Below are positions 1 to 64,000 of a DNA stretch of 64,000 nucleotides, piece after piece. The translations under genes and the position numbers were made by a program. Below the pieces are notes generated by a model, which did not search any database, was not told where the DNA came from, and worked only from the letters and a program-made list of their open reading frames with translations. The stretch lies in the sequence record KR014248, one strand, 5' to 3'. Source of the stretch: Escherichia phage vB_EcoM_AYO145A. Positions within the stretch are counted from its first letter, which is position 1; each line of letters opens with the position of its first letter.

Positions 1-356
1 TTTGCTGGATAGAAATTTACACTACCATCAACGTAGCTGTACTTATTATTATGGATAAGGTTGGAAAATACCTTAAGGAATGTTTCTGAGTCGTGGCAAA
101 CAAGTTTGAATTGGCTGCTCTCTCCAAGCGCAACTAATGAGTACGGACTTTCACTATCAAAGTCATAATTTGGATTTGATGTTGTAACCGTCACACGCAT
201 TAGGTTATTGGCAATAGTCTTCTGCTTGAAAGAATTTGGAACATAGTGAAGACCTCTATCGCACTGATTAACTAATTCTTTTAATAGGTCATTTGCATAC
301 GGTGAATTAATTGATACAGAGCCATCACTATTGTAATTAAAACTTACTGTTAACAT
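1..356 (-). CDS. hypothetical protein (N-terminal part; gene runs off the window start)
   Basis: Open minus-strand frame from ATG at complement 354-356, preceded by AGGAGAA. Absent from the ORF track because no stop lies in the window. Its start overlaps the stop of the 350..583 gene. Confidence 0.5.
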   Translation of the reverse strand, partial: MLTVSFNYNSDGSVSINSPYANDLLKELVNQCDRGLHYVPNSFKQKTIANNLMRVTVTTSNPNYDFDSESPYSLVALGESSQFKLVCHDSETFLKVFSNLIHNNKYSYVDGSVNFYPA

Positions 357-583
357 TTTTCAGTTCTCCTGCGGTTTATAATTTTGCTGCAATAGAGAAA
401 CGAAGTAAACTCACTGGAAGAAACCACTAAGTGTTGTTCACTAGATTGAGCCATTGCCCTGAAATACATTCCAGTCAAAGCATCATAGTGACTATTCTTT
501 CCAATTGAGGTTATATAGCCATGACTCTTTGCAGTTTGATATAAATCTATAATATCTGCGATTTCTAATTGGGAACTACACAT
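350..583 (-). CDS. hypothetical protein
   Basis: 77-aa ORF with AAGAGGA Shine-Dalgarno upstream of the ATG. It overlaps the next gene's start, which suggests translational coupling. Confidence 0.55.
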   Translation of the reverse strand: MCSSQLEIADIIDLYQTAKSHGYITSIGKNSHYDALTGMYFRAMAQSSEQHLVVSSSEFTSFLYCSKIINRRRTEKC

Positions 584-726
584 AGATAATCCTCTTGTCT
601 TCTGTAATTTTGAAAGAACAGGTACAGACCAATTTCAGAGGACGAATAGTAGATTAATTCTACCCTTTTTGATTCCTTACAGTGATTGGTATTCTTACCT
701 TTCTTCGGTTTATTTGATTTTCTCAT
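565..726 (-). CDS. hypothetical small basic protein
   Basis: Track ORF 565..747 trimmed to the internal ATG preceded by AAGGAGA. Composition is weak. Confidence 0.3.
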   Translation of the reverse strand: MRKSNKPKKGKNTNHCKESKRVELIYYSSSEIGLYLFFQNYRRQEDYLCVVPN

Positions 727-825
727 TAAGTCTCCTTTGTAGAACAAGGCAGACCTACAGCTTTAAGTAAGATGGTACAGTAATCCATACAACAAGTCAA
801 GAACTATTGCAAGTTAAAAAAGTTG

Positions 826-854
826 TTGACAAAGGACTTGACAAGGTGTAGGCT
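826..854 (+). promoter_or_regulatory. sigma70-like early promoter with a tandem TTGACA
   Basis: TTGACA at 826-831, then 17 nt, then TAGGCT at 849-854. A second TTGACA lies at 838-843 inside the conserved CTTGACAAGGTGT. A-rich UP-like tract upstream. Confidence 0.5.
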
Positions 855-975
855 TATAAATACTTAGAAGATAACTTAAAAGGTTCCTCTAAAAAGGCTA
901 TTTAAACAGATATCTTTCTGGATATCTATCTTTTATCTTAAAAGCCTTTTAAGAGGTCTTATAAGAGGCATACCA

Positions 976-1347
976 ATGAAAAACAGAACAAACAAAGGCC
1001 AGTTTAAAAAAGGCCAGTCTGGAAACCCATCTGGAAGACCAAAAGGCTCTCGTAACAAAAGCTCACTCGTAAAAGCTCAACTGACCATTGATAATTCTGC
1101 TGAGTTCGCTGCAAAGCTGTTTGAGGCGATTGTTACAAGGGACGCGGCTAAGCTTGCAGAGTTCGGGTTAAACACAGATGACGTAACCATCAAGAGTATG
1201 ATTGAGGTCGGTAAAACTATCTTTACTCACTCAGCAGGTGAGATGAAAGCACTTGCAGCAGACACTAAGAAGACTCCTGATAATGGTGGTCAACAACAGA
1301 CAGATAACAAACCAACGTTCTCTGCTGTAGCGACTCTCAAAAAATAA
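976..1347 (+). CDS. hypothetical protein with N-terminal GNPxGRPKG motif (DUF5681-like, from memory)
   Basis: 123-aa ORF with AAGAGG RBS. The motif KGQSGNPSGRPKGS recurs in small phage proteins. Confidence 0.6.
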   Translation: MKNRTNKGQFKKGQSGNPSGRPKGSRNKSSLVKAQLTIDNSAEFAAKLFEAIVTRDAAKLAEFGLNTDDVTIKSMIEVGKTIFTHSAGEMKALAADTKKTPDNGGQQQTDNKPTFSAVATLKK

Positions 1348-1359
1348 TTTTAAAAGGTG

Positions 1360-1389
1360 TTGACAGACTCTACAAAGTTGCTCTAAAGT
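1360..1389 (+). promoter_or_regulatory. sigma70-like promoter upstream of the Ro60-like gene
   Basis: TTGACA at 1360-1365, an 18-nt spacer, TAAAGT at 1384-1389. Preceded by TTTTAAAAGG. Confidence 0.55.
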
Positions 1390-1428
1390 CTGTCACATCA
1401 AACAACAAATGAGAGAAGAGAGTAAAAT

Positions 1429-2844
1429 ATGAGCGAATTATTTAAACATGCGCACCTTCATGCAGGTCGAACTGAAAATGGTGCTGTAAACCATACTTCA
1501 TCAATGTCTGCTCTTGTAGACTTTTACAAAGCTGCTGGTTCTAGCCGTAGCAATGTAGGAATCTTACCAGACCTGTTCTACAAAGCTTTGCGTGAGGATG
1601 TTGATGTTGCAGTTCGTATTTTGCTTCATATGCGAGATGTACGAGAAGGTATGGGTGAGCGTAAAGCTTTCCGAACTGTTTTACTTCAAGCGATTGAAGA
1701 TAAAGTTTTAGAGCCTACGCAGGTTCTTCGCATTATGGATAAGATTGCAGAGCTTGGTCGTTTTGATGACTTCAAAATCTTCGTGGGTACTCGTTTCGAG
1801 ACAGATGCCTTCAAACATTTAGAAGCAGCATTACTAGACCCTGCAACAGCAGGTTTGGCAGCTAAGTGGTTACCACGAGTCAAACCACGTCATAAGCAGT
1901 TTGTAAAACGTTTCTGCAAGTTTGCAAACTTGAGTGAGAAAGAGTACCGCACACTGTTGTCTGCACTATCTGATACAGTTGAACAAAAAATCTCTGCTAA
2001 TGAGTTTGGTAAGATTGACTACAGTAAGATTCCTTCACTTGCTGCTGCACGTTACCAAAAACTCTTTAACCGTAAAGATGGAGAACGCTACAAAGCTTAC
2101 ATCGAGTCACTCTCAAAAGGTGAGGCCAAGATTAACGCTGGTGCTGTTTACCCATACGATGTGATTAAATCTATCAAGTATGGTAATGCAGATGTTGCTA
2201 ATGAGCAGTGGAAAGCACTACCAAACTGGATGGTAGAAGGTGAAAACATCCTGTGTATGACTGATGTTTCAAGCTCAATGTCTTGGGTGAATCTTGGTTC
2301 AATCACTGCCCTTGATATTGGTGTATCCCTTGCCTTGTATGTAGCAGAACGCAATACAGGTTGTTTTAAGAATGAGTTAATGGTTTATTCAACAAACCCT
2401 CATTTCATCGAATTGAGTGGTGATTTACGAAACCGTCATCGTCAGATAATGCGTCATGTTGAATATGGCTCAACTAACTTACAAGCAGCTTTTGACCGTA
2501 TTCTTGAAATAGGCAAGAGAAACAACTTGACTCAGAAAGATATGCCAAGTAAGCTTATTATCTTCTCTGATATGGAGTTCAATCAGGTTGATGGAGCTAA
2601 CGGTCGTACAAACTTTGAAGCAATTCAGAGTAAGTACAAAAAAGCTGGATATGAGATGCCACAACTGGTATTCTGGTACTTAGCAAACCGTAATGGTACT
2701 TGCGAAGTATCTGTTAAGGATAATGGTGTAGCAATGGTATCAGGGTTCTCTCCAGCCACTTTAAAAGCTCTGCTTGGTGGTGAGAAGTTTGACCCAATCA
2801 GCGTAATGCTCAAAGCAGTAATGATTGACCGTTATATCTGGTAA
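1429..2844 (+). CDS. Ro60-like protein: TROVE/DUF2828-like N-terminal region plus C-terminal vWA domain with MIDAS motif
   Basis: 471 aa. MIDAS DxSxS is present (CMTDVSSSM). The blocks DVSSSM, GSTN, IIFSDME, KYKKAGYEMPQLVFW and MVSGFSP occur in the same order as the Ro60 vWA blocks DVSASM, GGTD, IVFTDNE, YRKKMDIPAKLIV and DMCGFD. The N-terminal TENGAV...LVDFY resembles the DUF2828 signature. Confidence 0.65.
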   Translation: MSELFKHAHLHAGRTENGAVNHTSSMSALVDFYKAAGSSRSNVGILPDLFYKALREDVDVAVRILLHMRDVREGMGERKAFRTVLLQAIEDKVLEPTQVLRIMDKIAELGRFDDFKIFVGTRFETDAFKHLEAALLDPATAGLAAKWLPRVKPRHKQFVKRFCKFANLSEKEYRTLLSALSDTVEQKISANEFGKIDYSKIPSLAAARYQKLFNRKDGERYKAYIESLSKGEAKINAGAVYPYDVIKSIKYGNADVANEQWKALPNWMVEGENILCMTDVSSSMSWVNLGSITALDIGVSLALYVAERNTGCFKNELMVYSTNPHFIELSGDLRNRHRQIMRHVEYGSTNLQAAFDRILEIGKRNNLTQKDMPSKLIIFSDMEFNQVDGANGRTNFEAIQSKYKKAGYEMPQLVFWYLANRNGTCEVSVKDNGVAMVSGFSPATLKALLGGEKFDPISVMLKAVMIDRYIW

Positions 2845-2862
2845 AAAGTTTTAAAAAGGGTA

Positions 2863-2891
2863 TTGACAATGTGTTTGATACCCTTTAATAT
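2863..2891 (+). promoter_or_regulatory. sigma70-like promoter, first of two ahead of the tRNA array
   Basis: TTGACA at 2863-2868, a 17-nt spacer, TAATAT at 2886-2891. Preceded by TTTTAAAAAGGG. Confidence 0.65.
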
Positions 2892-2953
2892 GTTCTACAT
2901 AGAAACAAAATGAGAGCTTTTCTAAGATACTGAAAAATATTTTAAAAAAGTTC

Positions 2954-2983
2954 TTGACAACCACTAAAAAATAATGTTAAAGT
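2954..2983 (+). promoter_or_regulatory. sigma70-like promoter, second ahead of the tRNA array
   Basis: TTGACA at 2954-2959, an 18-nt spacer, TAAAGT at 2978-2983. tRNA-Pro starts at 3010. Confidence 0.6.
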
Positions 2984-3009
2984 GGTTACATAGAGTTTGA
3001 AAAGTTTAT

Positions 3010-3086
3010 CTCTGTTTAGCTCAGCTTGGTAGAGCGTTCCGTTTGGGGCGGTAAGGCCGGAGGTTCAAGTCCTCCAACAGAGACCA
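3010..3086 (+). tRNA. tRNA-Pro (anticodon TGG)
   Basis: Cloverleaf folded by eye. Acceptor CTCTGTT/AACAGAG, D-stem GCTC/GAGC, anticodon loop TTTGGGG, T-arm GGAGGTTCAAGTCCTCC. CCA is encoded. Confidence 0.9.
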
Positions 3087-3093
3087 AATTAAT

Positions 3094-3171
3094 GTTCCAG
3101 TAGACAAAATGGTAAAGTCACCACTCTTTCAAAGTGGATATTTGAGGGTTCAAATCCCTTCTGGAACGCCA
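3094..3171 (+). tRNA. tRNA-Glu (TTC)
   Basis: Acceptor GTTCCAG/CTGGAAC, anticodon stem-loop CCACT-CTTTCAA-AGTGG, T-loop TTCAAAT. CCA is encoded. Confidence 0.88.
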
Positions 3172-3178
3172 GTTTTGA

Positions 3179-3251
3179 CAGAAGACCAATTACAGCAAAC
3201 TTAATCTTATTCATCTGACACGAAATCGGACAAAGAAGAGATTTGGTCTGG
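3179..3251 (+). ncRNA. Y-RNA-like small RNA YL1 (conserved-clamp family, no tRNA module)
   Basis: 5' CAGAAGACC (3179-3187) and 3' GGTCTGG (3245-3251). Helix AGACCAA/TTGGTCT, with the conserved 5' extension TTACAGCAAA. Lies between tRNA-Glu and tRNA(CAT), 7-11 nt from each. Confidence 0.55.
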
Positions 3252-3262
3252 TCATTAAGAAT

Positions 3263-3339
3263 TGCGGGTATAGAGAAAGGGCGTCTCACATGTCTCATTA
3301 GCATGGTATCGGCAGGTTCGACTCCTGCACCCGCCTCCA
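3263..3339 (+). tRNA. tRNA with CAT anticodon (Met or Ile2); acceptor register uncertain
   Basis: D-stem GAGA/TCTC, anticodon stem-loop CATGT-CTCATTA-GCATG, T-arm GCAGGTTCGACTCCTGC, 3' ACCCGCC-T-CCA. The best acceptor pairing leaves a 1:72 T-C mismatch. Confidence 0.75.
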
Positions 3340-3345
3340 ATTTTG

Positions 3346-3405
3346 CAGAAGACCGTATGCAGCAATAAACTACTTTTTGCGGATAAAAGAAAAAACACGG
3401 TCTGG
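3346..3405 (+). ncRNA. Y-RNA-like small RNA YL2
   Basis: 5' CAGAAGACC (3346-3354) and 3' GGTCTGG (3399-3405). Helix AGACCGT/ACGGTCT covaries relative to YL1. Motif TGCAGCAA. Lies between tRNA(CAT) and tRNA-Asn. Confidence 0.55.
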
Positions 3406-3416
3406 CAATGTATTAA

Positions 3417-3493
3417 GGTTAGGAAGCACATAAGGTATGTGCGGTCGCCTGTTAAGCGAATGGCACAGGGTTCGAATCCCTGACTAACCGCCA
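3417..3493 (+). tRNA. tRNA-Asn (GTT)
   Basis: Acceptor GGTTAGG/ACTAACC (7:66 mismatch), D-stem GCAC/GTGC, anticodon loop CTGTTAA, T-arm CAGGGTTCGAATCCCTG. CCA is encoded. Confidence 0.85.
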
Positions 3494-3502
3494 AATTTAA
3501 AT

Positions 3503-3590
3503 GTGTCGTTATCCCGTAGATGGTAGCGGTGGGGACTGTAAATCCCTTGTCATTGAGACTCGGTAGGTTCGACTCCTACACGGCACACCA
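3503..3590 (+). tRNA. tRNA-Tyr (GTA), type II
   Basis: Acceptor GTGTCGT/ACGGCAC, anticodon stem-loop GGGGA-CTGTAAA-TCCCT, long variable arm, T-arm GTAGGTTCGACTCCTAC. CCA is encoded. Confidence 0.88.
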
Positions 3591-3596
3591 AATAAA

Positions 3597-3674
3597 GGTT
3601 ATGTAGTTTAATCTGGTTAAAATACTCCCCTGTCACGGGAGATGATGAGGGTTCAAATCCCTTCGTAACCGCCA
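3597..3674 (+). tRNA. tRNA-Asp (GTC)
   Basis: Acceptor GGTTATG/CGTAACC, anticodon stem-loop CTCCC-CTGTCAC-GGGAG, T-arm GAGGGTTCAAATCCCTT. CCA is encoded. Confidence 0.88.
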
Positions 3675-3728
3675 AATTATAATAAGTATTCCAAGATGAT
3701 GTTTTGAGAGGGCTATTTAGCCCCTCCC

Positions 3729-3756
3729 TTAAAGAGTTCTTACGAGTATTCTTTAA
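3729..3756 (+). repeat. conserved-loop hairpin H1 (family of 3-4 in the tRNA array)
   Basis: Stem TTAAAGA/TCTTTAA, loop GTTCTTACGAGTAT. Ends 5 nt before YL3. Confidence 0.6.
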
Positions 3757-3761
3757 AGGAG

Positions 3762-3838
3762 CAGAAGACCAAATTCAGCAAGTACGTATGATATTTTCAA
3801 GCCAATTTAATTTTGAAAAAATTTAAAACTTGGTCTGG
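3762..3838 (+). ncRNA. Y-RNA-like small RNA YL3
   Basis: 5' CAGAAGACC (3762-3770) and 3' GGTCTGG (3832-3838). Helix AGACCAA/TTGGTCT, motif TTCAGCAA, internal hairpin TTTTCAA/TTGAAAA. Confidence 0.55.
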
Positions 3839-3851
3839 CTCAACAAATTTA

Positions 3852-3983
3852 CAGAAGACCGTTTACAGCAAAACTTAAACAATCTATTTCTCCGGTAAAG
3901 AAAAGGCGAAGGTTCGATTCCTTCACTCGGCAGATGTCGAGTTGGTGTAATGGTAGCACTTAAGATGATAAACAACGGTCTGG
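3852..3983 (+). ncRNA. Y-RNA-like small RNA YL4 with a circularly permuted tRNA-like module (YrlA-like architecture)
   Basis: Clamp CAGAAGACC (3852-3860) and GGTCTGG (3977-3983). Helix AGACCGTT/AACGGTCT, then CTTAA (3874-78)/TTAAG (3960-64). T-arm GAAGG-TTCGATT-CCTTC (3908-24). Acceptor 3' strand ACTCGGC (3925-31), 4-nt AGAT link, acceptor 5' strand GTCGAGT (3936-42). D-arm GTGT-AATGGTA-GCAC (3945-59). Confidence 0.65.
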
Positions 3984-3984
3984 T

Positions 3985-4128
3985 AATTATCTTTGTAGAT
4001 AAGTTATTAAGCTTACCTGTGAGTATGCGACCACAAAGGGTGAAAGGGTAAATTCTAGATTTAAACCCAACAAGGCACATCGCTACAGACCTTAAGCAAG
4101 TCTGGGTAGCTTATCTACAAAGATAATT
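3985..4128 (+). ncRNA. structured element closed by a 19-bp perfect stem
   Basis: AATTATCTTTGTAGATAAG (3985-4003) pairs perfectly with CTTATCTACAAAGATAATT (4110-4128). The interior contains hairpin GCTACAGAC-CTTAAGCAA-GTCTGGGTAGC, which echoes the YL clamp. Confidence 0.45.
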
Positions 4129-4133
4129 TTAAT

Positions 4134-4209
4134 GGAAGTGTAGCAGAATGGTGATGCGGCAGACTTTTAATCTGACAGGCGATGGGTTCGAATCCCTCCA
4201 CTTCTACCA
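4134..4209 (+). tRNA. tRNA-Lys (TTT)
   Basis: Acceptor GGAAGTG/CACTTCT, anticodon loop CTTTTAA, T-loop TTCGAAT with an irregular T-stem (GATGGG/CCCTCC). CCA is encoded. Confidence 0.8.
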
Positions 4210-4213
4210 ATAT

Positions 4214-4290
4214 GGTTCAGTCGCAGATAAGGTAATGCAGGGGTCTCATAAGCCCTATGAATGTGGGTTCGATTCCCATCTGAACCTCCA
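4214..4290 (+). tRNA. tRNA with CAT anticodon (Met or Ile2)
   Basis: Acceptor GGTTCAG/CTGAACC, anticodon stem-loop GGGGT-CTCATAA-GCCCT, T-arm GTGGGTTCGATTCCCAT. CCA is encoded. Confidence 0.85.
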
Positions 4291-4291
4291 A

Positions 4292-4367
4292 GCTGGTATA
4301 GTTAAGAAGGTTATAACACTCCCCTGATAAGGGAACATCGGTGGTTCGATTCCACCTACCAGTACCA
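4292..4367 (+). tRNA. tRNA-Ile (GAT)
   Basis: Acceptor GCTGGTA/TACCAGT, anticodon loop CTGATAA, T-arm GGTGGTTCGATTCCACC. CCA is encoded. Confidence 0.88.
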
Positions 4368-4382
4368 ATTTCAATAAAGTTG

Positions 4383-4411
4383 TTGACATTGAGATGTGAC
4401 TACTTTATAGT
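4383..4411 (+). promoter_or_regulatory. consensus-like internal promoter within the tRNA array
   Basis: TTGACA at 4383-4388, a 17-nt spacer, TATAGT at 4406-4411. Confidence 0.7.
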
Positions 4412-4577
4412 AACCTTAGTTTTCGTTGCGTAGCGTCTATTTTGCAAATTTAAAATAAATGCAAACGACAATGTTTTTCTGGCAGTAGCTTGATAGGCTA
4501 AACACCAGTGAGGTCTTCCAATCCCTCATCAAAGAATTTGGCGTACTCGCCCACGGTATGATTAATAAGGTGGGCAT

Positions 4578-4608
4578 CTTTAAGGGCTTTCTAAGAGAGT
4601 CTTTAAAG
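4578..4608 (+). repeat. conserved-loop hairpin H2
   Basis: Stem CTTTAAGGG/TCTTTAAAG (with G-T wobbles), loop CTTTCTAAGAGAG. Ends 7 nt before the atypical tRNA(TCT). Confidence 0.55.
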
Positions 4609-4615
4609 ATAATTA

Positions 4616-4697
4616 CGGGGCGTATCTCAGCGGTCTTCTAAACCGCCGTTAACCGAGTAAGTGGAGTATGCGGGTTCGAGTCCTGCCGCCTCGACCA
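4616..4697 (+). tRNA. atypical tRNA-like gene, anticodon TCT (Arg), no recognisable D-arm
   Basis: Acceptor CGGGGCG/CGCCTCG, perfect anticodon stem-loop GCGGT-CTTCTAA-ACCGC, T-arm GCGGGTTCGAGTCCTGC. CCA is encoded. Only 7 nt lie between the acceptor and anticodon stems, and the variable region is 23 nt. Confidence 0.5.
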
Positions 4698-4839
4698 AAT
4701 AGTTAGCAGATTACTTAGACGGTCTTAGCGGGTCTTCCTGTAGGGAGGTGGTCTGTATCTCATGTTTTCCAGAACATGTAAATAATCTGAGAAGGGGCTT
4801 TACAGTGTTGAGATAATACGGTAAGCTTCGAATTATAGT

Positions 4840-4922
4840 GTGGGACGATGTTAAGACTCTAAGGCATGAGCAACGGCTTCCAACACCGTTTCAAAGGGGT
4901 TCAACTCCTCCGTCCCATGCCA
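4840..4922 (+). tRNA. atypical tRNA-like gene, best read as tRNA-Trp (CCA)
   Basis: Acceptor GTGGGAC/GTCCCAT, discriminator G, CCA, T-loop TTCAACT. The anticodon region reads either ACGGC-TTCCAAC-ACCGT (CCA, C31-A39 mismatch) or AACGG plus a 9-nt loop. The D region is oversized. Trp is otherwise the only amino acid missing from the array. Confidence 0.5.
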
Positions 4923-4935
4923 AAGTCTTATTAGG

Positions 4936-5023
4936 GGTAGGTAGCGGCTAATGGTAGCCAAACTGTCTTGAAAACAGTTGCCACTGTAGAGATACGGTGA
5001 GGGTTCGACTCCTTTACTTACCG
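4936..5023 (+). tRNA. tRNA-Ser (TGA), type II
   Basis: Acceptor GGTAGGT/ACTTACC, anticodon stem-loop ACTGT-CTTGAAA-ACAGT, long variable arm, T-loop TTCGACT. CCA is not encoded (the sequence is GCCT). Confidence 0.85.
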
Positions 5024-5280
5024 CCTAATAAGATTTAAAGCCAAGCTTCATTCGGATGTTGCTTTGGTATACCGCGTGTATTGTTGTACGCACTGATAAA
5101 GCACCTAGTAGGTGTCACGGAGAAGAGATAATATCAAGCTCTCCAAAGGTTCTAGTCACCGGATTAAACAAGACTATGCAAAGACCTTTTTAGGTCTTTT
5201 TAGAGGGCTTCTAAGGTTATTACAGCTTGTTGTGGAACCTTGTTGCTTAGGTTCTTAGAAGTTCTCTAAAAAGACTTAAT

Positions 5281-5358
5281 GGGAGATTGACGGTAATTGG
5301 TAAACCTATCTCGCTTAGAACGAGATGTTTGAGGGTTCGAATCCCTTGTCTCCTACCA
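5281..5358 (+). tRNA. tRNA with TAG anticodon (Leu), short variable region
   Basis: Acceptor GGGAGAT/GTCTCCT, anticodon stem-loop TCTCG-CTTAGAA-CGAGA, T-arm GAGGGTTCGAATCCCTT, A73, CCA. At 78 nt it lacks a type II long arm. Confidence 0.75.
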
Positions 5359-5365
5359 AATTAAT

Positions 5366-5441
5366 GCAGGTGTAGCAAAATGGTTATGCGGCTGACTCTT
5401 AATCAGTAAGACGATGGGTTCAATTCCCTCCACCTGTACCA
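5366..5441 (+). tRNA. tRNA-Lys (CTT)
   Basis: Acceptor GCAGGTG/CACCTGT, anticodon loop CTCTTAA, T-loop TTCAATT. CCA is encoded. Paralogous to the Lys(TTT) gene. Confidence 0.82.
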
Positions 5442-5447
5442 AACAAT

Positions 5448-5523
5448 GGGGATGTAGTTTACATGGTTAAAACATAAGTTTTGCAAACTTAAGTACAGGG
5501 TTCAATTCCCTGCTTCTCCACCA
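5448..5523 (+). tRNA. tRNA-Ala (TGC)
   Basis: Acceptor GGGGATG/CTTCTCC with a G3:T70 wobble (Ala identity pair), anticodon stem-loop TAAGT-TTTGCAA-ACTTA, T-arm CAGGGTTCAATTCCCTG. CCA is encoded. Confidence 0.85.
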
Positions 5524-5529
5524 ATTAGT

Positions 5530-5604
5530 GCATCCATAGTTTAAACGGGAAAATTACAGTCTTCCAAACTGAGGTTGAGGGTTCGATTCCCTCTGGATGC
5601 TCCA
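5530..5604 (+). tRNA. tRNA-Gly (TCC)
   Basis: Acceptor GCATCCA/TGGATGC, anticodon loop CTTCCAA, T-arm GAGGGTTCGATTCCCTC. CCA is encoded. Confidence 0.88.
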
Positions 5605-5610
5605 AACAAT

Positions 5611-5687
5611 GCTGCTTTCGTATAATTGGCTATTACACATCCCTTGTAAGGATGGAAATGCAGGTTCGAGTCCTGTGAGCAGCACCA
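5611..5687 (+). tRNA. tRNA-Thr (TGT)
   Basis: Acceptor GCTGCTT/GAGCAGC, anticodon stem-loop CATCC-CTTGTAA-GGATG, T-arm GCAGGTTCGAGTCCTGT. CCA is encoded. Confidence 0.88.
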
Positions 5688-5690
5688 ATT

Positions 5691-5779
5691 CAGAGGTCAA
5701 GTGAAAGACCGCTTTGAGTCAACTGAAGACCGTAACAAATTCCACGGAGTTGAGTTAGCGGCACAACTCCAGACCTCTT
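5691..5779 (+). ncRNA. structured spacer element between tRNA-Thr and tRNA-Val
   Basis: Outer stem AGAGGTC (5692-98)/GACCTCT (5772-78), inner hairpin GGAGTTG/CAACTCC. Contains CTGAAGACCGT, which resembles the YL 5' motif. Confidence 0.35.
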
Positions 5780-5783
5780 TCAT

Positions 5784-5858
5784 ACTCGCTTAGTTTATAT
5801 GGTAAAACATCACCCTTACAAGATGAAGAAAAAGGTTCAAGCCCTTTAGTGAGTACCA
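5784..5858 (+). tRNA. tRNA-Val (TAC)
   Basis: Acceptor ACTCGCT/AGTGAGT, D-stem GTTT/AAAC, anticodon loop CTTACAA, T-arm AAAGGTTCAAGCCCTTT. CCA is encoded. Confidence 0.85.
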
Positions 5859-5859
5859 T

Positions 5860-5937
5860 GTTCCAGTATCCCAATTGGCAGAGGATGCAAGCTCAAACCT
5901 TGTATTAGTGACGGTTCGAATCCGTCTTGGAACACCA
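5860..5937 (+). tRNA. tRNA with CAA anticodon (Leu), short variable region
   Basis: Acceptor GTTCCAG/TTGGAAC, Leu-like D-loop CCAATTGGCAGAGG, anticodon stem-loop GCAAG-CTCAAAC-CTTGT, T-arm GACGGTTCGAATCCGTC, A73, CCA. 78 nt. Confidence 0.78.
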
Positions 5938-5942
5938 ATTTT

Positions 5943-6018
5943 GCAGGATTAGTTCAAATGGAAAGAGCAACAGTCTACGAAGCTGTTAATAGGGGTTCGA
6001 ATCCCTTATCCTGCGCCA
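5943..6018 (+). tRNA. tRNA-Arg (ACG)
   Basis: Acceptor GCAGGAT/ATCCTGC, D-stem GTTC/GAGC, anticodon stem-loop ACAGT-CTACGAA-GCTGT, T-arm AGGGGTTCGAATCCCTT. CCA is encoded. Confidence 0.88.
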
Positions 6019-6037
6019 ATTTAAAGAGGCTATTTAG

Positions 6038-6595
6038 ATGAGATATTTGAAGTATGCTTCATGGATTTTCTTAGCTTTGTTAGAGCCATTTGCAGCAATC
6101 TTAGCAGTTATCTTAGCACCTTTCGTAGTTCCATTCTACAGTGAGAAGAAAGGCCACTTACCTTTCGGATTTAGATGGATGGAGACCTATGACAACCCGA
6201 TTGATGGTGATGAAGGCCACGTTAAAAGATGGGCTAAGATTAGAAAGATTGGTAAGCTCGGTGTTTATATGCAGAGAGTTGGATGGCTCTGGAGAAACAA
6301 AGCTTATAACTTCTCTTACCATGTATTAGGAAGAGATGTAAAAGATGTTACTAAGTGGAAAGGTAATATCAACGTAAGTTCTAACCCTGAAGATAATCAG
6401 ACAGGTTATCTCCTAATGTGGAACAGTAATGCTTGGGGATTATTTGCTTTTATCCCATCTATTAAAGTCTTTGGTAAACAATTCTACTGGAGAATTTATG
6501 TTGGGTGGAAACTAAAAAGTGTTGTCCCAGAAGAAAGAGCATTCTCAAGGGAAAGAGTTATGTTGGCATTCTTTATTCATCCACTAAGAAAATAA
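6038..6595 (+). CDS. hypothetical membrane protein embedded in the tRNA array
   Basis: 185-aa ORF with AAAGAGG RBS. The N-terminus is hydrophobic (WIFLALLEPFAAILAVILAPFVVPF). Confidence 0.7.
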   Translation: MRYLKYASWIFLALLEPFAAILAVILAPFVVPFYSEKKGHLPFGFRWMETYDNPIDGDEGHVKRWAKIRKIGKLGVYMQRVGWLWRNKAYNFSYHVLGRDVKDVTKWKGNINVSSNPEDNQTGYLLMWNSNAWGLFAFIPSIKVFGKQFYWRIYVGWKLKSVVPEERAFSRERVMLAFFIHPLRK

Positions 6596-6603
6596 AGATT
6601 TAA

Positions 6604-6679
6604 AGGGGATTAGTTTACAAGGTTAAAACCTCGGTCTTTGAAATCGAAGAAGTTGGTTCAATTCCAACATCCCCCGCCA
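6604..6679 (+). tRNA. tRNA-Gln (TTG)
   Basis: Acceptor AGGGGAT/ATCCCCC (1:72 A-C mismatch), anticodon stem-loop TCGGT-CTTTGAA-ATCGA, T-arm GTTGGTTCAATTCCAAC. CCA is encoded. Confidence 0.82.
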
Positions 6680-6681
6680 AT

Positions 6682-6760
6682 GCTCCATTACTCCAATTGG
6701 CAGAGAGGCCAGACTTAAAATCTGTGTTATGTATCGGTTCGAATCCGATATGGAGTACCA
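6682..6760 (+). tRNA. tRNA with TAA anticodon (Leu), short variable region
   Basis: Acceptor GCTCCAT/ATGGAGT, D-loop CCAATTGGCAGAG, anticodon loop CTTAAAA, T-arm ATCGGTTCGAATCCGAT, A73, CCA. 79 nt. Confidence 0.78.
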
Positions 6761-6765
6761 AATTT

Positions 6766-6841
6766 AGCGGTATAGCATAACTGGCAATGCAACAGTCTCT
6801 GAAGCTGTCCTATTAAGGTTCAAATCCTTATGCCGCTGCCA
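6766..6841 (+). tRNA. tRNA-Gln (CTG)
   Basis: Acceptor AGCGGTA/TGCCGCT, D-stem GCAT/ATGC, anticodon stem-loop ACAGT-CTCTGAA-GCTGT, T-arm TAAGGTTCAAATCCTTA. CCA is encoded. Confidence 0.85.
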
Positions 6842-6845
6842 CTTC

Positions 6846-6869
6846 TAAGGGTTCTTACGAGAGTCCTTA
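6846..6869 (+). repeat. conserved-loop hairpin H3
   Basis: Stem TAAGGG/TCCTTA covaries with H1. Loop TTCTTACGAGAG. Ends 3 nt before tRNA-His. Confidence 0.6.
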
Positions 6870-6872
6870 AAT

Positions 6873-6948
6873 GTGGCCTTATCATAAAAGGTAATGACCC
6901 ATGCTGTGAACATGGTCTATACGGGTTCAAATCCCGTAGGTCACCCCA
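6873..6948 (+). tRNA. tRNA-His (GTG)
   Basis: Acceptor GTGGCCT/AGGTCAC, anticodon stem-loop CCATG-CTGTGAA-CATGG, T-arm ACGGGTTCAAATCCCGT, C73, CCA. Confidence 0.88.
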
Positions 6949-6954
6949 ATTTAT

Positions 6955-7030
6955 AGTCCAAGTAGCTTATATGGTTAAAGCGCGTGTCTGAAAAACATGA
7001 GAAGAGGGTTCAAATCCCACTGGACTACCA
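6955..7030 (+). tRNA. tRNA-Phe (GAA); acceptor-stem register ambiguous
   Basis: D-stem GCTT/AAGC, anticodon stem-loop CGTGT-CTGAAAA-ACATG, T-loop TTCAAAT. A perfect 7-bp pairing TAGTCCA/TGGACTA leaves no discriminator before CCA, and other registers leave a bulge. Confidence 0.75.
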
Positions 7031-7046
7031 ATTTCAAAGGTGCTTA

Positions 7047-7781
7047 ATGAAAGAGATGACAGAACAAGGTAAGGAGATTTTTAATCTCTTAAAAACCGGT
7101 AAAGGGTTCTCTAACCCGCTTATTACTGGTGCAGCAGTTCTCGGTGGAACCGTAGCTGCTTCTACATCACTTGTAAGCTCTATTAGTTCTGTAACAGACC
7201 CTACAATGAAGGAGAAACTTGTTGCTGCTGGACTTACAACAGTCCTTTTAAACAGCTTTACAACAAGCCTTACAAGCACTACAGCAACTACTAAGACCCT
7301 AACAGACTACGGTCAAAAGTCTATTGATGAGTTTTCATCACGTATGCAGGTAGCAAAGGGATACTCCAATGTTATGGGTGCAGTAGGAGAACAAGTTGGT
7401 TGTACACCATTCAGTGGTATTATGGGTGTTGCTACAGAGTATGGTCAAAAAGCTATTGACACAATTAACAGTGCACTAGACGGTGTTAATGATGTATTAA
7501 GTGACTTACAAGATGCTATTGATAAAGGTCTTGATACTGTTTCTGATTTAGCTAACCAAGCTGTTAGTAAGATTAATGAAGGTATCTCAAAGATTACAGC
7601 TTATGCAGATGAAGTTGTGCAGATGATTGAAGAAGAAGCTGCCCTTATTGCAGAGTACCTTAAAACAAATATCAATGGGTTCTTAGCAGGTATCTTACCA
7701 GACTGGTTTGATGATGCTTGTAAAACTGGTGTGATTGATACTATTGCAACACCAGAAATGAAGAACGCATTACAGAAATAA
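7047..7781 (+). CDS. hypothetical Ser/Thr-rich coiled-coil protein embedded in the tRNA array
   Basis: Track ORF 6984..7781 trimmed to ATG 7047, because the upstream part overlaps tRNA-Phe. AAAGGTG RBS. Confidence 0.65.
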   Translation: MKEMTEQGKEIFNLLKTGKGFSNPLITGAAVLGGTVAASTSLVSSISSVTDPTMKEKLVAAGLTTVLLNSFTTSLTSTTATTKTLTDYGQKSIDEFSSRMQVAKGYSNVMGAVGEQVGCTPFSGIMGVATEYGQKAIDTINSALDGVNDVLSDLQDAIDKGLDTVSDLANQAVSKINEGISKITAYADEVVQMIEEEAALIAEYLKTNINGFLAGILPDWFDDACKTGVIDTIATPEMKNALQK

Positions 7782-7782
7782 T

Positions 7783-7875
7783 GGAAGATTAACCCTAAAA
7801 GGTAAGGGAGCAGTTTGCTAAACTGCCAGTAGCTGAGAAATCGGTGTACCAGTTCAAGTCTGGTATCTTCCTCCA
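7783..7875 (+). tRNA. tRNA-Ser (GCT), type II
   Basis: Acceptor GGAAGAT/ATCTTCC, anticodon stem-loop GCAGT-TTGCTAA-ACTGC, 21-nt variable arm, T-arm ACCAGTTCAAGTCTGGT. CCA is encoded. Starts 2 nt after the stop of CDS 7047..7781. Confidence 0.88.
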
Positions 7876-7879
7876 ATTT

Positions 7880-7955
7880 GAATCCGTGACAGAAATGGCT
7901 ATGTGCCTGTCTGCAAAACAGGTTTATAAGGGTTCGAGTCCCTTCGGATTCTCCA
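7880..7955 (+). tRNA. tRNA-Cys (GCA)
   Basis: Acceptor GAATCCG/CGGATTC, anticodon stem-loop CCTGT-CTGCAAA-ACAGG, T-arm AAGGGTTCGAGTCCCTT. CCA is encoded. Confidence 0.9.
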
Positions 7956-7992
7956 AGTTATTTTACTCTCTCTCAATTAAAATAATAATAAT

Positions 7993-8052
7993 GCCCTGCT
8001 ATAAGTATTCTTCCTTTCGCTACCGAAGAGTATTTTTAGACAGGGCTTTTTT
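7993..8052 (+). terminator. rho-independent terminator ending the tRNA operon
   Basis: Long imperfect hairpin closed by GCCCTG (7993-98)/CAGGGC (8041-46), followed by TTTTTT. Confidence 0.7.
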
Positions 8053-8117
8053 ACAGAGTTATACTTTATAGGAAGACTTATACAGTATGTCTCTGACGTA
8101 CATTGTGGTTTCTCCTT

Positions 8118-8141
8118 GACGGTCTCTGTGCCGTCTTTTTT
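8118..8141 (+). terminator. rho-independent terminator
   Basis: GACGG-TCTCTGTG-CCGTC followed by TTTTTT. Confidence 0.65.
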
Positions 8142-8177
8142 AAGGGGAAACAATATTAATTATTTGGAGAAAACATA

Positions 8178-8378
8178 ATGAGTGAGAACGTTTATAAAGA
8201 ACTTTATGAAGCTAACAAAAAGCTGGAATTTATGCAGAACACTATCATGGCAATTGCAGACAGATTATCTGTAGCAACAGGTATTGATATCAAAGAGGCA
8301 TCTATGGATGCACTTCTTGATGCTGTTGATGCAAAGTTCGAAGTTAAGAAAGAAGAGACTGCTACAGACTCTGAATAA
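8178..8378 (+). CDS. hypothetical protein upstream of terminase
   Basis: 66-aa ORF with GGAGAAAA RBS, first gene after the tRNA-operon terminators. Confidence 0.6.
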   Translation: MSENVYKELYEANKKLEFMQNTIMAIADRLSVATGIDIKEASMDALLDAVDAKFEVKKEETATDSE

Positions 8379-8399
8379 TTCTATTTGCGGAGGTGCTTA

Positions 8400-10001
8400 A
8401 TGGACTTAAATGCTGTTAAGCAGAAGCGAGTGGAAGATGTTAGGAAAGTCCTAGCTGGAGAGTTGGGGCTTTCTGATGAAGTAAAAGAAATTATCAAATC
8501 ATTCGGTAAAGACCCCTCTAAATTCCTTCCAACTCAAATTCTGACTTTATTAAGATACACACCAGACCAAGTTAGACTTATCTTCAAATTGATGACTGAT
8601 AAGAACTATGTAGCCCCTCAGCCGGGTTCTCAAGAGGTGTTTTTAAATACTAATGCTGACTTGGTTTTATATGGTGGTGCTGCTGGTGCTGGTAAAACTG
8701 CTGCATTGTTAATGGACTCTTTAAGATTTATTGAAGACCCTAACTATAATGCTGTATATTTCCGTCGAAATACAACACAGCTACAAGGTGGTTTATGGCC
8801 TGCTGCAAAGAAACTATTTGGTAAGTTTGGTGGGGTTCCTCACGAGCAGAAGATGACTATCACATTCCCTTCTGGGGCAACTATCAAGTTTACTTATTTA
8901 GAACTTGAAAAACACGCTGAAGGTCATCAGGGTATTGAATACTCAGCTATCTACTTTGACGAAGGTACACACTTCTCTGCCTCACAGATTTCATACCTAC
9001 AGACCCGTCTACGTTCTGGTGCTGAAGGTGATTCATACATGAAGATTTCCATGAACCCAGACAGAGACCACTTCATTTATGATTGGGTAGAGCCATTCTT
9101 AGATGAAGAAGGTTACCCAGACCCTGAGAAATGTGGTCGTATTCGTTGGTATGTTATGAATGATGGTGTGATGGTTTCTGATTGGGAGAGAGACAAGATT
9201 CTTGAAATGTTTCCTCTTGAGATTCCTCAGACATACACCTTCATCTCTGGTACGATTGATGATAACCCAATTCTTGACTTCTTAGAACCTAAATATCGTG
9301 GTAAGTTGGAAAACAACACACCTGTAAACGTTGCAAGACTTCGTTTCGGTAACTGGAAGGCTCGTGCAGAAGGTTCAAACTATTGGCAAAGACAATGGTG
9401 TGAGATTGTTGATTCACTCCCAGAAGATGTGTTTGATGTCAGAGCATGGGACTTAGCAGCGACTTTACCATCTGAAATTAACCCTAACCCAGACTGGACA
9501 GCGGGTGTTAAGATGGGTAAATCTAAAAAAGACGGTTGCTATTATATCATTGATGTAGTAAGATTTAGAGATAGACCCTCTGGAGTCGAAACACAAATTA
9601 ATTTGACTGCTGAAAGTGACGGTAAGCGAACTGGTATTTTTATCCCTCAAGACCCAGGCGCTGCTGGTAAATCCTATGCAACATCCCTCATCAGGAAACT
9701 TGCCGAGAAAGGTTATCGCGCAAGAGCTAAACCAACAAATAAAGATAAAGTTACCCGCTTTGCGGGATTTTCTGCTGCTTCTGAAGCTGGACTTGTAAAA
9801 GTCTTGAGAGGTAGTTGGAACGAAGCTTACTTTCAAGAACTTGAAGGTTTTTGTGGTGATGGTAAAACTAAAGATGACCAAGTGGATGCTACCAGTGATG
9901 CTTTCAACAGTCTTAACGAAGTTAAATTATTCAAGCCACCATCAATGGGTGCTCACACAGACTTAGTGAGAGGAAACCCATATGAGGGGCTTAGACGTTG
10001 A
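8400..10001 (+). CDS. terminase large subunit
   Basis: Walker A YGGAAGAGKT and Walker B-like IYFDEGTHF. Start moved to the ATG after GGAGGTG. Sits at the head of the structural module. Confidence 0.9.
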   Translation: MDLNAVKQKRVEDVRKVLAGELGLSDEVKEIIKSFGKDPSKFLPTQILTLLRYTPDQVRLIFKLMTDKNYVAPQPGSQEVFLNTNADLVLYGGAAGAGKTAALLMDSLRFIEDPNYNAVYFRRNTTQLQGGLWPAAKKLFGKFGGVPHEQKMTITFPSGATIKFTYLELEKHAEGHQGIEYSAIYFDEGTHFSASQISYLQTRLRSGAEGDSYMKISMNPDRDHFIYDWVEPFLDEEGYPDPEKCGRIRWYVMNDGVMVSDWERDKILEMFPLEIPQTYTFISGTIDDNPILDFLEPKYRGKLENNTPVNVARLRFGNWKARAEGSNYWQRQWCEIVDSLPEDVFDVRAWDLAATLPSEINPNPDWTAGVKMGKSKKDGCYYIIDVVRFRDRPSGVETQINLTAESDGKRTGIFIPQDPGAAGKSYATSLIRKLAEKGYRARAKPTNKDKVTRFAGFSAASEAGLVKVLRGSWNEAYFQELEGFCGDGKTKDDQVDATSDAFNSLNEVKLFKPPSMGAHTDLVRGNPYEGLRR

Positions 10002-10017
10002 TAGCTAGGTGAGAAGA

Positions 10018-11484
10018 ATGGCAGAAATTACAGAAACACAAGAAAGCTTACCACCATTTAGAATGGGTGAAGTAGGTTCTTTGGGTCTGAAGGTTAAGAA
10101 TGGAAGAATCTATGAAGAACCTCGTCAGGCACTAAGGTTCCCTGAAAGTATTAAAACTTTCCAATTAATGATGCGTGACCCTGCTGTAGCAGCATCTGTA
10201 AATATTATTAAGATGTTTGTTAGAAAAGTTAACTGGAGATTTGTACCTCCAAAGGGAAAAGAGCAAGACCCTAAAATGCTTGAAAGAGCAGACTTCTTTA
10301 ATTCTTTAATGGATGACATGGAGCATGATTGGGCAGATTTTATTAATTCTGTAATGTCATTCTGCACTTATGGGTTCTGTGTTAACGAGAAAGTTTATAA
10401 GAAGCGACAGGGTAAAAAAGGAAAGTACCAGTCAAAATTTGATGACGGTCTAATTGGGTGGGCTAAATTACCAATCAGAAATCAATCAACGCTTGATAAG
10501 TGGTATTTTGACGAAGACTTTAGAAAAGTTACTGGTGTCAGACAAAATCTAAGAAATGTTTCACATATTGCTGGAGCAATTAATCTTGGAGAAAGACCAC
10601 TAACAAGAAAACTCCCACGAGCTAAATTCATGCTGTTTAAGTATGATGATGAGTATGGTAACCCAGAAGGTCGTTCACCATTACTTAATGCTTATGTACC
10701 GTGGAAGTATAAAGTACAGATTGAAGAGTATGAAGCTGTTGGTGTTTCAAGAGACTTAGTAGGTATGCCAAAGATTGGTTTACCACCAGATTATCTGGAT
10801 GAAAATGCAGAACCTGAAAAGAAAGCTTTCGTACAATACTGCAAAACTGTTGTCAACGATATGATTGCTAATGACAGAGCAGGTTTAATCTGGCCTAGAT
10901 ATATCGACCCAGATACTAAAGAGGATATTTTCGAGTTCTCATTAGTTTCTAGACAGGGTGCTAAAGCATACGATACAGGTTCTATTATTGACAGGTATTC
11001 CAAGCAGATTATGATGGCATTTATGTCAGATGTTCTTGCTATGGGTCAGTCAAAATACGGTTCATTCTCTCTTGCAGATTCTAAGACAAGCTTATTAGCG
11101 ATGTCAGTAGATATTCTGCTGAAGCAAATTAAGAACGTAATTAACCGTGACTTAGTTGCACAGACTTATGCTCTTAATATGTGGGATGATGAAGAACATG
11201 TACAAATCACATATGATGATATCGAAACTCCAGACCTTGAAGCAATTGGTTCTTATATTCAGAAGACTGTTGCAGTAGGTGCTTTGGAAGTTGACAAAGA
11301 GCTATCTAACAAGCTTAGAGAGCATATTGGTCTTCCTCCTGCTGATGAGTCTCAACCAGTATCTGAAAAGCTTTCTCCAAATAGCCAAAGCCGTTCAGGA
11401 GATGGTTATAAGACCGCTGGAGAAGGTACTGCAAAGACACCTTCAGCGAAAGACCCAAGCACAGCAAATAAGGCAAATAAATAA
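10018..11484 (+). CDS. portal protein
   Basis: About 488 aa, immediately after terminase. Start moved to the ATG after GGTGAGAAGA. Size and position are typical of a portal. Confidence 0.75.
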   Translation: MAEITETQESLPPFRMGEVGSLGLKVKNGRIYEEPRQALRFPESIKTFQLMMRDPAVAASVNIIKMFVRKVNWRFVPPKGKEQDPKMLERADFFNSLMDDMEHDWADFINSVMSFCTYGFCVNEKVYKKRQGKKGKYQSKFDDGLIGWAKLPIRNQSTLDKWYFDEDFRKVTGVRQNLRNVSHIAGAINLGERPLTRKLPRAKFMLFKYDDEYGNPEGRSPLLNAYVPWKYKVQIEEYEAVGVSRDLVGMPKIGLPPDYLDENAEPEKKAFVQYCKTVVNDMIANDRAGLIWPRYIDPDTKEDIFEFSLVSRQGAKAYDTGSIIDRYSKQIMMAFMSDVLAMGQSKYGSFSLADSKTSLLAMSVDILLKQIKNVINRDLVAQTYALNMWDDEEHVQITYDDIETPDLEAIGSYIQKTVAVGALEVDKELSNKLREHIGLPPADESQPVSEKLSPNSQSRSGDGYKTAGEGTAKTPSAKDPSTANKANK

Positions 11485-11984
11485 TGGCTGAAGTTATCTC
11501 TATTTCAAATGCTACACGAGTGCATTCGTATAGAGGTGTTCTTATCGTCACTGACAAATTATCTGTAGAGGCTGGCTCAAGGGTCAGCCTTTCAGGTTAT
11601 GTAAGTGATGGTGGAACCTCTGACGTTTTCACTATTTGTAGGTTACTTGATGCACCAATGAGTGGAAAACCGTTTATTTTAGGAAATTGTAGTGAAATTG
11701 TTAAAATTCCATTTGACAGTTCATGCCTTTTGGGTGTAAAGTTATATAACTGCGAGAATAAACGTATCAATGTTAATAGCATTGAAGCCGCTTTCATTAT
11801 CCTCGATACTGCATTTCAATCTCCAATGACAGTTAATAAAGAAACAAACAGACTTGAATACATTTTTTCACAAAATGATTACAAAGTACTTGTCAAAGGT
11901 AAAGTATATGATATGATTGTAAATGTGGTAGATGAATCTGGTAACCATTCAACAGTCCTTAAACAAAAAGTAAGGTTTAATTAA
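11484..11984 (+). CDS. hypothetical head-module protein
   Basis: 166-aa ORF; its ATG overlaps the portal stop. Confidence 0.6.
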   Translation: MAEVISISNATRVHSYRGVLIVTDKLSVEAGSRVSLSGYVSDGGTSDVFTICRLLDAPMSGKPFILGNCSEIVKIPFDSSCLLGVKLYNCENKRINVNSIEAAFIILDTAFQSPMTVNKETNRLEYIFSQNDYKVLVKGKVYDMIVNVVDESGNHSTVLKQKVRFN

Positions 11985-12316
11985 TGGGAACATTAACTAT
12001 TGATGGTAAGAATAAAATCCTCGCCACGCTAACCCCAACGACTATTATTTTACACAATGTAGACCCAACGGCAGACCCTACAGCAAATAAGGTTACTCAG
12101 CCAGTGGCTATTTATTTTTCTGAACCGGATAATGGCTTAATTGCCTCAGAAGATACAGTTAACATTACTGTTCCAGCTTCTGCAACGGTCTCACACTATA
12201 GCTTGTGGGATGCTAACGATAAATGCGTGGCAACTGGTGCTCTTAGCAAACCTCAATTCTTTGCTGAAGAAGGTATCTATGTTATCTCTTCAGTCTCTGT
12301 AGATTTAAACAAATAG
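11984..12316 (+). CDS. hypothetical head-module protein
   Basis: 110-aa ORF with ATGA-type overlap to the upstream gene. Confidence 0.6.
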   Translation: MGTLTIDGKNKILATLTPTTIILHNVDPTADPTANKVTQPVAIYFSEPDNGLIASEDTVNITVPASATVSHYSLWDANDKCVATGALSKPQFFAEEGIYVISSVSVDLNK

Positions 12317-12327
12317 GGTGAGTAAAA

Positions 12328-13674
12328 ATGAGTTCGAATATCTTCAGACTTGCTGATAGATTATTCAACCAACCTTTACTAGCCACTGAATCATTAGCTC
12401 ACTCAGCAGCAACTTATGTGAATAACAGATTGCTGGGTGATGTCCAAGCAGCAGTAAACTTTGATAAACCCAAAGGTGAAGCAAGAAGTCTTTTAAAAGT
12501 AAAAGATGACATTGCTATTATCCCTATTATGGGTGGTTTAACTCATCGTATGACATTCATTGATGCAATGTGTACAGGTGGTCTAAGCTCTTATGAAGGT
12601 TTACGTAGAGGCTTTGACGAAGCTTTAGCAGATGAGTCAATTAAGACTATTGTTCTGCATATTGATTCTGGTGGTGGTGAAGCTTCAGGTTGCTTTGAAT
12701 TAGCACGTCACATCATGGCTTCAAGAGGCCAAAAGAAAATTATTGCTTATGTAGATGAGTTCGCTTGTTCCGCTGCATATGCTCTTGCATCTTCTGCTGA
12801 AGAAATTATTGCATCACCAGATGCAGATGTTGGTTCTATCGGTGTAATCATGGTTCATCAGGAATTAACTAAGGCATTTGAAAAGAATGGCGTAACAATT
12901 AACGTCATTAAAGCTGGTGAGTTTAAAGGTATGGGTTCACCATTCCAAGCACTTTCAGAAGAAAGCAAAGAAAGACTTCAAAAGAGGATTAATGATACCT
13001 ACGCAACCTTCACAGGTTTTGTAGCTGAATCTCGTAATCTCTCTGAAGAAGCTGTAAAGAATACTGAGGCGAATGTTTATTCTGCTCAGGAAGCTCTTGA
13101 ACTTGGTTTAATTAACTCAATCATGTCTCAAGATGATTTCTTAAATTACTTACAAGGTTCTGAAGAGGCTCCTGTAAGTTTAAACGTTAACAATTCAGGT
13201 GAAGAAATGACTGAACAAGAAAAGCAAGAACTAGAAGCTTTGCGTCTTCAGGTTGCTCAAATGAAAGCTAAAGAACAGGAAGCTGCTTTGTCAGATTTGA
13301 CTAATAAGATTTCTGCTTCTGCTGAAGCTTTTGGATTTGATGCAAAAGAAGCTGCAACGACTATTTTAGGTGCTGGTCTTGATAACCCTCTGAGTGTTCT
13401 GTTTATGAATGCTATGGAAGGTGCTAACCAGAAACTTAATGAAACTATCGCGTCCCATGCTTCTGCAATGGAAGAAAAAGAATCAGAAATTACCAAGCTG
13501 AAAGAAACTGCTGGTGCTGTTCTTGAACATTCCAACGCTATGGAAGAAATGGGTAATGACGGCGAAGCTGATTTGGTTGAAGAAGAAAAAGAACCAGCTA
13601 AGAATGCTTCCGAAGACACCGCTGAACAACGCAAACTGGCTCTCCAGAATGCTCTAAAATCTCTTATCAAATAA
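12328..13674 (+). CDS. prohead protease (S49/ClpP-fold) fused to an acidic coiled-coil scaffold-like C-terminus
   Basis: Motifs IDSGGGEASG and FACSAAYALAS are typical of S49 serine peptidases. The C-terminal 170 aa are E/A/K-rich. Confidence 0.8.
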   Translation: MSSNIFRLADRLFNQPLLATESLAHSAATYVNNRLLGDVQAAVNFDKPKGEARSLLKVKDDIAIIPIMGGLTHRMTFIDAMCTGGLSSYEGLRRGFDEALADESIKTIVLHIDSGGGEASGCFELARHIMASRGQKKIIAYVDEFACSAAYALASSAEEIIASPDADVGSIGVIMVHQELTKAFEKNGVTINVIKAGEFKGMGSPFQALSEESKERLQKRINDTYATFTGFVAESRNLSEEAVKNTEANVYSAQEALELGLINSIMSQDDFLNYLQGSEEAPVSLNVNNSGEEMTEQEKQELEALRLQVAQMKAKEQEAALSDLTNKISASAEAFGFDAKEAATTILGAGLDNPLSVLFMNAMEGANQKLNETIASHASAMEEKESEITKLKETAGAVLEHSNAMEEMGNDGEADLVEEEKEPAKNASEDTAEQRKLALQNALKSLIK

Positions 13675-13685
13675 GGAACACAATA

Positions 13686-14063
13686 ATGGCATATCAAGGT
13701 TTTACTAAGTTAGGTAAAAGAGAACCTCTGAATGATATCATTCTTTGGGAACAGATTACCCCAACAGGTCACTCTCGTAAAGAGTACACTCCAGTTGCTT
13801 CAACAGAATACCGTGTAGGTGAAGTTCTGAAAGCAGACGGTACTAAAGTTGCAGCAGGGGAAGAAGCTCAGGCTGACTCTGTATGTATCGTTAACTTCTA
13901 CGCAGACTCACAACTGTCTTATCATGGTCAGTTGAAAGTGGTAGGTATCTACCGCGATGCAGAACTGAAAGACATGCTTACTCTTGAAGCAAGTGTTAAT
14001 GCTGATAGTGTTAAGGCAGCTCTGGCTGCTAAAGGTATTGATTTCGTACCAACTGGCCTGTAA
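13686..14063 (+). CDS. head decoration protein (lambda gpD-like position)
   Basis: 125 aa, lying between the protease and the major capsid gene as in the lambda C-D-E order. Confidence 0.5.
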   Translation: MAYQGFTKLGKREPLNDIILWEQITPTGHSRKEYTPVASTEYRVGEVLKADGTKVAAGEEAQADSVCIVNFYADSQLSYHGQLKVVGIYRDAELKDMLTLEASVNADSVKAALAAKGIDFVPTGL

Positions 14064-14096
14064 TAACAATAATAAGACATTCTGGAGAATTTTACA

Positions 14097-15200
14097 ATGT
14101 TGACTAATTCTGAAAAAAGCAGATTTTTCCTTGCTGACCTGACTGGTGAAGTCCAGTCTATCCCAAATACTTATGGGTATATTTCCAACTTAGGTCTGTT
14201 CCGTTCAGCACCAATCACCCAAACTACTTTCCTGATGGACTTGACTGATTGGGATGTTAGCTTGCTTGATGCGGTAGACCGTGATAGCCGTAAAGCAGAG
14301 ACTAGCGCACCTGAGCGTGTTCGTCAAATCAGCTTCCCAATGATGTACTTCAAAGAAGTTGAAAGCATTACTCCTGATGAGATTCAGGGTGTACGTCAGC
14401 CAGGCACTGCAAACGAACTGACTACTGAAGCTGTAGTACGTGCTAAGAAGCTGATGAAGATTCGTACCAAGTTCGATATTACTCGTGAGTTCCTGTTTAT
14501 GCAAGCTCTGAAGGGTAAAGTTGTTGATGCTCGTGGTACTCTGTACGCTGACCTGTACAAGCAGTTCGATGTTGAGAAGAAGACTATTTACTTCGACCTT
14601 GACAACCCTAATGCTGACATCGACGCTTCTATTGAAGAACTGCGTATGCACATGGAAGACGAAGCTAAGACTGGCACTGTAATCAACGGTGAAGAGATTC
14701 ACGTAGTTGTTGACCGTGTATTCTTCAGCAAACTGACTAAGCATCCTAAGATTCGTGATGCTTATCTTGCACAGCAGACTCCGCTGGCTTGGCAACAGAT
14801 TACTGGTTCTCTGAGAACTGGTGGTACTGACGGCGTTCAGGCTCATATGAACACCTTCTACTACGGTGGTGTTAAGTTTGTCCAGTACAACGGTAAGTTC
14901 AAAGACAAGCGTGGTAAGGTTCACACTCTGGTTAGCATTGATGGTGCAGCAGCAACTGTTGGTGTTGGTCATGCCTTCCCTAACGTTTCTATGCTGGGTG
15001 AAGCAAACAACATCTTCGAAGTGGCATATGGTCCATGCCCTAAGATGGGTTATGCAAATACACTTGGTCAGGAACTGTACGTATTCGAATACGAAAAAGA
15101 CCGTGACGAAGGTATTGACTTCGAAGCTCACTCTTACATGCTGCCATACTGTACTCGTCCTCAGTTGCTGGTAGATGTTCGTGCTGACGCCAAAGACTAA
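14097..15200 (+). CDS. major capsid protein (lambda gpE-like family)
   Basis: 367 aa with strongly biased, highly-expressed-type codon usage. Position follows the protease and decoration genes. Confidence 0.85.
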   Translation: MLTNSEKSRFFLADLTGEVQSIPNTYGYISNLGLFRSAPITQTTFLMDLTDWDVSLLDAVDRDSRKAETSAPERVRQISFPMMYFKEVESITPDEIQGVRQPGTANELTTEAVVRAKKLMKIRTKFDITREFLFMQALKGKVVDARGTLYADLYKQFDVEKKTIYFDLDNPNADIDASIEELRMHMEDEAKTGTVINGEEIHVVVDRVFFSKLTKHPKIRDAYLAQQTPLAWQQITGSLRTGGTDGVQAHMNTFYYGGVKFVQYNGKFKDKRGKVHTLVSIDGAAATVGVGHAFPNVSMLGEANNIFEVAYGPCPKMGYANTLGQELYVFEYEKDRDEGIDFEAHSYMLPYCTRPQLLVDVRADAKD

Positions 15201-15221
15201 TATTCTTAAGGAGGGTTATGA

Positions 15222-15671
15222 ATGTGTTATACAGGCGACCCAGCCAATAACCCTCTTGATAGAGTAAGAATCCTCTGCACAGACACTAATAATGATGAAA
15301 TTCTTATTGAGCAGTCTGTGCTAGAGTGGTTCTATCTAGAATCTGGAAAGGATGAAAAGAAAGCAGCCATCAAAGCTCTTAAATATTTACTCTTTCAAGT
15401 AGCCAAGATGGGAGATGAGAAGGTTGGTGGTGTTTATTTACGTAACTCTTCCAGATTCAAATCTCTGAAAGCTGTTTATGACGACCTTGTTAAAAGCTCT
15501 GTTTCAGGACTACCCTATGCAGGTGGTATTAATCAGTGTGATATTGACATGCGTCGTCAGAATCCTTGCTCTGTCAAGAAATACACAGAATATGGTGATG
15601 CTGCCAGATACGAGGGCAGAGATTACTGCAACCGTGTTAATGGCGTATTTATTATCGAGCGAGATGAATAA
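15222..15671 (+). CDS. hypothetical head-tail connector region protein
   Basis: 149-aa ORF with GGAGGG RBS. Confidence 0.6.
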   Translation: MCYTGDPANNPLDRVRILCTDTNNDEILIEQSVLEWFYLESGKDEKKAAIKALKYLLFQVAKMGDEKVGGVYLRNSSRFKSLKAVYDDLVKSSVSGLPYAGGINQCDIDMRRQNPCSVKKYTEYGDAARYEGRDYCNRVNGVFIIERDE

Positions 15672-16153
15672 TGGTTAAAAGGGTTATTCACCCCGCTAGA
15701 GCAAAATTAGTCGGGGCTATGAAGAACTTGCAAACGGCTAATGCTCAAGTTGGGTATTTTCAAGAACAAGGTCAACATAGCTCTGGTTTTTCTTATCCTG
15801 CTTTAATGTATTTACAAGAAGTTATTGGAGTCCCTTCAGCTTCTGGTAAAGTATATCGTAGGTTGTTTGAAATCACTATGATGCTAAACAAACAGACCTT
15901 GTTAGAGCAGACTAAGAAGAATCTATATAAGCAACTTAGCAGTCTCAACACAGACCCTTCAAATACCTTAGAAGCATTTGCAAAGAATGCTCAAAAGGCA
16001 ATTAAAAAGGGTTTTGGTAATTCTGCTATCCTCCCTCCTAACGCACCTTCCACAGTCAAGAAAAAAGGCTTTAATGCACCTCTTGTTGAGACAGGTGACT
16101 TAAGAGATAACCTTGCTTATAAAATTTCTACTAAGAAGGGTATTAAGAAATGA
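15671..16153 (+). CDS. hypothetical head-tail connector region protein
   Basis: 160-aa ORF with overlapping stop/start. Confidence 0.6.
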   Translation: MVKRVIHPARAKLVGAMKNLQTANAQVGYFQEQGQHSSGFSYPALMYLQEVIGVPSASGKVYRRLFEITMMLNKQTLLEQTKKNLYKQLSSLNTDPSNTLEAFAKNAQKAIKKGFGNSAILPPNAPSTVKKKGFNAPLVETGDLRDNLAYKISTKKGIKK

Positions 16154-16551
16154 GACTCTTAAACAGACACAGCTTTGTAGTAAAGCGTAAAGTCTCTGAA
16201 GACGGTTATTATAACGATGATGGTGATTGGGTAGCTTCACAAGATATTGTAGAGGTTAACTGTAAAGGTAATATCCAGCCATATATCAAAGGTTCTGTAA
16301 AGAATGGTACACAGATTGCTTTACCGGAAGGTATTAGACTTACTGATACAAGAATCCTGTATACCACATATAAGCTTAGGACTTCAGATGATGTAGAGTG
16401 GAATGAGTCTGACATTGTTATGATTGATGGTCATGAGTATGAAGTATTTATGACTATGGATTGGTCACAGCAATTAGCCCATACGTCCCATTATGAATAT
16501 ATCATTATTAGAAGGGATAAAATGAATGCAGTTAGAAACAGCAGAACTTGA
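16150..16551 (+). CDS. hypothetical head-tail connector region protein
   Basis: 133-aa ORF with ATGA overlap. Confidence 0.6.
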   Translation: MRLLNRHSFVVKRKVSEDGYYNDDGDWVASQDIVEVNCKGNIQPYIKGSVKNGTQIALPEGIRLTDTRILYTTYKLRTSDDVEWNESDIVMIDGHEYEVFMTMDWSQQLAHTSHYEYIIIRRDKMNAVRNSRT

Positions 16552-17002
16552 AAAAGGTCTAGTTAGAACCTTAGTGGATGTTATTGGTCACAGATTAGCT
16601 CGTGATAAAAATAATAGGCCAAACGTAATTAGAGCTTACCCTTCTGATAACTCAAATGACAAAGGTTTAAAACCTGACCAGCCATTTATTACCGTATATT
16701 GTCAAGATGCTGCAACACCTTATGGTTGGGTTCTTGATAAGTTTGTTGAGGATGATGTAGTTTGCTACAGAATTGCTTTTCAGATTCCAGTATTAATTAC
16801 GGTGAATGGTAAAGGTGCTCACAGTATTATGCTTGAGCTTAAACAACGATTAGAGATGAGTTCAGTCAGAGATTTAATCCTTGAAGAAACAGGGGCTACA
16901 GTACTAGACACTGGAGCAATCCCTAATGACTATACTTATCTCAATACAGATTTCGAAAATTCTGCACCTCTTGTTGTAACTCTTGTAAAAATTCAGTCCT
17001 GA
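16526..17002 (+). CDS. hypothetical tail-completion region protein
   Basis: 158-aa ORF with AAGGGA RBS. It is followed by a 120-nt coding-like gap (see findings). Confidence 0.6.
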   Translation: MQLETAELEKGLVRTLVDVIGHRLARDKNNRPNVIRAYPSDNSNDKGLKPDQPFITVYCQDAATPYGWVLDKFVEDDVVCYRIAFQIPVLITVNGKGAHSIMLELKQRLEMSSVRDLILEETGATVLDTGAIPNDYTYLNTDFENSAPLVVTLVKIQS

Positions 17003-17124
17003 AAGATGAACGTGGAAGTATTATTGAGCGTGTCATTGTTGATGGTGAGTTGGTTTACGAAGAAGGACAAGAGCCACCAGAATATACTATCCATCTAGAT
17101 GTAGACTCCAAAGGGGTAAAATAA

Positions 17125-18477
17125 ATGTGGAATCCAATTGTTAATGTAGATATTACATTGAACACCGCAGGAACTACAAGAGAAGGTTTTGGTTTGCCAC
17201 TATTCTTAGCTTCAACAGATAACTTTGAAGAGAGAGTTCGTGGCTACACTTCCTTAACTGAAGTTGCTGAAGACTTCGATGAGAATACTGCTGCATATAA
17301 GGCTGCTAAACAACTTTGGAGTCAGACTCCTAAAGTAACTCAGCTTTATATTGGTAGACGTTCTATGCAGTACACTGTATCAATTCCTGATGCCGTTTCC
17401 GAAAGTACAGACTACTCAATTACTGTAGCTGTTGGTGGTGGAATCTCTCAACCATTCCAGTACACAGCACAAAGCTCAGACACTGCTGAGGTGGTTTTGC
17501 AACAGTTTAAAACACAGATTGAAGCTGACCCAACAATCAAAGATAAGGTTTCTGTGAACGTAACTGGTAGTGCTGGTTCTGCCACAATGATTATTACTAA
17601 AGCTGGTGATAATGACTTTGTGAAAGTAACAACCACAGCACAGACTGTATATATTGCAGGTACAACTGCCGATACAGCATCAACTGCTCTGGCAGCCATT
17701 GAAGCTTATTCTACTGACTGGTATTTCATTGCAGCGGAAGACAGAACTCAACAGTTTGTCTTAGCAATGGCTTCTGAGATTCAGGCTCGTAAGAAAATCT
17801 TCTTTACAGCCAACTCCGATGTAACAGCACTACAAGGCACGGAGTTAGCCAGTGCAAATGATGTTCCAGCACAGCTTGCTAAGGGTATGTATACTCGCAC
17901 AGTTTGCTTGTGGCATCACGCAGCGGCAGAAGACTATCCAGAAATGGCATACATTGCTTATGGTGCTCCATATGATGCAGGTTCAATTGCTTGGGGTAAT
18001 GCTCAGCTAACTGGTGTAGCTGCTTCTCTACAGCCAGCTAATAAGAGACCTCTGACAAGTATTCAGAAGTCAGCTTTAGATGCACGTCACTGTAACTTTA
18101 TCGACCTTGATGGTGGTGTTCCAGTGGTTCGTAGAGGGATTACTTCTGGTGGGGAATGGATTGATATCGTCCGTGGTGTTGACTGGTTAGAATCAGACCT
18201 GAAAACTTCTCTGAGAGACTTGCTAATTAACCAGAAGGGTGGTAAGATTACTTATGATGATACTGGTATTACCCGTATTCGTCAAGTCATTGAAACCTCT
18301 CTACAAAGAGCAGTCAACAGAAACTTCCTGTCATCTTACACAGTTAATGTTCCTAAAGCCTCTCAAGTTGCTTTGGCAGACAAGAAAGCTCGTATCCTGA
18401 AAGATGTTACCTTCGCAGGTATCTTAGCAGGGGCTATCTTGGATGTTGACTTGAAAGGTACAGTGGCTTACGAATAA
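17125..18477 (+). CDS. tail sheath protein
   Basis: 450 aa, directly upstream of a 148-aa tube-sized gene, chaperones and the tape measure. AAAGGGG RBS. Confidence 0.75.
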   Translation: MWNPIVNVDITLNTAGTTREGFGLPLFLASTDNFEERVRGYTSLTEVAEDFDENTAAYKAAKQLWSQTPKVTQLYIGRRSMQYTVSIPDAVSESTDYSITVAVGGGISQPFQYTAQSSDTAEVVLQQFKTQIEADPTIKDKVSVNVTGSAGSATMIITKAGDNDFVKVTTTAQTVYIAGTTADTASTALAAIEAYSTDWYFIAAEDRTQQFVLAMASEIQARKKIFFTANSDVTALQGTELASANDVPAQLAKGMYTRTVCLWHHAAAEDYPEMAYIAYGAPYDAGSIAWGNAQLTGVAASLQPANKRPLTSIQKSALDARHCNFIDLDGGVPVVRRGITSGGEWIDIVRGVDWLESDLKTSLRDLLINQKGGKITYDDTGITRIRQVIETSLQRAVNRNFLSSYTVNVPKASQVALADKKARILKDVTFAGILAGAILDVDLKGTVAYE

Positions 18478-18492
18478 TAGAGGTAAATTGGA

Positions 18493-18939
18493 ATGGCTAT
18501 GTATCAGCAATATTCCCCTAAAGACGTTGTATGTAGCTGGAATGGTATTGCCATTGAAGGCTTTGCCCCAGACTCATTCTTACGTCTACAGAGAACATCA
18601 CCACTTGTGACACCAGTTGTTGGTGCAGGTGGTCAGGTTGCTCTGACAAGAAATGCAGACAAGACAGGTACTATTGAGATTGAGTTAATGCAGACTTCTC
18701 TCTCTAACCAGATGCTTTCTGCAATTCAAGCTAAACAAGACAATATGGAACTTGAAGAAGATATCTCTTCTAACTTCGTAATCTACGACCCATCAGGCTC
18801 TGTTCTGGCAACTGGTATTAATGCTTGGTTGCAGGAATTACCACAGATTGAACTTGGTCGTGACCAGAACTCTAAAACTTGGATTTTTGGTTGTGAGAAG
18901 CTAGACTACACTTCTACAATTCCAGCGTCAAGTGTTTAA
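18493..18939 (+). CDS. tail tube protein
   Basis: 148 aa, follows the sheath gene and is followed by a strong terminator. Confidence 0.7.
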   Translation: MAMYQQYSPKDVVCSWNGIAIEGFAPDSFLRLQRTSPLVTPVVGAGGQVALTRNADKTGTIEIELMQTSLSNQMLSAIQAKQDNMELEEDISSNFVIYDPSGSVLATGINAWLQELPQIELGRDQNSKTWIFGCEKLDYTSTIPASSV

Positions 18940-18952
18940 TAAATCCTATAAG

Positions 18953-18984
18953 GGGGAGACTTTAAAAGGTCTTCCCCTTTTTTG
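18953..18984 (+). terminator. rho-independent terminator after the tail tube gene
   Basis: GGGGAGAC / GTCTTCCCC stem followed by a T-run. Confidence 0.75.
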
Positions 18985-19011
18985 TTTCTTTTAAAGTATT
19001 AAGGAATCACA

Positions 19012-19410
19012 ATGAAAACAGAATCTAGAGTAATTAATGGTAAAAAAGTAAATATCATTCTGCTTGGGGCAAGAGATGGTATTAAGATGTCTATGAAGTT
19101 GGGTAAGATTGTTGTTCCAACCTTTGCACAGATGCTATCAAGTCTGACTGATAAAGATAAGAAAGAAGCTCCAATGGTTCCGTTTAAAGAACTTGTTGAA
19201 GCTTGCTTTGACAGAATTGAAGAAATTAACCTTGAAGAAATGGCTACCATGTTATTTCAAGGGGCAACTGTTGATGACTTCCCACTTAATATTGATACAT
19301 ACTTCCAAGCAAACTATGGTGAATTTATTGATTACTTAGCATTTGCGCTGGAGGCAAACTTCGGAAGTTTTTTCGAAGCAAGCATTTTCAAAAGCCTAAC
19401 TTCTCAGTAA
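19012..19410 (+). CDS. tail assembly chaperone (G-like)
   Basis: 132 aa, upstream of the tape measure. Contains the slippery heptamer T TTT TTC at 19368-19374 in the correct phase. Confidence 0.7.
   Translation: MKTESRVINGKKVNIILLGARDGIKMSMKLGKIVVPTFAQMLSSLTDKDKKEAPMVPFKELVEACFDRIEEINLEEMATMLFQGATVDDFPLNIDTYFQANYGEFIDYLAFALEANFGSFFEASIFKSLTSQ
19368..19374 (+). promoter_or_regulatory. -1 programmed ribosomal frameshift slippery heptamer (T TTT TTC)
   Basis: The heptamer is in X_XXY_YYZ phase with codons AGT TTT TTC of 19012..19410. The -1 frame is open from 19332 and runs into ORF 19413..19652. Confidence 0.65.
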
Positions 19411-19412
19411 AC

Positions 19413-19651
19413 ATGGGTAACACTCTACAGACACCACTAACTGATGCTGCTGTAGAGGCAACCTATGAAGAAGCAGACGAGATGAAATTTGTGCTTGCTA
19501 TTTATGGTATGGAAGGGTGTAAAGAAACACTTGACCAACTCTTTGCTATGACATTCTCTGATTTATTATCATTGAGACAATTTCTTGAAATTCAGAGGTC
19601 GTATAAAGAGGAAATTGCTTACAACGAACTTAGAAGAGCAGGAAAAATGTA

Positions 19652-19652
<1 letters not shown>
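19413..19652 (+). CDS. tail assembly chaperone extension ORF (T-like, probably expressed as a -1 frameshift fusion)
   Basis: 79-aa ORF in the -1 frame relative to 19012..19410. That frame is open from 19332. Confidence 0.6.
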
Positions 19653-27668
<8,016 letters not shown>

Positions 27669-27670
27669 TA

Positions 27671-28843
27671 ATGGCAGTAGGTGAAATTCAAATTAGTGCC
27701 TTGCCTCAAGCAGCTTTACCAATTGACCTTAGTGATATCTTCCATCTTAAGCAGGGTATTGAGGATAAGAGATGCACTCTTGAGCAATTGCTTGCTCCAC
27801 ACTCAAGCCTAAGAAATAACCCTCATGGTGTTACTAAAACACAAATTGGTTTAGATAATGTTATTAATGCTCTTCAGTTAGTTGCTGCAAATAACTTATC
27901 AGATATTGTTAATGTAGCTGAGGCAAGAGCAAATCTACAGATTATGTCTTCCGAAGAGGTTAATAGTCTTGTTCAACAGCATATTAATGATAAGAGTAAT
28001 CCGCACAATACAACTAAGGCACAGGTAGGGTTGAGTAATGTCCAGAACTGGACAACATCTAACCTTTATAATGAAGATGCAGATAAGTATGCTACAGCGA
28101 GAGCAGTAAATAACTTGTACAAGGCTGTTCAGGCTTCCTATCCAGTAGGTACTATCCATCTTTCCATGAACTCTGCAAACCCTTCTACATATTTAATTTG
28201 TGGAGGAACTTGGGAGTTAGTTTCAAAAGGTAGGGCATTAGTTGGTTATGACTCTGACACAAGACCAGCAGGTTCTGTATTTGGTGCTTCAACTGTCACT
28301 TTATCAGTTAATAATATGCCTCAACACTCTCACTCTGTATCTCTTAGTGGTGGTGGTCATACCCATAATGCAACTGTGTCAATTTCAGCTTTTGACTATG
28401 GAACTAAGACTACCAACTCTTTTGACTATGGAACAAAGGGTACTAATACAACAGGTAACCATACGCACAACGTATCAGGTAACACAAGTACAAATGGTAC
28501 TCACAACCACGATGTGTACCCTAGAGAAAATGATGGTACTGGTAATGCTGTAGCTGACTCCGATGGTGGTGGTGCAAGAAGAACATCAAGGACATCGAGT
28601 GATGGTGCACACTCACATAGTTTTAATGTTACATCTGGTGCATCCGGTGACCACAGCCACACAGTCGGTATTGGTGCTCACAGCCACACAGTCGGTATTG
28701 GTTCACATACACACAGTGGTACTGTGACAGTTTCTTCTTCTGAGCATACACATAGTGGCAATACAAATAGTGTTGGTGGAGGTCAGGCGGTTAATATTGA
28801 ACAGCCATCCTTCGTACTGTATGTATGGCAGAGAACAGCTTAA
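27671..28843 (+). CDS. tail fibre protein with HxH repeats and tail-collar-like C-terminus
   Basis: 390 aa. Repeated [16 protein letters not shown] motifs, and a C-terminus ([13 protein letters not shown]) paralogous to that of the next gene. Confidence 0.8.
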
Positions 28844-28889
28844 TTTCTTTACAGGGGCTATCAAGCCCCTTTTAAGAGGAAAATTTACA

Positions 28890-31253
28890 ATGGCAGATTA
28901 CAAGTTGAGTGAATTAAACTCAATCGATACAATCCGTTCAGATGACCTTCTTCATGTCAGAGTTAAAAAGAGACCTGAAATGCTGGGTGATGAAGACCGT
29001 CGAATGACCTATCAAGACTTCTTAGCATCTTTTAATCTTGAAAGATTTGTTCAGATTGCTGGTAGCACTATGACGGGTGACTTAGGGATTGTTAAGTTAC
29101 TTTATGGTGGTAAGGCAGTCTTTGACCCAACAGGCTCTTCTGAGATTAATATTGGGGATGTTTTAAAGACTTTTAAAATTAACTCAAACGGTCTTAGACT
29201 AACTATTGCAGATGCTTCAAGGTCAGCAACTGTTTATCATACCCTGAATAAACCAAGTCCTAATGAGCTTGGGATGAGAACTAATGAAGAGAATGATGCA
29301 AGATATGCAAGACTTGCTGTTACAAACTCATTCCAAGCTAAACAGAGTGTCGTAGCAAATGGCGAGCAGTTGACACTGAAGACCCCTGCTGGTGCAAGTG
29401 AGGCATACTCCGCTATTGTAGGTCGAAATGCCAATAATGATAAAACTTGGGCTGTTGGGAATCTAACTCAAGGAAGTCTTGATGTTCATCTCGAAAACAG
29501 CAGAGGTTCAAGAATCACTCTAGGTGCAATTGTGTCTGTTAATAAGGCTCTTGCTATTACTGGACAGGTTCAACCTTCTGACTTCTCTAACTTAGATGCT
29601 AGATATTTTACTCAGGCAGTTGCTAACCAGAGATTTGCACAGTTAGCTGCTAATAACACTTTTAGTGGTGCAAACACATTCACTAATTCCGTCAGTGTGA
29701 ACTCTGATGCTGCTGCTATCATTCTCAAAAATAAAACTGTTAATGATAATTTGTTCATCCTAGCAAGAGACAGTGAAAACAATAATTTGTGGTATATTGG
29801 TAAAGGTGATACAAACTCTAATGTCACATTATATGATTATAAGGGTGGTACTTCTATTAAATTAGACTCATCTGGTGTAACATTTAATAAGGTTGTAAAA
29901 ATCATTGGTCAAGTTCAACCTTCTGATTGGGCTAACATTGACTCTAGATACATTCCAGCAGCTACTTTGAATAATCTTGCTAAGATTAATGTATCTAATA
30001 CATTCACGAATACACAAACTATTGTTGCTAACAATGAAGGGTTGATTGTAAAGAATTTAACACAAAATCAGCCTTTGTATATCCGTGGTGTTGATACCAC
30101 AAACACCTCTAGATGGTGGATTGGTGTAGGAGGGAACAATTCTAACGTGGTTACTTGGAGCAACAGCTACTCTGGCACAGCAATTGCCCTTGAACAATCA
30201 GTAATTGTGGCTAACAAGAGTCTTGCTATCGCTGGTCAAGTTCAACCTTCTGACTTCTCTAACTTAGATGCTAGGTACTATACGCAATCTGTTGCGAACT
30301 CTAGGTACATGCTTGCAAGCCTCACTGGTTCAGCTTCTGAAAAGGATGGTGGGAATGGGGTTGCATGGAATGCTAGAACAGGGCTATACAATGTTACCAA
30401 CACTACTGGTGGAGCATCTTTTCTTGTATCTCATATGTTTTTAGGTGCTGGCTCTACACCATCTGCACAATTAAAATTTGAATACAGAAATGGTGGGATG
30501 TGGTATAGAACATCAAGAGATGCCTATGGCTTCGAAGTTAATTGGTCTAAGGTTTACACGGAAGCACAAAAACCAACCCCTTCAGATATTGGTGCATACA
30601 CTAAAGCTGAAACTGACCAGAAGATTGCACAGGCAGTAAGTGACTCTACAGACCTTAATAAAATCTATCCAGTAGGTATTGTAACGTGGTTTAACAGCAA
30701 CGTTAACCCTAATACAGCACTTCCTGGTCTAACTTGGACGTACCTGAATAATGGTGTTGGGAGAACTATTAGAATTGCAGCAGCAAATGGTTCAGATGTT
30801 GCTACAACTGGTGGTTCAGATTCTGTAACGTTAGCTGTTGGTAACTTACCATCACACACTCACAGCTTCTCTGCTACCACTTCATCTTTTGATTATGGTA
30901 CGAAGGGGACTAATAGTACTGGTGGTCACACTCACTCTGGTAGTGGTTCTACCAGCACAAATGGTGAGCACAGCCACTACATCGAGGCATGGAACGGGAC
31001 TGGTGCAGGTGGTAGTAAGATGTCATCGTATGCCGTAGCATATAGGGCGGGTGGGAGTAACACTAATGCAGCAGGAAACCACAGCCACACTTTCTCTTTC
31101 TCAACTAACAATACTGGCGCTCACACACACTCTGTAGGTATTGGTGCTCACAGCCACACAGTTAGTGGTAACACTGGTGGTACAGGCTCTGGTTCAGCAT
31201 TTAGTGTTACTAACCAGTTCTACAAATTAATGGCTTGGGTAAGAACTGCTTAA
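28890..31253 (+). CDS. long tail fibre protein with three about 110-aa tandem modules and an HxH-repeat C-terminus
   Basis: Track ORF 28755..31253 trimmed to the ATG after AAGAGGA. Contains internal repeats ([15 protein letters not shown] x3) and an HxH C-terminus ending WVRTA. Confidence 0.8.
29568..30274 (+). repeat. tandem about 330-nt modules inside the long tail-fibre gene
   Basis: The identical 35-nt GTTCAACCTTCTGACTTCTCTAACTTAGATGCTAG occurs at 29568-29602 and 30240-30274, with a diverged third copy starting at 29913. Confidence 0.8.
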
Positions 31254-31260
31254 TCCCTTA

Positions 31261-31289
31261 TTGACTGATTGTTAAGATGGTGTTAATAT
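31261..31289 (+). promoter_or_regulatory. sigma70-like promoter after the tail-fibre genes
   Basis: TTGACT at 31261-66, a 17-nt spacer, TAATAT at 31284-89. Overlaps the 9-bp inverted repeat AAGATGGTG/CACCATCTT. Confidence 0.55.
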
Positions 31290-31331
31290 CTTTATGGGTA
31301 TTCTCACCATCTTGGCTGATGAGGTGATTAA

Positions 31332-31526
31332 ATGCCTACAATCCTAGCAATTCTTCTAAAAAATCTAGGTAGCTTCTTCTGGAAACTCATTTTATCCCTT
31401 CTAAGTGAATACATGATTGAGAAAGTGTTCTTTAGGCTTGCAAGATACCTTGCGAGTAAAACAGACACACCTATTGATGATGAGTTCGTAGATAACTTAG
31501 AAAAAGCTTTTAAGGGGGAGAAGTAA
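31332..31526 (+). CDS. small membrane protein (possible lysis-cassette component)
   Basis: 64 aa with a hydrophobic N-terminal half. GAGGTGA RBS and its own promoter at 31261. Confidence 0.5.
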   Translation: MPTILAILLKNLGSFFWKLILSLLSEYMIEKVFFRLARYLASKTDTPIDDEFVDNLEKAFKGEK

Positions 31527-31898
31527 ATGAAGTGGTTAGAGGAAGCTTTTAAAAATAATATTGGTGCAATTGTTGTTGGTATTTTTAGTGTTATTGGGAT
31601 GTATACCACTATGCAAGTTTCAAGTGGTAAGCAAGAAGTGTCTATCACAACAAAGTTACAACAGTTAGATAATTATTCCAAAAGTAATTATTCAGCTATT
31701 CGTGATTTACAGTCTGATATGAGGCTGCTTCAGCTAGGGATGGAGAACCAGAAAGTCCAGTTAGAGAATGTTAAGGGTGAGAACGCAAAACTTACTAAGA
31801 CTCTTGATAAGTTCTCTGATAGTGTGAACAATCTGGCTCAATCAGTATCAGCCCTCCAAGCTATTACTGAAAAGAACACAAAGAATACTGAAAAGTAA
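31527..31898 (+). CDS. membrane-anchored coiled-coil protein (possible lysis-cassette component)
   Basis: 123 aa with an N-terminal TM helix (IGAIVVGIFSVIGMY) followed by coiled coil. Followed by a terminator. Confidence 0.5.
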   Translation: MKWLEEAFKNNIGAIVVGIFSVIGMYTTMQVSSGKQEVSITTKLQQLDNYSKSNYSAIRDLQSDMRLLQLGMENQKVQLENVKGENAKLTKTLDKFSDSVNNLAQSVSALQAITEKNTKNTEK

Positions 31899-31905
31899 AG
31901 TTTAA

Positions 31906-31931
31906 GGCTCCTTTTTACGGGAGCCTTTTTT
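31906..31931 (+). terminator. terminator between convergent late and thyA transcription units
   Basis: GGCTCC-TTTTTACG-GGAGCC followed by TTTTTT. Confidence 0.8.
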
Positions 31932-31934
31932 GTT

Positions 31935-32834
31935 TTATTTACCTACTGACAAAGGTGCTTCAATCTTTCCTGCATGTTGATAGTTGCTAATACCACCGAT
32001 AAAGTCACTTGCAGTAAGATGTTTCAGGTCACTTAAAGTATTAAGTTGTAGACCAATCTCAAAAGTAGGTGCATGGAACTCTTCATTGCTCATCAGTTCA
32101 TAAACCTGCTTCATATGGTTCTGGTAAATCTGAGTATCCCCAAAGACACCTATCAAGTACCGTGGAGTGTATCCAGTCATCTTACAAAGAACTTCCAGAA
32201 TAAAACCATAAGACGCAATGTTAAAGGGAAGTCCTAAAAAGGTATCTACAGAACGCTGATACCATTGTAAGTCAACTTCACCCTCGTTAGTAATATAAAT
32301 CTGAAACAGAACATGACAAGGTGCTAGAGCCATTGAGTTTGCTGCAATATCTGCTGCATTCCAAGCATTAACAAGCATGTAACGGTCTGTAATATCACCC
32401 TTCATCTTCGTTACTAAGGTTTCTAACTGGTCTACAACACAACCATTATGACCTTCAAAGTTTCTCCACTGAACCCCATAGATTCTCCCACCTGCATCTT
32501 CTAACCAATCTTGTTCAGAAGAATAGTTAGAACTTAACCAGCGTTTAAAATCATCTGACCAGATAGTCCAACGTTCTCCGTCATTTTCACCCCAAGTGCG
32601 GTAACGGAGTTCACCAAGCTTATTCTCGCCATTCAGGAACCATAAAGCTTCCCCAATAACTTGCCGTGTAAACACCTGTTTAGATGTTAAAAGCGGGAAA
32701 CCAGTTCGCATATCAAAACGAAACTGAGGTGGAGCAAATGCAGAGATAACATCTCCAGTTCGTGTAGTACGCAGTTCACCAACTGATAAAACATGGTTCA
32801 GGATATTTTTGTAACTTGAATCTGCTTGTGACAT
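31935..32834 (-). CDS. thyA: thymidylate synthase
   Basis: 299 aa. Contains the catalytic ALAPCH motif and RSVD..LGLPFNIASY. Confidence 0.92.
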   Translation of the reverse strand: MSQADSSYKNILNHVLSVGELRTTRTGDVISAFAPPQFRFDMRTGFPLLTSKQVFTRQVIGEALWFLNGENKLGELRYRTWGENDGERWTIWSDDFKRWLSSNYSSEQDWLEDAGGRIYGVQWRNFEGHNGCVVDQLETLVTKMKGDITDRYMLVNAWNAADIAANSMALAPCHVLFQIYITNEGEVDLQWYQRSVDTFLGLPFNIASYGFILEVLCKMTGYTPRYLIGVFGDTQIYQNHMKQVYELMSNEEFHAPTFEIGLQLNTLSDLKHLTASDFIGGISNYQHAGKIEAPLSVGK

Positions 32835-32835
32835 A

Positions 32836-33381
32836 TCAAAAGTGTCCTTTTACTTGTGGAACATAAATTTCAAAAGTTGCTTTACCATCCTCTGATGGTT
32901 TTGACTGTACCTTTGTAAATACACGGTTATCATACAGCTTCTCAAAGAAGTTTTCAAAAGGTAAATGCACAGTGGCCTCTTCAGTAACTTTATGGAAAAC
33001 AGTATGGAACACCACACTAGCATACGGTAAAGCATCGACAAGGACACCTGCGCCACCAATTACAAAGACATCTTCATCAATAGAGCTATCAAGATACTTC
33101 AAAAATGCTCCAAAGGACTCTTTACTAGCTTTAGCAAACATAACATCATCTTTACCAAAGTCTATACCATAATAAGGTACAGAGTTTGTTAAGATGAGGT
33201 TTGCACGTTCTGGTAAAGGCTTACTCCCCAGAGTCTTGAAAGTCTCATTACCCATCACTACTAAGTTGTTTTTAGTGAGTCTCTTAAACTCTTGCATATC
33301 TTGCTTATGTCGAGGCCACGGCATACCAGTCGGTGTACCAAATTCACCGTTTTCACCACTTGCAAATATTAGTTTAATCAT
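32836..33381 (-). CDS. folA: dihydrofolate reductase
   Basis: 181 aa. Motifs GMPW, VVMGNETFKTL and VIGGAGV. Lies adjacent to thyA. Confidence 0.8.
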   Translation of the reverse strand: MIKLIFASGENGEFGTPTGMPWPRHKQDMQEFKRLTKNNLVVMGNETFKTLGSKPLPERANLILTNSVPYYGIDFGKDDVMFAKASKESFGAFLKYLDSSIDEDVFVIGGAGVLVDALPYASVVFHTVFHKVTEEATVHLPFENFFEKLYDNRVFTKVQSKPSEDGKATFEIYVPQVKGHF

Positions 33382-33638
33382 TTTGTAAACCCTTTCTTAA
33401 TGAACCAGTTGATGACACTCTTCACAACTTTACTACGATGGTAGATAAAATGTGGAGATGGTTGGTATGAACCATAAGCCCAGAAAGCGATAATTTCATT
33501 ACACCCTGTGCATCGGGTACTTTCTTCAGCAATATGACCGTTGACTATTTCACTTACCTCACCTTGTAAGTCTGTACACCCACAATGTGGACAACGGATA
33601 GGTGTTCCATCAGACTCATAGCAGTGTTCAATTTTCAT
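33378..33638 (-). CDS. small zinc-ribbon protein
   Basis: 86 aa with CPHCGC ... CTGCNE cysteine pairs. Confidence 0.6.
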   Translation of the reverse strand: MKIEHCYESDGTPIRCPHCGCTDLQGEVSEIVNGHIAEESTRCTGCNEIIAFWAYGSYQPSPHFIYHRSKVVKSVINWFIKKGFTK

Positions 33639-34154
33639 CTATTTAACCTCAAAAACTGGCTCAAGAACCAATATAAAGTCTACACAGTCATCTTCTTCAT
33701 CCAGAATACCATCAAAGTTCTTAGGAACAAAGTCGAAGAGGCTCATAACAAAACAGTCAGAAGTGACCTTGATAGTTCCTCCCATGTTCTCTACAGTTAA
33801 CACTGTACGACTTTCTTTTACCTCCCTCAGAAGATTACCCACAAAGTCATCTAAGAAGTACTTCATCAGTGACTTGAAACCTTTAGGGTAATCTGTACCA
33901 GAGTATGTTTCAATCTGAGGCACAAGCTTAACATTTATACTAGTCTTTGTTAAGAACGTGTTAGAGAACATGCTATCAGGTAGCTTACAAACAGTCTTTC
34001 CAGTACCTTCATGCTCAATCTCAACAAAACCAGCTTCGTCACCACATGTAACTATTTTAAAAGATGCTTCATTCTCATACTGTGAAGCCATAAACTTTTT
34101 AAGCATCTCTTTAAGGAAATCTGCATGAGCATCTTGTAAGTAGACATCAATCAT
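33639..34154 (-). CDS. hypothetical protein
   Basis: 171-aa ORF, tightly packed with its neighbours. Confidence 0.6.
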   Translation of the reverse strand: MIDVYLQDAHADFLKEMLKKFMASQYENEASFKIVTCGDEAGFVEIEHEGTGKTVCKLPDSMFSNTFLTKTSINVKLVPQIETYSGTDYPKGFKSLMKYFLDDFVGNLLREVKESRTVLTVENMGGTIKVTSDCFVMSLFDFVPKNFDGILDEEDDCVDFILVLEPVFEVK

Positions 34155-34167
34155 AGTTAATCACCTA

Positions 34168-34527
34168 TTATGGGAACAGACACTTAATGTCATCGTTTTT
34201 GAAGACAAAACTTGTGTAGTTGTGACCATCAACATCTAGCCAAACAGCCTGAACATCTACACCATCAAGATTCTGGTAAAGCTCTTTGATGAAGTGGTCT
34301 TTCACAATCTGGCTGCTAGTTGTCTCCAGCTTAATGTTCGAGATTGCTGAACCTACAGCCATATAACCCATGACACGTTTCTTCTCAGTATGCTTAATCT
34401 TACCATCTTTGTAAGCCATAATGAGATTGGAAAGAATCTTCACACCGTAGTACTTTTCAAGGTGAGTAGGTACACCATAAAATCCTAATGCGAAGTTTTC
34501 AGAGTGGATAATGTTTTCACGTTTCAT
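34168..34527 (-). CDS. hypothetical protein
   Basis: 119-aa ORF. Confidence 0.6.
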   Translation of the reverse strand: MKRENIIHSENFALGFYGVPTHLEKYYGVKILSNLIMAYKDGKIKHTEKKRVMGYMAVGSAISNIKLETTSSQIVKDHFIKELYQNLDGVDVQAVWLDVDGHNYTSFVFKNDDIKCLFP

Positions 34528-34528
34528 A

Positions 34529-34828
34529 TTAGTCTGCCAACCTTAAATTGAAATTAACACCAAATTTTTCACATACTTCCAACATAAACTCAAGAGAGAC
34601 ATTACCAGTGAGATTGATTATGTTGGATACACGAGCCTGAGATATACCACAAATTTTAGCAACTTGCTCTTGAGAAAGACCTCTGGATTTAATCTCTCTC
34701 TTAAAACGATGTGCAACGAAGTCTCTCATTTCGTCTACATCCATTGGACAAATATAACTCTCCATTTCAGCCTCTCTATCAGCCTCCCAATCATCTTGTG
34801 GGGCATAAGGGTCAAAAACCTCATTCAT
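34529..34828 (-). CDS. XRE-family helix-turn-helix transcriptional regulator
   Basis: HTH segment LSQEQVAKICGISQARVSNIINL. Start trimmed to the ATG after GGAAGAAGAAAG. Confidence 0.7.
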   Translation of the reverse strand: MNEVFDPYAPQDDWEADREAEMESYICPMDVDEMRDFVAHRFKREIKSRGLSQEQVAKICGISQARVSNIINLTGNVSLEFMLEVCEKFGVNFNLRLAD

Positions 34829-35042
34829 CTTTCTTCTTCCGTTTGCGTGAAGTGTCAATCAATGAATCTATGTTTGTAGCCCTAACCTTTTCACGTTCAT
34901 CGTTAAGATAATCATCAAGAGCCTTCTCAATCTGTGAATCATCTTGACAGATAACTGTAAAGACTGTAAAGCCGTCTGTATCGTCAATTATCTTACCATA
35001 ACCGCTTCTGGGATGTAACTTTTTAAGAGCCATATCAGACAC
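34821..35042 (-). CDS. hypothetical protein
   Basis: 73-aa ORF that overlaps both neighbouring genes. Confidence 0.5.
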   Translation of the reverse strand: MSDMALKKLHPRSGYGKIIDDTDGFTVFTVICQDDSQIEKALDDYLNDEREKVRATNIDSLIDTSRKRKKKDE

Positions 35043-35418
35043 CTGTGCAGCTTCTGTTTTCTAAGAAATACTCAACACCGTACATAGCTTTTTGCATCAA
35101 ATCTTCTTTAAACTGGATACGGTGGTTGAGCATAGCCTGTACATCAATATCATCACGGTGTTTCTCTTTAATATTTGCAGATTGCAGGAAATACTCTGCA
35201 AGAACGCGATACTGATAGTCAGTTACCTTATCAGTCATCTCTGTCAAAGACTCTTCAGAGATTGGTTTAAGTAACTCACCATTAGCTAGAGCAACACCTT
35301 TAACAATCTGGCAAGTGTCTTCTGGAACACCTGATAAGTCCACATTTGGAAGTTCTGTTGCATTGACTGGTAAATTCATTGCCATAACCATTGCAGAAGC
35401 TAATAAAATCTTTTTCAT
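35035..35418 (-). CDS. secreted/periplasmic hypothetical protein
   Basis: 127 aa with an N-terminal signal-peptide-like MKKILLASAMVMAMNLPVNA. First gene after repeat unit 1. Confidence 0.6.
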   Translation of the reverse strand: MKKILLASAMVMAMNLPVNATELPNVDLSGVPEDTCQIVKGVALANGELLKPISEESLTEMTDKVTDYQYRVLAEYFLQSANIKEKHRDDIDVQAMLNHRIQFKEDLMQKAMYGVEYFLENRSCTGV

Positions 35419-35462
35419 AATGACCTCAAAGTTATATTAAATTTTGTATTACATTGAGTATA

Positions 35463-35491
35463 AAAATAAGCTATAACACCTGACTTGTCAA
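35463..35491 (-). promoter_or_regulatory. putative promoter for gene 35035..35418
   Basis: On the minus strand, TTGACA (complement 35486-91), 17 nt, then TATTTT. The motif TTGACAAGTCAGGTGT resembles CTTGACAAGGTGT. Confidence 0.4.
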
Positions 35492-35509
35492 CAGATTTTA
35501 TAGCTTATT

Positions 35510-35770
35510 TGGCAGATTTTTTATAAGGCTACTGCCATCCTTCCATACCTTACCTTACCACACCTAACCATACCTAACCAAACTACACCATACAATACCT
35601 TGTTAAAAGACCCTTTTAAAGACCTTTTAAAAAGGTAAGTCTCATTTTAATGTAGTTGAGACTAGCTACCCATACTTTACCTTACCATACCAGACCTCAC
35701 CCCGCCTTACCGCACCAGACAGCACAATGCAGTACAGTACCTTATTAAAAGACCCTGTTTAAAGACATTT
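35510..35770 (-). repeat. composite intergenic repeat unit 1 (pentamer-phased GG/CC tracts, conserved core, covarying hairpin)
   Basis: The plus strand reads runs of NNNCC pentamers (ATACC TTACC TTACC ACACC TAACC ATACC TAACC ...) at 35537-35600 and 35665-35740. The 49-nt core at 35616-35664 is identical to 37038-37086. Hairpin TGGCAG (35510-15)/CTGCCA (35532-37). Confidence 0.85.
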
Positions 35771-35797
35771 TAAAAAGGAGCCTCCGAAGAGGCTACC
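35771..35797 (-). terminator. rho-independent terminator after the two-gene cassette
   Basis: The minus strand reads GTAGCCTC-TTCG-GAGGCTCC-TTTTTA, directly after the stop of 35806..36246. Confidence 0.7.
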
Positions 35798-35805
35798 TAG
35801 TCAAC

Positions 35806-36246
35806 TTAGAAAGGTTTTCTACGTTGCTTGTTAATATTAGCTTTCATAGCAGCTAAATGGTTTTGCTGTTCAATTAGTCGTGAACGTTCTTGATGACTAA
35901 GTGCCATAGTGTTCACATTCTCAATTGCTTGAGTGGCTTGCTTTAAAGCGCGACCAATCTTACCAGACATTTTACGTTTTGCAATAGTTGCTTGATGCTT
36001 AGGTTCGACAACACGATAACCAACACCCATTGAAGCAACCAGATAAATCTTCTCTTCTTTAAGAAGCTTCTCAATAAACTTCTCAAGTCGATTTAAGCGT
36101 GTAAGTGCGTAAGCTTTCATTTCATCTTCGTACTTAACAATGTCACCTTGATAAGTTGGCTTCACAATACCTAAGAAGGTATCCATCTCAGAGTGTGATA
36201 CAGTGTCACCGTAACTAAACTTTGCTGCTAATGCTTTTGTATTCAT
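35806..36246 (-). CDS. hypothetical protein (cassette gene 2)
   Basis: 146 aa with a basic, coiled-coil C-terminus. Followed by a minus-strand terminator. Confidence 0.65.
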   Translation of the reverse strand: MNTKALAAKFSYGDTVSHSEMDTFLGIVKPTYQGDIVKYEDEMKAYALTRLNRLEKFIEKLLKEEKIYLVASMGVGYRVVEPKHQATIAKRKMSGKIGRALKQATQAIENVNTMALSHQERSRLIEQQNHLAAMKANINKQRRKPF

Positions 36247-36248
36247 AA

Positions 36249-36854
<606 letters not shown>

Positions 36855-36911
36855 TTAGTTGATTGTTAAGTTGTTTGTAAAGAACCCTCAACAGAAGACT
36901 CTTTAGAAACT

Positions 36912-37205
36912 TGGTAGATTTTTAACGTGGCTACTACCATCCACCCATACCATACCGAGCCTTACCTTACCAAACCAGACCGCGCCTTACCAAACCAGAC
37001 CAAACATTACTTTACCCTACCTCATTAAAAAACCCTCTTAAAGACCTTTTAAAAAGGTAAGTCTCATTTTAATGTAGTTGAGACTAACTACCCATACCGA
37101 ACCTCACCGCACCATACTACACCTGACACCACCTTACACCACCTTACACCACCGCACCATACCTGACCGAGCTACACATCACTTAAAAACCCTCTTAGAA
37201 GACTC
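36912..37205 (-). repeat. composite intergenic repeat unit 2 (direct repeat of unit 1)
   Basis: Pentamer tracts at 36935-37025 and 37087-37175, including 11 consecutive NNNCC units. Core at 37038-37086. Hairpin TGGTAG (36912-17)/CTACCA (36934-39), which covaries with unit 1. Confidence 0.85.
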
Positions 37206-37245
37206 TTAAGTGATGCTGGTGAGTACCCGTTGGTTTATGCTGCTC

Positions 37246-37273
37246 AGTATACTCACCAAATTTTCTATGTCAA
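37246..37273 (-). promoter_or_regulatory. sigma70-like promoter reading into repeat unit 2 and the two-gene cassette
   Basis: On the minus strand, TTGACA (complement 37268-73), a 16-nt spacer, TATACT (complement 37246-51). Lies directly after the ligase stop. Confidence 0.6.
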
Positions 37274-37280
37274 CAACTTT

Positions 37281-38381
37281 TTACTCATAATCCCTAATAA
37301 CTAACCCAACAGGGAACTGTAAAGACCCCTTACGAGTCATCTTCTGGAACTGAACCGTTAAAGGCTTCCCGATAAACTCTTCAGGATGCTCAGCCAGATA
37401 CTGCTTTTTCTCATGAGTGGTTTTCCATGAGACATCTACAAAGACGTTAGGAAGAGTCTCTACAACGAACTTACCATGACCACGTTTATCAGTCTTTACA
37501 CCAGTTACTTTAAACTCTTCAGTGTGCATCTTCTTGTGCTTAATCAAGAAGTATGAACGGTGACAACACTCGTAGAAGGAGTCTTCAGAGATTGAACGGT
37601 ACATTGCACCTTCAAACTTAGCTTCAACCCACTTATCATGAGCTTCATCAAACTCTTCCCAAGAATTTACACGGATAGTCTGCACAGGAACAACTCTACA
37701 GGTATCCCCAAGCTCAACAATAGGTGAGTTATCAATAACTTCACGACGCTCAGGCCAAGATTTTGAATTGTCGCAGATATCATACCAGTAGAATTTAAGA
37801 AGGTGACGGTCTGGATTGTCAGCATTCTTAATCATAGATACAATATCTTCTAAGTCCCAACCATGAGCATAAATCTCACCATCAAAGTCTTCAACTTGTG
37901 GATGTAATTTAAGCAACAAAAGCAAATCTGGAATTAGTTCTGCTGGAACGTTGTAAACAGTATTCTCACGAGAATAAGCCGTAAAACTAACTAAATCAGC
38001 ATCTCTTGAAATCCTACAACGGACACCATCAAGTTTTGGTTGAGCATCAGCAGGGAACTTCAGATACTTTGCATGGCTAACCTTTGCAGCATCATGAGCA
38101 AGCTGTACACCTACCTTCTCAGTATTCTGTGCAGACTCTTTTGTGTAAGCATAACCTTTGCGGTCTACTTGCTTTTTATACTTAGCAGCAACTTCAAAGA
38201 GAGCTTGTTGTTCAGCGTTACGCTCATTCTTTTTACCGATGTTTTTAGGCTCTGCTGTGTACTCTTCAAACATCATCTTGCCATTTTCTTTACCGTAGGT
38301 TGTAATAACTTTGTCACCTACAGCAACACATGACCAGACGTTGAAGGAACCATCTTTATTTTGTTTGTACAGAATTGTCAT
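37281..38381 (-). CDS. ATP-dependent DNA ligase
   Basis: Adenylation motif KLDGVR. Start trimmed to the ATG after GAGGAA. About 366 aa, T7-ligase size. Confidence 0.85.
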   Translation of the reverse strand: MTILYKQNKDGSFNVWSCVAVGDKVITTYGKENGKMMFEEYTAEPKNIGKKNERNAEQQALFEVAAKYKKQVDRKGYAYTKESAQNTEKVGVQLAHDAAKVSHAKYLKFPADAQPKLDGVRCRISRDADLVSFTAYSRENTVYNVPAELIPDLLLLLKLHPQVEDFDGEIYAHGWDLEDIVSMIKNADNPDRHLLKFYWYDICDNSKSWPERREVIDNSPIVELGDTCRVVPVQTIRVNSWEEFDEAHDKWVEAKFEGAMYRSISEDSFYECCHRSYFLIKHKKMHTEEFKVTGVKTDKRGHGKFVVETLPNVFVDVSWKTTHEKKQYLAEHPEEFIGKPLTVQFQKMTRKGSLQFPVGLVIRDYE

Positions 38382-38382
38382 T

Positions 38383-38574
38383 TTATTCCTCTGAATGATA
38401 CCAAGTATTGCAAGCATTACATGCGTAAAGCTCTAAGTCATTTTTATCTGGTTTATGAAAGCAGTTTGCTCCGCAGTGGCAACGGAATGGCTTTCCACCA
38501 ACTGTCAGGGTGAATGATTGAATCTTCCCATCAGGAGTTCGTACAGCATTTTTATGCTTATCTTCTTTGTTCAT
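38383..38574 (-). CDS. small cysteine-rich (zinc-binding) protein
   Basis: 63 aa with CHCGANC ... CNACN. Confidence 0.55.
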   Translation of the reverse strand: MNKEDKHKNAVRTPDGKIQSFTLTVGGKPFRCHCGANCFHKPDKNDLELYACNACNTWYHSEE

Positions 38575-38792
38575 TTTCTCTTACCACCAATCTCTACGTC
38601 AATCACTTGAACATCACCAGCAACATCAAACTTATGAATGATGCTTTCCACAGTGTAAGTCCAACCCTCAATGCGAACCAATTCACCTTCTCGCGGTACG
38701 ATTGGGTTACGTTGAGCTATGGTTGTAGTGGAGTGAACAGTATCATAACGGTAGATATAGTTTACTAAGACTTGCATCTTGAAAAACCTCAC
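38571..38792 (-). CDS. hypothetical protein
   Basis: 73-aa ORF with overlapping starts and stops. Confidence 0.55.
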   Translation of the reverse strand: MRFFKMQVLVNYIYRYDTVHSTTTIAQRNPIVPREGELVRIEGWTYTVESIIHKFDVAGDVQVIDVEIGGKRK

Positions 38793-39025
38793 TCAATAAC
38801 AGTAGTGTGTGATTGACTATTTTTACCATAACGATAAGATGTTGTCGTTTGAGAGTTTGGACATCTTACAACAACAATATCTGTGCTTATTGCATCCTCA
38901 TTCAGCTTATAGACTTTACAATCTTGCATCTCTGGTGGGAGACTATAAGAAGCATTTTTATCTTCATAAGAAGGGTTGCAGCCAGATAGAAAAATAACAC
39001 CAAGCACAATTACTGATTTCCACAT
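38789..39025 (-). CDS. putative lipoprotein
   Basis: 78 aa with a signal peptide and lipobox (VIFLSGC). Confidence 0.65.
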   Translation of the reverse strand: MWKSVIVLGVIFLSGCNPSYEDKNASYSLPPEMQDCKVYKLNEDAISTDIVVVRCPNSQTTTSYRYGKNSQSHTTVIE

Positions 39026-39186
39026 AATACTTCTCCTGTCTGTTGTTCACGATACTCAAGCTCTCTGAAAGTTTTGTAGTAATGAATTTTGTAGTACGCT
39101 ATCTCATTACTTTTTACATTTGTTTTGAGCAGATTCCAGTCAGAATCTTTACCCATCCTTCCCCAGAGACTATATAACTTATTCAT
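39010..39186 (-). CDS. hypothetical small protein (not in the ORF track, 58 aa)
   Basis: The ATG overlaps the TGA of the upstream gene (ATGA). The frame stays open to TAA at complement 39010-39012 and fills an otherwise empty 160-nt gap. Confidence 0.45.
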   Translation of the reverse strand: MNKLYSLWGRMGKDSDWNLLKTNVKSNEIAYYKIHYYKTFRELEYREQQTGEVLCGNQ

Positions 39187-39416
39187 AACAATTCCAAGAT
39201 ATCAATACGTTCACCCTTAAGAACACCTGTACGGTCTTTTGCAATCTTACCTTCAACAATAAGAATGTGTGCAGACCTTAAAGTGTCACTGTTAAAGGCT
39301 TTTACGAACTTGCTAGGCATCACTACAATACACATCTCCTGAATCAACTCTGGGGTATAGCAGTTGTCGTGAAGTTGCTGAATAACGTCTGCAAGTGTCA
39401 TTTTTGATGTCTCCAA
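39183..39416 (-). CDS. hypothetical protein
   Basis: 77-aa ORF. Confidence 0.55.
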   Translation of the reverse strand: METSKMTLADVIQQLHDNCYTPELIQEMCIVVMPSKFVKAFNSDTLRSAHILIVEGKIAKDRTGVLKGERIDILELL

Positions 39417-39607
39417 TACTCAATGTCAATAAGTTCTTGTGCAATGCTTTTCAGATTACCTTTCAAGAAAACCTTCTCAGAACCTGAAAGAGATGAGTTG
39501 TCAATTAACCTGTTCATTCTCTCAAACAACTTCTGCTTACGATTTTTGATAGTCTCCTTTGAAGCACCTTTCATCATCGCTGCATGGGTTCTTCCACGGT
39601 GGCTCAT
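39398..39607 (-). CDS. hypothetical basic protein
   Basis: 69-aa ORF with GGAGGG RBS. Confidence 0.55.
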   Translation of the reverse strand: MSHRGRTHAAMMKGASKETIKNRKQKLFERMNRLIDNSSLSGSEKVFLKGNLKSIAQELIDIEYWRHQK

Positions 39608-39668
39608 AAGCCCTCCTATATAAGATATAGTATAAGGTACTCTTCCATGAGCACCCTGTCAACACTAA

Positions 39669-42368
39669 TTAGTGAACCTCAAGCCAGCTTTTACCAACCT
39701 TACCAGTACCTGTAACAAGCGTTTCTTTCTTAAGACCTAAGTTCTTAGAAGCTTGTCCATAATACCAGTCAGTAACTGCTTTCACTTCTGCCGTCATACT
39801 TTCTGGACATTCCCAACTCGTCTCGTCGTGATATGCGCAGAGTAAACGAGCACCAATAGCTGGTTTGCGACCATTCAACTTCATCAAGCCTTCGTCAATC
39901 ATACGACGACAAGCAAGGTTAATCGCCTCATTTTGAATCTGAGCCTCCGAACCCATGAGCAAATAATTCAATAACTTGTGTGGAGATTTACACCACAACC
40001 AAGCTCCAGCAACCTTTACAAAACCCCCTTTAGAGATTGCAGCGGTCTTACCAAACACCTCTTCAAGTGCCTTTTTAGTTGCTTTGTAGTCAGCTTCCAA
40101 GTTATCTAATAGTTTCTTAATCTTTGGCAAACGCACAAAGTAAGTCTGTTTAGTTAATGCACCTTCCTGAGTAGTGGCTGCCTTAATAGTTTTAGCAAAC
40201 TTCTCATCACCTGCACCAAACAGTAGTGCATAGATACCATTCTTAGCTTTCTTACGACCTTTGCTAATCTCATGAAGAAGATTCTCATCCTGAGTAGCTC
40301 GACAAGTCAAGATATCCTGCTCATCATTCAAGCTAAAGTAAATACTGTTCAGTGTGTGTGCATCAGTCCCTGAATAGACAACGTAAAGGTCATTCTCAGA
40401 GTCATAGCGAAGGTACTTATCAATCTCTGGATTGAGGTACTCATCAAAGTGTTTGCAGTAATAACGTCCGTCTTCTTGACGAATAAATTCAATCTCTTCT
40501 TTACCTTGCGTTACCGCTTTGGTGAAGTCTTTATCACCCATAAAGTTACAAAGAAGAACTAGCTGAGCTGAGTTCATATCTACAGAGACAACGTTAGTAC
40601 CTTCCTCACAAATCCACACTGCCCTCATTGGTTCCCCATAGACAGCAGCACCAGACGGTACGTTTACAATACCATATTGTGTCATACGTCCAGTTGAAGT
40701 ACCAAACACCATTGCACCAGCACTAAGGCGACCATCAGGACGAATCTGGTTCAACCAACCTTTTTCATCATCCTTTGAGTTCTCAATAGTTCTGCGTCTG
40801 TGCATCAAAGTGTAGTATTTCGCAATCTTCTGTCCAAGCTCACCTTCAATCGTATCATAAGATGATTCAGTAAGTTTTGGTGAAGTACGGATTAAGCAAG
40901 GCTCAAGCAAATCTGTGTACTTTTTCACAGACCAGTTATGCTCAATGTACTGGACACCTTCATGTTCAACATAACTCAAACCACACCGTTCAACCATCTC
41001 CTGCCACTTAGGATGCTTGGTAATCATCTTTTTGTTGTCTTTGAAACGACAAACCTTAACAGGACGACCATCTGAGTCTTTCTTGTAGTTCCAGTCATCT
41101 GGAATCCAACCAACTGATTTCAAGTAGTCTTTAACAACTGCTACCTGAGTCATACGAGAAACTTCGAACTCAATTGGTGTATATGGTGCATCAATCAAAC
41201 CTGTGTAGCGACTTGACTCAAGTTCAAAGTGGTTAACAACATGACTGTTATAGTACTTCACAGTCTTAACTGTTTTTACTGGCTTCCAGTCTTTGCATTT
41301 CTTACCAATCTTTGCATTCAACTCATTGCAAATTGCACGAGCATCCTTCATTGCTACAAAGCCTTCCTTGTACTCTTCACCAGTCACAGAGTTGGTTGGC
41401 GTATAGCAATTTCTCTTTTCAATGTTAAAAATCTTTGTAGTTGGCTTACCAAATGGTTTTATTTCATAAGTCTGCATCTCGCCATTACGTACCTGCTGAC
41501 GATACTTTGTCTTAGGGTACTTGGTAATTCTCTTCAGTCCATCTGCATGACCAAACGCTTCAACATACTCATTCCAAGCTTTTGCAAATTCTTCTCCAGT
41601 GACTTTACCTTTGGTCTTAATAGTTGGTGGAAGGTGTGGTTCAACTTCTGAAGCAAGCTCATTAGTCAACTTGTCAAGTTCCTTTACATGGAACTCCATA
41701 AGTTCTTTATCAGCTTTCCAACCATTGATAGCTTGTTGACTCATCCAGAAAGATGTTTCTTTAGCTCGCATGTAGGTTTCATAAGTATCTACGCCACACT
41801 TCTTCAGCTTCAGATATTCATTATCCAATGCACGTTTAGTTTTGGCGTTGATACGGATATCTTCCACAACACGAGTAAAGATTTCTGCATTCCACACACC
41901 CCAATGTTCAATCTCTGGTTTACGGACACCAACACGAGCACCCCATGCTGCCAAGCCATGAGCACCTTTATAGCCTTTTGGAGTTGGTCTATCCATCCAC
42001 TGAACACGAGACTGGATAAGAGAATCCTGAAAGAAATTACTCCACGGCTTACACTTTGGATTATCAAAGTTCCACAAATCAGGTGCAATGTGATTGAAAA
42101 CCCACCAGTCATAACCGAGACCATTATGGATGCAAAGACGTTTTGCCTTTAACGCAAATTCAACACCTTCACGTAAGCCGCCCTTAATGTACTTGGTATA
42201 CTTATGACCGAGAATAGGTTCATCTGTAAAGACCCATACAGGTGGCTCTTCATCGTCAGATTTATAGTCTGCGAAAGCCATTACGTGCACTTTAGTGAAC
42301 TCAAGGAGTAAACCATCAGTTTCTGTATCACCAACTAAATGTAAGTTTTTAAAATCTACGTTTTCCAT
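39669..42368 (-). CDS. DNA polymerase, family A, with 3'-5' exonuclease domain
   Basis: Exo I motif GDTETDG. Pol motifs DMNSAQL and KNGIYALLFGAG, with a C-terminal HDE. Start trimmed to the ATG after GAGGGAG. Confidence 0.9.
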   Translation of the reverse strand: MENVDFKNLHLVGDTETDGLLLEFTKVHVMAFADYKSDDEEPPVWVFTDEPILGHKYTKYIKGGLREGVEFALKAKRLCIHNGLGYDWWVFNHIAPDLWNFDNPKCKPWSNFFQDSLIQSRVQWMDRPTPKGYKGAHGLAAWGARVGVRKPEIEHWGVWNAEIFTRVVEDIRINAKTKRALDNEYLKLKKCGVDTYETYMRAKETSFWMSQQAINGWKADKELMEFHVKELDKLTNELASEVEPHLPPTIKTKGKVTGEEFAKAWNEYVEAFGHADGLKRITKYPKTKYRQQVRNGEMQTYEIKPFGKPTTKIFNIEKRNCYTPTNSVTGEEYKEGFVAMKDARAICNELNAKIGKKCKDWKPVKTVKTVKYYNSHVVNHFELESSRYTGLIDAPYTPIEFEVSRMTQVAVVKDYLKSVGWIPDDWNYKKDSDGRPVKVCRFKDNKKMITKHPKWQEMVERCGLSYVEHEGVQYIEHNWSVKKYTDLLEPCLIRTSPKLTESSYDTIEGELGQKIAKYYTLMHRRRTIENSKDDEKGWLNQIRPDGRLSAGAMVFGTSTGRMTQYGIVNVPSGAAVYGEPMRAVWICEEGTNVVSVDMNSAQLVLLCNFMGDKDFTKAVTQGKEEIEFIRQEDGRYYCKHFDEYLNPEIDKYLRYDSENDLYVVYSGTDAHTLNSIYFSLNDEQDILTCRATQDENLLHEISKGRKKAKNGIYALLFGAGDEKFAKTIKAATTQEGALTKQTYFVRLPKIKKLLDNLEADYKATKKALEEVFGKTAAISKGGFVKVAGAWLWCKSPHKLLNYLLMGSEAQIQNEAINLACRRMIDEGLMKLNGRKPAIGARLLCAYHDETSWECPESMTAEVKAVTDWYYGQASKNLGLKKETLVTGTGKVGKSWLEVH

Positions 42369-42428
42369 TTTTACTCCCTCTAAAATCATTAACCTCATAC
42401 ATTACTGCAAAAAATTATAAAAAGCAAG

Positions 42429-42458
42429 TTGACAATGCACTTGACAAGGTGTTAATCT
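42429..42458 (+). promoter_or_regulatory. sigma70-like early promoter with a tandem TTGACA
   Basis: TTGACA at 42429-34, 18 nt, TAATCT at 42453-58. A second TTGACA lies inside CTTGACAAGGTGT (42440-52). Homologous to the 826 promoter. Confidence 0.5.
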
Positions 42459-42625
42459 TTGCGAAGTGGGTTTTTACTTAAAAGGTTACTTAACAGTTTA
42501 ACTATACAGATACTTTAAAACTCTTAAAAGATTATTTAATAGCTTTTAAGAAGCTTTAAAGTATAACGTATAGAATACGTTAAGATAAAAGATTAAAACT
42601 TAATAGTTACTTAAAAGAGGCTTAC

Positions 42626-43048
42626 ATGCAGAAAATGTTTGTTCACCCAGACATAGCTGACTTTGTTAGAGCTTTGCAGAAGTTGGAAGAACTTGACATT
42701 GCTGCTCAACGGGAATATGCTCACCATCACAGGAGAATGGTTGATATACAACATGAAATAGAGTTGTCTGAAAACTATGAAGATGACTTAAAATGCTCTG
42801 TGTTTGAGCATATGAAAGATGTTGCTACAGCGAGACGCAAAGCTAAAGACACAGTTTCTTTACTAGATTCTCTTAAAAAGAGGTTGCAAAGTGGTACAGA
42901 CCTGTGTAATCTAGCGTCACTGATTAACGATGTTGAAACTTCTTGGGATAGACACTATTATCCACGTTCTGAAAAGACACTTGACTTTTCTTCATCCGAA
43001 AACTTAAAATGTTCTAGAAAGAAACTTAACCAACTGAGAGAGAAATAA
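42626..43048 (+). CDS. hypothetical early protein
   Basis: 140-aa ORF with AAAGAGG RBS, first gene after the early leader. Confidence 0.65.
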   Translation: MQKMFVHPDIADFVRALQKLEELDIAAQREYAHHHRRMVDIQHEIELSENYEDDLKCSVFEHMKDVATARRKAKDTVSLLDSLKKRLQSGTDLCNLASLINDVETSWDRHYYPRSEKTLDFSSSENLKCSRKKLNQLREK

Positions 43049-43049
43049 T

Positions 43050-43850
43050 ATGAATATCGATGTAGAAAAGATGCTTGAAGAGAAAGGTGTTGATGAAGCA
43101 TTCTTAATCAATGCCGTAGAAAGCATGGCTATGATTCTTCGTGGTAATAACTACACAGAACAGTTTATGCCTGCAAGTTATAACTTGCCTGAAGACAAGT
43201 CTGATAACGGTGCTTTTGCAGAACAGGTTAATATGATGTTGACAGACACTACACTTGCTCTGGCATCTATTGCGGTTGGTGTTGATGCACTTGCTGAGTT
43301 CATTTTTTATGAAATGCAAAAGAATGACTATATCAGGATGTCAGACGAAGATAAGGAACTGTTGCTGACTAAGGACACTGATTTCATTATTGATACGCTT
43401 ATCTCATCAACGAGTGCTGTTATGGCTGTTCTTGAGAAGCGTATGGAAGAGAAACTTTCACGATATGAAAAACTTGATTGGGGCGTAGAAGAATTAAACC
43501 CACGAATCAAAGAGATTATCCAGCAAACTAAAGAGTCTTTGGAAGAAGCTGTTGAAAATGACTCTGTAGCTGACATTGAACCACTTCAGGTGAAAGTTGC
43601 ACTGATGATTCCAGCTATCTCTACGATGATGAATATCGTTGCACTAATCCAACTGTCACAGATGATGGGTGTGAGTATTGAGTTCATTGAGGAAATGACT
43701 GGTGGCGTTAGTATGCAAGCAATCAATGATGTTTTGGTGAATATTGGTGCTTCAATCATTGAAGAGAAACTACGCATTAACTTTGGTGATGATTTTGTGA
43801 AGCAAATCTCAGCTATGGCTGAAAAAGAGTATGCTGACCAACTGCACTAA
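43050..43850 (+). CDS. hypothetical protein
   Basis: 266-aa acidic ORF, followed by a terminator. Confidence 0.65.
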   Translation: MNIDVEKMLEEKGVDEAFLINAVESMAMILRGNNYTEQFMPASYNLPEDKSDNGAFAEQVNMMLTDTTLALASIAVGVDALAEFIFYEMQKNDYIRMSDEDKELLLTKDTDFIIDTLISSTSAVMAVLEKRMEEKLSRYEKLDWGVEELNPRIKEIIQQTKESLEEAVENDSVADIEPLQVKVALMIPAISTMMNIVALIQLSQMMGVSIEFIEEMTGGVSMQAINDVLVNIGASIIEEKLRINFGDDFVKQISAMAEKEYADQLH

Positions 43851-43868
43851 GTCTTTATAAATCTTACA

Positions 43869-43892
43869 AGCCTCCTTAGTTGGGGGCTTTTT
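43869..43892 (+). terminator. rho-independent terminator
   Basis: AGCCTCC-TTAGTT-GGGGGCT followed by TTTT. Confidence 0.7.
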
Positions 43893-43911
43893 AGTAATTA
43901 AGGGAGATAAA

Positions 43912-44655
43912 ATGAGTAATATTATTGCATTTACTGGAAAGGCACGTTCTGGAAAAGACACCTCGTGTTCTATTGTGAAGAACATCTTAGAAGATGAATA
44001 TGGCTATAATGTTGCTGTAATGGCTTATGCAGACAACCTTAAGCTATCTGCATCAAAGATATTTGACCTGACTTGGAATGACCTGTATGGTGAAACTAAA
44101 GAGACTCCACAGGTTTTTGATTTATCATACTCTGAACTTATGCCTAAAGTTACGGAGGCTATCGAGTTCACCTTCAGAGATGAACGTTACCATATGGACT
44201 TTAAGCTTATGTCAGAGTTAACCGGACGATTGGTCATGGAGCTTAAGAAGGTCGCTAAACCGACTCTATTGACACGTCTAGGGTTTAGTAAAAAGTATAA
44301 ATTCTCATCAAGACAAATTCAACAGATTTGGGGTACTGAAGTCATCCGTAAAGTTATGGGTGACAAATTCTGGGCTAAAGACCTTGAAAAACGAATGGCT
44401 CGCTTCTTTGAATCTTGTTCACTTATGAATCAAGAAGGTGTTGTTTTAATCAGTGACTTAAGGTTTGACTCTGAAGCTGAGTGGCTGAGTAGATTTGCAC
44501 ACCAAACTATTGAAGTAAAAAGAGACAACGTGGACAAAGTTTCATCACATGTTTCAGAAAATGGGATTTCTACCAAATATGCGCGTGACATTATCCATAA
44601 TAATGGTACTCTTGCAGACCTTGAAAGTAAGCTAAGAGCTATCCTGAAAATTTAA
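43912..44655 (+). CDS. P-loop kinase, dNMP-kinase-like
   Basis: N-terminal FTGKARSGKDT P-loop. The size (247 aa) and context resemble phage deoxynucleotide monophosphate kinases. Confidence 0.55.
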   Translation: MSNIIAFTGKARSGKDTSCSIVKNILEDEYGYNVAVMAYADNLKLSASKIFDLTWNDLYGETKETPQVFDLSYSELMPKVTEAIEFTFRDERYHMDFKLMSELTGRLVMELKKVAKPTLLTRLGFSKKYKFSSRQIQQIWGTEVIRKVMGDKFWAKDLEKRMARFFESCSLMNQEGVVLISDLRFDSEAEWLSRFAHQTIEVKRDNVDKVSSHVSENGISTKYARDIIHNNGTLADLESKLRAILKI

Positions 44656-44663
44656 AAGAGAGA

Positions 44664-44864
44664 ATGAAGATGAGAGTAAAAGATAATTTTAAAGTTATTG
44701 ACCATCGTTTAGTGGAACTCTCATCTCTTTCCAATGAGGTAATGATTGAACGTCTTAAGAGAGTTGAATCACGAAGGAAAGAGATTGCAGATGAAATTCA
44801 TGAACTGGACAAGATTGAAAATGGATTAAAAGCAGAACTACAACGAAGAGGTGCTAATGTCTAA
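44664..44864 (+). CDS. hypothetical coiled-coil protein
   Basis: 66-aa ORF. Confidence 0.5.
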   Translation: MKMRVKDNFKVIDHRLVELSSLSNEVMIERLKRVESRRKEIADEIHELDKIENGLKAELQRRGANV

Positions 44865-46842
44865 AGGTCGTAAATTGAAAGAGGCTGGTCAGTTTGTTGG
44901 TCATTGTGCATGTCCACGTTGTGGTTCATCAGATGCTGGTTCAATCTATCATCATGATGATGATTCTTATTCGATGACTTGCTTTAGTTGTAACAAAGGT
45001 TTCCCAGAGTGGGATTTTGATAAAGGACAAATCGTGAGCACTTATTCTACTGGTTCAGACAATAAAAACCGTACTTTCCGTGGAATGGATTTAGACGATG
45101 TAAAAGAAAACCTTGAAGCAATGGACTTGAAAGACAGGAAGATTCCTGCAAAAGTTCTTGAGCGTTTGGGTATCAAGGTTGACATTGACAGTGACGGTGA
45201 AATTGATGCGCACTTCTATCCAACTTACAAGCGTAATGAAGATGGCAAGCTAGAACATGTTGGCTACCGTGTTCGTCACCGTTACCCAGAAGACCATCCA
45301 AAAGAGCACCTACGTGGTAAGCTAAAAGACTTCTCAGGTGGTGTTGGAGACATTAAAGGTGAACTGGCGATGTTCGGTTCATGGATTGCTCCAGAAGGTG
45401 GTAACCGTCTATTCATCTGGGAAGGTGAGATGGAATGTGCAACAGCAATCTACATGACTTCTTTGGCGATTAAAGATAAGTCTCGTCGTAAGAATTACTG
45501 TCACGTATCTGTTCCATCAGGTGCAAACATCAAGTCTATCAAAGATAACTATCAGTACATTACATCATTTGATGAGATTTACTTGTGCTTTGATAACGAT
45601 GAAGCAGGTGCTAAAGCCACTAAAGAGGCTGCTGGCATTCTCCCTATTGAGAAGGTTCGTTTATTCCAGTATCCAGAGGGTGTAAAAGACCTTAACGAGT
45701 GGTGGACAAAGTTCTATAAAGAGAAAGATACAGTTCTGGAAGGATTTAAGCAGCGTATCTACAACGCACCTCGTTACTGCCCTGCTGGTATCAAGAACTT
45801 CGCAGATGGTTTTGAGGCAATGAAGAATCGTGGTCAGATTCCATTGATTCCTTTCCCAGAATCTTTCGGGGATTTGAACAGGTTGACTTATGGTGGTTAC
45901 GGTTTAGGTGAGATTACAACTATTGCAGCACCATCTTCAGTAGGTAAGTCAGCTTACACTCGTGAGATGATTTATTCAGCTTGGAAAGAAACTGATTATA
46001 ATATCGGTGTAATTCCTGTAGAAGATACCTATGAAGAGTTGATGGAGATGCTCTGTGCAATTCACCTGAGCAAACAGATTTCTGAGATTCCTTATGATGA
46101 ACGGGATTGGGATGAATTAAAGGGAGCACACGCAGAACTATCTAAAGGTCGTCGTATCCATATCGTTGACCATCAAGGGGCAATTGACCAAGATAACCTG
46201 CTGGAGTTTGTTGACTATCTTGTTAACAGCTTAGACTGTAAGATTATTATTCTTGACCCTATTACGTTGGCTCTGTCACGTTCTGATACGGATGAAGAGG
46301 AAGTTTTGTCTGAGCTATTGCGTCGTTGCAAACGCTACCAGTATGCGCAGGTAAACGTATGTCACGTTCGTAAGAGTGCAGGTGGTCAAAAGGCTAACTC
46401 TGAAGGTGGGGATATCTCTGAAGAGGATATCAAGGGTTCTGGTGCGTATTTCCAGATTTCCATGAATAATATTTTGTTAATGCGTAACAAGGTTGACCCA
46501 GACCCTGTTAAGAAAAACTTGACAAAAATCAAGTTAACTAAGTGTCGTCGTCATGGCAAGTCAACAGGTATTGCGGGTCATACTTGGTACAATCCAGATA
46601 CAGGTCGTCTTATCAAAGCTTCTGGATGTGGTGTTGATATTGATGGTGCAGCAGAAAATATTCGTCAACAGTTTGGTATTGGTGAAGCTGAAGACCATTA
46701 TGATGACTCTTTGCCTCATTATGAGGATGAAGTGTTTGACCGTGAGACTGGTGAAGTCTATGCTGAAGAGCAGCGTCAAAGTTCAACGATTCCACCTGTA
46801 TTAAGTGAGGATGTAGATGACTGCCCATTCGAAACTGAGTGA
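44857..46842 (+). CDS. bifunctional DNA primase / DnaB-like helicase (T7 gp4-type)
   Basis: Zinc finger CPRCGS...CFSCNKG, a TOPRIM-like EGEMECAT...DNDEAG, and Walker A APSSVGKSAY. Start at the ATG after AGAGGTG. Confidence 0.85.
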   Translation: MSKGRKLKEAGQFVGHCACPRCGSSDAGSIYHHDDDSYSMTCFSCNKGFPEWDFDKGQIVSTYSTGSDNKNRTFRGMDLDDVKENLEAMDLKDRKIPAKVLERLGIKVDIDSDGEIDAHFYPTYKRNEDGKLEHVGYRVRHRYPEDHPKEHLRGKLKDFSGGVGDIKGELAMFGSWIAPEGGNRLFIWEGEMECATAIYMTSLAIKDKSRRKNYCHVSVPSGANIKSIKDNYQYITSFDEIYLCFDNDEAGAKATKEAAGILPIEKVRLFQYPEGVKDLNEWWTKFYKEKDTVLEGFKQRIYNAPRYCPAGIKNFADGFEAMKNRGQIPLIPFPESFGDLNRLTYGGYGLGEITTIAAPSSVGKSAYTREMIYSAWKETDYNIGVIPVEDTYEELMEMLCAIHLSKQISEIPYDERDWDELKGAHAELSKGRRIHIVDHQGAIDQDNLLEFVDYLVNSLDCKIIILDPITLALSRSDTDEEEVLSELLRRCKRYQYAQVNVCHVRKSAGGQKANSEGGDISEEDIKGSGAYFQISMNNILLMRNKVDPDPVKKNLTKIKLTKCRRHGKSTGIAGHTWYNPDTGRLIKASGCGVDIDGAAENIRQQFGIGEAEDHYDDSLPHYEDEVFDRETGEVYAEEQRQSSTIPPVLSEDVDDCPFETE

Positions 46843-46912
46843 TAGCTATAAAAGAGAGGGGTTCACACCCTTCTTTGAAGAAAAAAGTTTAAATAAATTT
46901 CAGGAAGAGTGT

Positions 46913-46941
46913 TTGACAAAGATTGATAGGTTCTATAGAAT
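46913..46941 (+). promoter_or_regulatory. consensus-like promoter just after the primase-helicase gene
   Basis: TTGACA at 46913-18, a 17-nt spacer, TAGAAT at 46936-41. Confidence 0.65.
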
Positions 46942-47094
46942 GCTCCTTATGAAATGCGATGGGGGAGTTGAGATAAAAGAAGATTTCCACCAGAGCATGA
47001 TTACAGTCATCATTGCACTGCCTCAGCATAATATTAGTTGGCTGTTTATAATTAAAGAAAATGTGTTTGAATATCAAGTATATCGGAGAATATC

Positions 47095-47244
47095 ATGAAA
47101 CACTCTAAAGCATTTGAAAAAGTTTTTGGGGATTCCTTAAAAGCCACTGCTGGCAAACCAGCAAAATACTATGAAGAGAAGCGTGTAAGAACTGGAAAAA
47201 CTGCACGTAAAGCAGCTTCTAAAGATAAGCACAACTTCCAGTAA
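47095..47244 (+). CDS. hypothetical small basic protein (not in the ORF track, 49 aa)
   Basis: ATG preceded by GGAGAA. The frame MKHSKAFEKVF...KDKHNFQ ends just before promoter 47252. Confidence 0.45.
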   Translation: MKHSKAFEKVFGDSLKATAGKPAKYYEEKRVRTGKTARKAASKDKHNFQ

Positions 47245-47251
47245 TTAATGT

Positions 47252-47280
47252 TTGACAATAGAGTATCAACAAATTAGAAT
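47252..47280 (+). promoter_or_regulatory. consensus-like promoter for the SSB-like gene
   Basis: TTGACA at 47252-57, a 17-nt spacer, TAGAAT at 47275-80. Confidence 0.7.
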
Positions 47281-47316
47281 TGGTACTCTTCATAAATTGA
47301 GATAGAGGTTTAAATA

Positions 47317-48174
47317 ATGTCTAAAGTTGTTAAAATGAAAGCTCCGGTAGAGAAGTACAACGGTACTGAACGTCAAACTCTGCGTTACCTTCTGAAAGAT
47401 GTCTGGTTTTATTACCTGAACACTTCACCACGTCCGGGAAAAGGCAAGTCCATTGATAAGAAATTCCCAGGCAAAGACTGTAACTACAGCGTTTCAATTC
47501 TGGCAGAAGATGGTAACAAGCTGTTTAAAGAGTTTACTAAGTCTAAGAAGAACCCAGAAGGTTGGGATAAAGTTACTACTGAAGCAGTTGATGCAGATGA
47601 CTTCGAAGAGAAGTTTGGCTGCAAACCACCATTTGAAGCAGACACTTACTACATCTTGAAAGTAAGTCGTGCAGCAGCTTATAAAGATGGTGCTGTATGG
47701 ACAGCTAAACAGTCATTCCCTGTAATGCTGATTGAAGAAGTAAATGGTAAGCGTGTAGCTGTTAAACAGCCGATGAAGAAAATCAAAGCTCAAGCATCTG
47801 ACAAACATGAAGATGACAAGAACTATGATGTAATTCATCCAGATATTGCAGTTGGTAACGGTTCTTTTGGTAGTGTGATTCTTTCTACTCACTTCTACAC
47901 TTTTGAGAACAATGTTCTGACAAAACCTATTCAGGAACAGTTTATCATTGATACTCTTGTACCTTACACTGGTGGTAACGGTGCTAATGGCGAACCTGAA
48001 CTGGATGAAGACGAACTAGCTATGCTTGGTCTTGATGGTGTTGAAGATAACGGTGAAATCACTGAAGAAGATGCAAAAGACCACAAACCTTCGAATGATT
48101 CTGATGATGGTGACGATGAAGACTTGCCAGACCCAGATGACGAAGAAGATGAAGACTTCGATACAGAAGACTAA
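47317..48174 (+). CDS. putative single-stranded DNA-binding protein
   Basis: 285 aa with a strongly acidic C-terminal tail (DDGDDEDLPDPDDEEDEDFDTED). Has its own consensus promoter and a terminator. Confidence 0.5.
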   Translation: MSKVVKMKAPVEKYNGTERQTLRYLLKDVWFYYLNTSPRPGKGKSIDKKFPGKDCNYSVSILAEDGNKLFKEFTKSKKNPEGWDKVTTEAVDADDFEEKFGCKPPFEADTYYILKVSRAAAYKDGAVWTAKQSFPVMLIEEVNGKRVAVKQPMKKIKAQASDKHEDDKNYDVIHPDIAVGNGSFGSVILSTHFYTFENNVLTKPIQEQFIIDTLVPYTGGNGANGEPELDEDELAMLGLDGVEDNGEITEEDAKDHKPSNDSDDGDDEDLPDPDDEEDEDFDTED

Positions 48175-48193
48175 TCTCTAAAAGTTACTTTAA

Positions 48194-48220
48194 AGCCCTG
48201 TACTTAGTATGGGGCTTTTT
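48194..48220 (+). terminator. rho-independent terminator after the SSB-like gene
   Basis: AGCCC ... GGGGCT stem followed by TTTTT. Confidence 0.65.
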
Positions 48221-48236
48221 CATATGGAGAGTCACA

Positions 48237-49277
48237 ATGGAGAAGTATACATTAACAAAACTTCCCGATTCAGTTACACATGTCTTTATTGACTCTGACA
48301 GTATTGCCTATAAAGGTGCTTGTGTAGTTGAGAAAGCAAAATATAAATATGTCAATAAACTCACAGCAGAAGAGTCTGAATCATTTGATAATGCAAAAGA
48401 TGCTGCAAGATGGTTAGCAGACCAGAGAATCCTTGTAGAAGAGCTTGGCCTAGCATTTGATGAAGATGAATGGGAAAGACAGACTTGGAAAGAAGCTAAG
48501 AGTGAAAAAGAAGCTATCATGGCTACTCAGCAGGTTCTTCAGGAATGGCTTAAGGTTGTTGGTAAAGAAAGAACTTGGGTAGGTTATTTAACAGAGAAGG
48601 GTGTACATAAACATAAAGACATTAAAGGTCTTGAGCACCAATATCAAGGTAACCGTAAAGATGCTGTCACACCAACACACTTAGTTGCTTGTCGTGAATA
48701 TCTTTTATCCAGACCAGAGTTCAAGCTCTTAAGGGGTGGCTTCGAAGCCGATTCAATCGTAATTGCTAAAGCTGAAAAGATGGGTAAGAAAGCTGCTCTT
48801 ATGAGTATTGACAAAGACCTTCGACAAGCTGAAGGGACTTATTGTATTGATATGACTTATGAAAAGTCACCACTAATTTTTATTGCTGACAATAATGTTG
48901 GTGATATCTGGGATTGCCCTATCAAATCAAAACCAAAAGCTGCAAAAACAGTTGGTGTAGGTTTTAAATTCTTGTGTTATCAGGCTGTTGCTGGAGATAA
49001 TGCAGACAACTACTTCGGCCTTAAAGGTGCTGGAAAAGTAGCTGTGATGAATGCTTTAGATGGTAAAGAGACCTACAAAGAGTGTCTTGATGCTATCTAT
49101 GAACTCTATGCTAAAAAAGACTCTTATACCTATGTGTCATGGGATGGACAGACTGTTACAAAGACACCGTTAGAGTTAATGGAGCAGCATTTCTGGGTGG
49201 CATATCAAGAGAGAAATCCAAAAGATAATTTCTCTTTTAAGAAATATAATTGGGAGCCGTGTATGAATGAAGATTAA
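48237..49277 (+). CDS. 5'-3' exonuclease / flap endonuclease (RNase H-like)
   Basis: Acidic active-site clusters FIDSDSIAYKG, SIDKDLRQ and GDNADNYFGLKGAGKVA. Confidence 0.8.
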   Translation: MEKYTLTKLPDSVTHVFIDSDSIAYKGACVVEKAKYKYVNKLTAEESESFDNAKDAARWLADQRILVEELGLAFDEDEWERQTWKEAKSEKEAIMATQQVLQEWLKVVGKERTWVGYLTEKGVHKHKDIKGLEHQYQGNRKDAVTPTHLVACREYLLSRPEFKLLRGGFEADSIVIAKAEKMGKKAALMSIDKDLRQAEGTYCIDMTYEKSPLIFIADNNVGDIWDCPIKSKPKAAKTVGVGFKFLCYQAVAGDNADNYFGLKGAGKVAVMNALDGKETYKECLDAIYELYAKKDSYTYVSWDGQTVTKTPLELMEQHFWVAYQERNPKDNFSFKKYNWEPCMNED

Positions 49278-49764
49278 AGGATTTGGCAATTGCCCAACCT
49301 ATGGTCATTGGGTATCTTTATGTGGGGAAGTTGACCCCACTAAACATTTTGGTTTTGTCTATTTAGTGCACTGTAAGAAAACCGGACAATATTATATAGG
49401 AAAGAAACAGCTTAACAGTGTGACAAAAAGAAAAGTTGCTGGGAAGACTCGGAAGAAGGTAGTCACTAAGGAGAGTGATTGGATGACTTATGAGACTTCT
49501 TCTGAGTATATTAAAAAAGATATTGAGAGCTTTGGAAAAGAATTTTTTGACTTTTACATTATTCAGACCTACTACACAAAAGGTGGCCTAGTCTATGGTG
49601 AAGCAAACCTTCAACATAAATTCGATGTAATGACAAAAAGGATTGACTCGAAGCTCAGACTCTTCTACAATGCCAATATTGCAGCAATTAAGTTTATTAC
49701 TAAAGAAACTTATGAAGATGCTGAAAAAAGAATCCATAAGGTAATGAAAGCAAACTGTGCTTGA
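49267..49764 (+). CDS. GIY-YIG-like nuclease domain protein (possible homing endonuclease)
   Basis: FGFVYLVHCKKTGQYYIGKK resembles the GIY...YIG motif. The ORF is free-standing between replication genes. Confidence 0.45.
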   Translation: MKIKGFGNCPTYGHWVSLCGEVDPTKHFGFVYLVHCKKTGQYYIGKKQLNSVTKRKVAGKTRKKVVTKESDWMTYETSSEYIKKDIESFGKEFFDFYIIQTYYTKGGLVYGEANLQHKFDVMTKRIDSKLRLFYNANIAAIKFITKETYEDAEKRIHKVMKANCA

Positions 49765-49785
49765 TAACTATTGAGAGAGAATAAA

Positions 49786-50016
49786 ATGTTTAACAAAAGC
49801 AAAGCTGTGAGTCATGTAGCAAAAGTTGACAGCAAAATTGAAGAACTTGAGCGCATCCTTGCAAATGCTAGAGAGTCAATAATCAAAGAAGTTGAAGCTG
49901 TTGAATCTCAAATGCAGCACCTAATGCTTAAACGTCAAGAGCTACGTGAGCATCTGGAATATATTGAAACACGAGAGCTAAAGGTTAACAGATTTTTAAG
50001 GAGTCCAAATGTTTAA
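49786..50016 (+). CDS. hypothetical coiled-coil protein
   Basis: Track ORF trimmed to the ATG after GAGAGAGAA. Confidence 0.5.
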   Translation: MFNKSKAVSHVAKVDSKIEELERILANARESIIKEVEAVESQMQHLMLKRQELREHLEYIETRELKVNRFLRSPNV

Positions 50017-50764
50017 CTCAAGAGAAGCAGTAAAAAACTGGAATCTTCGTTGTGGAAACACTCAAAAGCAGCCTTACAGTGATGAGTATTGGGAATCTTT
50101 AAAATCCCAGTCTCTGTGTATGCTTGAAGAAGCAAAAGAGCTTGTAAAAGCAATTGAAGAGAAAGACCCCATTGAGACACTGGATGCTCAGGCAGATTTG
50201 CAATATGTTCTTGACGGTTTGATTTACCTGTCACAACATGACCATAACGGTGCTATGAAAGCTGTTTGCCATAATAATGACCTGAAGTATACAGATGACT
50301 ATGAAGAAGCTTTAAAACGTCTTGCAGATATTGAGAAGCGTACTGGTCAAGAGTGTATTATCAGAATGTCAGTAGTTGATGGTAAAGAATGGTATGCGAT
50401 TGTTCGTGCAGCCGATGGGAAGATTATGAAGCAATCAAATCTCCCTAAAGTACAGCTTGGTGAATACATTGTAGAACTTGAAAGCCAAGAACTTTTTGTG
50501 GTAGTATCTGAGACATGCGTTATCTGCAAAGGTATTGTAGATAGCTTAAAGGATTTGGGTGTAGATGGTTTTGTAGAAGTTAATCCAATTACCTCTAAAG
50601 CAGATAAAGACTTCTGTAAAGAGAATGGACTATGGATTGCAGATATTATCTACTATGATGGTGAGCAGTTCCATGTAACCTCATACCCGAAACTGAATTA
50701 TGATGCTAATAACCTGAAGTGCTGGTTAAAAGGGGTTGGTTATAATGGATTCACAGAACATTAA
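50009..50764 (+). CDS. MazG-like nucleotide pyrophosphohydrolase domain protein
   Basis: N-terminal EEAKELVKAIEE...ETLDAQADLQYV matches the MazG ExxE...D pattern. The C-terminal half is unassigned. Confidence 0.5.
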   Translation: MFNSREAVKNWNLRCGNTQKQPYSDEYWESLKSQSLCMLEEAKELVKAIEEKDPIETLDAQADLQYVLDGLIYLSQHDHNGAMKAVCHNNDLKYTDDYEEALKRLADIEKRTGQECIIRMSVVDGKEWYAIVRAADGKIMKQSNLPKVQLGEYIVELESQELFVVVSETCVICKGIVDSLKDLGVDGFVEVNPITSKADKDFCKENGLWIADIIYYDGEQFHVTSYPKLNYDANNLKCWLKGVGYNGFTEH

Positions 50765-51068
50765 TAAAGAGGGTGTGGCTCAGAAGAGCCACTTCTCAAA
50801 CTACAATATTTCTATGACGGTGTTTATGAATGACCCGTTACTAGAAAAATATGGTGAGACTCCAGATACACTTCTGGACAATGAACAAGTTTTAAAAGCA
50901 GTCCTGTACAAATATGGGATTGATATTGAGAAAGAGTATTCTTTTGAAATCTGTCAACACAGGAATACTTTCGGTAAAGTTGTAATGGCTCCACTCTTCA
51001 TGGGTGTAGAAAGAACTGACTATGGTTGGTTATATCTAAAAAGAAACTTGGAGAAATACCGTGTCTAA
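50745..51068 (+). CDS. hypothetical protein
   Basis: Track ORF trimmed to the ATG 9 nt after GGGG. Confidence 0.5.
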   Translation: MDSQNINKEGVAQKSHFSNYNISMTVFMNDPLLEKYGETPDTLLDNEQVLKAVLYKYGIDIEKEYSFEICQHRNTFGKVVMAPLFMGVERTDYGWLYLKRNLEKYRV

Positions 51069-51396
51069 AACAAAAAAGCTATCTTATGATGACATTATCT
51101 CAGGTGCTAAATTAGGTGTTGATAGTATCGGACAAGATGTTAAGCACGGGGACACAGTTATGTACTGTGATGACCGAAGAGGAAGAAGTGCAATCTTGTT
51201 TGGGAGAATTGTTTGCAAGATGCGAGGTAATTACGTTGTTGCAGACATGGATGAGAACACTACACAAGAGCTTGAAGCAATTATGAATGGCAACACCTCA
51301 TCGTGGTTCCTGAATTGTATGCACGCTGCTTCAGTCACAAAGGTAAGTGATAAGTTTTACGACATGTGGCAGAATGAGCAAATTTTCAAGATTTAA
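51061..51396 (+). CDS. hypothetical protein
   Basis: 111-aa ORF with a GTG start after GGAGAAA, followed by a terminator. Confidence 0.55.
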   Translation: MSKTKKLSYDDIISGAKLGVDSIGQDVKHGDTVMYCDDRRGRSAILFGRIVCKMRGNYVVADMDENTTQELEAIMNGNTSSWFLNCMHAASVTKVSDKFYDMWQNEQIFKI

Positions 51397-51400
51397 ACTA

Positions 51401-51425
51401 GGGAGCCTCTTCGGAGGCTCTTTTC
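51401..51425 (+). terminator. rho-independent terminator upstream of nrdA
   Basis: GGGAGCCTC-TTCG-GAGGCTC followed by TTTTC. Confidence 0.8.
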
Positions 51426-51442
51426 ATCTGTAGGATTCAAAA

Positions 51443-53677
51443 ATGATTAAGACAATTAAAAAATCAAATGGTACAGTAGTAAGCTTTGACCCAGAAAGAC
51501 TGAATAAGTGGGCATCATGGGCAGATAAACGTGGAATTATCTGGTCAGAAGTCACTATGGAAGCTATGAAACGTGTCTATGAAGGTTGCACTACAAAAGA
51601 GATGCACCAAGCCATGATTGATGTTTGTGTTGATAAACAAACTCAAGAGTACTCAGATATGGCTGGACGGCTACTTCTGGGGATTATCTACAAAGAAGCC
51701 TTTGGAGGCTTTACTAAGGTTCCTACGCTGGTTACCTTCGTTAAAAATATGGAGAGAGCAGGACTTTGGGAGAAGATGGACTACTCACAGGAAGAGCTTG
51801 AATACCTGCAAGGTTACATTGTGCACTCAAAAGATATCTCTTACGGTTATGCAGTCTTGAAACAGTTCAGAGACAAGTATGGTATCCGTGATATTAAAAC
51901 GGGAAGACTTTTTGAGTCACCACAATTTATGTTTATGGGTATGGCTATGAAAGCCTTCGAGAAGCAACCAAAGCACCGTAGACTGCAAGATGTTATCAAG
52001 CTGTACACTTACCTATCTGACCTGAAGATTAACGCACCTACGCCTTATCTGAATGGTTTAAGAGCCACTAAATCAGGTTATGCGTCATGCTGTTTGATTA
52101 AGGCGAATGATACCGCTGAATCTCTCGGTATTGCTGCAAAGGTTGCTTATGACATGACTACAAAGCAAGCTGGTATCGGGATGCTGATGGAGACTCGCAC
52201 TATTGGTGATGGTATCCGTCAAAACACGATTGAGCACATGGGTAAGCTACCTTATTACAAGCTTGTACGTTCATCTGTAGAGGCAAATAAACAGAAGAGC
52301 CGTGGTGGTTCAGCTAATAACTTCTACACTGCTCTAGACCCACAGATTGAAGATTTACTGCGTTTGAAGCACCCTACAACGGTTCCTTCTAAACGTATTA
52401 ATGAGATGGACTACTCATTCGGCACAAACGATTATTTCTGGCAGTGTGTCCAGTATGATACAGATTGGTTGCTATTCTCTTACAAAGATGCACCAAAACT
52501 CTATGACATGTTCTACACAGCATCTGCTGATGAGTTTGCTATGGCAGTTGGTCACGCAGTACATTCAGGAGTTAAGCACAGAAGAGTCAAGGCTCGTGAA
52601 ATTGCTAAGCTGTTTATTCAACAGCGTTATGCTACAGGTCGTGTGTATCCATTCTTCACTAACAATGCAAACACACATACACCATTTAAAGAGCCATTGA
52701 AGATGTCAAATCTTTGTATGGAAATTGTGTTGCCAGTGTATGGTTTTGAGAAAGAGACAGACCTTTATAGAGACGATGCTGTGAAAGAGGATGGTGAGGT
52801 GGCTCTTTGCTTCCTAGCTAGTTTGGTTGCAGGGAGAATTTCAGAAGATGAATACGCTGACGTTGCTTATTATGCTCTTGCAATGGTTGACTCCGTTATT
52901 GACCTTATGGATTATCCGTATCCGTCGATGCGTAACCATGTTCAGAAGCGTCGTTCTGTTGGGATTGGCCTTACAAATGTGGCTCATTACCTTGCGAAGA
53001 ACTACGTGAACTACTCTTCACGAGCAGGTAAGACGAAGCTTCATGAACTTGCAGAGATGCACTCTTACTATCTGCATGAAGCCTCTCTGAGACTTGCTAA
53101 AGAGCGTGGTGTTCCAGAGTACATGAAGTTCACTAAGTACCCTGAAGGCTGGGTTCCTCCAAAGACAGCTAACAAGAAGATTGATGAAAAGCATGATGCA
53201 AAACTACGATATGATTGGGATGACTTAGCACAACGTATCAAAGAAAATGGTGGAATCCGAAACTCTGTATTAGAAGCTTACATGCCTAATGAGAGTTCTT
53301 CACTGGCAACTAATACGACAAATGGCTTGTACCCAATTCGTGACTTTATTTTAACTAAAAAGTCTGCAACTGGTAACGTGCTGTTTATTGTTCCAGATTA
53401 TGAAGAGTTGAAGTATGTATATGAAATTGCTTGGGGTATTGACACCTTTGACCTGATTGATTGTTATGCAATTGTCCAAAAGTTCACTGGTCAAGCTATC
53501 TCTTCAGACTTCTATGTTGACTATGCAAAGTCTAAGAAGGTATCATTGGCTCAAGCTCTGAAGTACATGATTTATGCCAACTCTGTAGGTATGAAAACCA
53601 TGTATTACCTTAACAGTCGCATTGGTGTAGGTAAATCTGCACTGCAAGATGCTTATTGCGAGGGTTGTGGTGTTTAG
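51443..53677 (+). CDS. nrdA: ribonucleoside-diphosphate reductase, alpha subunit (class Ia)
   Basis: 744 aa. Contains the NLCMEI active-site motif and a C-terminal CEGCGV redox tail. Confidence 0.92.
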   Translation: MIKTIKKSNGTVVSFDPERLNKWASWADKRGIIWSEVTMEAMKRVYEGCTTKEMHQAMIDVCVDKQTQEYSDMAGRLLLGIIYKEAFGGFTKVPTLVTFVKNMERAGLWEKMDYSQEELEYLQGYIVHSKDISYGYAVLKQFRDKYGIRDIKTGRLFESPQFMFMGMAMKAFEKQPKHRRLQDVIKLYTYLSDLKINAPTPYLNGLRATKSGYASCCLIKANDTAESLGIAAKVAYDMTTKQAGIGMLMETRTIGDGIRQNTIEHMGKLPYYKLVRSSVEANKQKSRGGSANNFYTALDPQIEDLLRLKHPTTVPSKRINEMDYSFGTNDYFWQCVQYDTDWLLFSYKDAPKLYDMFYTASADEFAMAVGHAVHSGVKHRRVKAREIAKLFIQQRYATGRVYPFFTNNANTHTPFKEPLKMSNLCMEIVLPVYGFEKETDLYRDDAVKEDGEVALCFLASLVAGRISEDEYADVAYYALAMVDSVIDLMDYPYPSMRNHVQKRRSVGIGLTNVAHYLAKNYVNYSSRAGKTKLHELAEMHSYYLHEASLRLAKERGVPEYMKFTKYPEGWVPPKTANKKIDEKHDAKLRYDWDDLAQRIKENGGIRNSVLEAYMPNESSSLATNTTNGLYPIRDFILTKKSATGNVLFIVPDYEELKYVYEIAWGIDTFDLIDCYAIVQKFTGQAISSDFYVDYAKSKKVSLAQALKYMIYANSVGMKTMYYLNSRIGVGKSALQDAYCEGCGV

Positions 53678-53732
53678 TTTTAACAACTATGAGGGTCGTA
53701 AAAGACCCTCTAAAAATAACTTTGGAGAGACC

Positions 53733-53990
53733 ATGAAAGATTTAATAGAAAAACATGAGCGGCCTATATACTTGCTCTACAAACCCCGCAAAACATTGTA
53801 CTATGTGAGCAGCACAGGTATCATGATAAAGCAGAATGATGACTTATGGGTCACTGGAGCCTCTTACATCTCTACAGCAGATGGTAAAATCTACGCAAGA
53901 CCTTATGAGATGTTTAACAAAGAAAATTGGGAAGTTTTAGACAGAAAACAAGCCTTAGAAATGATAAAGAAAGGAGAAATCACGCTATGA
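53733..53990 (+). CDS. hypothetical protein between nrdA and nrdB
   Basis: Track ORF trimmed to the ATG after GGAGAGA. Its stop overlaps the nrdB ATG. Confidence 0.5.
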   Translation: MKDLIEKHERPIYLLYKPRKTLYYVSSTGIMIKQNDDLWVTGASYISTADGKIYARPYEMFNKENWEVLDRKQALEMIKKGEITL

Positions 53991-55060
53991 TTAACCAGCA
54001 CCCAATCTTTTTAGGTGGTGAGAGAAAAACTTTTGACTCACTCAATAAGCACTACCCAAAAATCTTTGAACTTTATAAACAACAAAAAGCACAAGACTGG
54101 TCAGAAGATGAGTTCCCTTTTGAACAATCGCGTCTTGATTTTGAGAGTGTCCCAGCATCAATGTCAGGTGTAATGCTTGAGATTCTTAAGTGGCAGTGGG
54201 AAGCAGATACCCAAGTTGCTAAGAGCTTGGCATTCGCCTTTGCACCATTCATCTCTGATGACATCTATGCAACTGCAATTATGAAGCAGTCTGAGATTGA
54301 AAACCTACATGCTCTTACTTACTCAGAGATTGTAAGGCAATGTATTAAAAACCCTGAAACAATCTTAGATGAGATTAACCAGAATGTTGCTGTGCAAGAC
54401 CGATTAAAAACTGTGAATCGTGTTCTTGAAGAATTACTGGATGAAGGTATAAACTATCGCCTGAGTTATGTCCGTGATTCACTTCTGGACAAAGACCCTT
54501 TACACTTCCATAAAGTGATTCTGAAAGGTCTATTTGCAGTGACTGCACTGGAAGGAATATCTTTTATGGCATCCTTTGCATGTACTTTTGCACTTGATGC
54601 TCAAGATAAATTTCAAGGTATTGCTCAAGCTGTCCAGAAAATTATGCTTGACGAAATCCTTCACACTAAAATTGATATTGAAGTTTTAAAAGAAACTTTA
54701 AGAGATGATGAGTGGCAAAAAGCTTTCCAACAAATTCTTCCAGAGATTAAAGTAATCTTAGATGAAGTAGTTGAAAGTGAAGAGAAATGGTCGTATTATA
54801 TCTTCTCCGAAGGACGTGCTGTAGTTGGGTTAAATACAAAGCTTCTTCATGAGTGGGTTTACTATAATGCTGCCCCACTGTATGATATGTTTGGCATTCC
54901 CAGAGATTTTGTAGCTCCTAAAGAACCACCTTTGAAGTATATGATTAAGAAGATGGAAATTGATAAAGAGCAGAATGCTAATCAGGAGCAACAGAACGGT
55001 GCGTATTTATTGAATACTGTTGTAGATGATTTGAATAGTGGATTTTTAGAGGTTCCTTAA
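53987..55060 (+). CDS. nrdB: ribonucleoside-diphosphate reductase, beta subunit
   Basis: Di-iron/tyrosyl-radical family motifs (SEIENLHALTYSEI, EGISFMASF, DEILHT). Start at the ATG after AGGAGAA. Confidence 0.9.
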   Translation: MINQHPIFLGGERKTFDSLNKHYPKIFELYKQQKAQDWSEDEFPFEQSRLDFESVPASMSGVMLEILKWQWEADTQVAKSLAFAFAPFISDDIYATAIMKQSEIENLHALTYSEIVRQCIKNPETILDEINQNVAVQDRLKTVNRVLEELLDEGINYRLSYVRDSLLDKDPLHFHKVILKGLFAVTALEGISFMASFACTFALDAQDKFQGIAQAVQKIMLDEILHTKIDIEVLKETLRDDEWQKAFQQILPEIKVILDEVVESEEKWSYYIFSEGRAVVGLNTKLLHEWVYYNAAPLYDMFGIPRDFVAPKEPPLKYMIKKMEIDKEQNANQEQQNGAYLLNTVVDDLNSGFLEVP

Positions 55061-55302
55061 TGACTTATGTAATTTACTCCAAAACTGGATGCCCTCAGTG
55101 TGAGACTGCAAAGAATTTTGCAAAAGCTCGTGGTATTGACCATGTTGTGAGAATGTTAGGGCAGGACTATGAGCTATCAGACCTGATGGATATTGCACAG
55201 ATGCCAGTTCGTCAGATGCCATTCATCATGAAAACTGATGGACAAAACCTAAAACCTGTTGGGACGCTACAGAATTTTATGGCAGAGGTGAATAATGCTT
55301 AA
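55060..55302 (+). CDS. glutaredoxin / NrdH-like redoxin
   Basis: 80 aa with a CPQC active site near the N-terminus. Adjacent to nrdB. Confidence 0.75.
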   Translation: MTYVIYSKTGCPQCETAKNFAKARGIDHVVRMLGQDYELSDLMDIAQMPVRQMPFIMKTDGQNLKPVGTLQNFMAEVNNA

Positions 55303-55501
55303 ACGCCTTTGGGAAGGTTTGGTTGTTGATGCACCAGCTATTGTGATTGGTATGCTTGTTGTTAACCTATTTACTGATTTTGAACAAGGTTCATTGTTTG
55401 GAGCCATGTTACTATGGGTTATCTTTGAAATATTAGAGATACAGCTAGGCATCACTGAAAAACTAAGAAAACTCGTTTCAAAGTTTTCTAAAAAGATTTA
55501 A
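55295..55501 (+). CDS. small membrane protein
   Basis: 68 aa with two hydrophobic segments. Confidence 0.5.
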   Translation: MLKRLWEGLVVDAPAIVIGMLVVNLFTDFEQGSLFGAMLLWVIFEILEIQLGITEKLRKLVSKFSKKI

Positions 55502-55509
55502 AATGAAAG

Positions 55510-55530
55510 GGTCTCTTCGGAGACCTTTTT
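55510..55530 (+). terminator. rho-independent terminator upstream of nrdD
   Basis: GGTCTC-TTCG-GAGACC followed by TTTTT. Confidence 0.8.
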
Positions 55531-55549
55531 AGCATGTAAAGGGGCAATA

Positions 55550-57694
55550 ATGAACAAAGTACAGATTATTAAAAAGAATGGCTCACTTGAAGAACCTGAT
55601 ATCAAAAAAGTTTTAGCAGCAGTAACTAAGTCAGCTAACAGGGTTGGGTATAAAGAACTTCCACCAGATGTTACCCAAGCTCTTGAGTCAGCATTTATGA
55701 GGATTCTGGTAAAGTCCACTAAGCAGAATAATTTGCTCATCTCGGTAAATGACATTCACAGTATTGTTGAGGGTGCTTTGGCAGAAGTCAATCACGAGAT
55801 TTACGAGTCTTACTCAACATATAGAAATTACCGTAAAGAGGTTGCTCAAAATTGGGATGAGCTTTACCAAAAGACTAAAGACACACTCTTCTTAGGTGAC
55901 CGTGAAAATGCTAACTTTGACAGCAGTTTAATTTCTACAAAAGGTTCAATTATTCGTGGCTATCTGACTAAAGAAATCTTTAAACAATACCATTTAACAC
56001 CAGAGGAACTCGAAGCCATTGAAAAAGGGTTTATCTACATCCATGACTTAAGAGACCTAATTTTTGGTGGTATCAACTGTTGCCTGTTTGACATCGGTAA
56101 AGTACTGAAAGGTGGCTTTGAAATGTCTGGCATTGAATACTGTGAACCGAAGTCTGTGCTGTCAGCCTTACAGGTTATTGGTGATGTAGTTCTTTCAGCA
56201 ACTGCACAGCAATTTGGTGGATTTACTTTAGCAGAGATTGATAAGGTGCTTGTACCGTATGCTAAGAAGTCTCTACGCTATCATGCTGAGAAAGCAGCAT
56301 CTTACGGTATTCCTAAAGAACATTACCATAACTATGTCATGGAGCAGCTACAGATTGAATTAACTCAAGGCTTCCAGTCACTAGAGATGAAGCTAAATAC
56401 TGTACCTTGTAGCCGTGGTGATTTCGCATTCACAACTTTAACATTTGGTTTACTTGACTCAGATATGTCTAATGAAGACAACCGACTACAATACATGATT
56501 GCAAACACTATTCTTGATGTTCGCATGAATGGACAAGGTAAGAGCAAGAAGCCTGTTGTATTCCCTAAACTGGTTTATATTCATGACCAGAAGAGACACG
56601 ATGAGAATATCTGTCAAGGTCAACTGTACAGTAAAGCTATTGAGTGTTGCTCTAAAGCAATGTATCCAGATTTCTTAAGCGTCTCTGGTCATGGTGCTGT
56701 AGCAGAAGCTTTTGAGCGTTCTGGCAAGGTAATTTCACCGATGGGTTGCAGAGCCTTCTTATCTCCATATCTTAATGAGGATGGGGAAGAGTTCTATGTT
56801 GGTCGTGCTAACATTGGTGCTGTATCTTTGAACTTACCAATGATTTACCAGTATTCTAAAGAGAATGGTTTAGATTTCTGGAAAGAGCTTGATAAGTACC
56901 TAGAGATGATTCGCAGCTTCCACAAGAAACGCTACGAAATGATTGCTAACATGCCAGCAAGTTCTAACCCTCTGGCATTCACACAAGGTGGTCTGTACAA
57001 AGGGACTAAGAAACCTACTGACAAGGTTGGTTGGGATATCGTGAAGTCCTTCACAGCTTCTTTTGGGGTTACTGCGCTTGATGAACTATCTGTTCTTGCT
57101 GAAGGTAAACGACTTCATGAAGTTGGAAGTTCTAGTTTTGCATACGATGTTCTGGCATACATTAACATGAAAACTGAAGAGTTTAAGAATGAAGATGGCT
57201 TCCTGTATGCAGTATATGGCACTCCAGCAGAGTCATTGTGTGGAACTCAGCTAAAACAGTTCAGAGATATGTTTGGCGTTATCAAAGGAGTTTCTGATAA
57301 GGAATATTTTACAAACAGTTTCCATATGAATGTTGCAGCAGATATCTCACCATTTGAGAAGCAGGACTTAGAAGAGCCATTCTTCCATATCTGTAGAGGC
57401 GGCAGAATCCAGTATGTGAGGGTAGCTAACCCAGAAAACTTACCAGCACTTAAAAGTTGTATTACAAGAGGGATGTTGAAAGGTTTTTATCAGGGACTTA
57501 ACTTTGACTTAGCAATCTGTGAGCATTGTGGTAACAGACCAAAGGCTGATGTTGAAGAATGTGAGGTTTGCCATTCACATGATATTTCTGTGATTAACAG
57601 GGTGTGTGGTTATCTTGGATGGACTAAGATTAAAGGCGAATCCCGAATGAACGATGCAAAAATTGCTGAGATTCGTGACAGAATCTCTATGTAA
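55550..57694 (+). CDS. nrdD: anaerobic ribonucleoside-triphosphate reductase
   Basis: 714 aa. C-terminal zinc site CEHCG...CEVCHS and a glycyl-radical motif RVCGYLG. Confidence 0.92.
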   Translation: MNKVQIIKKNGSLEEPDIKKVLAAVTKSANRVGYKELPPDVTQALESAFMRILVKSTKQNNLLISVNDIHSIVEGALAEVNHEIYESYSTYRNYRKEVAQNWDELYQKTKDTLFLGDRENANFDSSLISTKGSIIRGYLTKEIFKQYHLTPEELEAIEKGFIYIHDLRDLIFGGINCCLFDIGKVLKGGFEMSGIEYCEPKSVLSALQVIGDVVLSATAQQFGGFTLAEIDKVLVPYAKKSLRYHAEKAASYGIPKEHYHNYVMEQLQIELTQGFQSLEMKLNTVPCSRGDFAFTTLTFGLLDSDMSNEDNRLQYMIANTILDVRMNGQGKSKKPVVFPKLVYIHDQKRHDENICQGQLYSKAIECCSKAMYPDFLSVSGHGAVAEAFERSGKVISPMGCRAFLSPYLNEDGEEFYVGRANIGAVSLNLPMIYQYSKENGLDFWKELDKYLEMIRSFHKKRYEMIANMPASSNPLAFTQGGLYKGTKKPTDKVGWDIVKSFTASFGVTALDELSVLAEGKRLHEVGSSSFAYDVLAYINMKTEEFKNEDGFLYAVYGTPAESLCGTQLKQFRDMFGVIKGVSDKEYFTNSFHMNVAADISPFEKQDLEEPFFHICRGGRIQYVRVANPENLPALKSCITRGMLKGFYQGLNFDLAICEHCGNRPKADVEECEVCHSHDISVINRVCGYLGWTKIKGESRMNDAKIAEIRDRISM

Positions 57695-57703
57695 AACTTG
57701 ACA

Positions 57704-57742
57704 AGGTGATGTGGGTCTTGATAGGCTTACATCACCTTTTTT
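57704..57742 (+). terminator. rho-independent terminator after nrdD
   Basis: AGGTGATGT (57704-12)/ACATCACCT (57729-37) followed by TTTTTT. The 5' arm overlaps a CTTGACAAGGTG motif. Confidence 0.7.
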
Positions 57743-57848
57743 ATTGGATGTTAGACATGGCAGAGAGTATTATTGGGTTGTTCATAGGTTCTGTCTTACT
57801 AGGGTTCTTTTTAGGACTCTCTTATTGTGAGTTGAGAGATAAGTTAAA

Positions 57849-58049
57849 ATGTTTAAAATACCAAAAACGTTGATATACATACTCCATATTCTAATCTTCT
57901 TTTTTGGAGTTAGTGTTATGGTATGGGGTTTTTCAGACCCACAATGGAGTTTCGCATATCATGGTCAGATGGATTTATGGGCATGCTTCAAACCATTTTT
58001 AGGGTTAGCTATAGCATTCAGTGCATTACCAACTAAGGTGAAATTATGA
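57849..58049 (+). CDS. small membrane protein
   Basis: 66 aa with two hydrophobic helices. Confidence 0.5.
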   Translation: MFKIPKTLIYILHILIFFFGVSVMVWGFSDPQWSFAYHGQMDLWACFKPFLGLAIAFSALPTKVKL

Positions 58050-58441
58050 TTAAGTTGAACAAAAAACAGTTAGAGTGGATTAAAGATTACGCCTCAGAGT
58101 GTGGCTCTTGCGAAAAGAATCACGTAAGATACTCAACATTCCATACGGTCTTCACATTGTACATAGGTGACAACGTTCTAAGTGATTCCGTAGAAGATGG
58201 TGTAGCGTTGCCTAATGAATTGCTTGACAAATTAGCTATAGTCACTGGAACTTGGTCTGAAGAAGACGGTCATGAATTATTTGACAATGTTGTCTTCTAC
58301 ACCATTGAAAATATTATGAATCCAGAGTACATTATGCTAATGACGTGTGCACAAGACTGTGTGCCATTACAAAACTTCATTAAAGAGCACTGTGAAGAAT
58401 TTATTACTAAACAAGTTCCTTGTCAGGTGGTATTTGAATGA
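58046..58441 (+). CDS. hypothetical protein
   Basis: 131-aa ORF with ATGA overlap. Confidence 0.55.
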   Translation: MIKLNKKQLEWIKDYASECGSCEKNHVRYSTFHTVFTLYIGDNVLSDSVEDGVALPNELLDKLAIVTGTWSEEDGHELFDNVVFYTIENIMNPEYIMLMTCAQDCVPLQNFIKEHCEEFITKQVPCQVVFE

Positions 58442-58476
58442 GTAAAACAATTAAATAATATTGGTGAGGTAACGAG

Positions 58477-58962
58477 ATGAATTACATGGAGATTCGACCA
58501 TTTGACACAGCTAATGGTGAAGGGGTTCGGATAAGCCTCTTCGTAGCTGGCTGTAAACATCACTGTGAAGGCTGCTTTAACAGGGAGTCTTGGAAGTTTA
58601 ATGCTGGTAAAGAGTTTACTTATGCAAACCTCTACGGCATCATTAAATTAATGGATGATGAGGCCATCAGTGGGTTGTCAATACTTGGTGGAGAGCCTCT
58701 TGATGACAGAAACATTCAAGAAGTCACCAACATATGTAAACGTATTAAAACTGTTTACCCAGAAAAATCTATATGGCTTTGGACAGGTTTTCAGTTACAC
58801 GAAAAAATCCACCTCGATGTGATGAAATATGTTGACGTGGTGATTGATGGTAAGTATGATTCTTCTAAACCAACAGTTAAACCATATCGTGGTTCTGATA
58901 ACCAAAACCTCTGGAGAAAAGAGTATGGTTGGCAAGGCGACTGTCAATGGCGAGCAGAGTAG
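58477..58962 (+). CDS. nrdG: anaerobic ribonucleotide reductase activating enzyme (radical SAM)
   Basis: 161 aa with the CKHHCEGCFN CxxxCxxC cluster motif. Confidence 0.88.
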   Translation: MNYMEIRPFDTANGEGVRISLFVAGCKHHCEGCFNRESWKFNAGKEFTYANLYGIIKLMDDEAISGLSILGGEPLDDRNIQEVTNICKRIKTVYPEKSIWLWTGFQLHEKIHLDVMKYVDVVIDGKYDSSKPTVKPYRGSDNQNLWRKEYGWQGDCQWRAE

Positions 58963-59194
58963 TATAGCAGGGTTATACACATACAACAGTGAGTTATTAG
59001 ATGAGTGGACTAAGTTTACATCTGATAACCACGGGAAGGATGGTTTAGAATCTCTTGCTTGTATAGTTGGAGCAGGTGTATTTCTAGTCTTAGATGAAAA
59101 GTTTGGAGAGTACTACAAAACAAACCTCTTTTGTGGAATGTGGAGGGTCGGTATTACTCCAGAAGAGTTAATCAACTTCTGTATAAAAGTTTGA
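58925..59194 (+). CDS. hypothetical protein
   Basis: Track ORF 58844..59194 trimmed to the ATG after GGAGAAAAGAG. Overlaps the nrdG 3' end. Confidence 0.45.
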   Translation: MVGKATVNGEQSSIAGLYTYNSELLDEWTKFTSDNHGKDGLESLACIVGAGVFLVLDEKFGEYYKTNLFCGMWRVGITPEELINFCIKV

Positions 59195-59205
59195 GAGATA
59201 GTGAA

Positions 59206-59463
59206 ATGGGAATCTGGAACAGTTTTAAATCAAAAGTAAAAGCAGCATTGGCATCATTAGGTATGCTCACTGGTGTTGATGTGACCCATCTTATGCAAAA
59301 CTTCAAGATGGATGAGAATCTGGCTAATGAGATTATGAAAAGCATCTACGTAGGTCGTGGTAAAGGTGGTAAGAAACAAGCACATCGACCAACTGGTGCA
59401 GCAGCAATTAAACGTGCAGCTAAAAAAGCTCGTAACCGTAAACGTAACAAGAAGGCTAAATAA
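59206..59463 (+). CDS. hypothetical protein with a basic C-terminus
   Basis: Track ORF trimmed to ATG 59206. The C-terminus is KKARNRKRNKKAK. Confidence 0.5.
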   Translation: MGIWNSFKSKVKAALASLGMLTGVDVTHLMQNFKMDENLANEIMKSIYVGRGKGGKKQAHRPTGAAAIKRAAKKARNRKRNKKAK

Positions 59464-59465
59464 TC

Positions 59466-59786
59466 ATGAGCAAAGTTTATAACACTCGTAAATTACAGAT
59501 TTTCGTACTGTGCCAATTTATGGCTAAAGAGTATAACTACTACTATTGTGGTACAGGGTTCATTAGTGACAATGATGGTTCATACCTACCATTCAAAGAG
59601 GCTGTAAAACTCTTCAATGAAGAGAAAAGCTCTAAGAAAGATATTGAAAAGGTCAAGCTAACCTACAGCAAGAAAGATAAGAAGATTATCTGCCTAGATA
59701 ACTTTGTAAAAGTTACTGGAGAAGCAAAAGAGTTTATGGATGAGAGTGAAATCTCATTCACAAGCATCTTGAAAGTAGCTCAGTAA
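59466..59786 (+). CDS. hypothetical protein
   Basis: 106-aa ORF followed by a terminator. Confidence 0.55.
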   Translation: MSKVYNTRKLQIFVLCQFMAKEYNYYYCGTGFISDNDGSYLPFKEAVKLFNEEKSSKKDIEKVKLTYSKKDKKIICLDNFVKVTGEAKEFMDESEISFTSILKVAQ

Positions 59787-59799
59787 ACAGATACTATAA

Positions 59800-59827
59800 G
59801 GGGACTGTAAAGGTTCCCTTTTTTTAT
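59800..59827 (+). terminator. rho-independent terminator
   Basis: GGGGAC-TGTAAAG-GTTCCC followed by a T-run of about 9. Confidence 0.75.
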
Positions 59828-59839
59828 TTTGGAGATAAT

Positions 59840-60355
59840 ATGTATCTGTCAAATCTGAAACGTTCTGCTGCAATGTCTGTCCTAAGACTGAGCTTTGAGG
59901 AACGTCAAGAGTTCATTGACTCCCACCAATATGACCCTTCTAACTCTAATCACATGATTCTCTGGAATCGTGATAGTACTCGTGAAAGAGCACTATTCCG
60001 CTATTACCCACATTACACCATAGATAACCTGTATGAATGTTTTGTTGTGAAGAACACCATTACAGTACTCAATAAACTTTGCAGATATACAGGTAGTCAA
60101 TCCTTCACATTAGGCCACCACAAACCTGTTACAAAGGGTGGTGAGCACCACTGTGCAAACTGGTTTATCCAGACTAAACTTGATAACCAGAAGCAAGGGG
60201 ATAATCTTTTAAGCACCCCTAAGATGACCTATGAAGAGCAAGAGAAATATATCAAAAATAATATGCCAGATGTGCTTGACAACAACTATACAGATTTGGC
60301 AATATCTCTCCTGTTGAAGTTCGAGACAGTTTATAGGGCAACTTACAATGGCTAA
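59840..60355 (+). CDS. HNH endonuclease-like protein (possible homing endonuclease)
   Basis: GHHKPVTKGGEHHCANWFIQTKLDNQKQ fits the HNH pattern (HH..P..GG....N.....N..K). The gene is free-standing with its own flanking terminator. Confidence 0.5.
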   Translation: MYLSNLKRSAAMSVLRLSFEERQEFIDSHQYDPSNSNHMILWNRDSTRERALFRYYPHYTIDNLYECFVVKNTITVLNKLCRYTGSQSFTLGHHKPVTKGGEHHCANWFIQTKLDNQKQGDNLLSTPKMTYEEQEKYIKNNMPDVLDNNYTDLAISLLLKFETVYRATYNG

Positions 60356-60626
60356 AGAGAAGTGGGAGATTCTACCATTAGTGAGTGAAGGTGGTAACGG
60401 CTGTGAGATGTACATGATACGTGGTCATGTCCCAGAACCAATTGCACTTGAGATGGTAAACAATTTTACAGATGGCTCTTACAAAGATTTAGGAGAGCCA
60501 ACTATAAAGCATCAATGGGTCAAACCTGTACCAGACAGCACAGGTAACTGTAGTGTACTTTATCACGTTGTAGACCCTGCAAAATGCAAATCTGCAATGG
60601 CAGTAACAAACATAACCTTTGATTGA
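60348..60626 (+). CDS. hypothetical protein
   Basis: 92-aa ORF with overlapping start. Confidence 0.5.
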   Translation: MAKEKWEILPLVSEGGNGCEMYMIRGHVPEPIALEMVNNFTDGSYKDLGEPTIKHQWVKPVPDSTGNCSVLYHVVDPAKCKSAMAVTNITFD

Positions 60627-60639
60627 GAGAGAGAAAACT

Positions 60640-61521
60640 ATGAAAACTGTTATTGAAGTCGTTGTCACCGCACAAGAGAAATTCTTCCACACAGAAAAAT
60701 TTAATATCATCCAATTCCCATCTGGAGAAATTGGTGGAAACTTCTCTGAAGATTTTGTTAAGTTTACTGAGCGTAATGCTGGTAAGATTGACAATGTTAT
60801 ACTTACTGTGCAGGGATATGATAAAGATACACTGTTTGCATTAGCTTTGGCTAAGGATGCCGTTGACAGCCTTGTTCCATATAAATCAGCGATGAAAACC
60901 GTTGTTTTCGGGTTCTTACCGAATGCTCGATATGACCGCCATATGTTCAAAGGCGATTCAGCAGCACTAAAAGCTTTTGCCAACCTCGTTAATGCAATGG
61001 GCTTTGATGCAGTATGTGCTCTTGACCCTCACAGTAATGTTGCAGAAAACTTATTTAAGTGCTTCCAAAGCATGAAGCAAAAAGATGTGGCAGTACACTT
61101 TGCAAGTGACCCACGCATTGATTTCTTGGTAGCCCCAGATGCAGGTGCAGCTAAGAAGACTGAAGAGACTGCTAAAGAGGTGGATAAACCATACATCACA
61201 ATGTCTAAAGTACGTAACCTTAAGACTGGTGAAATTACTGGTATGCGAATCCTTGATGATGTTGATTTGACCGATAAAACTGTCATGATTCTCGATGATA
61301 TCTGTGATGGTGGTCGAACCTTCATAGAAGCAGCTAAACATCTTCGTGAAGCAGGTGCAAAACGTGTGGAACTCTATGTAACTCATGGCATTTTCTCTAA
61401 AGGTGTTGAAAACTTACTTGACAATGGTATTGACCATATCTACACTACAAACTCTTTAGGGGAAGCTAAAGACCGTGGCTTAACACATTATGCCCAAGTT
61501 ACTGTAATTACCATTGATTGA
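60640..61521 (+). CDS. ribose-phosphate pyrophosphokinase family protein (PRPP synthetase-like; candidate ADPR pyrophosphokinase of an NAD reconstitution pathway)
   Basis: PRPP-binding loop VMILDDICDGGRT. Start at the ATG after GAGAGAGAGAAAA. Paired with the NAMPT-like gene. Confidence 0.8.
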   Translation: MKTVIEVVVTAQEKFFHTEKFNIIQFPSGEIGGNFSEDFVKFTERNAGKIDNVILTVQGYDKDTLFALALAKDAVDSLVPYKSAMKTVVFGFLPNARYDRHMFKGDSAALKAFANLVNAMGFDAVCALDPHSNVAENLFKCFQSMKQKDVAVHFASDPRIDFLVAPDAGAAKKTEETAKEVDKPYITMSKVRNLKTGEITGMRILDDVDLTDKTVMILDDICDGGRTFIEAAKHLREAGAKRVELYVTHGIFSKGVENLLDNGIDHIYTTNSLGEAKDRGLTHYAQVTVITID

Positions 61522-61531
61522 AACTTTATAG

Positions 61532-61552
61532 GGGGCTTCAAAGCCCCATTTT
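61532..61552 (+). terminator. intercistronic hairpin / weak terminator between the PRPP-synthetase-like and NAMPT-like genes
   Basis: GGGGCT-TCAA-AGCCCC followed by ATTTT. Confidence 0.5.
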
Positions 61553-61568
61553 GAGAGAGATTAAAAAG

Positions 61569-63350
61569 ATGACTAAATCACTTTATGCAGTACCAGCAGG
61601 TTTAAACGCGGATGCTTACAAATCTGGCCATATTTATCAGTATCCTAGTGCAACAGAGTACCTAATGTTCAACCTGACACCACGTAGTGATAAATGGTTT
61701 AACAGCCCTTTAGCAATTGACGGTGTAGTTGCTTTTGGTATTCAACGTTTTGTTAAAGATTACCTGATAGACCACTGGAACGCCACCTTCTTCGAACGTG
61801 ACAAAAAAGAAGCAATTGATGAAATCTTAGAAGTCATGAACGGCGTTCTGGGTAAAGATGCTATTGGTCGAGAACATTGGGAAGCACTCCACGACTTAGG
61901 TTATCTACCAGTTGAAGTCTACGCTGTAGAAGAAGGTACAGTTGTCCCTATGCGTGTGCCAATGATTGTCTTCCAGAACACTGTTTCAGGTTTCCATTGG
62001 GTAGCGGGGTATCTGGAAGATGCTTTCTCTGCTGAGATTTGGAAGGCTTGTACCATTGCAACTATTGCATTGCACTACAAACGTATCTGTAAGAAGTGGG
62101 CTGACCTTACTTGTGACAACGACTTGCATTTACCTTATCAGTGCCATGACTTTGCTATGCGTGGTATGTCTGGCTTTACTGATGACGCATTTAACGCTGT
62201 AGGTCACTTAACCAGCTTTAAAGGAACTGACAGCTTCCCTGCTGTGTATACAGCTAAACGCATCTATGGACAGTCCTACCCAATCTCTGATATTGGTAGT
62301 TCTGTGCCAGCCACTGAACACTCTGTAATGTGTGCAAACATTGCTTGGGAAGGTGGTAATGAGTTAATTGAAGATGAAAGACGTTTTAAAGGTGAGTTAC
62401 AAACCTTCCGTCGCTTCTTAACAGAAACTTACCCAACTGGTATTGCAAGTGTTGTTTCAGATACTTATAATTTCTGGAGAACTGTATCAGTCATATTGCC
62501 AGAACTCCGTAAAGAGATTATGGAACGAAATGGCAAACTGGTAATTCGTCCTGATTCTGGAGACCCTGTACATATTGTCACAGGATACAAAGCAATCCAT
62601 CTAGAGTGTGCTAAAAAGGCTTATTACGAACACTTAAGCAAGCTGGAAGCCAGCGACACAATGTTGAATGCTGTTCTGAACATGAAGCTTGAAAACATCA
62701 ATTATGGTATTGCTGGATGGCTACTGTCAGAAGGCTACGAAATGGTTGTTGACAGAGAAGACTTTGAAGTTGCTGATACAGTGCTGTTGAAAAACGCTTA
62801 TATGGTTGGTTCTGCAAACGTTGTAACACGTCCTGTAGCGGAGATTGATGGAGCTATCAAGACACTGTATAACATCTTTGGGGGAACTATCAACTCTAAA
62901 GGCTTTAAAGTACTGGATGAGCATATTGGGCTTATTTATGGCGACTCTATCACGTTGGAACGTGCAAACGAAATACTGAAGCGTTTGTATGAAATGGGTT
63001 TTGCAAGCTCTAACGTAGTGTTTGGTGTAGGTTCTTACACTTACCAGTACATGACTCGTGACACCTTTGCATTTGCTGTCAAAGCAACTCTTGCAAGCAT
63101 TGGTGGTAAAGAGATTATGCTTGCAAAAGACCCTAAAACAGATAGTGGTGTTAAGAAGTCTGCTTTTGGTGGTGTAGCACCCATGTGGGATGGTGAGAAT
63201 CTGAAAGCTGTAGATGGCTATGGGTTCCAGAGCTTTGCAGATGCACTTGAACATCCAGCTTGTGCTTTACGTTTAGTCTTTAGCGACTCTGAGCAGTTCG
63301 GCTACACAACTCTTGGTGATATTCGAAATAATATTGACAAGCAGCTTTAA
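61569..63350 (+). CDS. nicotinamide phosphoribosyltransferase family protein (NadV/NAMPT-like)
   Basis: About 593 aa. Blocks such as DFAMRGMSG, PATEHSVM, VVSDTYNF, IRPDSGDP and IYGDSIT are typical of NAMPT. Confidence 0.85.
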   Translation: MTKSLYAVPAGLNADAYKSGHIYQYPSATEYLMFNLTPRSDKWFNSPLAIDGVVAFGIQRFVKDYLIDHWNATFFERDKKEAIDEILEVMNGVLGKDAIGREHWEALHDLGYLPVEVYAVEEGTVVPMRVPMIVFQNTVSGFHWVAGYLEDAFSAEIWKACTIATIALHYKRICKKWADLTCDNDLHLPYQCHDFAMRGMSGFTDDAFNAVGHLTSFKGTDSFPAVYTAKRIYGQSYPISDIGSSVPATEHSVMCANIAWEGGNELIEDERRFKGELQTFRRFLTETYPTGIASVVSDTYNFWRTVSVILPELRKEIMERNGKLVIRPDSGDPVHIVTGYKAIHLECAKKAYYEHLSKLEASDTMLNAVLNMKLENINYGIAGWLLSEGYEMVVDREDFEVADTVLLKNAYMVGSANVVTRPVAEIDGAIKTLYNIFGGTINSKGFKVLDEHIGLIYGDSITLERANEILKRLYEMGFASSNVVFGVGSYTYQYMTRDTFAFAVKATLASIGGKEIMLAKDPKTDSGVKKSAFGGVAPMWDGENLKAVDGYGFQSFADALEHPACALRLVFSDSEQFGYTTLGDIRNNIDKQL

Positions 63351-63365
63351 AAGTATATGATAAGA

Positions 63366-63386
63366 GGCTCCTACGGGAGCCTTTTT
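63366..63386 (+). terminator. rho-independent terminator after the NAMPT-like gene
   Basis: GGCTCC-TACG-GGAGCC followed by TTTTT. Confidence 0.8.
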
Positions 63387-63403
63387 AATTTCTGGAGAAT
63401 GCT

Positions 63404-63739
63404 ATGAAAATCAAAGAAATGAACATCAATATTGTCTTAGAAGAACGTTGGGAGAACATCAAGAAGCTTGAAGATGGTCATAAGTTCCTCAACAAAATTT
63501 TAGTAGCAGCTAAAGAAGAACTGACTGGCAAGGTTGCAGCAGCAATCACAATAAAGGTTTGTGTAAAAGGTCTTCCACAACATCACCAGTTTGCACTTGA
63601 CGAGTTTAAAGAAAGCTTCTACAATCCAAACAAACAGATGCTTGAAAGTAACTTTGCAGTATCTACAAGTATCGTTCATGACAGAAGCTTTATCCTTTAC
63701 AAAAATATGAGAGGTGAGTCATGCAAGCATATTGGATAG
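63404..63739 (+). CDS. hypothetical protein
   Basis: 111-aa ORF with GGAGAA RBS. Confidence 0.55.
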   Translation: MKIKEMNINIVLEERWENIKKLEDGHKFLNKILVAAKEELTGKVAAAITIKVCVKGLPQHHQFALDEFKESFYNPNKQMLESNFAVSTSIVHDRSFILYKNMRGESCKHIG

Positions 63740-63897
63740 AAATTTTACTGTCACTTGGTAGTGTAGCAGTATTTGTTTACCTTCTTTGCAAGTACTATGC
63801 AGAACACAAAAAATGTGACTTCTGTAATGGAGAGGGTTATACAAGAGCAGGTTGCTGCCCTATGTGTGGTGGTTCTGGTAAAATGTTTAATAAGTAA
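63721..63897 (+). CDS. membrane-anchored small zinc-finger protein (not in the ORF track, 58 aa)
   Basis: ATG after GAGGTGAG. N-terminal TM helix, then two CxxCxGxG motifs (CDFCNGEG, CPMCGGSG). Confidence 0.5.
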   Translation: MQAYWIEILLSLGSVAVFVYLLCKYYAEHKKCDFCNGEGYTRAGCCPMCGGSGKMFNK

Positions 63898-63925
63898 TTT
63901 AACAGTAAACTAAGAGGAAAGTATT

Positions 63926-64000
63926 ATGCGCATGGTAAACGACCACGCAGAAGTGATTAAGAGTTCAACTTCTTTAGAGACGTCTCAAGCACAGATTACA
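63926..64000 (+). CDS. hypothetical protein (N-terminal part; runs off the window end)
   Basis: ATG after TAAGAGGAAA; the frame is open to the window end. Confidence 0.4.
   Translation, partial: MRMVNDHAEVIKSSTSLETSQAQIT

What the first reader, a model, noticed from the sequence alone, without database searches (positions are those of the whole stretch)
4616..4697. tRNA-like gene with anticodon UCU that lacks a D-arm and has a 23-nt variable region
The acceptor stem, a perfect anticodon stem-loop (GCGGT-CTTCTAA-ACCGC), the T-arm and the CCA are all intact. Only TATCTCA separates the acceptor from the anticodon stem.

The 5' part resembles a type II (Ser-like) tRNA that has lost the D-stem 3' strand and the anticodon 5' strand. 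D-armless tRNAs are known from metazoan mitochondria, not from phages.

Possible explanations are a decayed pseudogene, a decoy for anticodon nucleases, or a non-canonical functional tRNA.
Basis: seen in the sequence. Interest (0 to 1): 0.55.

Follow-up and report, generated by a model that had tools for sequence, protein, structure and literature searches.

The report
Phage arginine tRNA with rewired D-arm
This is not a decayed gene: it belongs to a widespread, conserved family of phage tRNAs (arginine, and some isoleucine) in which the usual D-arm hairpin is replaced by a three-base-pair helix that spans the whole anticodon arm, followed by a relocated D-loop, a fold I could not find described for any bacterial or phage tRNA.

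Summary
Window 4616-4697 (+) has a 7-bp acceptor stem, a perfect anticodon arm (UCU), a canonical T-arm and an encoded CCA, but no D hairpin. ARAGORN misses it. Rfam's tRNA model scores 31.7 bits and deletes the D-arm.

It is not a pseudogene. The same 78-nt gene occurs in unrelated phage groups, in IMG/VR contigs, metagenomes and MAG contigs; 170 distinct sequences were parsed. All stems covary.

The "spacer" CUC (4626-4628) pairs with GAG (4655-4657) in the "variable region". This helix is fully paired in 157 of 170 sequences, with 17 pair combinations. The loop after it (UAAGUGGAGUAU) reads like a D-loop.

The same scaffold carries only Arg anticodons (UCU, CCU, ACG, UCG) or Ile anticodons (GAU, UAU). 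The base after GG is A in Arg members and U in Ile members, matching the known position-20 determinants of ArgRS and IleRS.

In the window it is the only AGR decoder, and AGA is 38% of Arg codons. In the sister genus Mooglevirus the same slot holds a canonical tRNA-Arg(UCU).

Best reading: a functional tRNA-Arg(UCU) with a topologically rewired D-domain. Expression and charging are untested. Nine literature searches found no description of this fold.

The parts
4616..4697 (+). Whole gene: non-canonical tRNA-Arg(UCU), 78 nt plus discriminator A and an encoded CCA
   Evidence: Rfam tRNA model scores 31.7 bits. Family model R1 scores 100.1 bits. Segments verified.
4616..4622 (+). Acceptor stem, 5' strand (CGGGGCG). 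G7 is almost invariant in the family.
   Evidence: Pairs with 4687-4693. Six of the seven pairs show compensatory changes.
4623..4625 (+). UAU connector. Proposed equivalents are U8, A9 and a U facing U4658.
   Evidence: Invariant in alignments A1 and A2, although later scans required it. The structural role is inferred.
4626..4628 (+). CUC: 5' strand of the 3-bp long-range helix, the D-stem equivalent
   Evidence: Pairs with GAG at 4655-4657. Fully paired in 157 of 170 distinct sequences, with 17 pair combinations. Both-sided changes occur at all three pairs.
4629..4629 (+). Single unpaired base (A) between the long-range helix and the anticodon stem, the position-26 equivalent
   Evidence: Always one nucleotide: A 94, C 59, U 11, G 6 among 170 distinct sequences.
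4630..4646 (+). Anticodon arm GCGGU-CUUCUAA-ACCGC, with anticodon UCU at 4637-4639
   Evidence: All five stem pairs show compensatory changes. The loop is CUUCUAA or CUUCUAC in 65 of 66 hits from an anticodon-free IMG/VR scan and UUCCUAA (CCU) in one.
4647..4654 (+). Linker CGUUAACC, bulged between the anticodon stem and the 3' strand of the long-range helix
   Evidence: Length differs between subfamilies (4, 5, 8 or 10 nt) while the helix is kept.
4655..4657 (+). GAG: 3' strand of the 3-bp long-range helix
   Evidence: As for 4626-4628.
4658..4669 (+). D-loop-like segment UAAGUGGAGUAU. GG lies at 4663-4664 (G18 G19 equivalents). A4665 is the position-20 equivalent, the ArgRS determinant. The last U is a candidate U48.
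   Evidence: UAA..GGA was present in all true family members from scans that left this region free. The base after GG is A in all Arg-anticodon members and U in all five Ile-anticodon members. The determinants are taken from PMC9976931. Position numbering is inferred.
4670..4686 (+). T-arm GCGGG-UUCGAGU-CCUGC with a canonical T-loop
   Evidence: Four of the five pairs covary. UUCGANU matches the tRNA consensus in the Rfam alignment.
4687..4693 (+). Acceptor stem, 3' strand (CGCCUCG)
4694..4697 (+). Discriminator A73 and genome-encoded CCA
   Evidence: The discriminator is G or A in 149 of 170 distinct family sequences, and CCA is encoded in 105 of 170.

Best explanation
Window 4616-4697 encodes a functional elongator tRNA-Arg(UCU) of a non-cloverleaf architecture. 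It supplies decoding of AGA (and probably AGG) to a Felix O1-like phage.

**Shown (secondary structure).**
- The acceptor stem, anticodon arm and T-arm are standard.
- The D hairpin is absent.
- Three bases just after the acceptor stem (CUC) pair with three bases 3' of the anticodon arm (GAG), so this short helix encloses the anticodon arm.
- The 12-nt segment that follows has D-loop sequence features and runs straight into the T-stem.

**Inferred (3D and function).**
- The 3-bp helix stacks on the anticodon stem as a D-stem does.
- The GG of the relocated loop docks on the T-loop to form the elbow.
- The following A sits where A20 sits and is read by ArgRS together with C35, U36 and A73.
- In effect the order 'D 5' strand, D-loop, D 3' strand, anticodon arm' has become 'strand, anticodon arm, linker, strand, D-loop'. 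The tRNA core is kept with different chain connectivity.
- The gene is transcribed with the surrounding same-strand tRNA cluster and processed like its neighbours.

Why this architecture is favoured is not established. Possibilities are a neutral but workable variant spread horizontally, or resistance to a host tRNA-targeting nuclease.
For: 1. **Structure under selection.**
   - Among 39 distinct sequences, 99% of cells are paired and the covariation score is 0.77 against 0.19 for shuffles.
   - Among 112 distinct model-aligned sequences, 97.5% are paired and the score is 0.93 against 0.22.

2. **The long-range helix is real.**
   - It is fully paired in 157 of 170 distinct sequences. There are 17 pair combinations, including CUC/GAG, CGG/CCG, CCC/GGG, CAC/GUG, CGC/GCG, CAG/CUG, CUU/AAG and ACC/GGU.
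   - In alignment A3 the pair types are: pair 1, CG 80, UA 16, GC 9, AU 7; pair 2, GC 55, CG 31, UA 13, AU 12.

3. **Broad distribution.** The element is found in the following groups:
   - Felixounavirus;
   - Sugarlandvirus (Demerecviridae);
   - Justusliebigvirus;
   - Mydovirus and other Vequintavirinae;
   - Asteriusvirus and another jumbo phage;
   - a Vibrio phage;
   - IMG/VR contigs, metagenomes and MAG contigs.

4. **Identity nucleotides track the anticodon.**
   - The scaffold carries only UCU, CCU, ACG, UCG (Arg) or GAU, UAU (Ile).
   - The base after the loop GG is A in all Arg members, including 7 found without that base being required. It is U in all 5 Ile members, which also all have A73.
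   - Published bacterial determinants are: Arg, A20, C35, U/G36, A/G73; Ile, U20, U21, A73 plus the anticodon (PMC9976931).

5. **Genomic role.**
   - In 81 phage loci every neighbouring ARAGORN tRNA is on the same strand.
   - A canonical tRNA-Arg UCU or CCU co-occurs in only a few loci. Several of those are complementary: the element is UCU and the canonical tRNA is CCU in L070, L075, L128 and L131.
   - L066 carries two scaffold members, one CCU and one UCU.

6. **Demand in the window.** The 25 canonical tRNAs include no AGR decoder. AGA is 38% of Arg codons, 15.9 per 1000, in 42 long ORFs.

7. **In-situ replacement.** In Mooglevirus (Moogle, Sf17) the same slot holds a canonical tRNA-Arg(UCU). 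The flanks are 91-94% identical to the window.

8. **Standard end features.** The T-loop is canonical, the acceptor/T configuration is 7/5, and CCA is encoded.
Against: - There is no evidence here of transcription, processing, aminoacylation or ribosomal use.
- The 3D model, including the position numbering of the relocated loop, is inferred from sequence logic only.
- The thermodynamic fold of the single sequence is no better than shuffles (z = 0.04) and does not predict the 3-bp helix. RNAalifold prefers a small local hairpin.
- 13 of 170 sequences have a mismatch at the helix pair next to the anticodon stem.
- Most wide-family members were collected with patterns that required UAU, CUUCUA, UAA..GGA and the T-loop. 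Invariance of those motifs is therefore partly by construction.
- Members with other anticodons could be found only where they sit next to a UCU member. "Only Arg and Ile" is a lower bound.
- About 12% of members have U or C as discriminator.
Confidence: 0.75

Rival explanations
1. It is a nuclease-resistant replacement or decoy. The RNA exists mainly to defeat a host tRNA-targeting defence (an anticodon nuclease, or a nuclease that cuts the D-loop or acceptor stem). It either soaks up the enzyme or is a functional tRNA-Arg whose rewired core is not recognised.
For: - Phage tRNAs that neutralise tRNA-cleaving defences are documented, as cited in PMC12916289: PARIS, Cas13, retrons that cut D-loops, and Eco2 cutting acceptor stems, including host tRNA-Arg.
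- The anticodon loop is invariant.
- The core topology differs exactly where some nucleases act.
- The element replaces a canonical tRNA-Arg(UCU) in Felixounavirus, as if the variant had an advantage.
Against: - A pure decoy has no need to keep ArgRS or IleRS determinants at the position-20 equivalent and at 73 in step with the anticodon.
- A pure decoy would not need to be complementary to canonical CCU or UCU isoacceptors.
- No specific nuclease for tRNA-Arg(UCU) or tRNA-Ile is implicated by any data here.
- The "resistant but functional" version is compatible with the best explanation and is not really a rival.
Confidence: 0.15
2. It is a decayed tRNA pseudogene: a former type II or Arg tRNA gene that lost its D-arm by deletion and is no longer functional.
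For: ARAGORN does not call it. The Rfam score is only just above threshold. The single-sequence fold has z = 0.04.
Against: - The length is exactly 78 nt in 76 of 81 phage loci.
- Unpaired segments are near-invariant while the stems change freely by compensatory substitutions, across unrelated phage families and metagenomes.
- The anticodon is restricted to Arg and Ile.
Confidence: 0.02
3. It is a DNA-level element. The conservation reflects a homing-endonuclease recognition or insertion site, or a recombination hotspot, rather than an RNA function.
For: - HNH_3, HNH and NUMOD3 endonuclease genes start 6-30 nt downstream of the element in many phages, including Sugarland, PHA46 and several metagenomic loci.
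- Felix O1 and other close relatives carry an HNH gene in this intergenic region.
Against: - Compensatory base changes in four helices are a signature of selection on RNA pairing, not on a DNA site.
- Many members have no endonuclease gene nearby: 73 of 191 loci have any ORF of at least 100 aa starting within 200 nt downstream, and only some of those are nucleases.
- Homing may explain horizontal spread, but it does not explain the structure.
Confidence: 0.05
4. It is a mitochondrion-like D-armless tRNA with a type II variable hairpin. In this view UAUCUCA is a plain connector, and the 23-nt region forms its own small hairpin (YCG/UGG, as RNAalifold proposes).
For: The RNAalifold consensus on A1 and the single-sequence MFE both draw a 3-bp local hairpin in the 23-nt region.
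Against: - That hairpin shows no both-sided change: U-G/C-G at one pair, and the other two pairs are invariant.
- It uses G4655, which covaries with C4628.
- It cannot form in subfamilies whose 3' strand is GGG, GUG or CUG.
- The T-loop and the GG motif are canonical, unlike mitochondrial D-armless tRNAs.
Confidence: 0.03

Closest known systems
Canonical bacterial and phage tRNA-Arg(UCU), for example E. coli argU or the Mooglevirus tRNA-Arg at the orthologous slot
   Same: - Identical 7-nt anticodon loop CUUCUAA.
- 7-bp acceptor stem and 5-bp T-stem with a canonical T-loop.
- A/G73 and CCA.
- A GG-A motif like the G18 G19 A20 of tRNA-Arg D-loops.
- The same place in the phage tRNA cluster.
   Different: - There is no D hairpin.
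- The two strands of the D-stem equivalent flank the anticodon arm.
- The D-loop equivalent lies 3' of the anticodon arm and joins the T-stem directly.
- There is no ordinary 4-5-nt variable loop.
- The overall form is a three-way junction rather than a four-way junction.
Metazoan mitochondrial D-armless tRNAs, for example mt-tRNA-Ser(AGY/UCU)
   Same: There is no D hairpin between the acceptor and anticodon stems. Some of these also have anticodon UCU or read AGN codons.
   Different: - The mitochondrial forms replace the D-arm with a short unstructured connector.
- They lack the G18 G19 and T-psi-C motifs.
- They need adapted mitochondrial factors (PMC7609411).
- The element here keeps GG, a canonical T-loop and a covarying long-range helix, and it would have to work with ordinary bacterial factors.
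Type II tRNAs (long variable arm: Ser, Leu, bacterial Tyr) and allo-tRNAs (8/4, 9/3)
   Same: A long segment lies between the anticodon arm and the T-arm. Allo-tRNAs are also found in phages and tRNA arrays, and some have AGR anticodons (PMC5389517).
   Different: - Those tRNAs have a normal D-arm and a self-contained variable hairpin.
- Here the long segment pairs back to the 5' connector.
- The acceptor/T configuration is 7/5.
- Identity features are Arg or Ile, not Ser.
Circularly permuted tRNA genes (Cyanidioschyzon merolae) and split tRNAs (my own knowledge, not checked here)
   Same: The order of tRNA segments in the gene differs from the textbook order.
   Different: Permuted and split genes are processed back into a normal cloverleaf. 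Here the 5' and 3' acceptor strands are in normal order, and the rearrangement would persist in the mature RNA.
Engineered non-canonical tRNA evolved to function in E. coli (PMC11551756)
   Same: It addresses the same question: can bacterial translation use a tRNA without the canonical fold?
   Different: That was a laboratory transplant of a D-arm-lacking tRNA. [quoted passage not shown] The present family is natural, widespread and has a different topology.

Membership tests
tRNA (Rfam RF00005 / general definition) | 7-bp acceptor stem, discriminator base and 3' CCA (encoded or added) | tested here: met
   4616-4622 pairs with 4687-4693; A4694; CCA at 4695-4697. The stem covaries.
tRNA (Rfam RF00005 / general definition) | Anticodon arm: 5-bp stem and 7-nt loop with U33 and a purine at 37 | tested here: met
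   GCGGU-CUUCUAA-ACCGC. All five pairs covary.
tRNA (Rfam RF00005 / general definition) | T-arm: 5-bp stem and a UUCRANY loop | tested here: met
   GCGGG-UUCGAGU-CCUGC.
tRNA (Rfam RF00005 / general definition) | D-arm hairpin (3-4-bp stem and a GG-containing loop) between positions 10 and 25 | tested here: not met
   The Rfam alignment has 4 nt in place of the 15 model positions. ARAGORN makes no call. It is replaced by a long-range 3-bp helix and a relocated GG loop.
tRNA (Rfam RF00005 / general definition) | Score at or above the curated gathering threshold | tested here: met
   31.7 bits against 29.
tRNA (Rfam RF00005 / general definition) | Aminoacylated and used by the ribosome | not testable with these tools
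   Only indirect evidence: identity nucleotides track the anticodon, there is codon demand, and a canonical tRNA-Arg is replaced in situ.
Bacterial tRNA-Arg identity set | A20 in the D-loop, C35, U/G36 and A/G73 (PMC9976931, Table 1) | tested here: inconclusive
   C35, U36 and A73 are present. An A follows the loop GG (A4665) in every Arg-anticodon member and is U in the Ile members. Its equivalence to position 20 is inferred, not demonstrated.
Mitochondrial D-armless tRNA | The D-arm is replaced by a short unpaired connector, the G18G19/T-psi-C elbow motifs are lost, and the gene lies in an organelle genome | tested here: not met
   The connector bases pair long-range. GG and UUCGA are retained. 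The genomic context is phage.
Type II (long variable arm) tRNA | A self-contained variable-arm hairpin supported by covariation, together with a normal D-arm | tested here: not met
   The only local hairpin proposed has no compensatory support and conflicts with the covarying helix. There is no D-arm.
allo-tRNA (8/4 or 9/3) | A 12-bp acceptor branch split 8/4 or 9/3, with Ser-type features | tested here: not met
   The configuration is 7/5, with both stems covarying in that register.

The most novel reading that the evidence does not exclude
Phages, and the mobile tRNA arrays seen in MAG contigs, use a second natural tRNA architecture alongside the cloverleaf. In it the strands of the D-stem flank the anticodon arm, and the D-loop is moved to the 3' side, directly ahead of the T-stem. 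The molecule is charged by ordinary bacterial ArgRS or IleRS and decodes on ordinary ribosomes. This would be the first non-cloverleaf elongator tRNA operating in bacterial cells, and it has so far been filed only as tRNA-OTHER or tRNA-Undet in genome records.
Probability: 0.55. Interest if true: 0.9.

Novelty: new variant of a known kind. Interest (0 to 1): 0.8.

Why it matters
**For tRNA biology.**
[quoted passage not shown] - A natural family that keeps the core residues but rewires the chain would show that ArgRS, IleRS, EF-Tu, RNase P, the CCA enzyme and the ribosome tolerate a different topology.
- The family comes with hundreds of natural sequence variants, so it is a ready test of which covalent connections in the tRNA core matter.
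- It could serve as a scaffold for orthogonal or engineered tRNAs.

**For genome annotation.**
- Standard tRNA finders miss these genes or label them "undetermined".
- Phage tRNA repertoires, codon-usage matching and "missing tRNA-Arg(UCU)" calls are therefore biased.
- In this window the phage would wrongly appear to lack an AGA decoder although AGA is its joint most-used Arg codon.

**For phage-host conflict.** If the rewiring protects against a tRNA-targeting defence, it would be a new kind of counter-defence.

Tried and rejected
1. **Hidden cloverleaf.** The Rfam alignment and ARAGORN show no D-arm.
2. **Single-sequence thermodynamics.** The MFE is no better than shuffles (z = 0.04) and does not show the long-range helix. 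This was uninformative.
3. **RNAalifold consensus.** It proposes a local YCG/UGG hairpin. I rejected it because it has no compensatory change, it conflicts with the covarying C4628-G4655 pair, and it cannot form in several subfamilies.
4. **Ser-like type II origin.** No Ser anticodons or features occur in any member.
5. **Other anticodons in the scaffold.**
   - An anticodon-free IMG/VR scan gave only UCU and CCU.
   - Covariance-model and structural scans of all fetched loci added ACG, UCG, GAU and UAU and nothing else.
   - The sampling is biased towards neighbours of UCU members.
6. **Host copy.** There is no match in 5,426 complete E. coli genomes.
7. **A cellular bacterial gene.** The 25 genome-collection hits are all MAG contigs. 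Where they could be parsed, they sit in dense same-strand tRNA arrays, some beside HNH genes. I cannot tell prophage or mobile array from a core gene.
8. **Literature.** Nine full-text searches found no description of this architecture. The library is incomplete, so this is not proof of novelty.
9. **ORFs.** Nothing longer than 46 aa overlaps 4368-4935.
10. **Caveat on alignment A2.** Its sequences were preselected for full helix pairing, so its 100% figure for that helix is by construction. The unbiased figures are 157 of 170 and 94% in A3.

Full report
**What is in the window.**

The window comes from a Felix O1-like phage. The 568 bases around the finding match 262 phage records, mostly Felixounavirus, at 80-99% identity. 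A same-strand cluster of 25 ARAGORN tRNAs spans 3010-7955.

The finding at 4616-4697 reads CGGGGCG-UAUCUCA-GCGGU-CUUCUAA-ACCGC-CGUUAACCGAGUAAGUGGAGUAU-GCGGG-UUCGAGU-CCUGC-CGCCUCG-A-CCA.

ARAGORN does not call it. The Rfam tRNA model does, at 31.7 bits against a threshold of 29. Its alignment removes the D-arm (4 nt for 15 positions) and inserts 20 nt in the variable region. No ORF longer than 46 aa overlaps the surrounding intergenic stretch.

**It is a conserved gene, not debris.**

A 100-nt query finds the element at 82-90% identity over essentially its full length in unrelated phage groups:
- Sugarlandvirus (Demerecviridae);
- Justusliebigvirus (Stephanstirmvirinae);
- Mydovirus and another Vequintavirinae phage;
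- Asteriusvirus jumbo phages;
- a 337-kb Salmonella phage;
- a Vibrio phage.

A few records annotate it as tRNA, tRNA-OTHER or tRNA-Undet.

Read side by side, the stems differ freely and in a compensatory way. UAUCUCA and the 23-nt region are almost invariant.

Pattern scans of IMG/VR, a metagenome collection and a genome collection raised the set to 216 loci and 170 distinct sequences.

On 39 distinct sequences, 99% of cells are paired and the covariation score is 0.77, against 0.19 for shuffles and at most 0.14 for slid partners. On 112 distinct sequences aligned by the family model, the figures are 97.5% and 0.93 against 0.22.

**The key structural result.**

The CUC of the "spacer" (4626-4628) pairs with the GAG inside the "variable region" (4655-4657).

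The first clue was a Vibrio phage with CAC and GUG. Scans that left these bases free then found these further combinations:
- CGC/GCG;
- CUU/AAG;
- ACC/GGU;
- CGG/CCG;
- CCC/GGG;
- CAG/CUG;
- UCC/GGA.

In a parse that did not require pairing, 157 of 170 distinct sequences have all three pairs, in 17 combinations. The other 13 have one mismatch at the pair next to the anticodon stem. In the model-based alignment every one of the three pairs shows both-sided changes.

The helix encloses the anticodon arm, so the molecule is a three-way junction.

Between the anticodon stem and the 3' strand lies a linker whose length depends on the subfamily: 8 nt here, and 4, 5 or 10 nt elsewhere. The helix is followed by a 12-17-nt loop beginning UAA and containing GG.

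RNAalifold instead drew a small local hairpin. That hairpin has no compensatory support and competes with a covarying pair, so I reject it.

**The relocated loop behaves like a D-loop (part shown, part inferred).**

The loop UAAGUGGAGUAU resembles the D-loops of the canonical tRNA-Arg genes seen in these same loci, such as AGUUGGAUA and AACGGAUA.

The family model, which gives 100.1 bits at 4616-4693 and at most 31.3 bits for canonical tRNAs in the window, was run over the fetched loci. Together with an independent structural scan, it found paralogues of the same scaffold with other anticodons:
- ACG (3);
- UCG (1);
- CCU (4);
- GAU (3);
- UAU (2).

These anticodons specify only arginine and isoleucine.

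In every Arg member the base after GG is A. In all five Ile members it is U, and those five all have A as discriminator.

The tRNA identity review lists A20, C35, U/G36 and A/G73 for bacterial Arg. It lists U20, U21, G16, A73 and the anticodon for bacterial Ile (PMC9976931). So a nucleotide in the relocated loop tracks the anticodon exactly as position 20 does in ordinary tRNAs.

This is the strongest indirect evidence for two points. The loop occupies the D-loop's place, and these RNAs are substrates of ArgRS or IleRS.

From this I infer the following model:
- The 3-bp helix stacks on the anticodon stem like a D-stem.
- U4623, A4659, A4660, GG at 4663-4664, A4668 and U4669 play the roles of U8, A14, R15, G18 G19, A21 and Y48.
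- The chain passes directly from the A21 equivalent to the Y48 equivalent and into the T-stem. These layers are adjacent in known tRNA structures.

No 3D tool was available, so this model is untested.

**Genomic role.**

In 81 phage loci every neighbouring tRNA is on the same strand, and 51 loci have one within 300 nt. The MAG contigs carry the element inside dense arrays of up to 25 tRNAs.

A canonical tRNA-Arg with UCU or CCU co-occurs in only a few loci. Several of these are complementary pairs, with the scaffold carrying UCU and the canonical tRNA carrying CCU. L066 carries two scaffold members, one CCU and one UCU.

In the window the only canonical Arg tRNA is ACG. AGA is 38% of Arg codons and AGG 10% in 42 long ORFs.

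In Mooglevirus phages Moogle and Sf17, the slot bounded by the same upstream hairpin (94% identity) and the same downstream sequence (91-93%) contains an ordinary tRNA-Arg(UCU), followed by a further ~130 nt that the window lacks. Felixounavirus has the non-canonical gene there instead.

The element is absent from 5,426 complete E. coli genomes.

**Explanations weighed.**

- Pseudogene: excluded by the comparative data.
- DNA-level element: homing-endonuclease genes (HNH_3, HNH, NUMOD3) sit immediately downstream in many phages. This may help horizontal spread but cannot account for compensatory changes.
- Pure nuclease decoy: it would not need synthetase determinants that follow the anticodon. 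A functional tRNA that also escapes a nuclease remains possible and is compatible with the main reading.
- Best reading: a functional tRNA-Arg(UCU) with a rewired D-domain, at about 0.75 confidence. That it is a selected, structured RNA I consider near certain. The 3D details are the least secure part.

**Comparison with known kinds, and novelty.**

- It passes the Rfam tRNA threshold and has three of the four arms, but it fails the D-arm criterion.
- It is not like mitochondrial D-armless tRNAs, which lose the GG and T-psi-C motifs (PMC7609411).
- It is not a type II tRNA or an allo-tRNA (PMC5389517).
- It is not a permuted gene that matures into a cloverleaf.

Nine full-text searches found no description of this fold. 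[quoted passage not shown] The search library is incomplete, so prior description cannot be ruled out.

I rate it a new variant of a known kind, of high interest.

**Limits.**

- Most wide-family members were gathered with patterns that fixed UAU, CUUCUA, UAA..GGA and the T-loop. Invariance of those motifs is therefore partly by construction.
- Alignment A2 was preselected for helix pairing.
- Non-UCU members could be seen only next to UCU members.
- Nothing here shows expression or charging.

Noticed in passing
window 4840-4922 (+): A second tRNA-like gene that ARAGORN and Rfam both miss.
- Its acceptor stem is GUGGGAC(G) with (C)GUCCCAU, followed by G and CCA.
- The T-arm is GGGG-UUCAACU-CCUC, so the acceptor/T configuration is either 8/4 or 7/5 with an A-C mismatch.
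- The anticodon arm has CCA (Trp) in the loop and a C-A mismatch at the closing pair.
- The D-loop has no GG.
- The canonical set in the window lacks tRNA-Trp.
- It is conserved across Ounavirinae. The anticodon stem shows compensatory changes: ACGG/CCGU, UAAG/CUUA and UAGG/CCUA.
   Followed up: partly
window 4576-4610 (+); also 5186-5285: A perfect 16-bp hairpin (AUCUUUAAGGGCUUUC-UAA-GAGAGUCUUUAAAGAU) ends 5 nt before the tRNA 5' end. It is also found upstream of the canonical tRNA-Arg in phage Sf17. The region 4470-4615 folds with z = -3.7. A similar long hairpin at 5186-5285 drew spurious plant microRNA hits from Rfam. These may be processing or termination signals inside the tRNA cluster.
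   Followed up: no
window 4383-4411 (+): The best sigma-70-like promoter match in the tRNA region is TTGACA-17-TATAGT, 11 of 12 positions. It lies about 200 nt upstream of the element, inside the cluster.
   Followed up: no
L003 1598-2107, L007 1609-2127, and many IMG/VR and metagenome loci: Homing-endonuclease genes (Pfam HNH_3, HNH, NUMOD3 with a nuclease domain) start 6-30 nt downstream of family members in unrelated phages. Felix O1, Alf5, warpig and mio carry an HNH gene in this same intergenic region, where the window has none.
   Followed up: partly
L204 11737-11812 and 12641-12716; L171 5106-5181; L186 (- strand) 3074-3153 and 5535-5610: The same rewired scaffold occurs with isoleucine anticodons GAU and UAU. 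In these members a U follows the loop GG and the discriminator is A. Locus L204 holds four scaffold members: Arg UCU, Arg ACG, Ile GAU and Ile UAU.
   Followed up: partly
L252 and L253, about 119-241 (Mooglevirus, between the canonical tRNA-Arg and the shared downstream flank): A tRNA-like element of about 125 nt. It has a 7-bp acceptor stem (GGUCAAG/CUUGACU), G-CCA and a canonical T-arm, but about 85 nt of other sequence in between. Its 3' part aligns weakly (73%) with the 3' part of the window element. Its nature is unknown.
   Followed up: no
L107, L109, L110, L113, L122, L126, L131 (Blastocatellia and Pyrinomonadaceae MAG contigs of up to 636 kb): Seven of the 25 genome-collection hits come from one acidobacterial lineage. 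Each lies in an array of 11-25 same-strand tRNAs. I could not tell whether these arrays are prophage or mobile-element cargo or part of the cellular tRNA set.
   Followed up: partly

What the first reader, a model, noticed from the sequence alone, without database searches (positions are those of the whole stretch)
4840..4922. Atypical tRNA whose anticodon region reads either Trp (CCA, with a C-A mismatch) or a 9-nt loop containing UCC
The acceptor, the T-loop and G73-CCA are normal. The D region is about 7 nt too long.

The anticodon stem can be drawn in two ways:
- ACGGC/ACCGT with the loop TTCCAAC, giving anticodon CCA.
- AACGG/CCGTT with a 9-nt loop.

Trp is the only amino acid not otherwise represented among the 26 other genes, which favours the Trp reading. 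Expanded anticodon loops are associated with frameshift suppression, so the alternative is worth excluding.
Basis: partly seen in the sequence, partly recalled or inferred. Interest (0 to 1): 0.5.

Follow-up and report, generated by a model that had tools for sequence, protein, structure and literature searches.

The report
Hidden non-canonical tryptophan tRNA gene
Felix O1-like phages are reported to carry tRNAs for every amino acid except tryptophan, but they do carry a conserved tryptophan tRNA gene that standard tools miss because about six or seven extra bases sit between its acceptor stem and D arm.

Summary
Window 4840-4922 (+) is a single-copy, 83-nt tRNA-shaped gene in the tRNA array of a Felixounavirus.

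ARAGORN and Rfam's tRNA model do not call it. Published tRNAscan-SE annotations of relatives that carry it also lack it.

Across 17 distinct variants from 53 loci, 98.7% of proposed pairs form and 9 pairs show compensatory double changes. RNAalifold predicts the same fold on its own:
- an 8-bp acceptor stem (or 7 bp plus an A·C);
- an invariant 9-nt connector, AUGUUAAGA, where tRNAs normally have 2 nt;
- a 3-bp D stem with a GG-containing loop;
- a 5-bp anticodon stem closing a 9-nt loop, which is the same as the 7-nt loop UUCCAAC closed by a never-pairing C31·A39;
- a UUCNANU T loop, then G73-CCA.

CCA lies at the centre of both loop drawings. Deleting 6 connector bases in silico makes ARAGORN call tRNA-Trp(cca).

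Felix-, Moogle- and Susp-like phages and Arno162 have this element and no canonical Trp gene. Kolesnikvirus relatives have a canonical tRNA-Trp with the same anticodon arm and lack the element.

Best reading: a functional, structurally non-canonical tRNA-Trp. Frameshift or UGA decoding has no support. Expression and charging are untested.

The parts
4840..4847 (+). Acceptor stem, 5' strand (GUGGGACG). Positions 1-7 are the classical stem. G8 can form an eighth pair with C4911.
   Evidence: Pairs 1-72 (A-U, G.U, G-C) and 2-71 (U-A, C-G) covary. The G8-C pair is invariant, so covariation cannot test it, but RNAalifold predicts it.
4848..4856 (+). Extra-long connector AUGUUAAGA between the acceptor stem and the D stem. 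It is 9 nt where canonical tRNAs have 2.
   Evidence: It is invariant in all 17 variants, including Pectobacterium phage Arno162 and metagenomic L054. Deleting any 6-nt block within element positions 9-19 restores an ARAGORN tRNA-Trp call.
4857..4870 (+). D arm: a 3-bp stem CUC/GAG closing the 8-nt loop UAAGGCAU, which carries the invariant GG (G18 and G19 equivalents).
   Evidence: Compensatory variants are CAC/GUG, CAU/GUG (Arno162, with a U.G wobble) and CGU/ACG. The alternative E. coli-like stem GUU/AGC is broken in Moogle and Arno162.
4872..4890 (+). Anticodon arm: 5-bp stem AACGG/CCGUU closing the 9-nt loop CUUCCAACA. This equals the 7-nt loop UUCCAAC closed by the non-pairing C31 and A39. 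The anticodon CCA lies at 4880-4882.
   Evidence: Four of the five stem pairs show double changes. UCCAA is invariant. Positions 31 and 39 are C.A or C.C in every variant, whereas all 25 canonical tRNAs of the window have a standard 31-39 pair.
4891..4895 (+). Variable region UCAAA (5 nt).
   Evidence: It is invariant in all variants.
4896..4910 (+). T arm: 4-bp stem GGGG/CCUC with the 7-nt loop UUCAACU. It becomes 5 'pairs' if A4895 and C4911 are counted as a mismatch.
   Evidence: The outermost of the four T-stem pairs (A1 columns 59-73) covaries between G-C and U-A in Moogle-type variants. U54, U55, C56 and A58 equivalents are invariant.
4911..4922 (+). Acceptor stem 3' strand CGUCCCAU, discriminator G (4919) and encoded CCA (4920-4922).
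   Evidence: G73 and CCA are invariant. 24 of the window's 25 other tRNAs also encode CCA.
4383..4411 (+). Context: a near-consensus sigma-70-type promoter (TTGACA-17-TATAGT) that probably drives the sub-cluster containing the element. This is an inference.
   Evidence: It matches 11 of 12 consensus positions, and no terminator-like site lies between 4360 and 5300. The same promoter is annotated in phage ASO1A.

Best explanation
Window 4840-4922 is a functional but structurally non-canonical tRNA-Trp(CCA) gene. It is conserved in Felixounavirus, Mooglevirus, Suspvirus and Arno162-like Ounavirinae.

Proposed mechanism:
1. It is transcribed within the tRNA array, probably from the promoter at 4383-4411, and is cut out by RNase P and 3' processing like its neighbours.
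2. It folds into a cloverleaf whose acceptor/T branch keeps the normal 12 stacked pairs (8+4, or 7+5 with an A.C).
3. Its D loop (GG) and T loop (UUCNA) can make the usual elbow contacts.
4. Its identity elements for TrpRS are intact: anticodon CCA, G73, and A1-U72 or G1.U72.
5. It supplies Trp-tRNA for UGG codons during infection. The host has only one tRNA-Trp gene.

Two features set it apart. The first is an invariant 9-nt connector, AUGUUAAGA, in place of U8-A9, together with a 3-bp D stem. The second is a never-pairing 31/39, which is inherited from the Ounavirinae tRNA-Trp lineage.

What is shown: the sequence, the fold with covariation, the conservation, the distribution, and why detectors fail. 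What is inferred: transcription, processing, charging with Trp and use on the ribosome.
For: Detection:
- ARAGORN and Rfam RF00005 do not call it.
- A model built from relatives finds one copy at 110.5 bits.

Structure:
- RNAalifold independently gives the proposed fold.
- On 17 distinct variants from 53 loci, 98.7% of cells pair, 9 pairs have double changes, 0 of 500 shuffles reach this, and the slid controls give at most 1.

Functional nucleotides:
- U33, C34, C35, A36, A37, G18, G19, U54, U55, C56, A58, G73 and CCA are all invariant.

Homology to tRNA-Trp:
- The anticodon arm is identical over 15 nt to the canonical tRNA-Trp of phiEa21-4.
- The loop CUCCAAA equals the loop of E. coli tRNA-Trp, which is single-copy in 5,426 genomes.

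Distribution:
- The window, Arno162 and Sf14 have the element and no canonical Trp gene.
- Kolesnikvirus phages have a canonical tRNA-Trp and no element.
- With the element counted, the window's array covers all 20 amino acids.

Why detectors fail:
- Deleting 6 connector bases in silico yields a default ARAGORN call of a 77-nt tRNA-Trp(cca).

Position in the array:
- It ends 13 nt before tRNA-Ser and encodes CCA, as 24 of the 25 other tRNAs do.
Against: - There are no expression, processing or aminoacylation data. I found no transcriptome study of these phages.
- No known functional elongator tRNA has a 9-nt acceptor-to-D connector. A review of non-canonical tRNAs lists none. Tolerance by EF-Tu, TrpRS and the ribosome is therefore assumed.
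- Canonical core contacts such as U8-A14 cannot be mapped.
- The T stem has only 4 Watson-Crick or wobble pairs, and the D stem has only 3.
- Four of the 17 variants carry a broken pair: REP8 (G.A in the acceptor stem), the SP-012 type (U.U in the T stem), L042 (T stem) and L054 (two acceptor mismatches). Constraint is therefore not absolute.
- The window allele has C38. From my own knowledge, this removes the A36-A37-A38 determinant for i6A37 modification.
Confidence: 0.68

Rival explanations
1. It is a tRNA-shaped RNA that is selected for but does not decode. It could be a decoy or sponge for a host factor such as a tRNA-Trp-directed nuclease, TrpRS or a modification enzyme. It could also be a processing or punctuation signal in the polycistronic tRNA transcript. 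The invariant single-stranded connector would be the binding site for its partner.
For: - The connector AUGUUAAGA and the variable region UCAAA are more conserved than the stems. That pattern is typical of a binding or tertiary-contact surface.
- The core departs from every reviewed class of translating tRNA.
- The same tRNA array holds other non-decoding-looking tRNA-like RNAs.
Against: - The anticodon, U33, A37, G73, CCA, the 12-pair acceptor/T branch and the elbow nucleotides are all kept. A decoy would not need the full set.
- Its distribution is complementary to a canonical tRNA-Trp.
- No partner sequence for the connector appears in the window: 12 matches against 7.5 +/- 2.9 expected.
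Confidence: 0.15
2. It is a tRNA-Trp with altered decoding. The open 31/39, which gives an effective 9-nt loop, and the remodelled D arm would cause +1 frameshifting or misreading of UGA. The precedent for UGA misreading is the D-arm Hirsh suppressor of E. coli tRNA-Trp (from my own knowledge).
For: - Positions 31 and 39 never pair in any variant, although every other stem position has turned over.
- The D arm is the region where tRNA-Trp mutations are known to change decoding (from my own knowledge).
Against: - The same 31/39 mismatch is present in otherwise canonical Kolesnikvirus tRNA-Trp genes and in an unrelated Vibrio phage tRNA-Trp.
- The loop has no extra anticodon base. CCA stays central, with U33 and A37 in place.
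- Stop-codon usage is ordinary (TAA 45, TGA 12, TAG 6), and no TGA-terminated ORF has an in-frame extension of 40 codons or more.
Confidence: 0.06
3. It is a decaying tRNA-Trp pseudogene, disabled by an insertion in the D region and retained only by linkage.
For: - Standard detectors reject it.
- A few variants carry stem mismatches.
Against: - Compensatory changes occur in all four stems across genera.
- The inserted segment itself is invariant at 77% overall divergence.
- It is retained in 234 phage records.
- No intact Trp gene replaces it.
Confidence: 0.04
4. It is a selenocysteine-type tRNA, as the only Rfam match suggests.
For: RF01852 aligns 4839-4919 at 22.4 bits (E = 0.037 in a 376-nt search). 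The alignment has an 8-bp acceptor stem and a 4-bp T stem.
Against: - The score is far below the gathering threshold of 47.
- The anticodon is CCA, not UCA.
- There is no long variable arm.
- The D arm is 3 bp with an 8-nt loop, not 6 bp with a 4-nt loop.
Confidence: 0.01

Closest known systems
Canonical tRNA-Trp(CCA) of Kolesnikvirus Ounavirinae (Erwinia phages phiEa21-4 and FIfi106) and of the host (E. coli trpT)
   Same: - Anticodon CCA, U33, A37, G73 and A1-U72.
- The anticodon arm CGGC-CUCCAAA-ACCG is identical to that of phiEa21-4, including C31.A39.
- The loop equals the E. coli loop.
- It has a class I 5-nt variable loop and lies in the phage tRNA array.
   Different: - The canonical genes are 76 nt. 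They have U8-A9, a 4-bp D stem and 7/5 acceptor/T stems, and ARAGORN and annotators call them.
- The element is 83 nt. It has a 9-nt connector, a 3-bp D stem and a likely 8/4 branch, and no tool calls it.
- It occupies a different slot in the array: before tRNA-Ser(UGA), not between Gly and Thr.
(8/4) tRNAs and allo-tRNAs (Mukai et al. 2017, PMC5389517)
   Same: - The acceptor/T branch has 12 pairs split as 8+4 instead of 7+5.
- Such tRNAs have been reported in phage tRNA clusters.
   Different: - The reported species are Ser, His, Cys and Sec types. The allo-tRNAs have a long variable arm and a Sec-like D arm with a long stem and a tetraloop.
- No Trp species and no extended connector are described.
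- Here the eighth pair is invariant and therefore unproven.
tRNA-Sec (Rfam RF01852)
   Same: It has a longer acceptor stem and an enlarged D region. It is the only Rfam model that aligns the element.
   Different: The match scores 22.4 bits against a threshold of 47. The anticodon is CCA, there is no long variable arm, the D arm has a different architecture, and the branch has 12 pairs, not 13.
Phage tRNAs with anticodon-loop changes proposed to evade host anticodon nucleases (van den Berg et al. 2023, PMC10264068)
   Same: It is a phage-encoded tRNA whose anticodon stem-loop differs from the host isoacceptor at positions flanking the anticodon: 31, 32, 38 and 39.
   Different: That paper does not discuss a Trp case or a tRNA-Trp-directed nuclease ('Trp' does not occur in its main text), and I know of none in enterobacteria. 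It also does not address D-region insertions.
+1 frameshift-suppressor tRNAs (8-nt anticodon loops; from my own knowledge)
   Same: The anticodon loop is formally larger than 7 nt.
   Different: Suppressors carry an extra base in or next to the anticodon. Here the loop is enlarged only because positions 31 and 39 do not pair. The seven central bases are a normal Trp loop.

Membership tests
Canonical elongator tRNA (Rfam RF00005 / ARAGORN cloverleaf) | Score at or above the family threshold, or a call by a standard detector | tested here: not met
   There is no ARAGORN call. RF00005 gives no hit at E<=10, and the best clan match is tRNA-Sec at 22.4 bits. tRNAscan-SE-based annotations of Sf14, which carries the element, do not list it.
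Canonical elongator tRNA (Rfam RF00005 / ARAGORN cloverleaf) | 7-bp acceptor stem, discriminator base and 3' CCA | tested here: met
   The stem is supported by covariation at pairs 1-72 and 2-71. G73 and CCA are invariant.
Canonical elongator tRNA (Rfam RF00005 / ARAGORN cloverleaf) | Two unpaired bases (8 and 9) between the acceptor stem and the D stem | tested here: not met
   There are 9 nt (AUGUUAAGA) after an 8-bp stem, or 10 nt after a 7-bp stem. The two-base rule is quoted from PMC7609411.
Canonical elongator tRNA (Rfam RF00005 / ARAGORN cloverleaf) | D arm of 3-5 bp with G18 and G19 in the loop | tested here: met
   The stem is 3 bp and covaries (CUC/GAG, CAC/GUG, CGU/ACG). The GG is invariant.
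Canonical elongator tRNA (Rfam RF00005 / ARAGORN cloverleaf) | 5-bp anticodon stem closing a 7-nt loop with U33 and a purine at 37 | tested here: inconclusive
   U33 and A37 are present. However, the five covarying pairs close a 9-nt loop. The 7-nt loop exists only if the non-pairing C31 and A39 stack as a closing layer.
Canonical elongator tRNA (Rfam RF00005 / ARAGORN cloverleaf) | 5-bp T stem with a UUCRANY loop | tested here: inconclusive
   The loop is canonical. The stem has 4 standard pairs plus an invariant A.C. The alternative is an 8/4 split.
tRNA-Trp isoacceptor (substrate of bacterial TrpRS) | Anticodon CCA and discriminator G73 (the major identity elements; from my own knowledge) | tested here: met
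   Both are invariant in all 17 variants. E. coli tRNA-Trp has the same.
tRNA-Trp isoacceptor (substrate of bacterial TrpRS) | A1-U72 first pair (a minor identity element; from my own knowledge) | tested here: inconclusive
   The pair is A-U in 11 variants, G.U in 4 (including the window) and G-C in 2.
tRNA-Trp isoacceptor (substrate of bacterial TrpRS) | Aminoacylation with tryptophan and decoding of UGG | not testable with these tools
   This needs in vitro charging, acid-gel Northern blots or tRNA sequencing.
tRNA-Sec (RF01852) | Gathering score, UCA anticodon, long variable arm, and a 6-bp D stem with a 4-nt loop | tested here: not met
   The score is 22.4 bits against 47. The anticodon is CCA, the variable region is 5 nt, and the D stem is 3 bp with an 8-nt loop.
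(8/4) tRNAs / allo-tRNA (Mukai et al. 2017) | 12-pair acceptor/T branch split 8+4 | tested here: inconclusive
   RNAalifold and the Sec model both draw 8/4. G8, its partner C and A49 are all invariant, so covariation cannot decide between 8/4 and 7/5 with an A.C.
(8/4) tRNAs / allo-tRNA (Mukai et al. 2017) | Long variable arm and a Sec-like D arm (for allo-tRNA proper) | tested here: not met
   The variable region is 5 nt and the D loop is 8 nt.
+1 frameshift-suppressor tRNA | 8-nt anticodon loop with an extra base in or next to the anticodon | tested here: not met
   The loop is 9 nt, or 7 nt plus a mismatch. It has a normal YUCCAAM core, which canonical Kolesnikvirus tRNA-Trp genes share.
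tRNA pseudogene | Loss of structural constraint, with uncompensated substitutions | tested here: not met
   98.7% of cells pair and 9 pairs have compensatory double changes.

The most novel reading that the evidence does not exclude
The element is the first member of a new structural class of translating tRNA. It would be an elongator tRNA with an invariant 9-nt acceptor-to-D connector, possibly forming a small pseudoknot with the D loop (AUG with CAU, UGU or UAU). The remodelled core and open 31/39 would have been selected because they make the phage's tRNA-Trp unrecognisable to a host tRNA-Trp-directed defence. Alternatively, they could make it dependent on a phage factor or give it altered decoding, such as UGA misreading.
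Probability: 0.15. Interest if true: 0.75.

Novelty: new variant of a known kind. Interest (0 to 1): 0.55.

Why it matters
- It corrects the published picture. [quoted passage not shown] With this gene they probably carry a full set of 20. That changes analyses of codon usage and tRNA adaptation for a widely used group of therapeutic and typing phages.
- If the RNA is charged and used, it shows that the bacterial translation machinery accepts a tRNA with a 9-nt connector in place of U8-A9. That would widen the known structural range of natural tRNAs and offer a scaffold for tRNA engineering.
- It shows that gaps in phage tRNA arrays can hide conserved non-canonical RNAs that standard detectors miss. 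This window contains at least three more.

Tried and rejected
- **ARAGORN with relaxed thresholds.** It gave only spurious calls: a "tRNA-Pyl", 4-base anticodons, and a tRNA-Trp with a 55-nt "intron". It was not informative.
- **Rfam tRNA-Sec hit.** Rejected as a membership claim, because the score is below threshold and the defining features are absent.
- **Degenerate pattern scans.** L028 and L029 from the viral contigs and L060 (Fusobacterium) from the genomes were chance matches with no tRNA-like fold. The family was found only in Ounavirinae-like contigs.
- **E. coli-like D stem GUU/AGC.** Rejected because it is broken in Moogle and Arno162, whereas CUC/GAG covaries.
- **Connector-to-D-loop pairing (AUG with CAU, UGU or UAU).** It is compatible in all 17 variants, but only through one-sided changes. 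I kept it as a weak possibility, not a result.
- **Partner or extra copies of GATGTTAAGA in the window.** There is no enrichment.
- **Programmed UGA read-through.** Stop usage is ordinary and there are no extension candidates.
- **Expression data.** Literature searches found no transcriptome study of these phages. I also found no prior description of the element.
- **Stretch (b) at 4616-4697 as the tRNA-like domain of the neighbouring tmRNA-like RNA.** Doubtful, because it sits in the slot where most relatives have a canonical tRNA-Arg(UCU), and it shares that gene's anticodon arm.

Full report
**What the window is.** A 1-kb stretch around the finding is 99.3% identical to Escherichia phage humlepung and matches 264 phage records, nearly all of them Felix O1-like (Felixounavirus). 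The finding lies inside the phage's tRNA array at 3010-7955. ARAGORN tRNAs there for 19 amino acids, and none of them is Trp.

**Checking the observation.** The sequence at 4840-4922 is GUGGGACGAUGUUAAGACUCUAAGGCAUGAGCAACGGCUUCCAACACCGUUUCAAAGGGGUUCAACUCCUCCGUCCCAUGCCA.
- ARAGORN does not call it.
- Rfam's tRNA model gives no hit even at E<=10.
- In a narrow scan the only match is tRNA-Sec at 22.4 bits, well under its threshold of 47.
- Rfam adds one further tRNA-like hit at 4616-4694 (31.7 bits).

**Is it real?** The element is present in 234 phage records. In the 60 records sampled across the ranking it is never annotated as a tRNA. These include Mooglevirus, Suspvirus and, at 77% identity, the Pectobacterium phages Arno162 and Wc4-1.

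I collected copies from annotated phages, IMG/VR and metagenomes. This gave 53 loci and 17 distinct sequences. RNAalifold on 12 variants predicted, independently, the fold I had drawn by eye. On the 17 variants:
- 98.7% of cells form standard pairs;
- 9 pairs show changes on both sides (32 cells);
- none of 500 shuffles reaches these values;
- sliding the partners by 1-3 columns gives at most 1 such pair.

Every stem has compensatory changes:
- acceptor pair 1-72: A-U, G.U, G-C;
- acceptor pair 2-71: U-A, C-G;
- D stem: CUC/GAG, CAC/GUG, CGU/ACG;
- anticodon stem: AACGG/CCGUU, GACGG/CCGUU, GUAGG/CCUAC, GUAAG/CUUAC, ACUUG/CAAGU;
- the outermost of the four T-stem pairs: G-C, U-A.

A covariance model built from the family finds exactly one copy in the window (110.5 bits). 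All other hits are ordinary tRNAs at 37 bits or less, aligned with a 7-nt deletion in the connector. The element is therefore a structured RNA under purifying selection. It is neither a chance cloverleaf nor a pseudogene.

**Anatomy.** The supported secondary structure is as follows.
- An acceptor stem of 8 bp. The eighth pair, G8-C, is invariant and therefore untested. The alternative is 7 bp plus an A.C mismatch at the base of a 5-"pair" T stem.
- A 9-nt connector, AUGUUAAGA.
- A 3-bp D stem with an 8-nt loop containing GG.
- One unpaired base, then a 5-bp anticodon stem closing the 9-nt loop C-Y-U-C-C-A-A-M-M.
- A 5-nt variable region, UCAAA.
- A 4-bp T stem with a UUCNANU loop.
- G73 and CCA.

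From position 27 to the 3' end the molecule has exactly the canonical 50 nt. All the excess length is in the 5' third.

The invariant bases are the connector, the variable region, UCCAA in the anticodon loop, GG in the D loop, UUC and A58 in the T loop, G73 and CCA.

Position 31 is always C and position 39 is A or C, so they never pair, and CCA is central in either drawing. None of the window's 25 canonical tRNAs has a non-standard 31-39 pair.

**Why the tools miss it.** I deleted every block of 4-10 nt between element positions 7 and 33 in silico. Five deletions, all of 6 nt and all within positions 9-19, made ARAGORN at default settings call a 77-nt tRNA-Trp(cca). The extra connector bases are thus the only obstacle to detection. 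The rest satisfies a standard tRNA-Trp cloverleaf.

**Evidence that it is the phage's tRNA-Trp.**
1. With this element the array covers all 20 amino acids.
2. The distribution is complementary.
   - The window, Arno162 and the metagenomic contig L054 carry the element and show no canonical Trp gene. For Arno162 this covers its whole annotated tRNA cluster, 24 tRNAs for 19 amino acids.
   - Erwinia Kolesnikvirus phages, which are also Ounavirinae, carry a canonical 76-nt tRNA-Trp(cca). The model finds no copy of the element in them.
   - Close relatives of that canonical gene occur only in Kolesnikvirus-type genomes, not in Felix-, Moogle- or Susp-like phages.
3. The anticodon arm of the common allele, CGGC-CUCCAAA-ACCG, is identical to that of phiEa21-4's canonical tRNA-Trp, including C31.A39. 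FIfi106 has C31.C39. The loop CUCCAAA equals that of E. coli tRNA-Trp, whose sequence I verified as the annotated tRNA-Trp in all 5,426 complete E. coli genomes, with a median of one copy.

The open 31/39 is therefore an ancestral trait of this tRNA-Trp lineage and is not linked to the odd D region. An unrelated Vibrio phage tRNA-Trp also has an A.C there.

From my own knowledge, anticodon CCA and G73 are the main TrpRS identity elements, with A1-U72 a minor one. A1-U72 is present in 11 of 17 variants and is G.U in the window.

**Context and expression (inferred).** A near-consensus promoter, TTGACA-17-TATAGT, lies at 4383-4411. No terminator-like site lies between 4360 and 5300. The same promoter is annotated in phage ASO1A. 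The element ends 13 nt before tRNA-Ser and encodes CCA, like 24 of the 25 other tRNAs. Small ORFs overlapping it (37 aa or less) are not credible. I found no transcriptome or tRNA-sequencing data for these phages.

**Alternatives.**
- *Pseudogene.* Covariation and the invariance of the inserted segment itself argue strongly against it.
- *tRNA-Sec.* It fails on score, anticodon, variable arm and D arm.
- *Frameshift suppression or UGA misreading.* Computation cannot exclude these, but they have no support. The loop has no extra anticodon base. The 31/39 mismatch is shared with canonical relatives. Stop usage is ordinary (TAA 45, TGA 12, TAG 6) and no TGA-terminated ORF has a long in-frame extension.
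- *A non-decoding role (decoy, regulator or processing signal).* This is the most serious rival, because no reviewed class of translating tRNA has such a connector and the single-stranded connector is the most conserved part. Against it, the element retains the full set of decoding and charging features, and its distribution is complementary to a canonical tRNA-Trp.
- *Connector-to-D-loop contact.* A pairing of AUG with CAU, UGU or UAU is compatible in every variant, but only one-sided changes support it.

**Comparison with what is known.** The closest relatives are the canonical tRNA-Trp genes of Kolesnikvirus phages and of the host. Structurally, the nearest described class is the (8/4) tRNAs of Mukai et al. 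(PMC5389517). These occur in some phage tRNA clusters, but as Ser or His species and without an extended connector.

The literature treats these phages as lacking a Trp tRNA:
- Felix O1: 22 tRNAs, none Trp (PMC3185647).
- Sf14: 26 tRNAs for 19 amino acids by tRNAscan-SE 2.0 (PMC12482277).

Sf14's RefSeq record lists tRNAs "predicted by tRNAscan-SE" on both sides of the element but not the element itself, which my model finds there at 109.4 bits. I found no prior description.

**Verdict.** This is a new structural variant of a known kind: a conserved, unannotated, non-canonical tRNA-Trp gene.
- That it is a selected tRNA-shaped RNA: about 0.95.
- That it is charged with Trp and used in translation: about 0.68.
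- Interest: moderate (0.55). It fills a reported gap in a well-studied phage group and extends natural tRNA architecture, but its function is untested.

**Side observations.** The gaps in this tRNA array hold further conserved RNAs that no tool annotates. They are listed under Noticed in passing.
- The most striking is a tmRNA-tag-like RNA at about 4412-4612. Its tag frame (ANDNVFLAVA**) has no start codon and is conserved, with synonymous changes, in five unrelated phage groups. The RNA matches 593 phage records.
- The second is a tRNA-like element without a D arm at 4616-4697.
- The third is a cloverleaf that looks circularly permuted at about 3887-3960.

Noticed in passing
window 4412-4612 (+); tag frame 4461-4496; promoter 4383-4411: A tmRNA-like 'message' RNA lies directly downstream of the strong promoter. 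GCA AAC GAC AAT GTT TTT CTG GCA GTA GCT TGA TAG reads ANDNVFLAVA** (the E. coli tmRNA tag is ANDENYALAA; from my own knowledge). It has no start codon and is preceded by AUAAAU.

The frame is conserved, with synonymous changes, in the Erwinia phage FIfi106 (ANDAQFLAVA), Klebsiella phage Carvaje (ANEEMYLAVA), Serratia phage IME250 (ANDNTFLAVA) and Salmonella phage SP-076 (ANDDVVLMSA). The stretch matches 593 phage records from many families and is almost never annotated.

ARAGORN calls no tmRNA. Rfam's permuted-tmRNA model scores 22-29 bits in three phages against a threshold of 47. I could not find a tRNA-like domain joined to it, so how it would work is unexplained. A 2014 survey (PMC4131195) found ssrA only in mycobacteriophages and Bacillus phage G..
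   Followed up: partly
window 4616-4697 (+): A tRNA-like gene without a D arm (RF00005 31.7 bits; ARAGORN does not call it). Its features:
- acceptor stem CGGGGCG/CGCCUCG with G3.U70, then A73 and CCA (alanine-type identity features);
- an anticodon-like arm GCGGU-CUUCUAA-ACCGC (UCU);
- a 23-nt extra region;
- a normal T arm.

It sits exactly where most relatives have a canonical tRNA-Arg(UCU), so it is an alternative allele of that slot. REP8 shows a compensatory change in its stem. It matches 261 phage records at 83-100% identity, including jumbo phage 121Q and phi92/rV5-like phages. Those records annotate it variously as tRNA-OTHER, tRNA-Undet or tRNA-Leu, or not at all..
   Followed up: partly
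window 3887-3960 and 3985-4128 (+): This looks like a circularly permuted cloverleaf. In order, it has an anticodon-arm-like hairpin (UUUCU-CCGGUAA-AGAAA), a T arm (GAAGG-UUCGAUU-CCUUC), an acceptor-like stem capped by a tetraloop (ACUCGGC-AGAU-GUCGAGU), and a D-arm-like hairpin containing GG. A long, very stable stem structure of about 24 bp follows. For 3880-4133 the folding energy is -70 kcal/mol with z = -4.0. Rfam gives only a 22-bit partial tRNA hit at 3875-3925..
   Followed up: partly
L037 (Erwinia phage FIfi106) 3294-3462: An unannotated stretch of about 169 nt whose ends can pair as an acceptor stem (GGGUGAU / AUCACUC, then G-CCA). Its 5' end, GGGUGAUUCUG, resembles the 5' end of bacterial tmRNA (from my own knowledge), and it has a T arm just before the 3' strand. 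It lies immediately upstream of the promoter and the tag-like RNA in that phage. No clear counterpart exists in the window..
   Followed up: no
window 5186-5285 (+): Several plant microRNA-precursor models (MIR473 at 34.6 bits, plus MIR2606 and MIR1882) hit the gap between tRNA-Ser(UGA) and tRNA-Leu(UAG). These are surely not true family members, but they suggest a long hairpin there..
   Followed up: no
window 4368-4935 compared with relatives: Several relatives (Alf5, mio, heid, SP22, Michonne and others) have an HNH homing-endonuclease gene, or a 90-450-bp insertion, within or next to this interval of the tRNA array. The window has none, so the interval is a hotspot for insertion polymorphism.
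   Followed up: no
window 4936-5025 (+): tRNA-Ser(UGA), directly downstream of the element, is the only one of the 25 ARAGORN tRNAs that does not encode a 3' CCA. Its called 3' end reads CGCC, followed by UAA..
   Followed up: no
L037 (Erwinia phage FIfi106) 1540-1614: A tRNA-sized match to my model (24.3 bits) lies between the annotated tRNA-Pro and tRNA-Ala. It is neither annotated nor called by ARAGORN, and it could be another missed tRNA. No tRNA-Glu or tRNA-Cys is annotated in the 7.1-kb stretch of that phage that I looked at..
   Followed up: no
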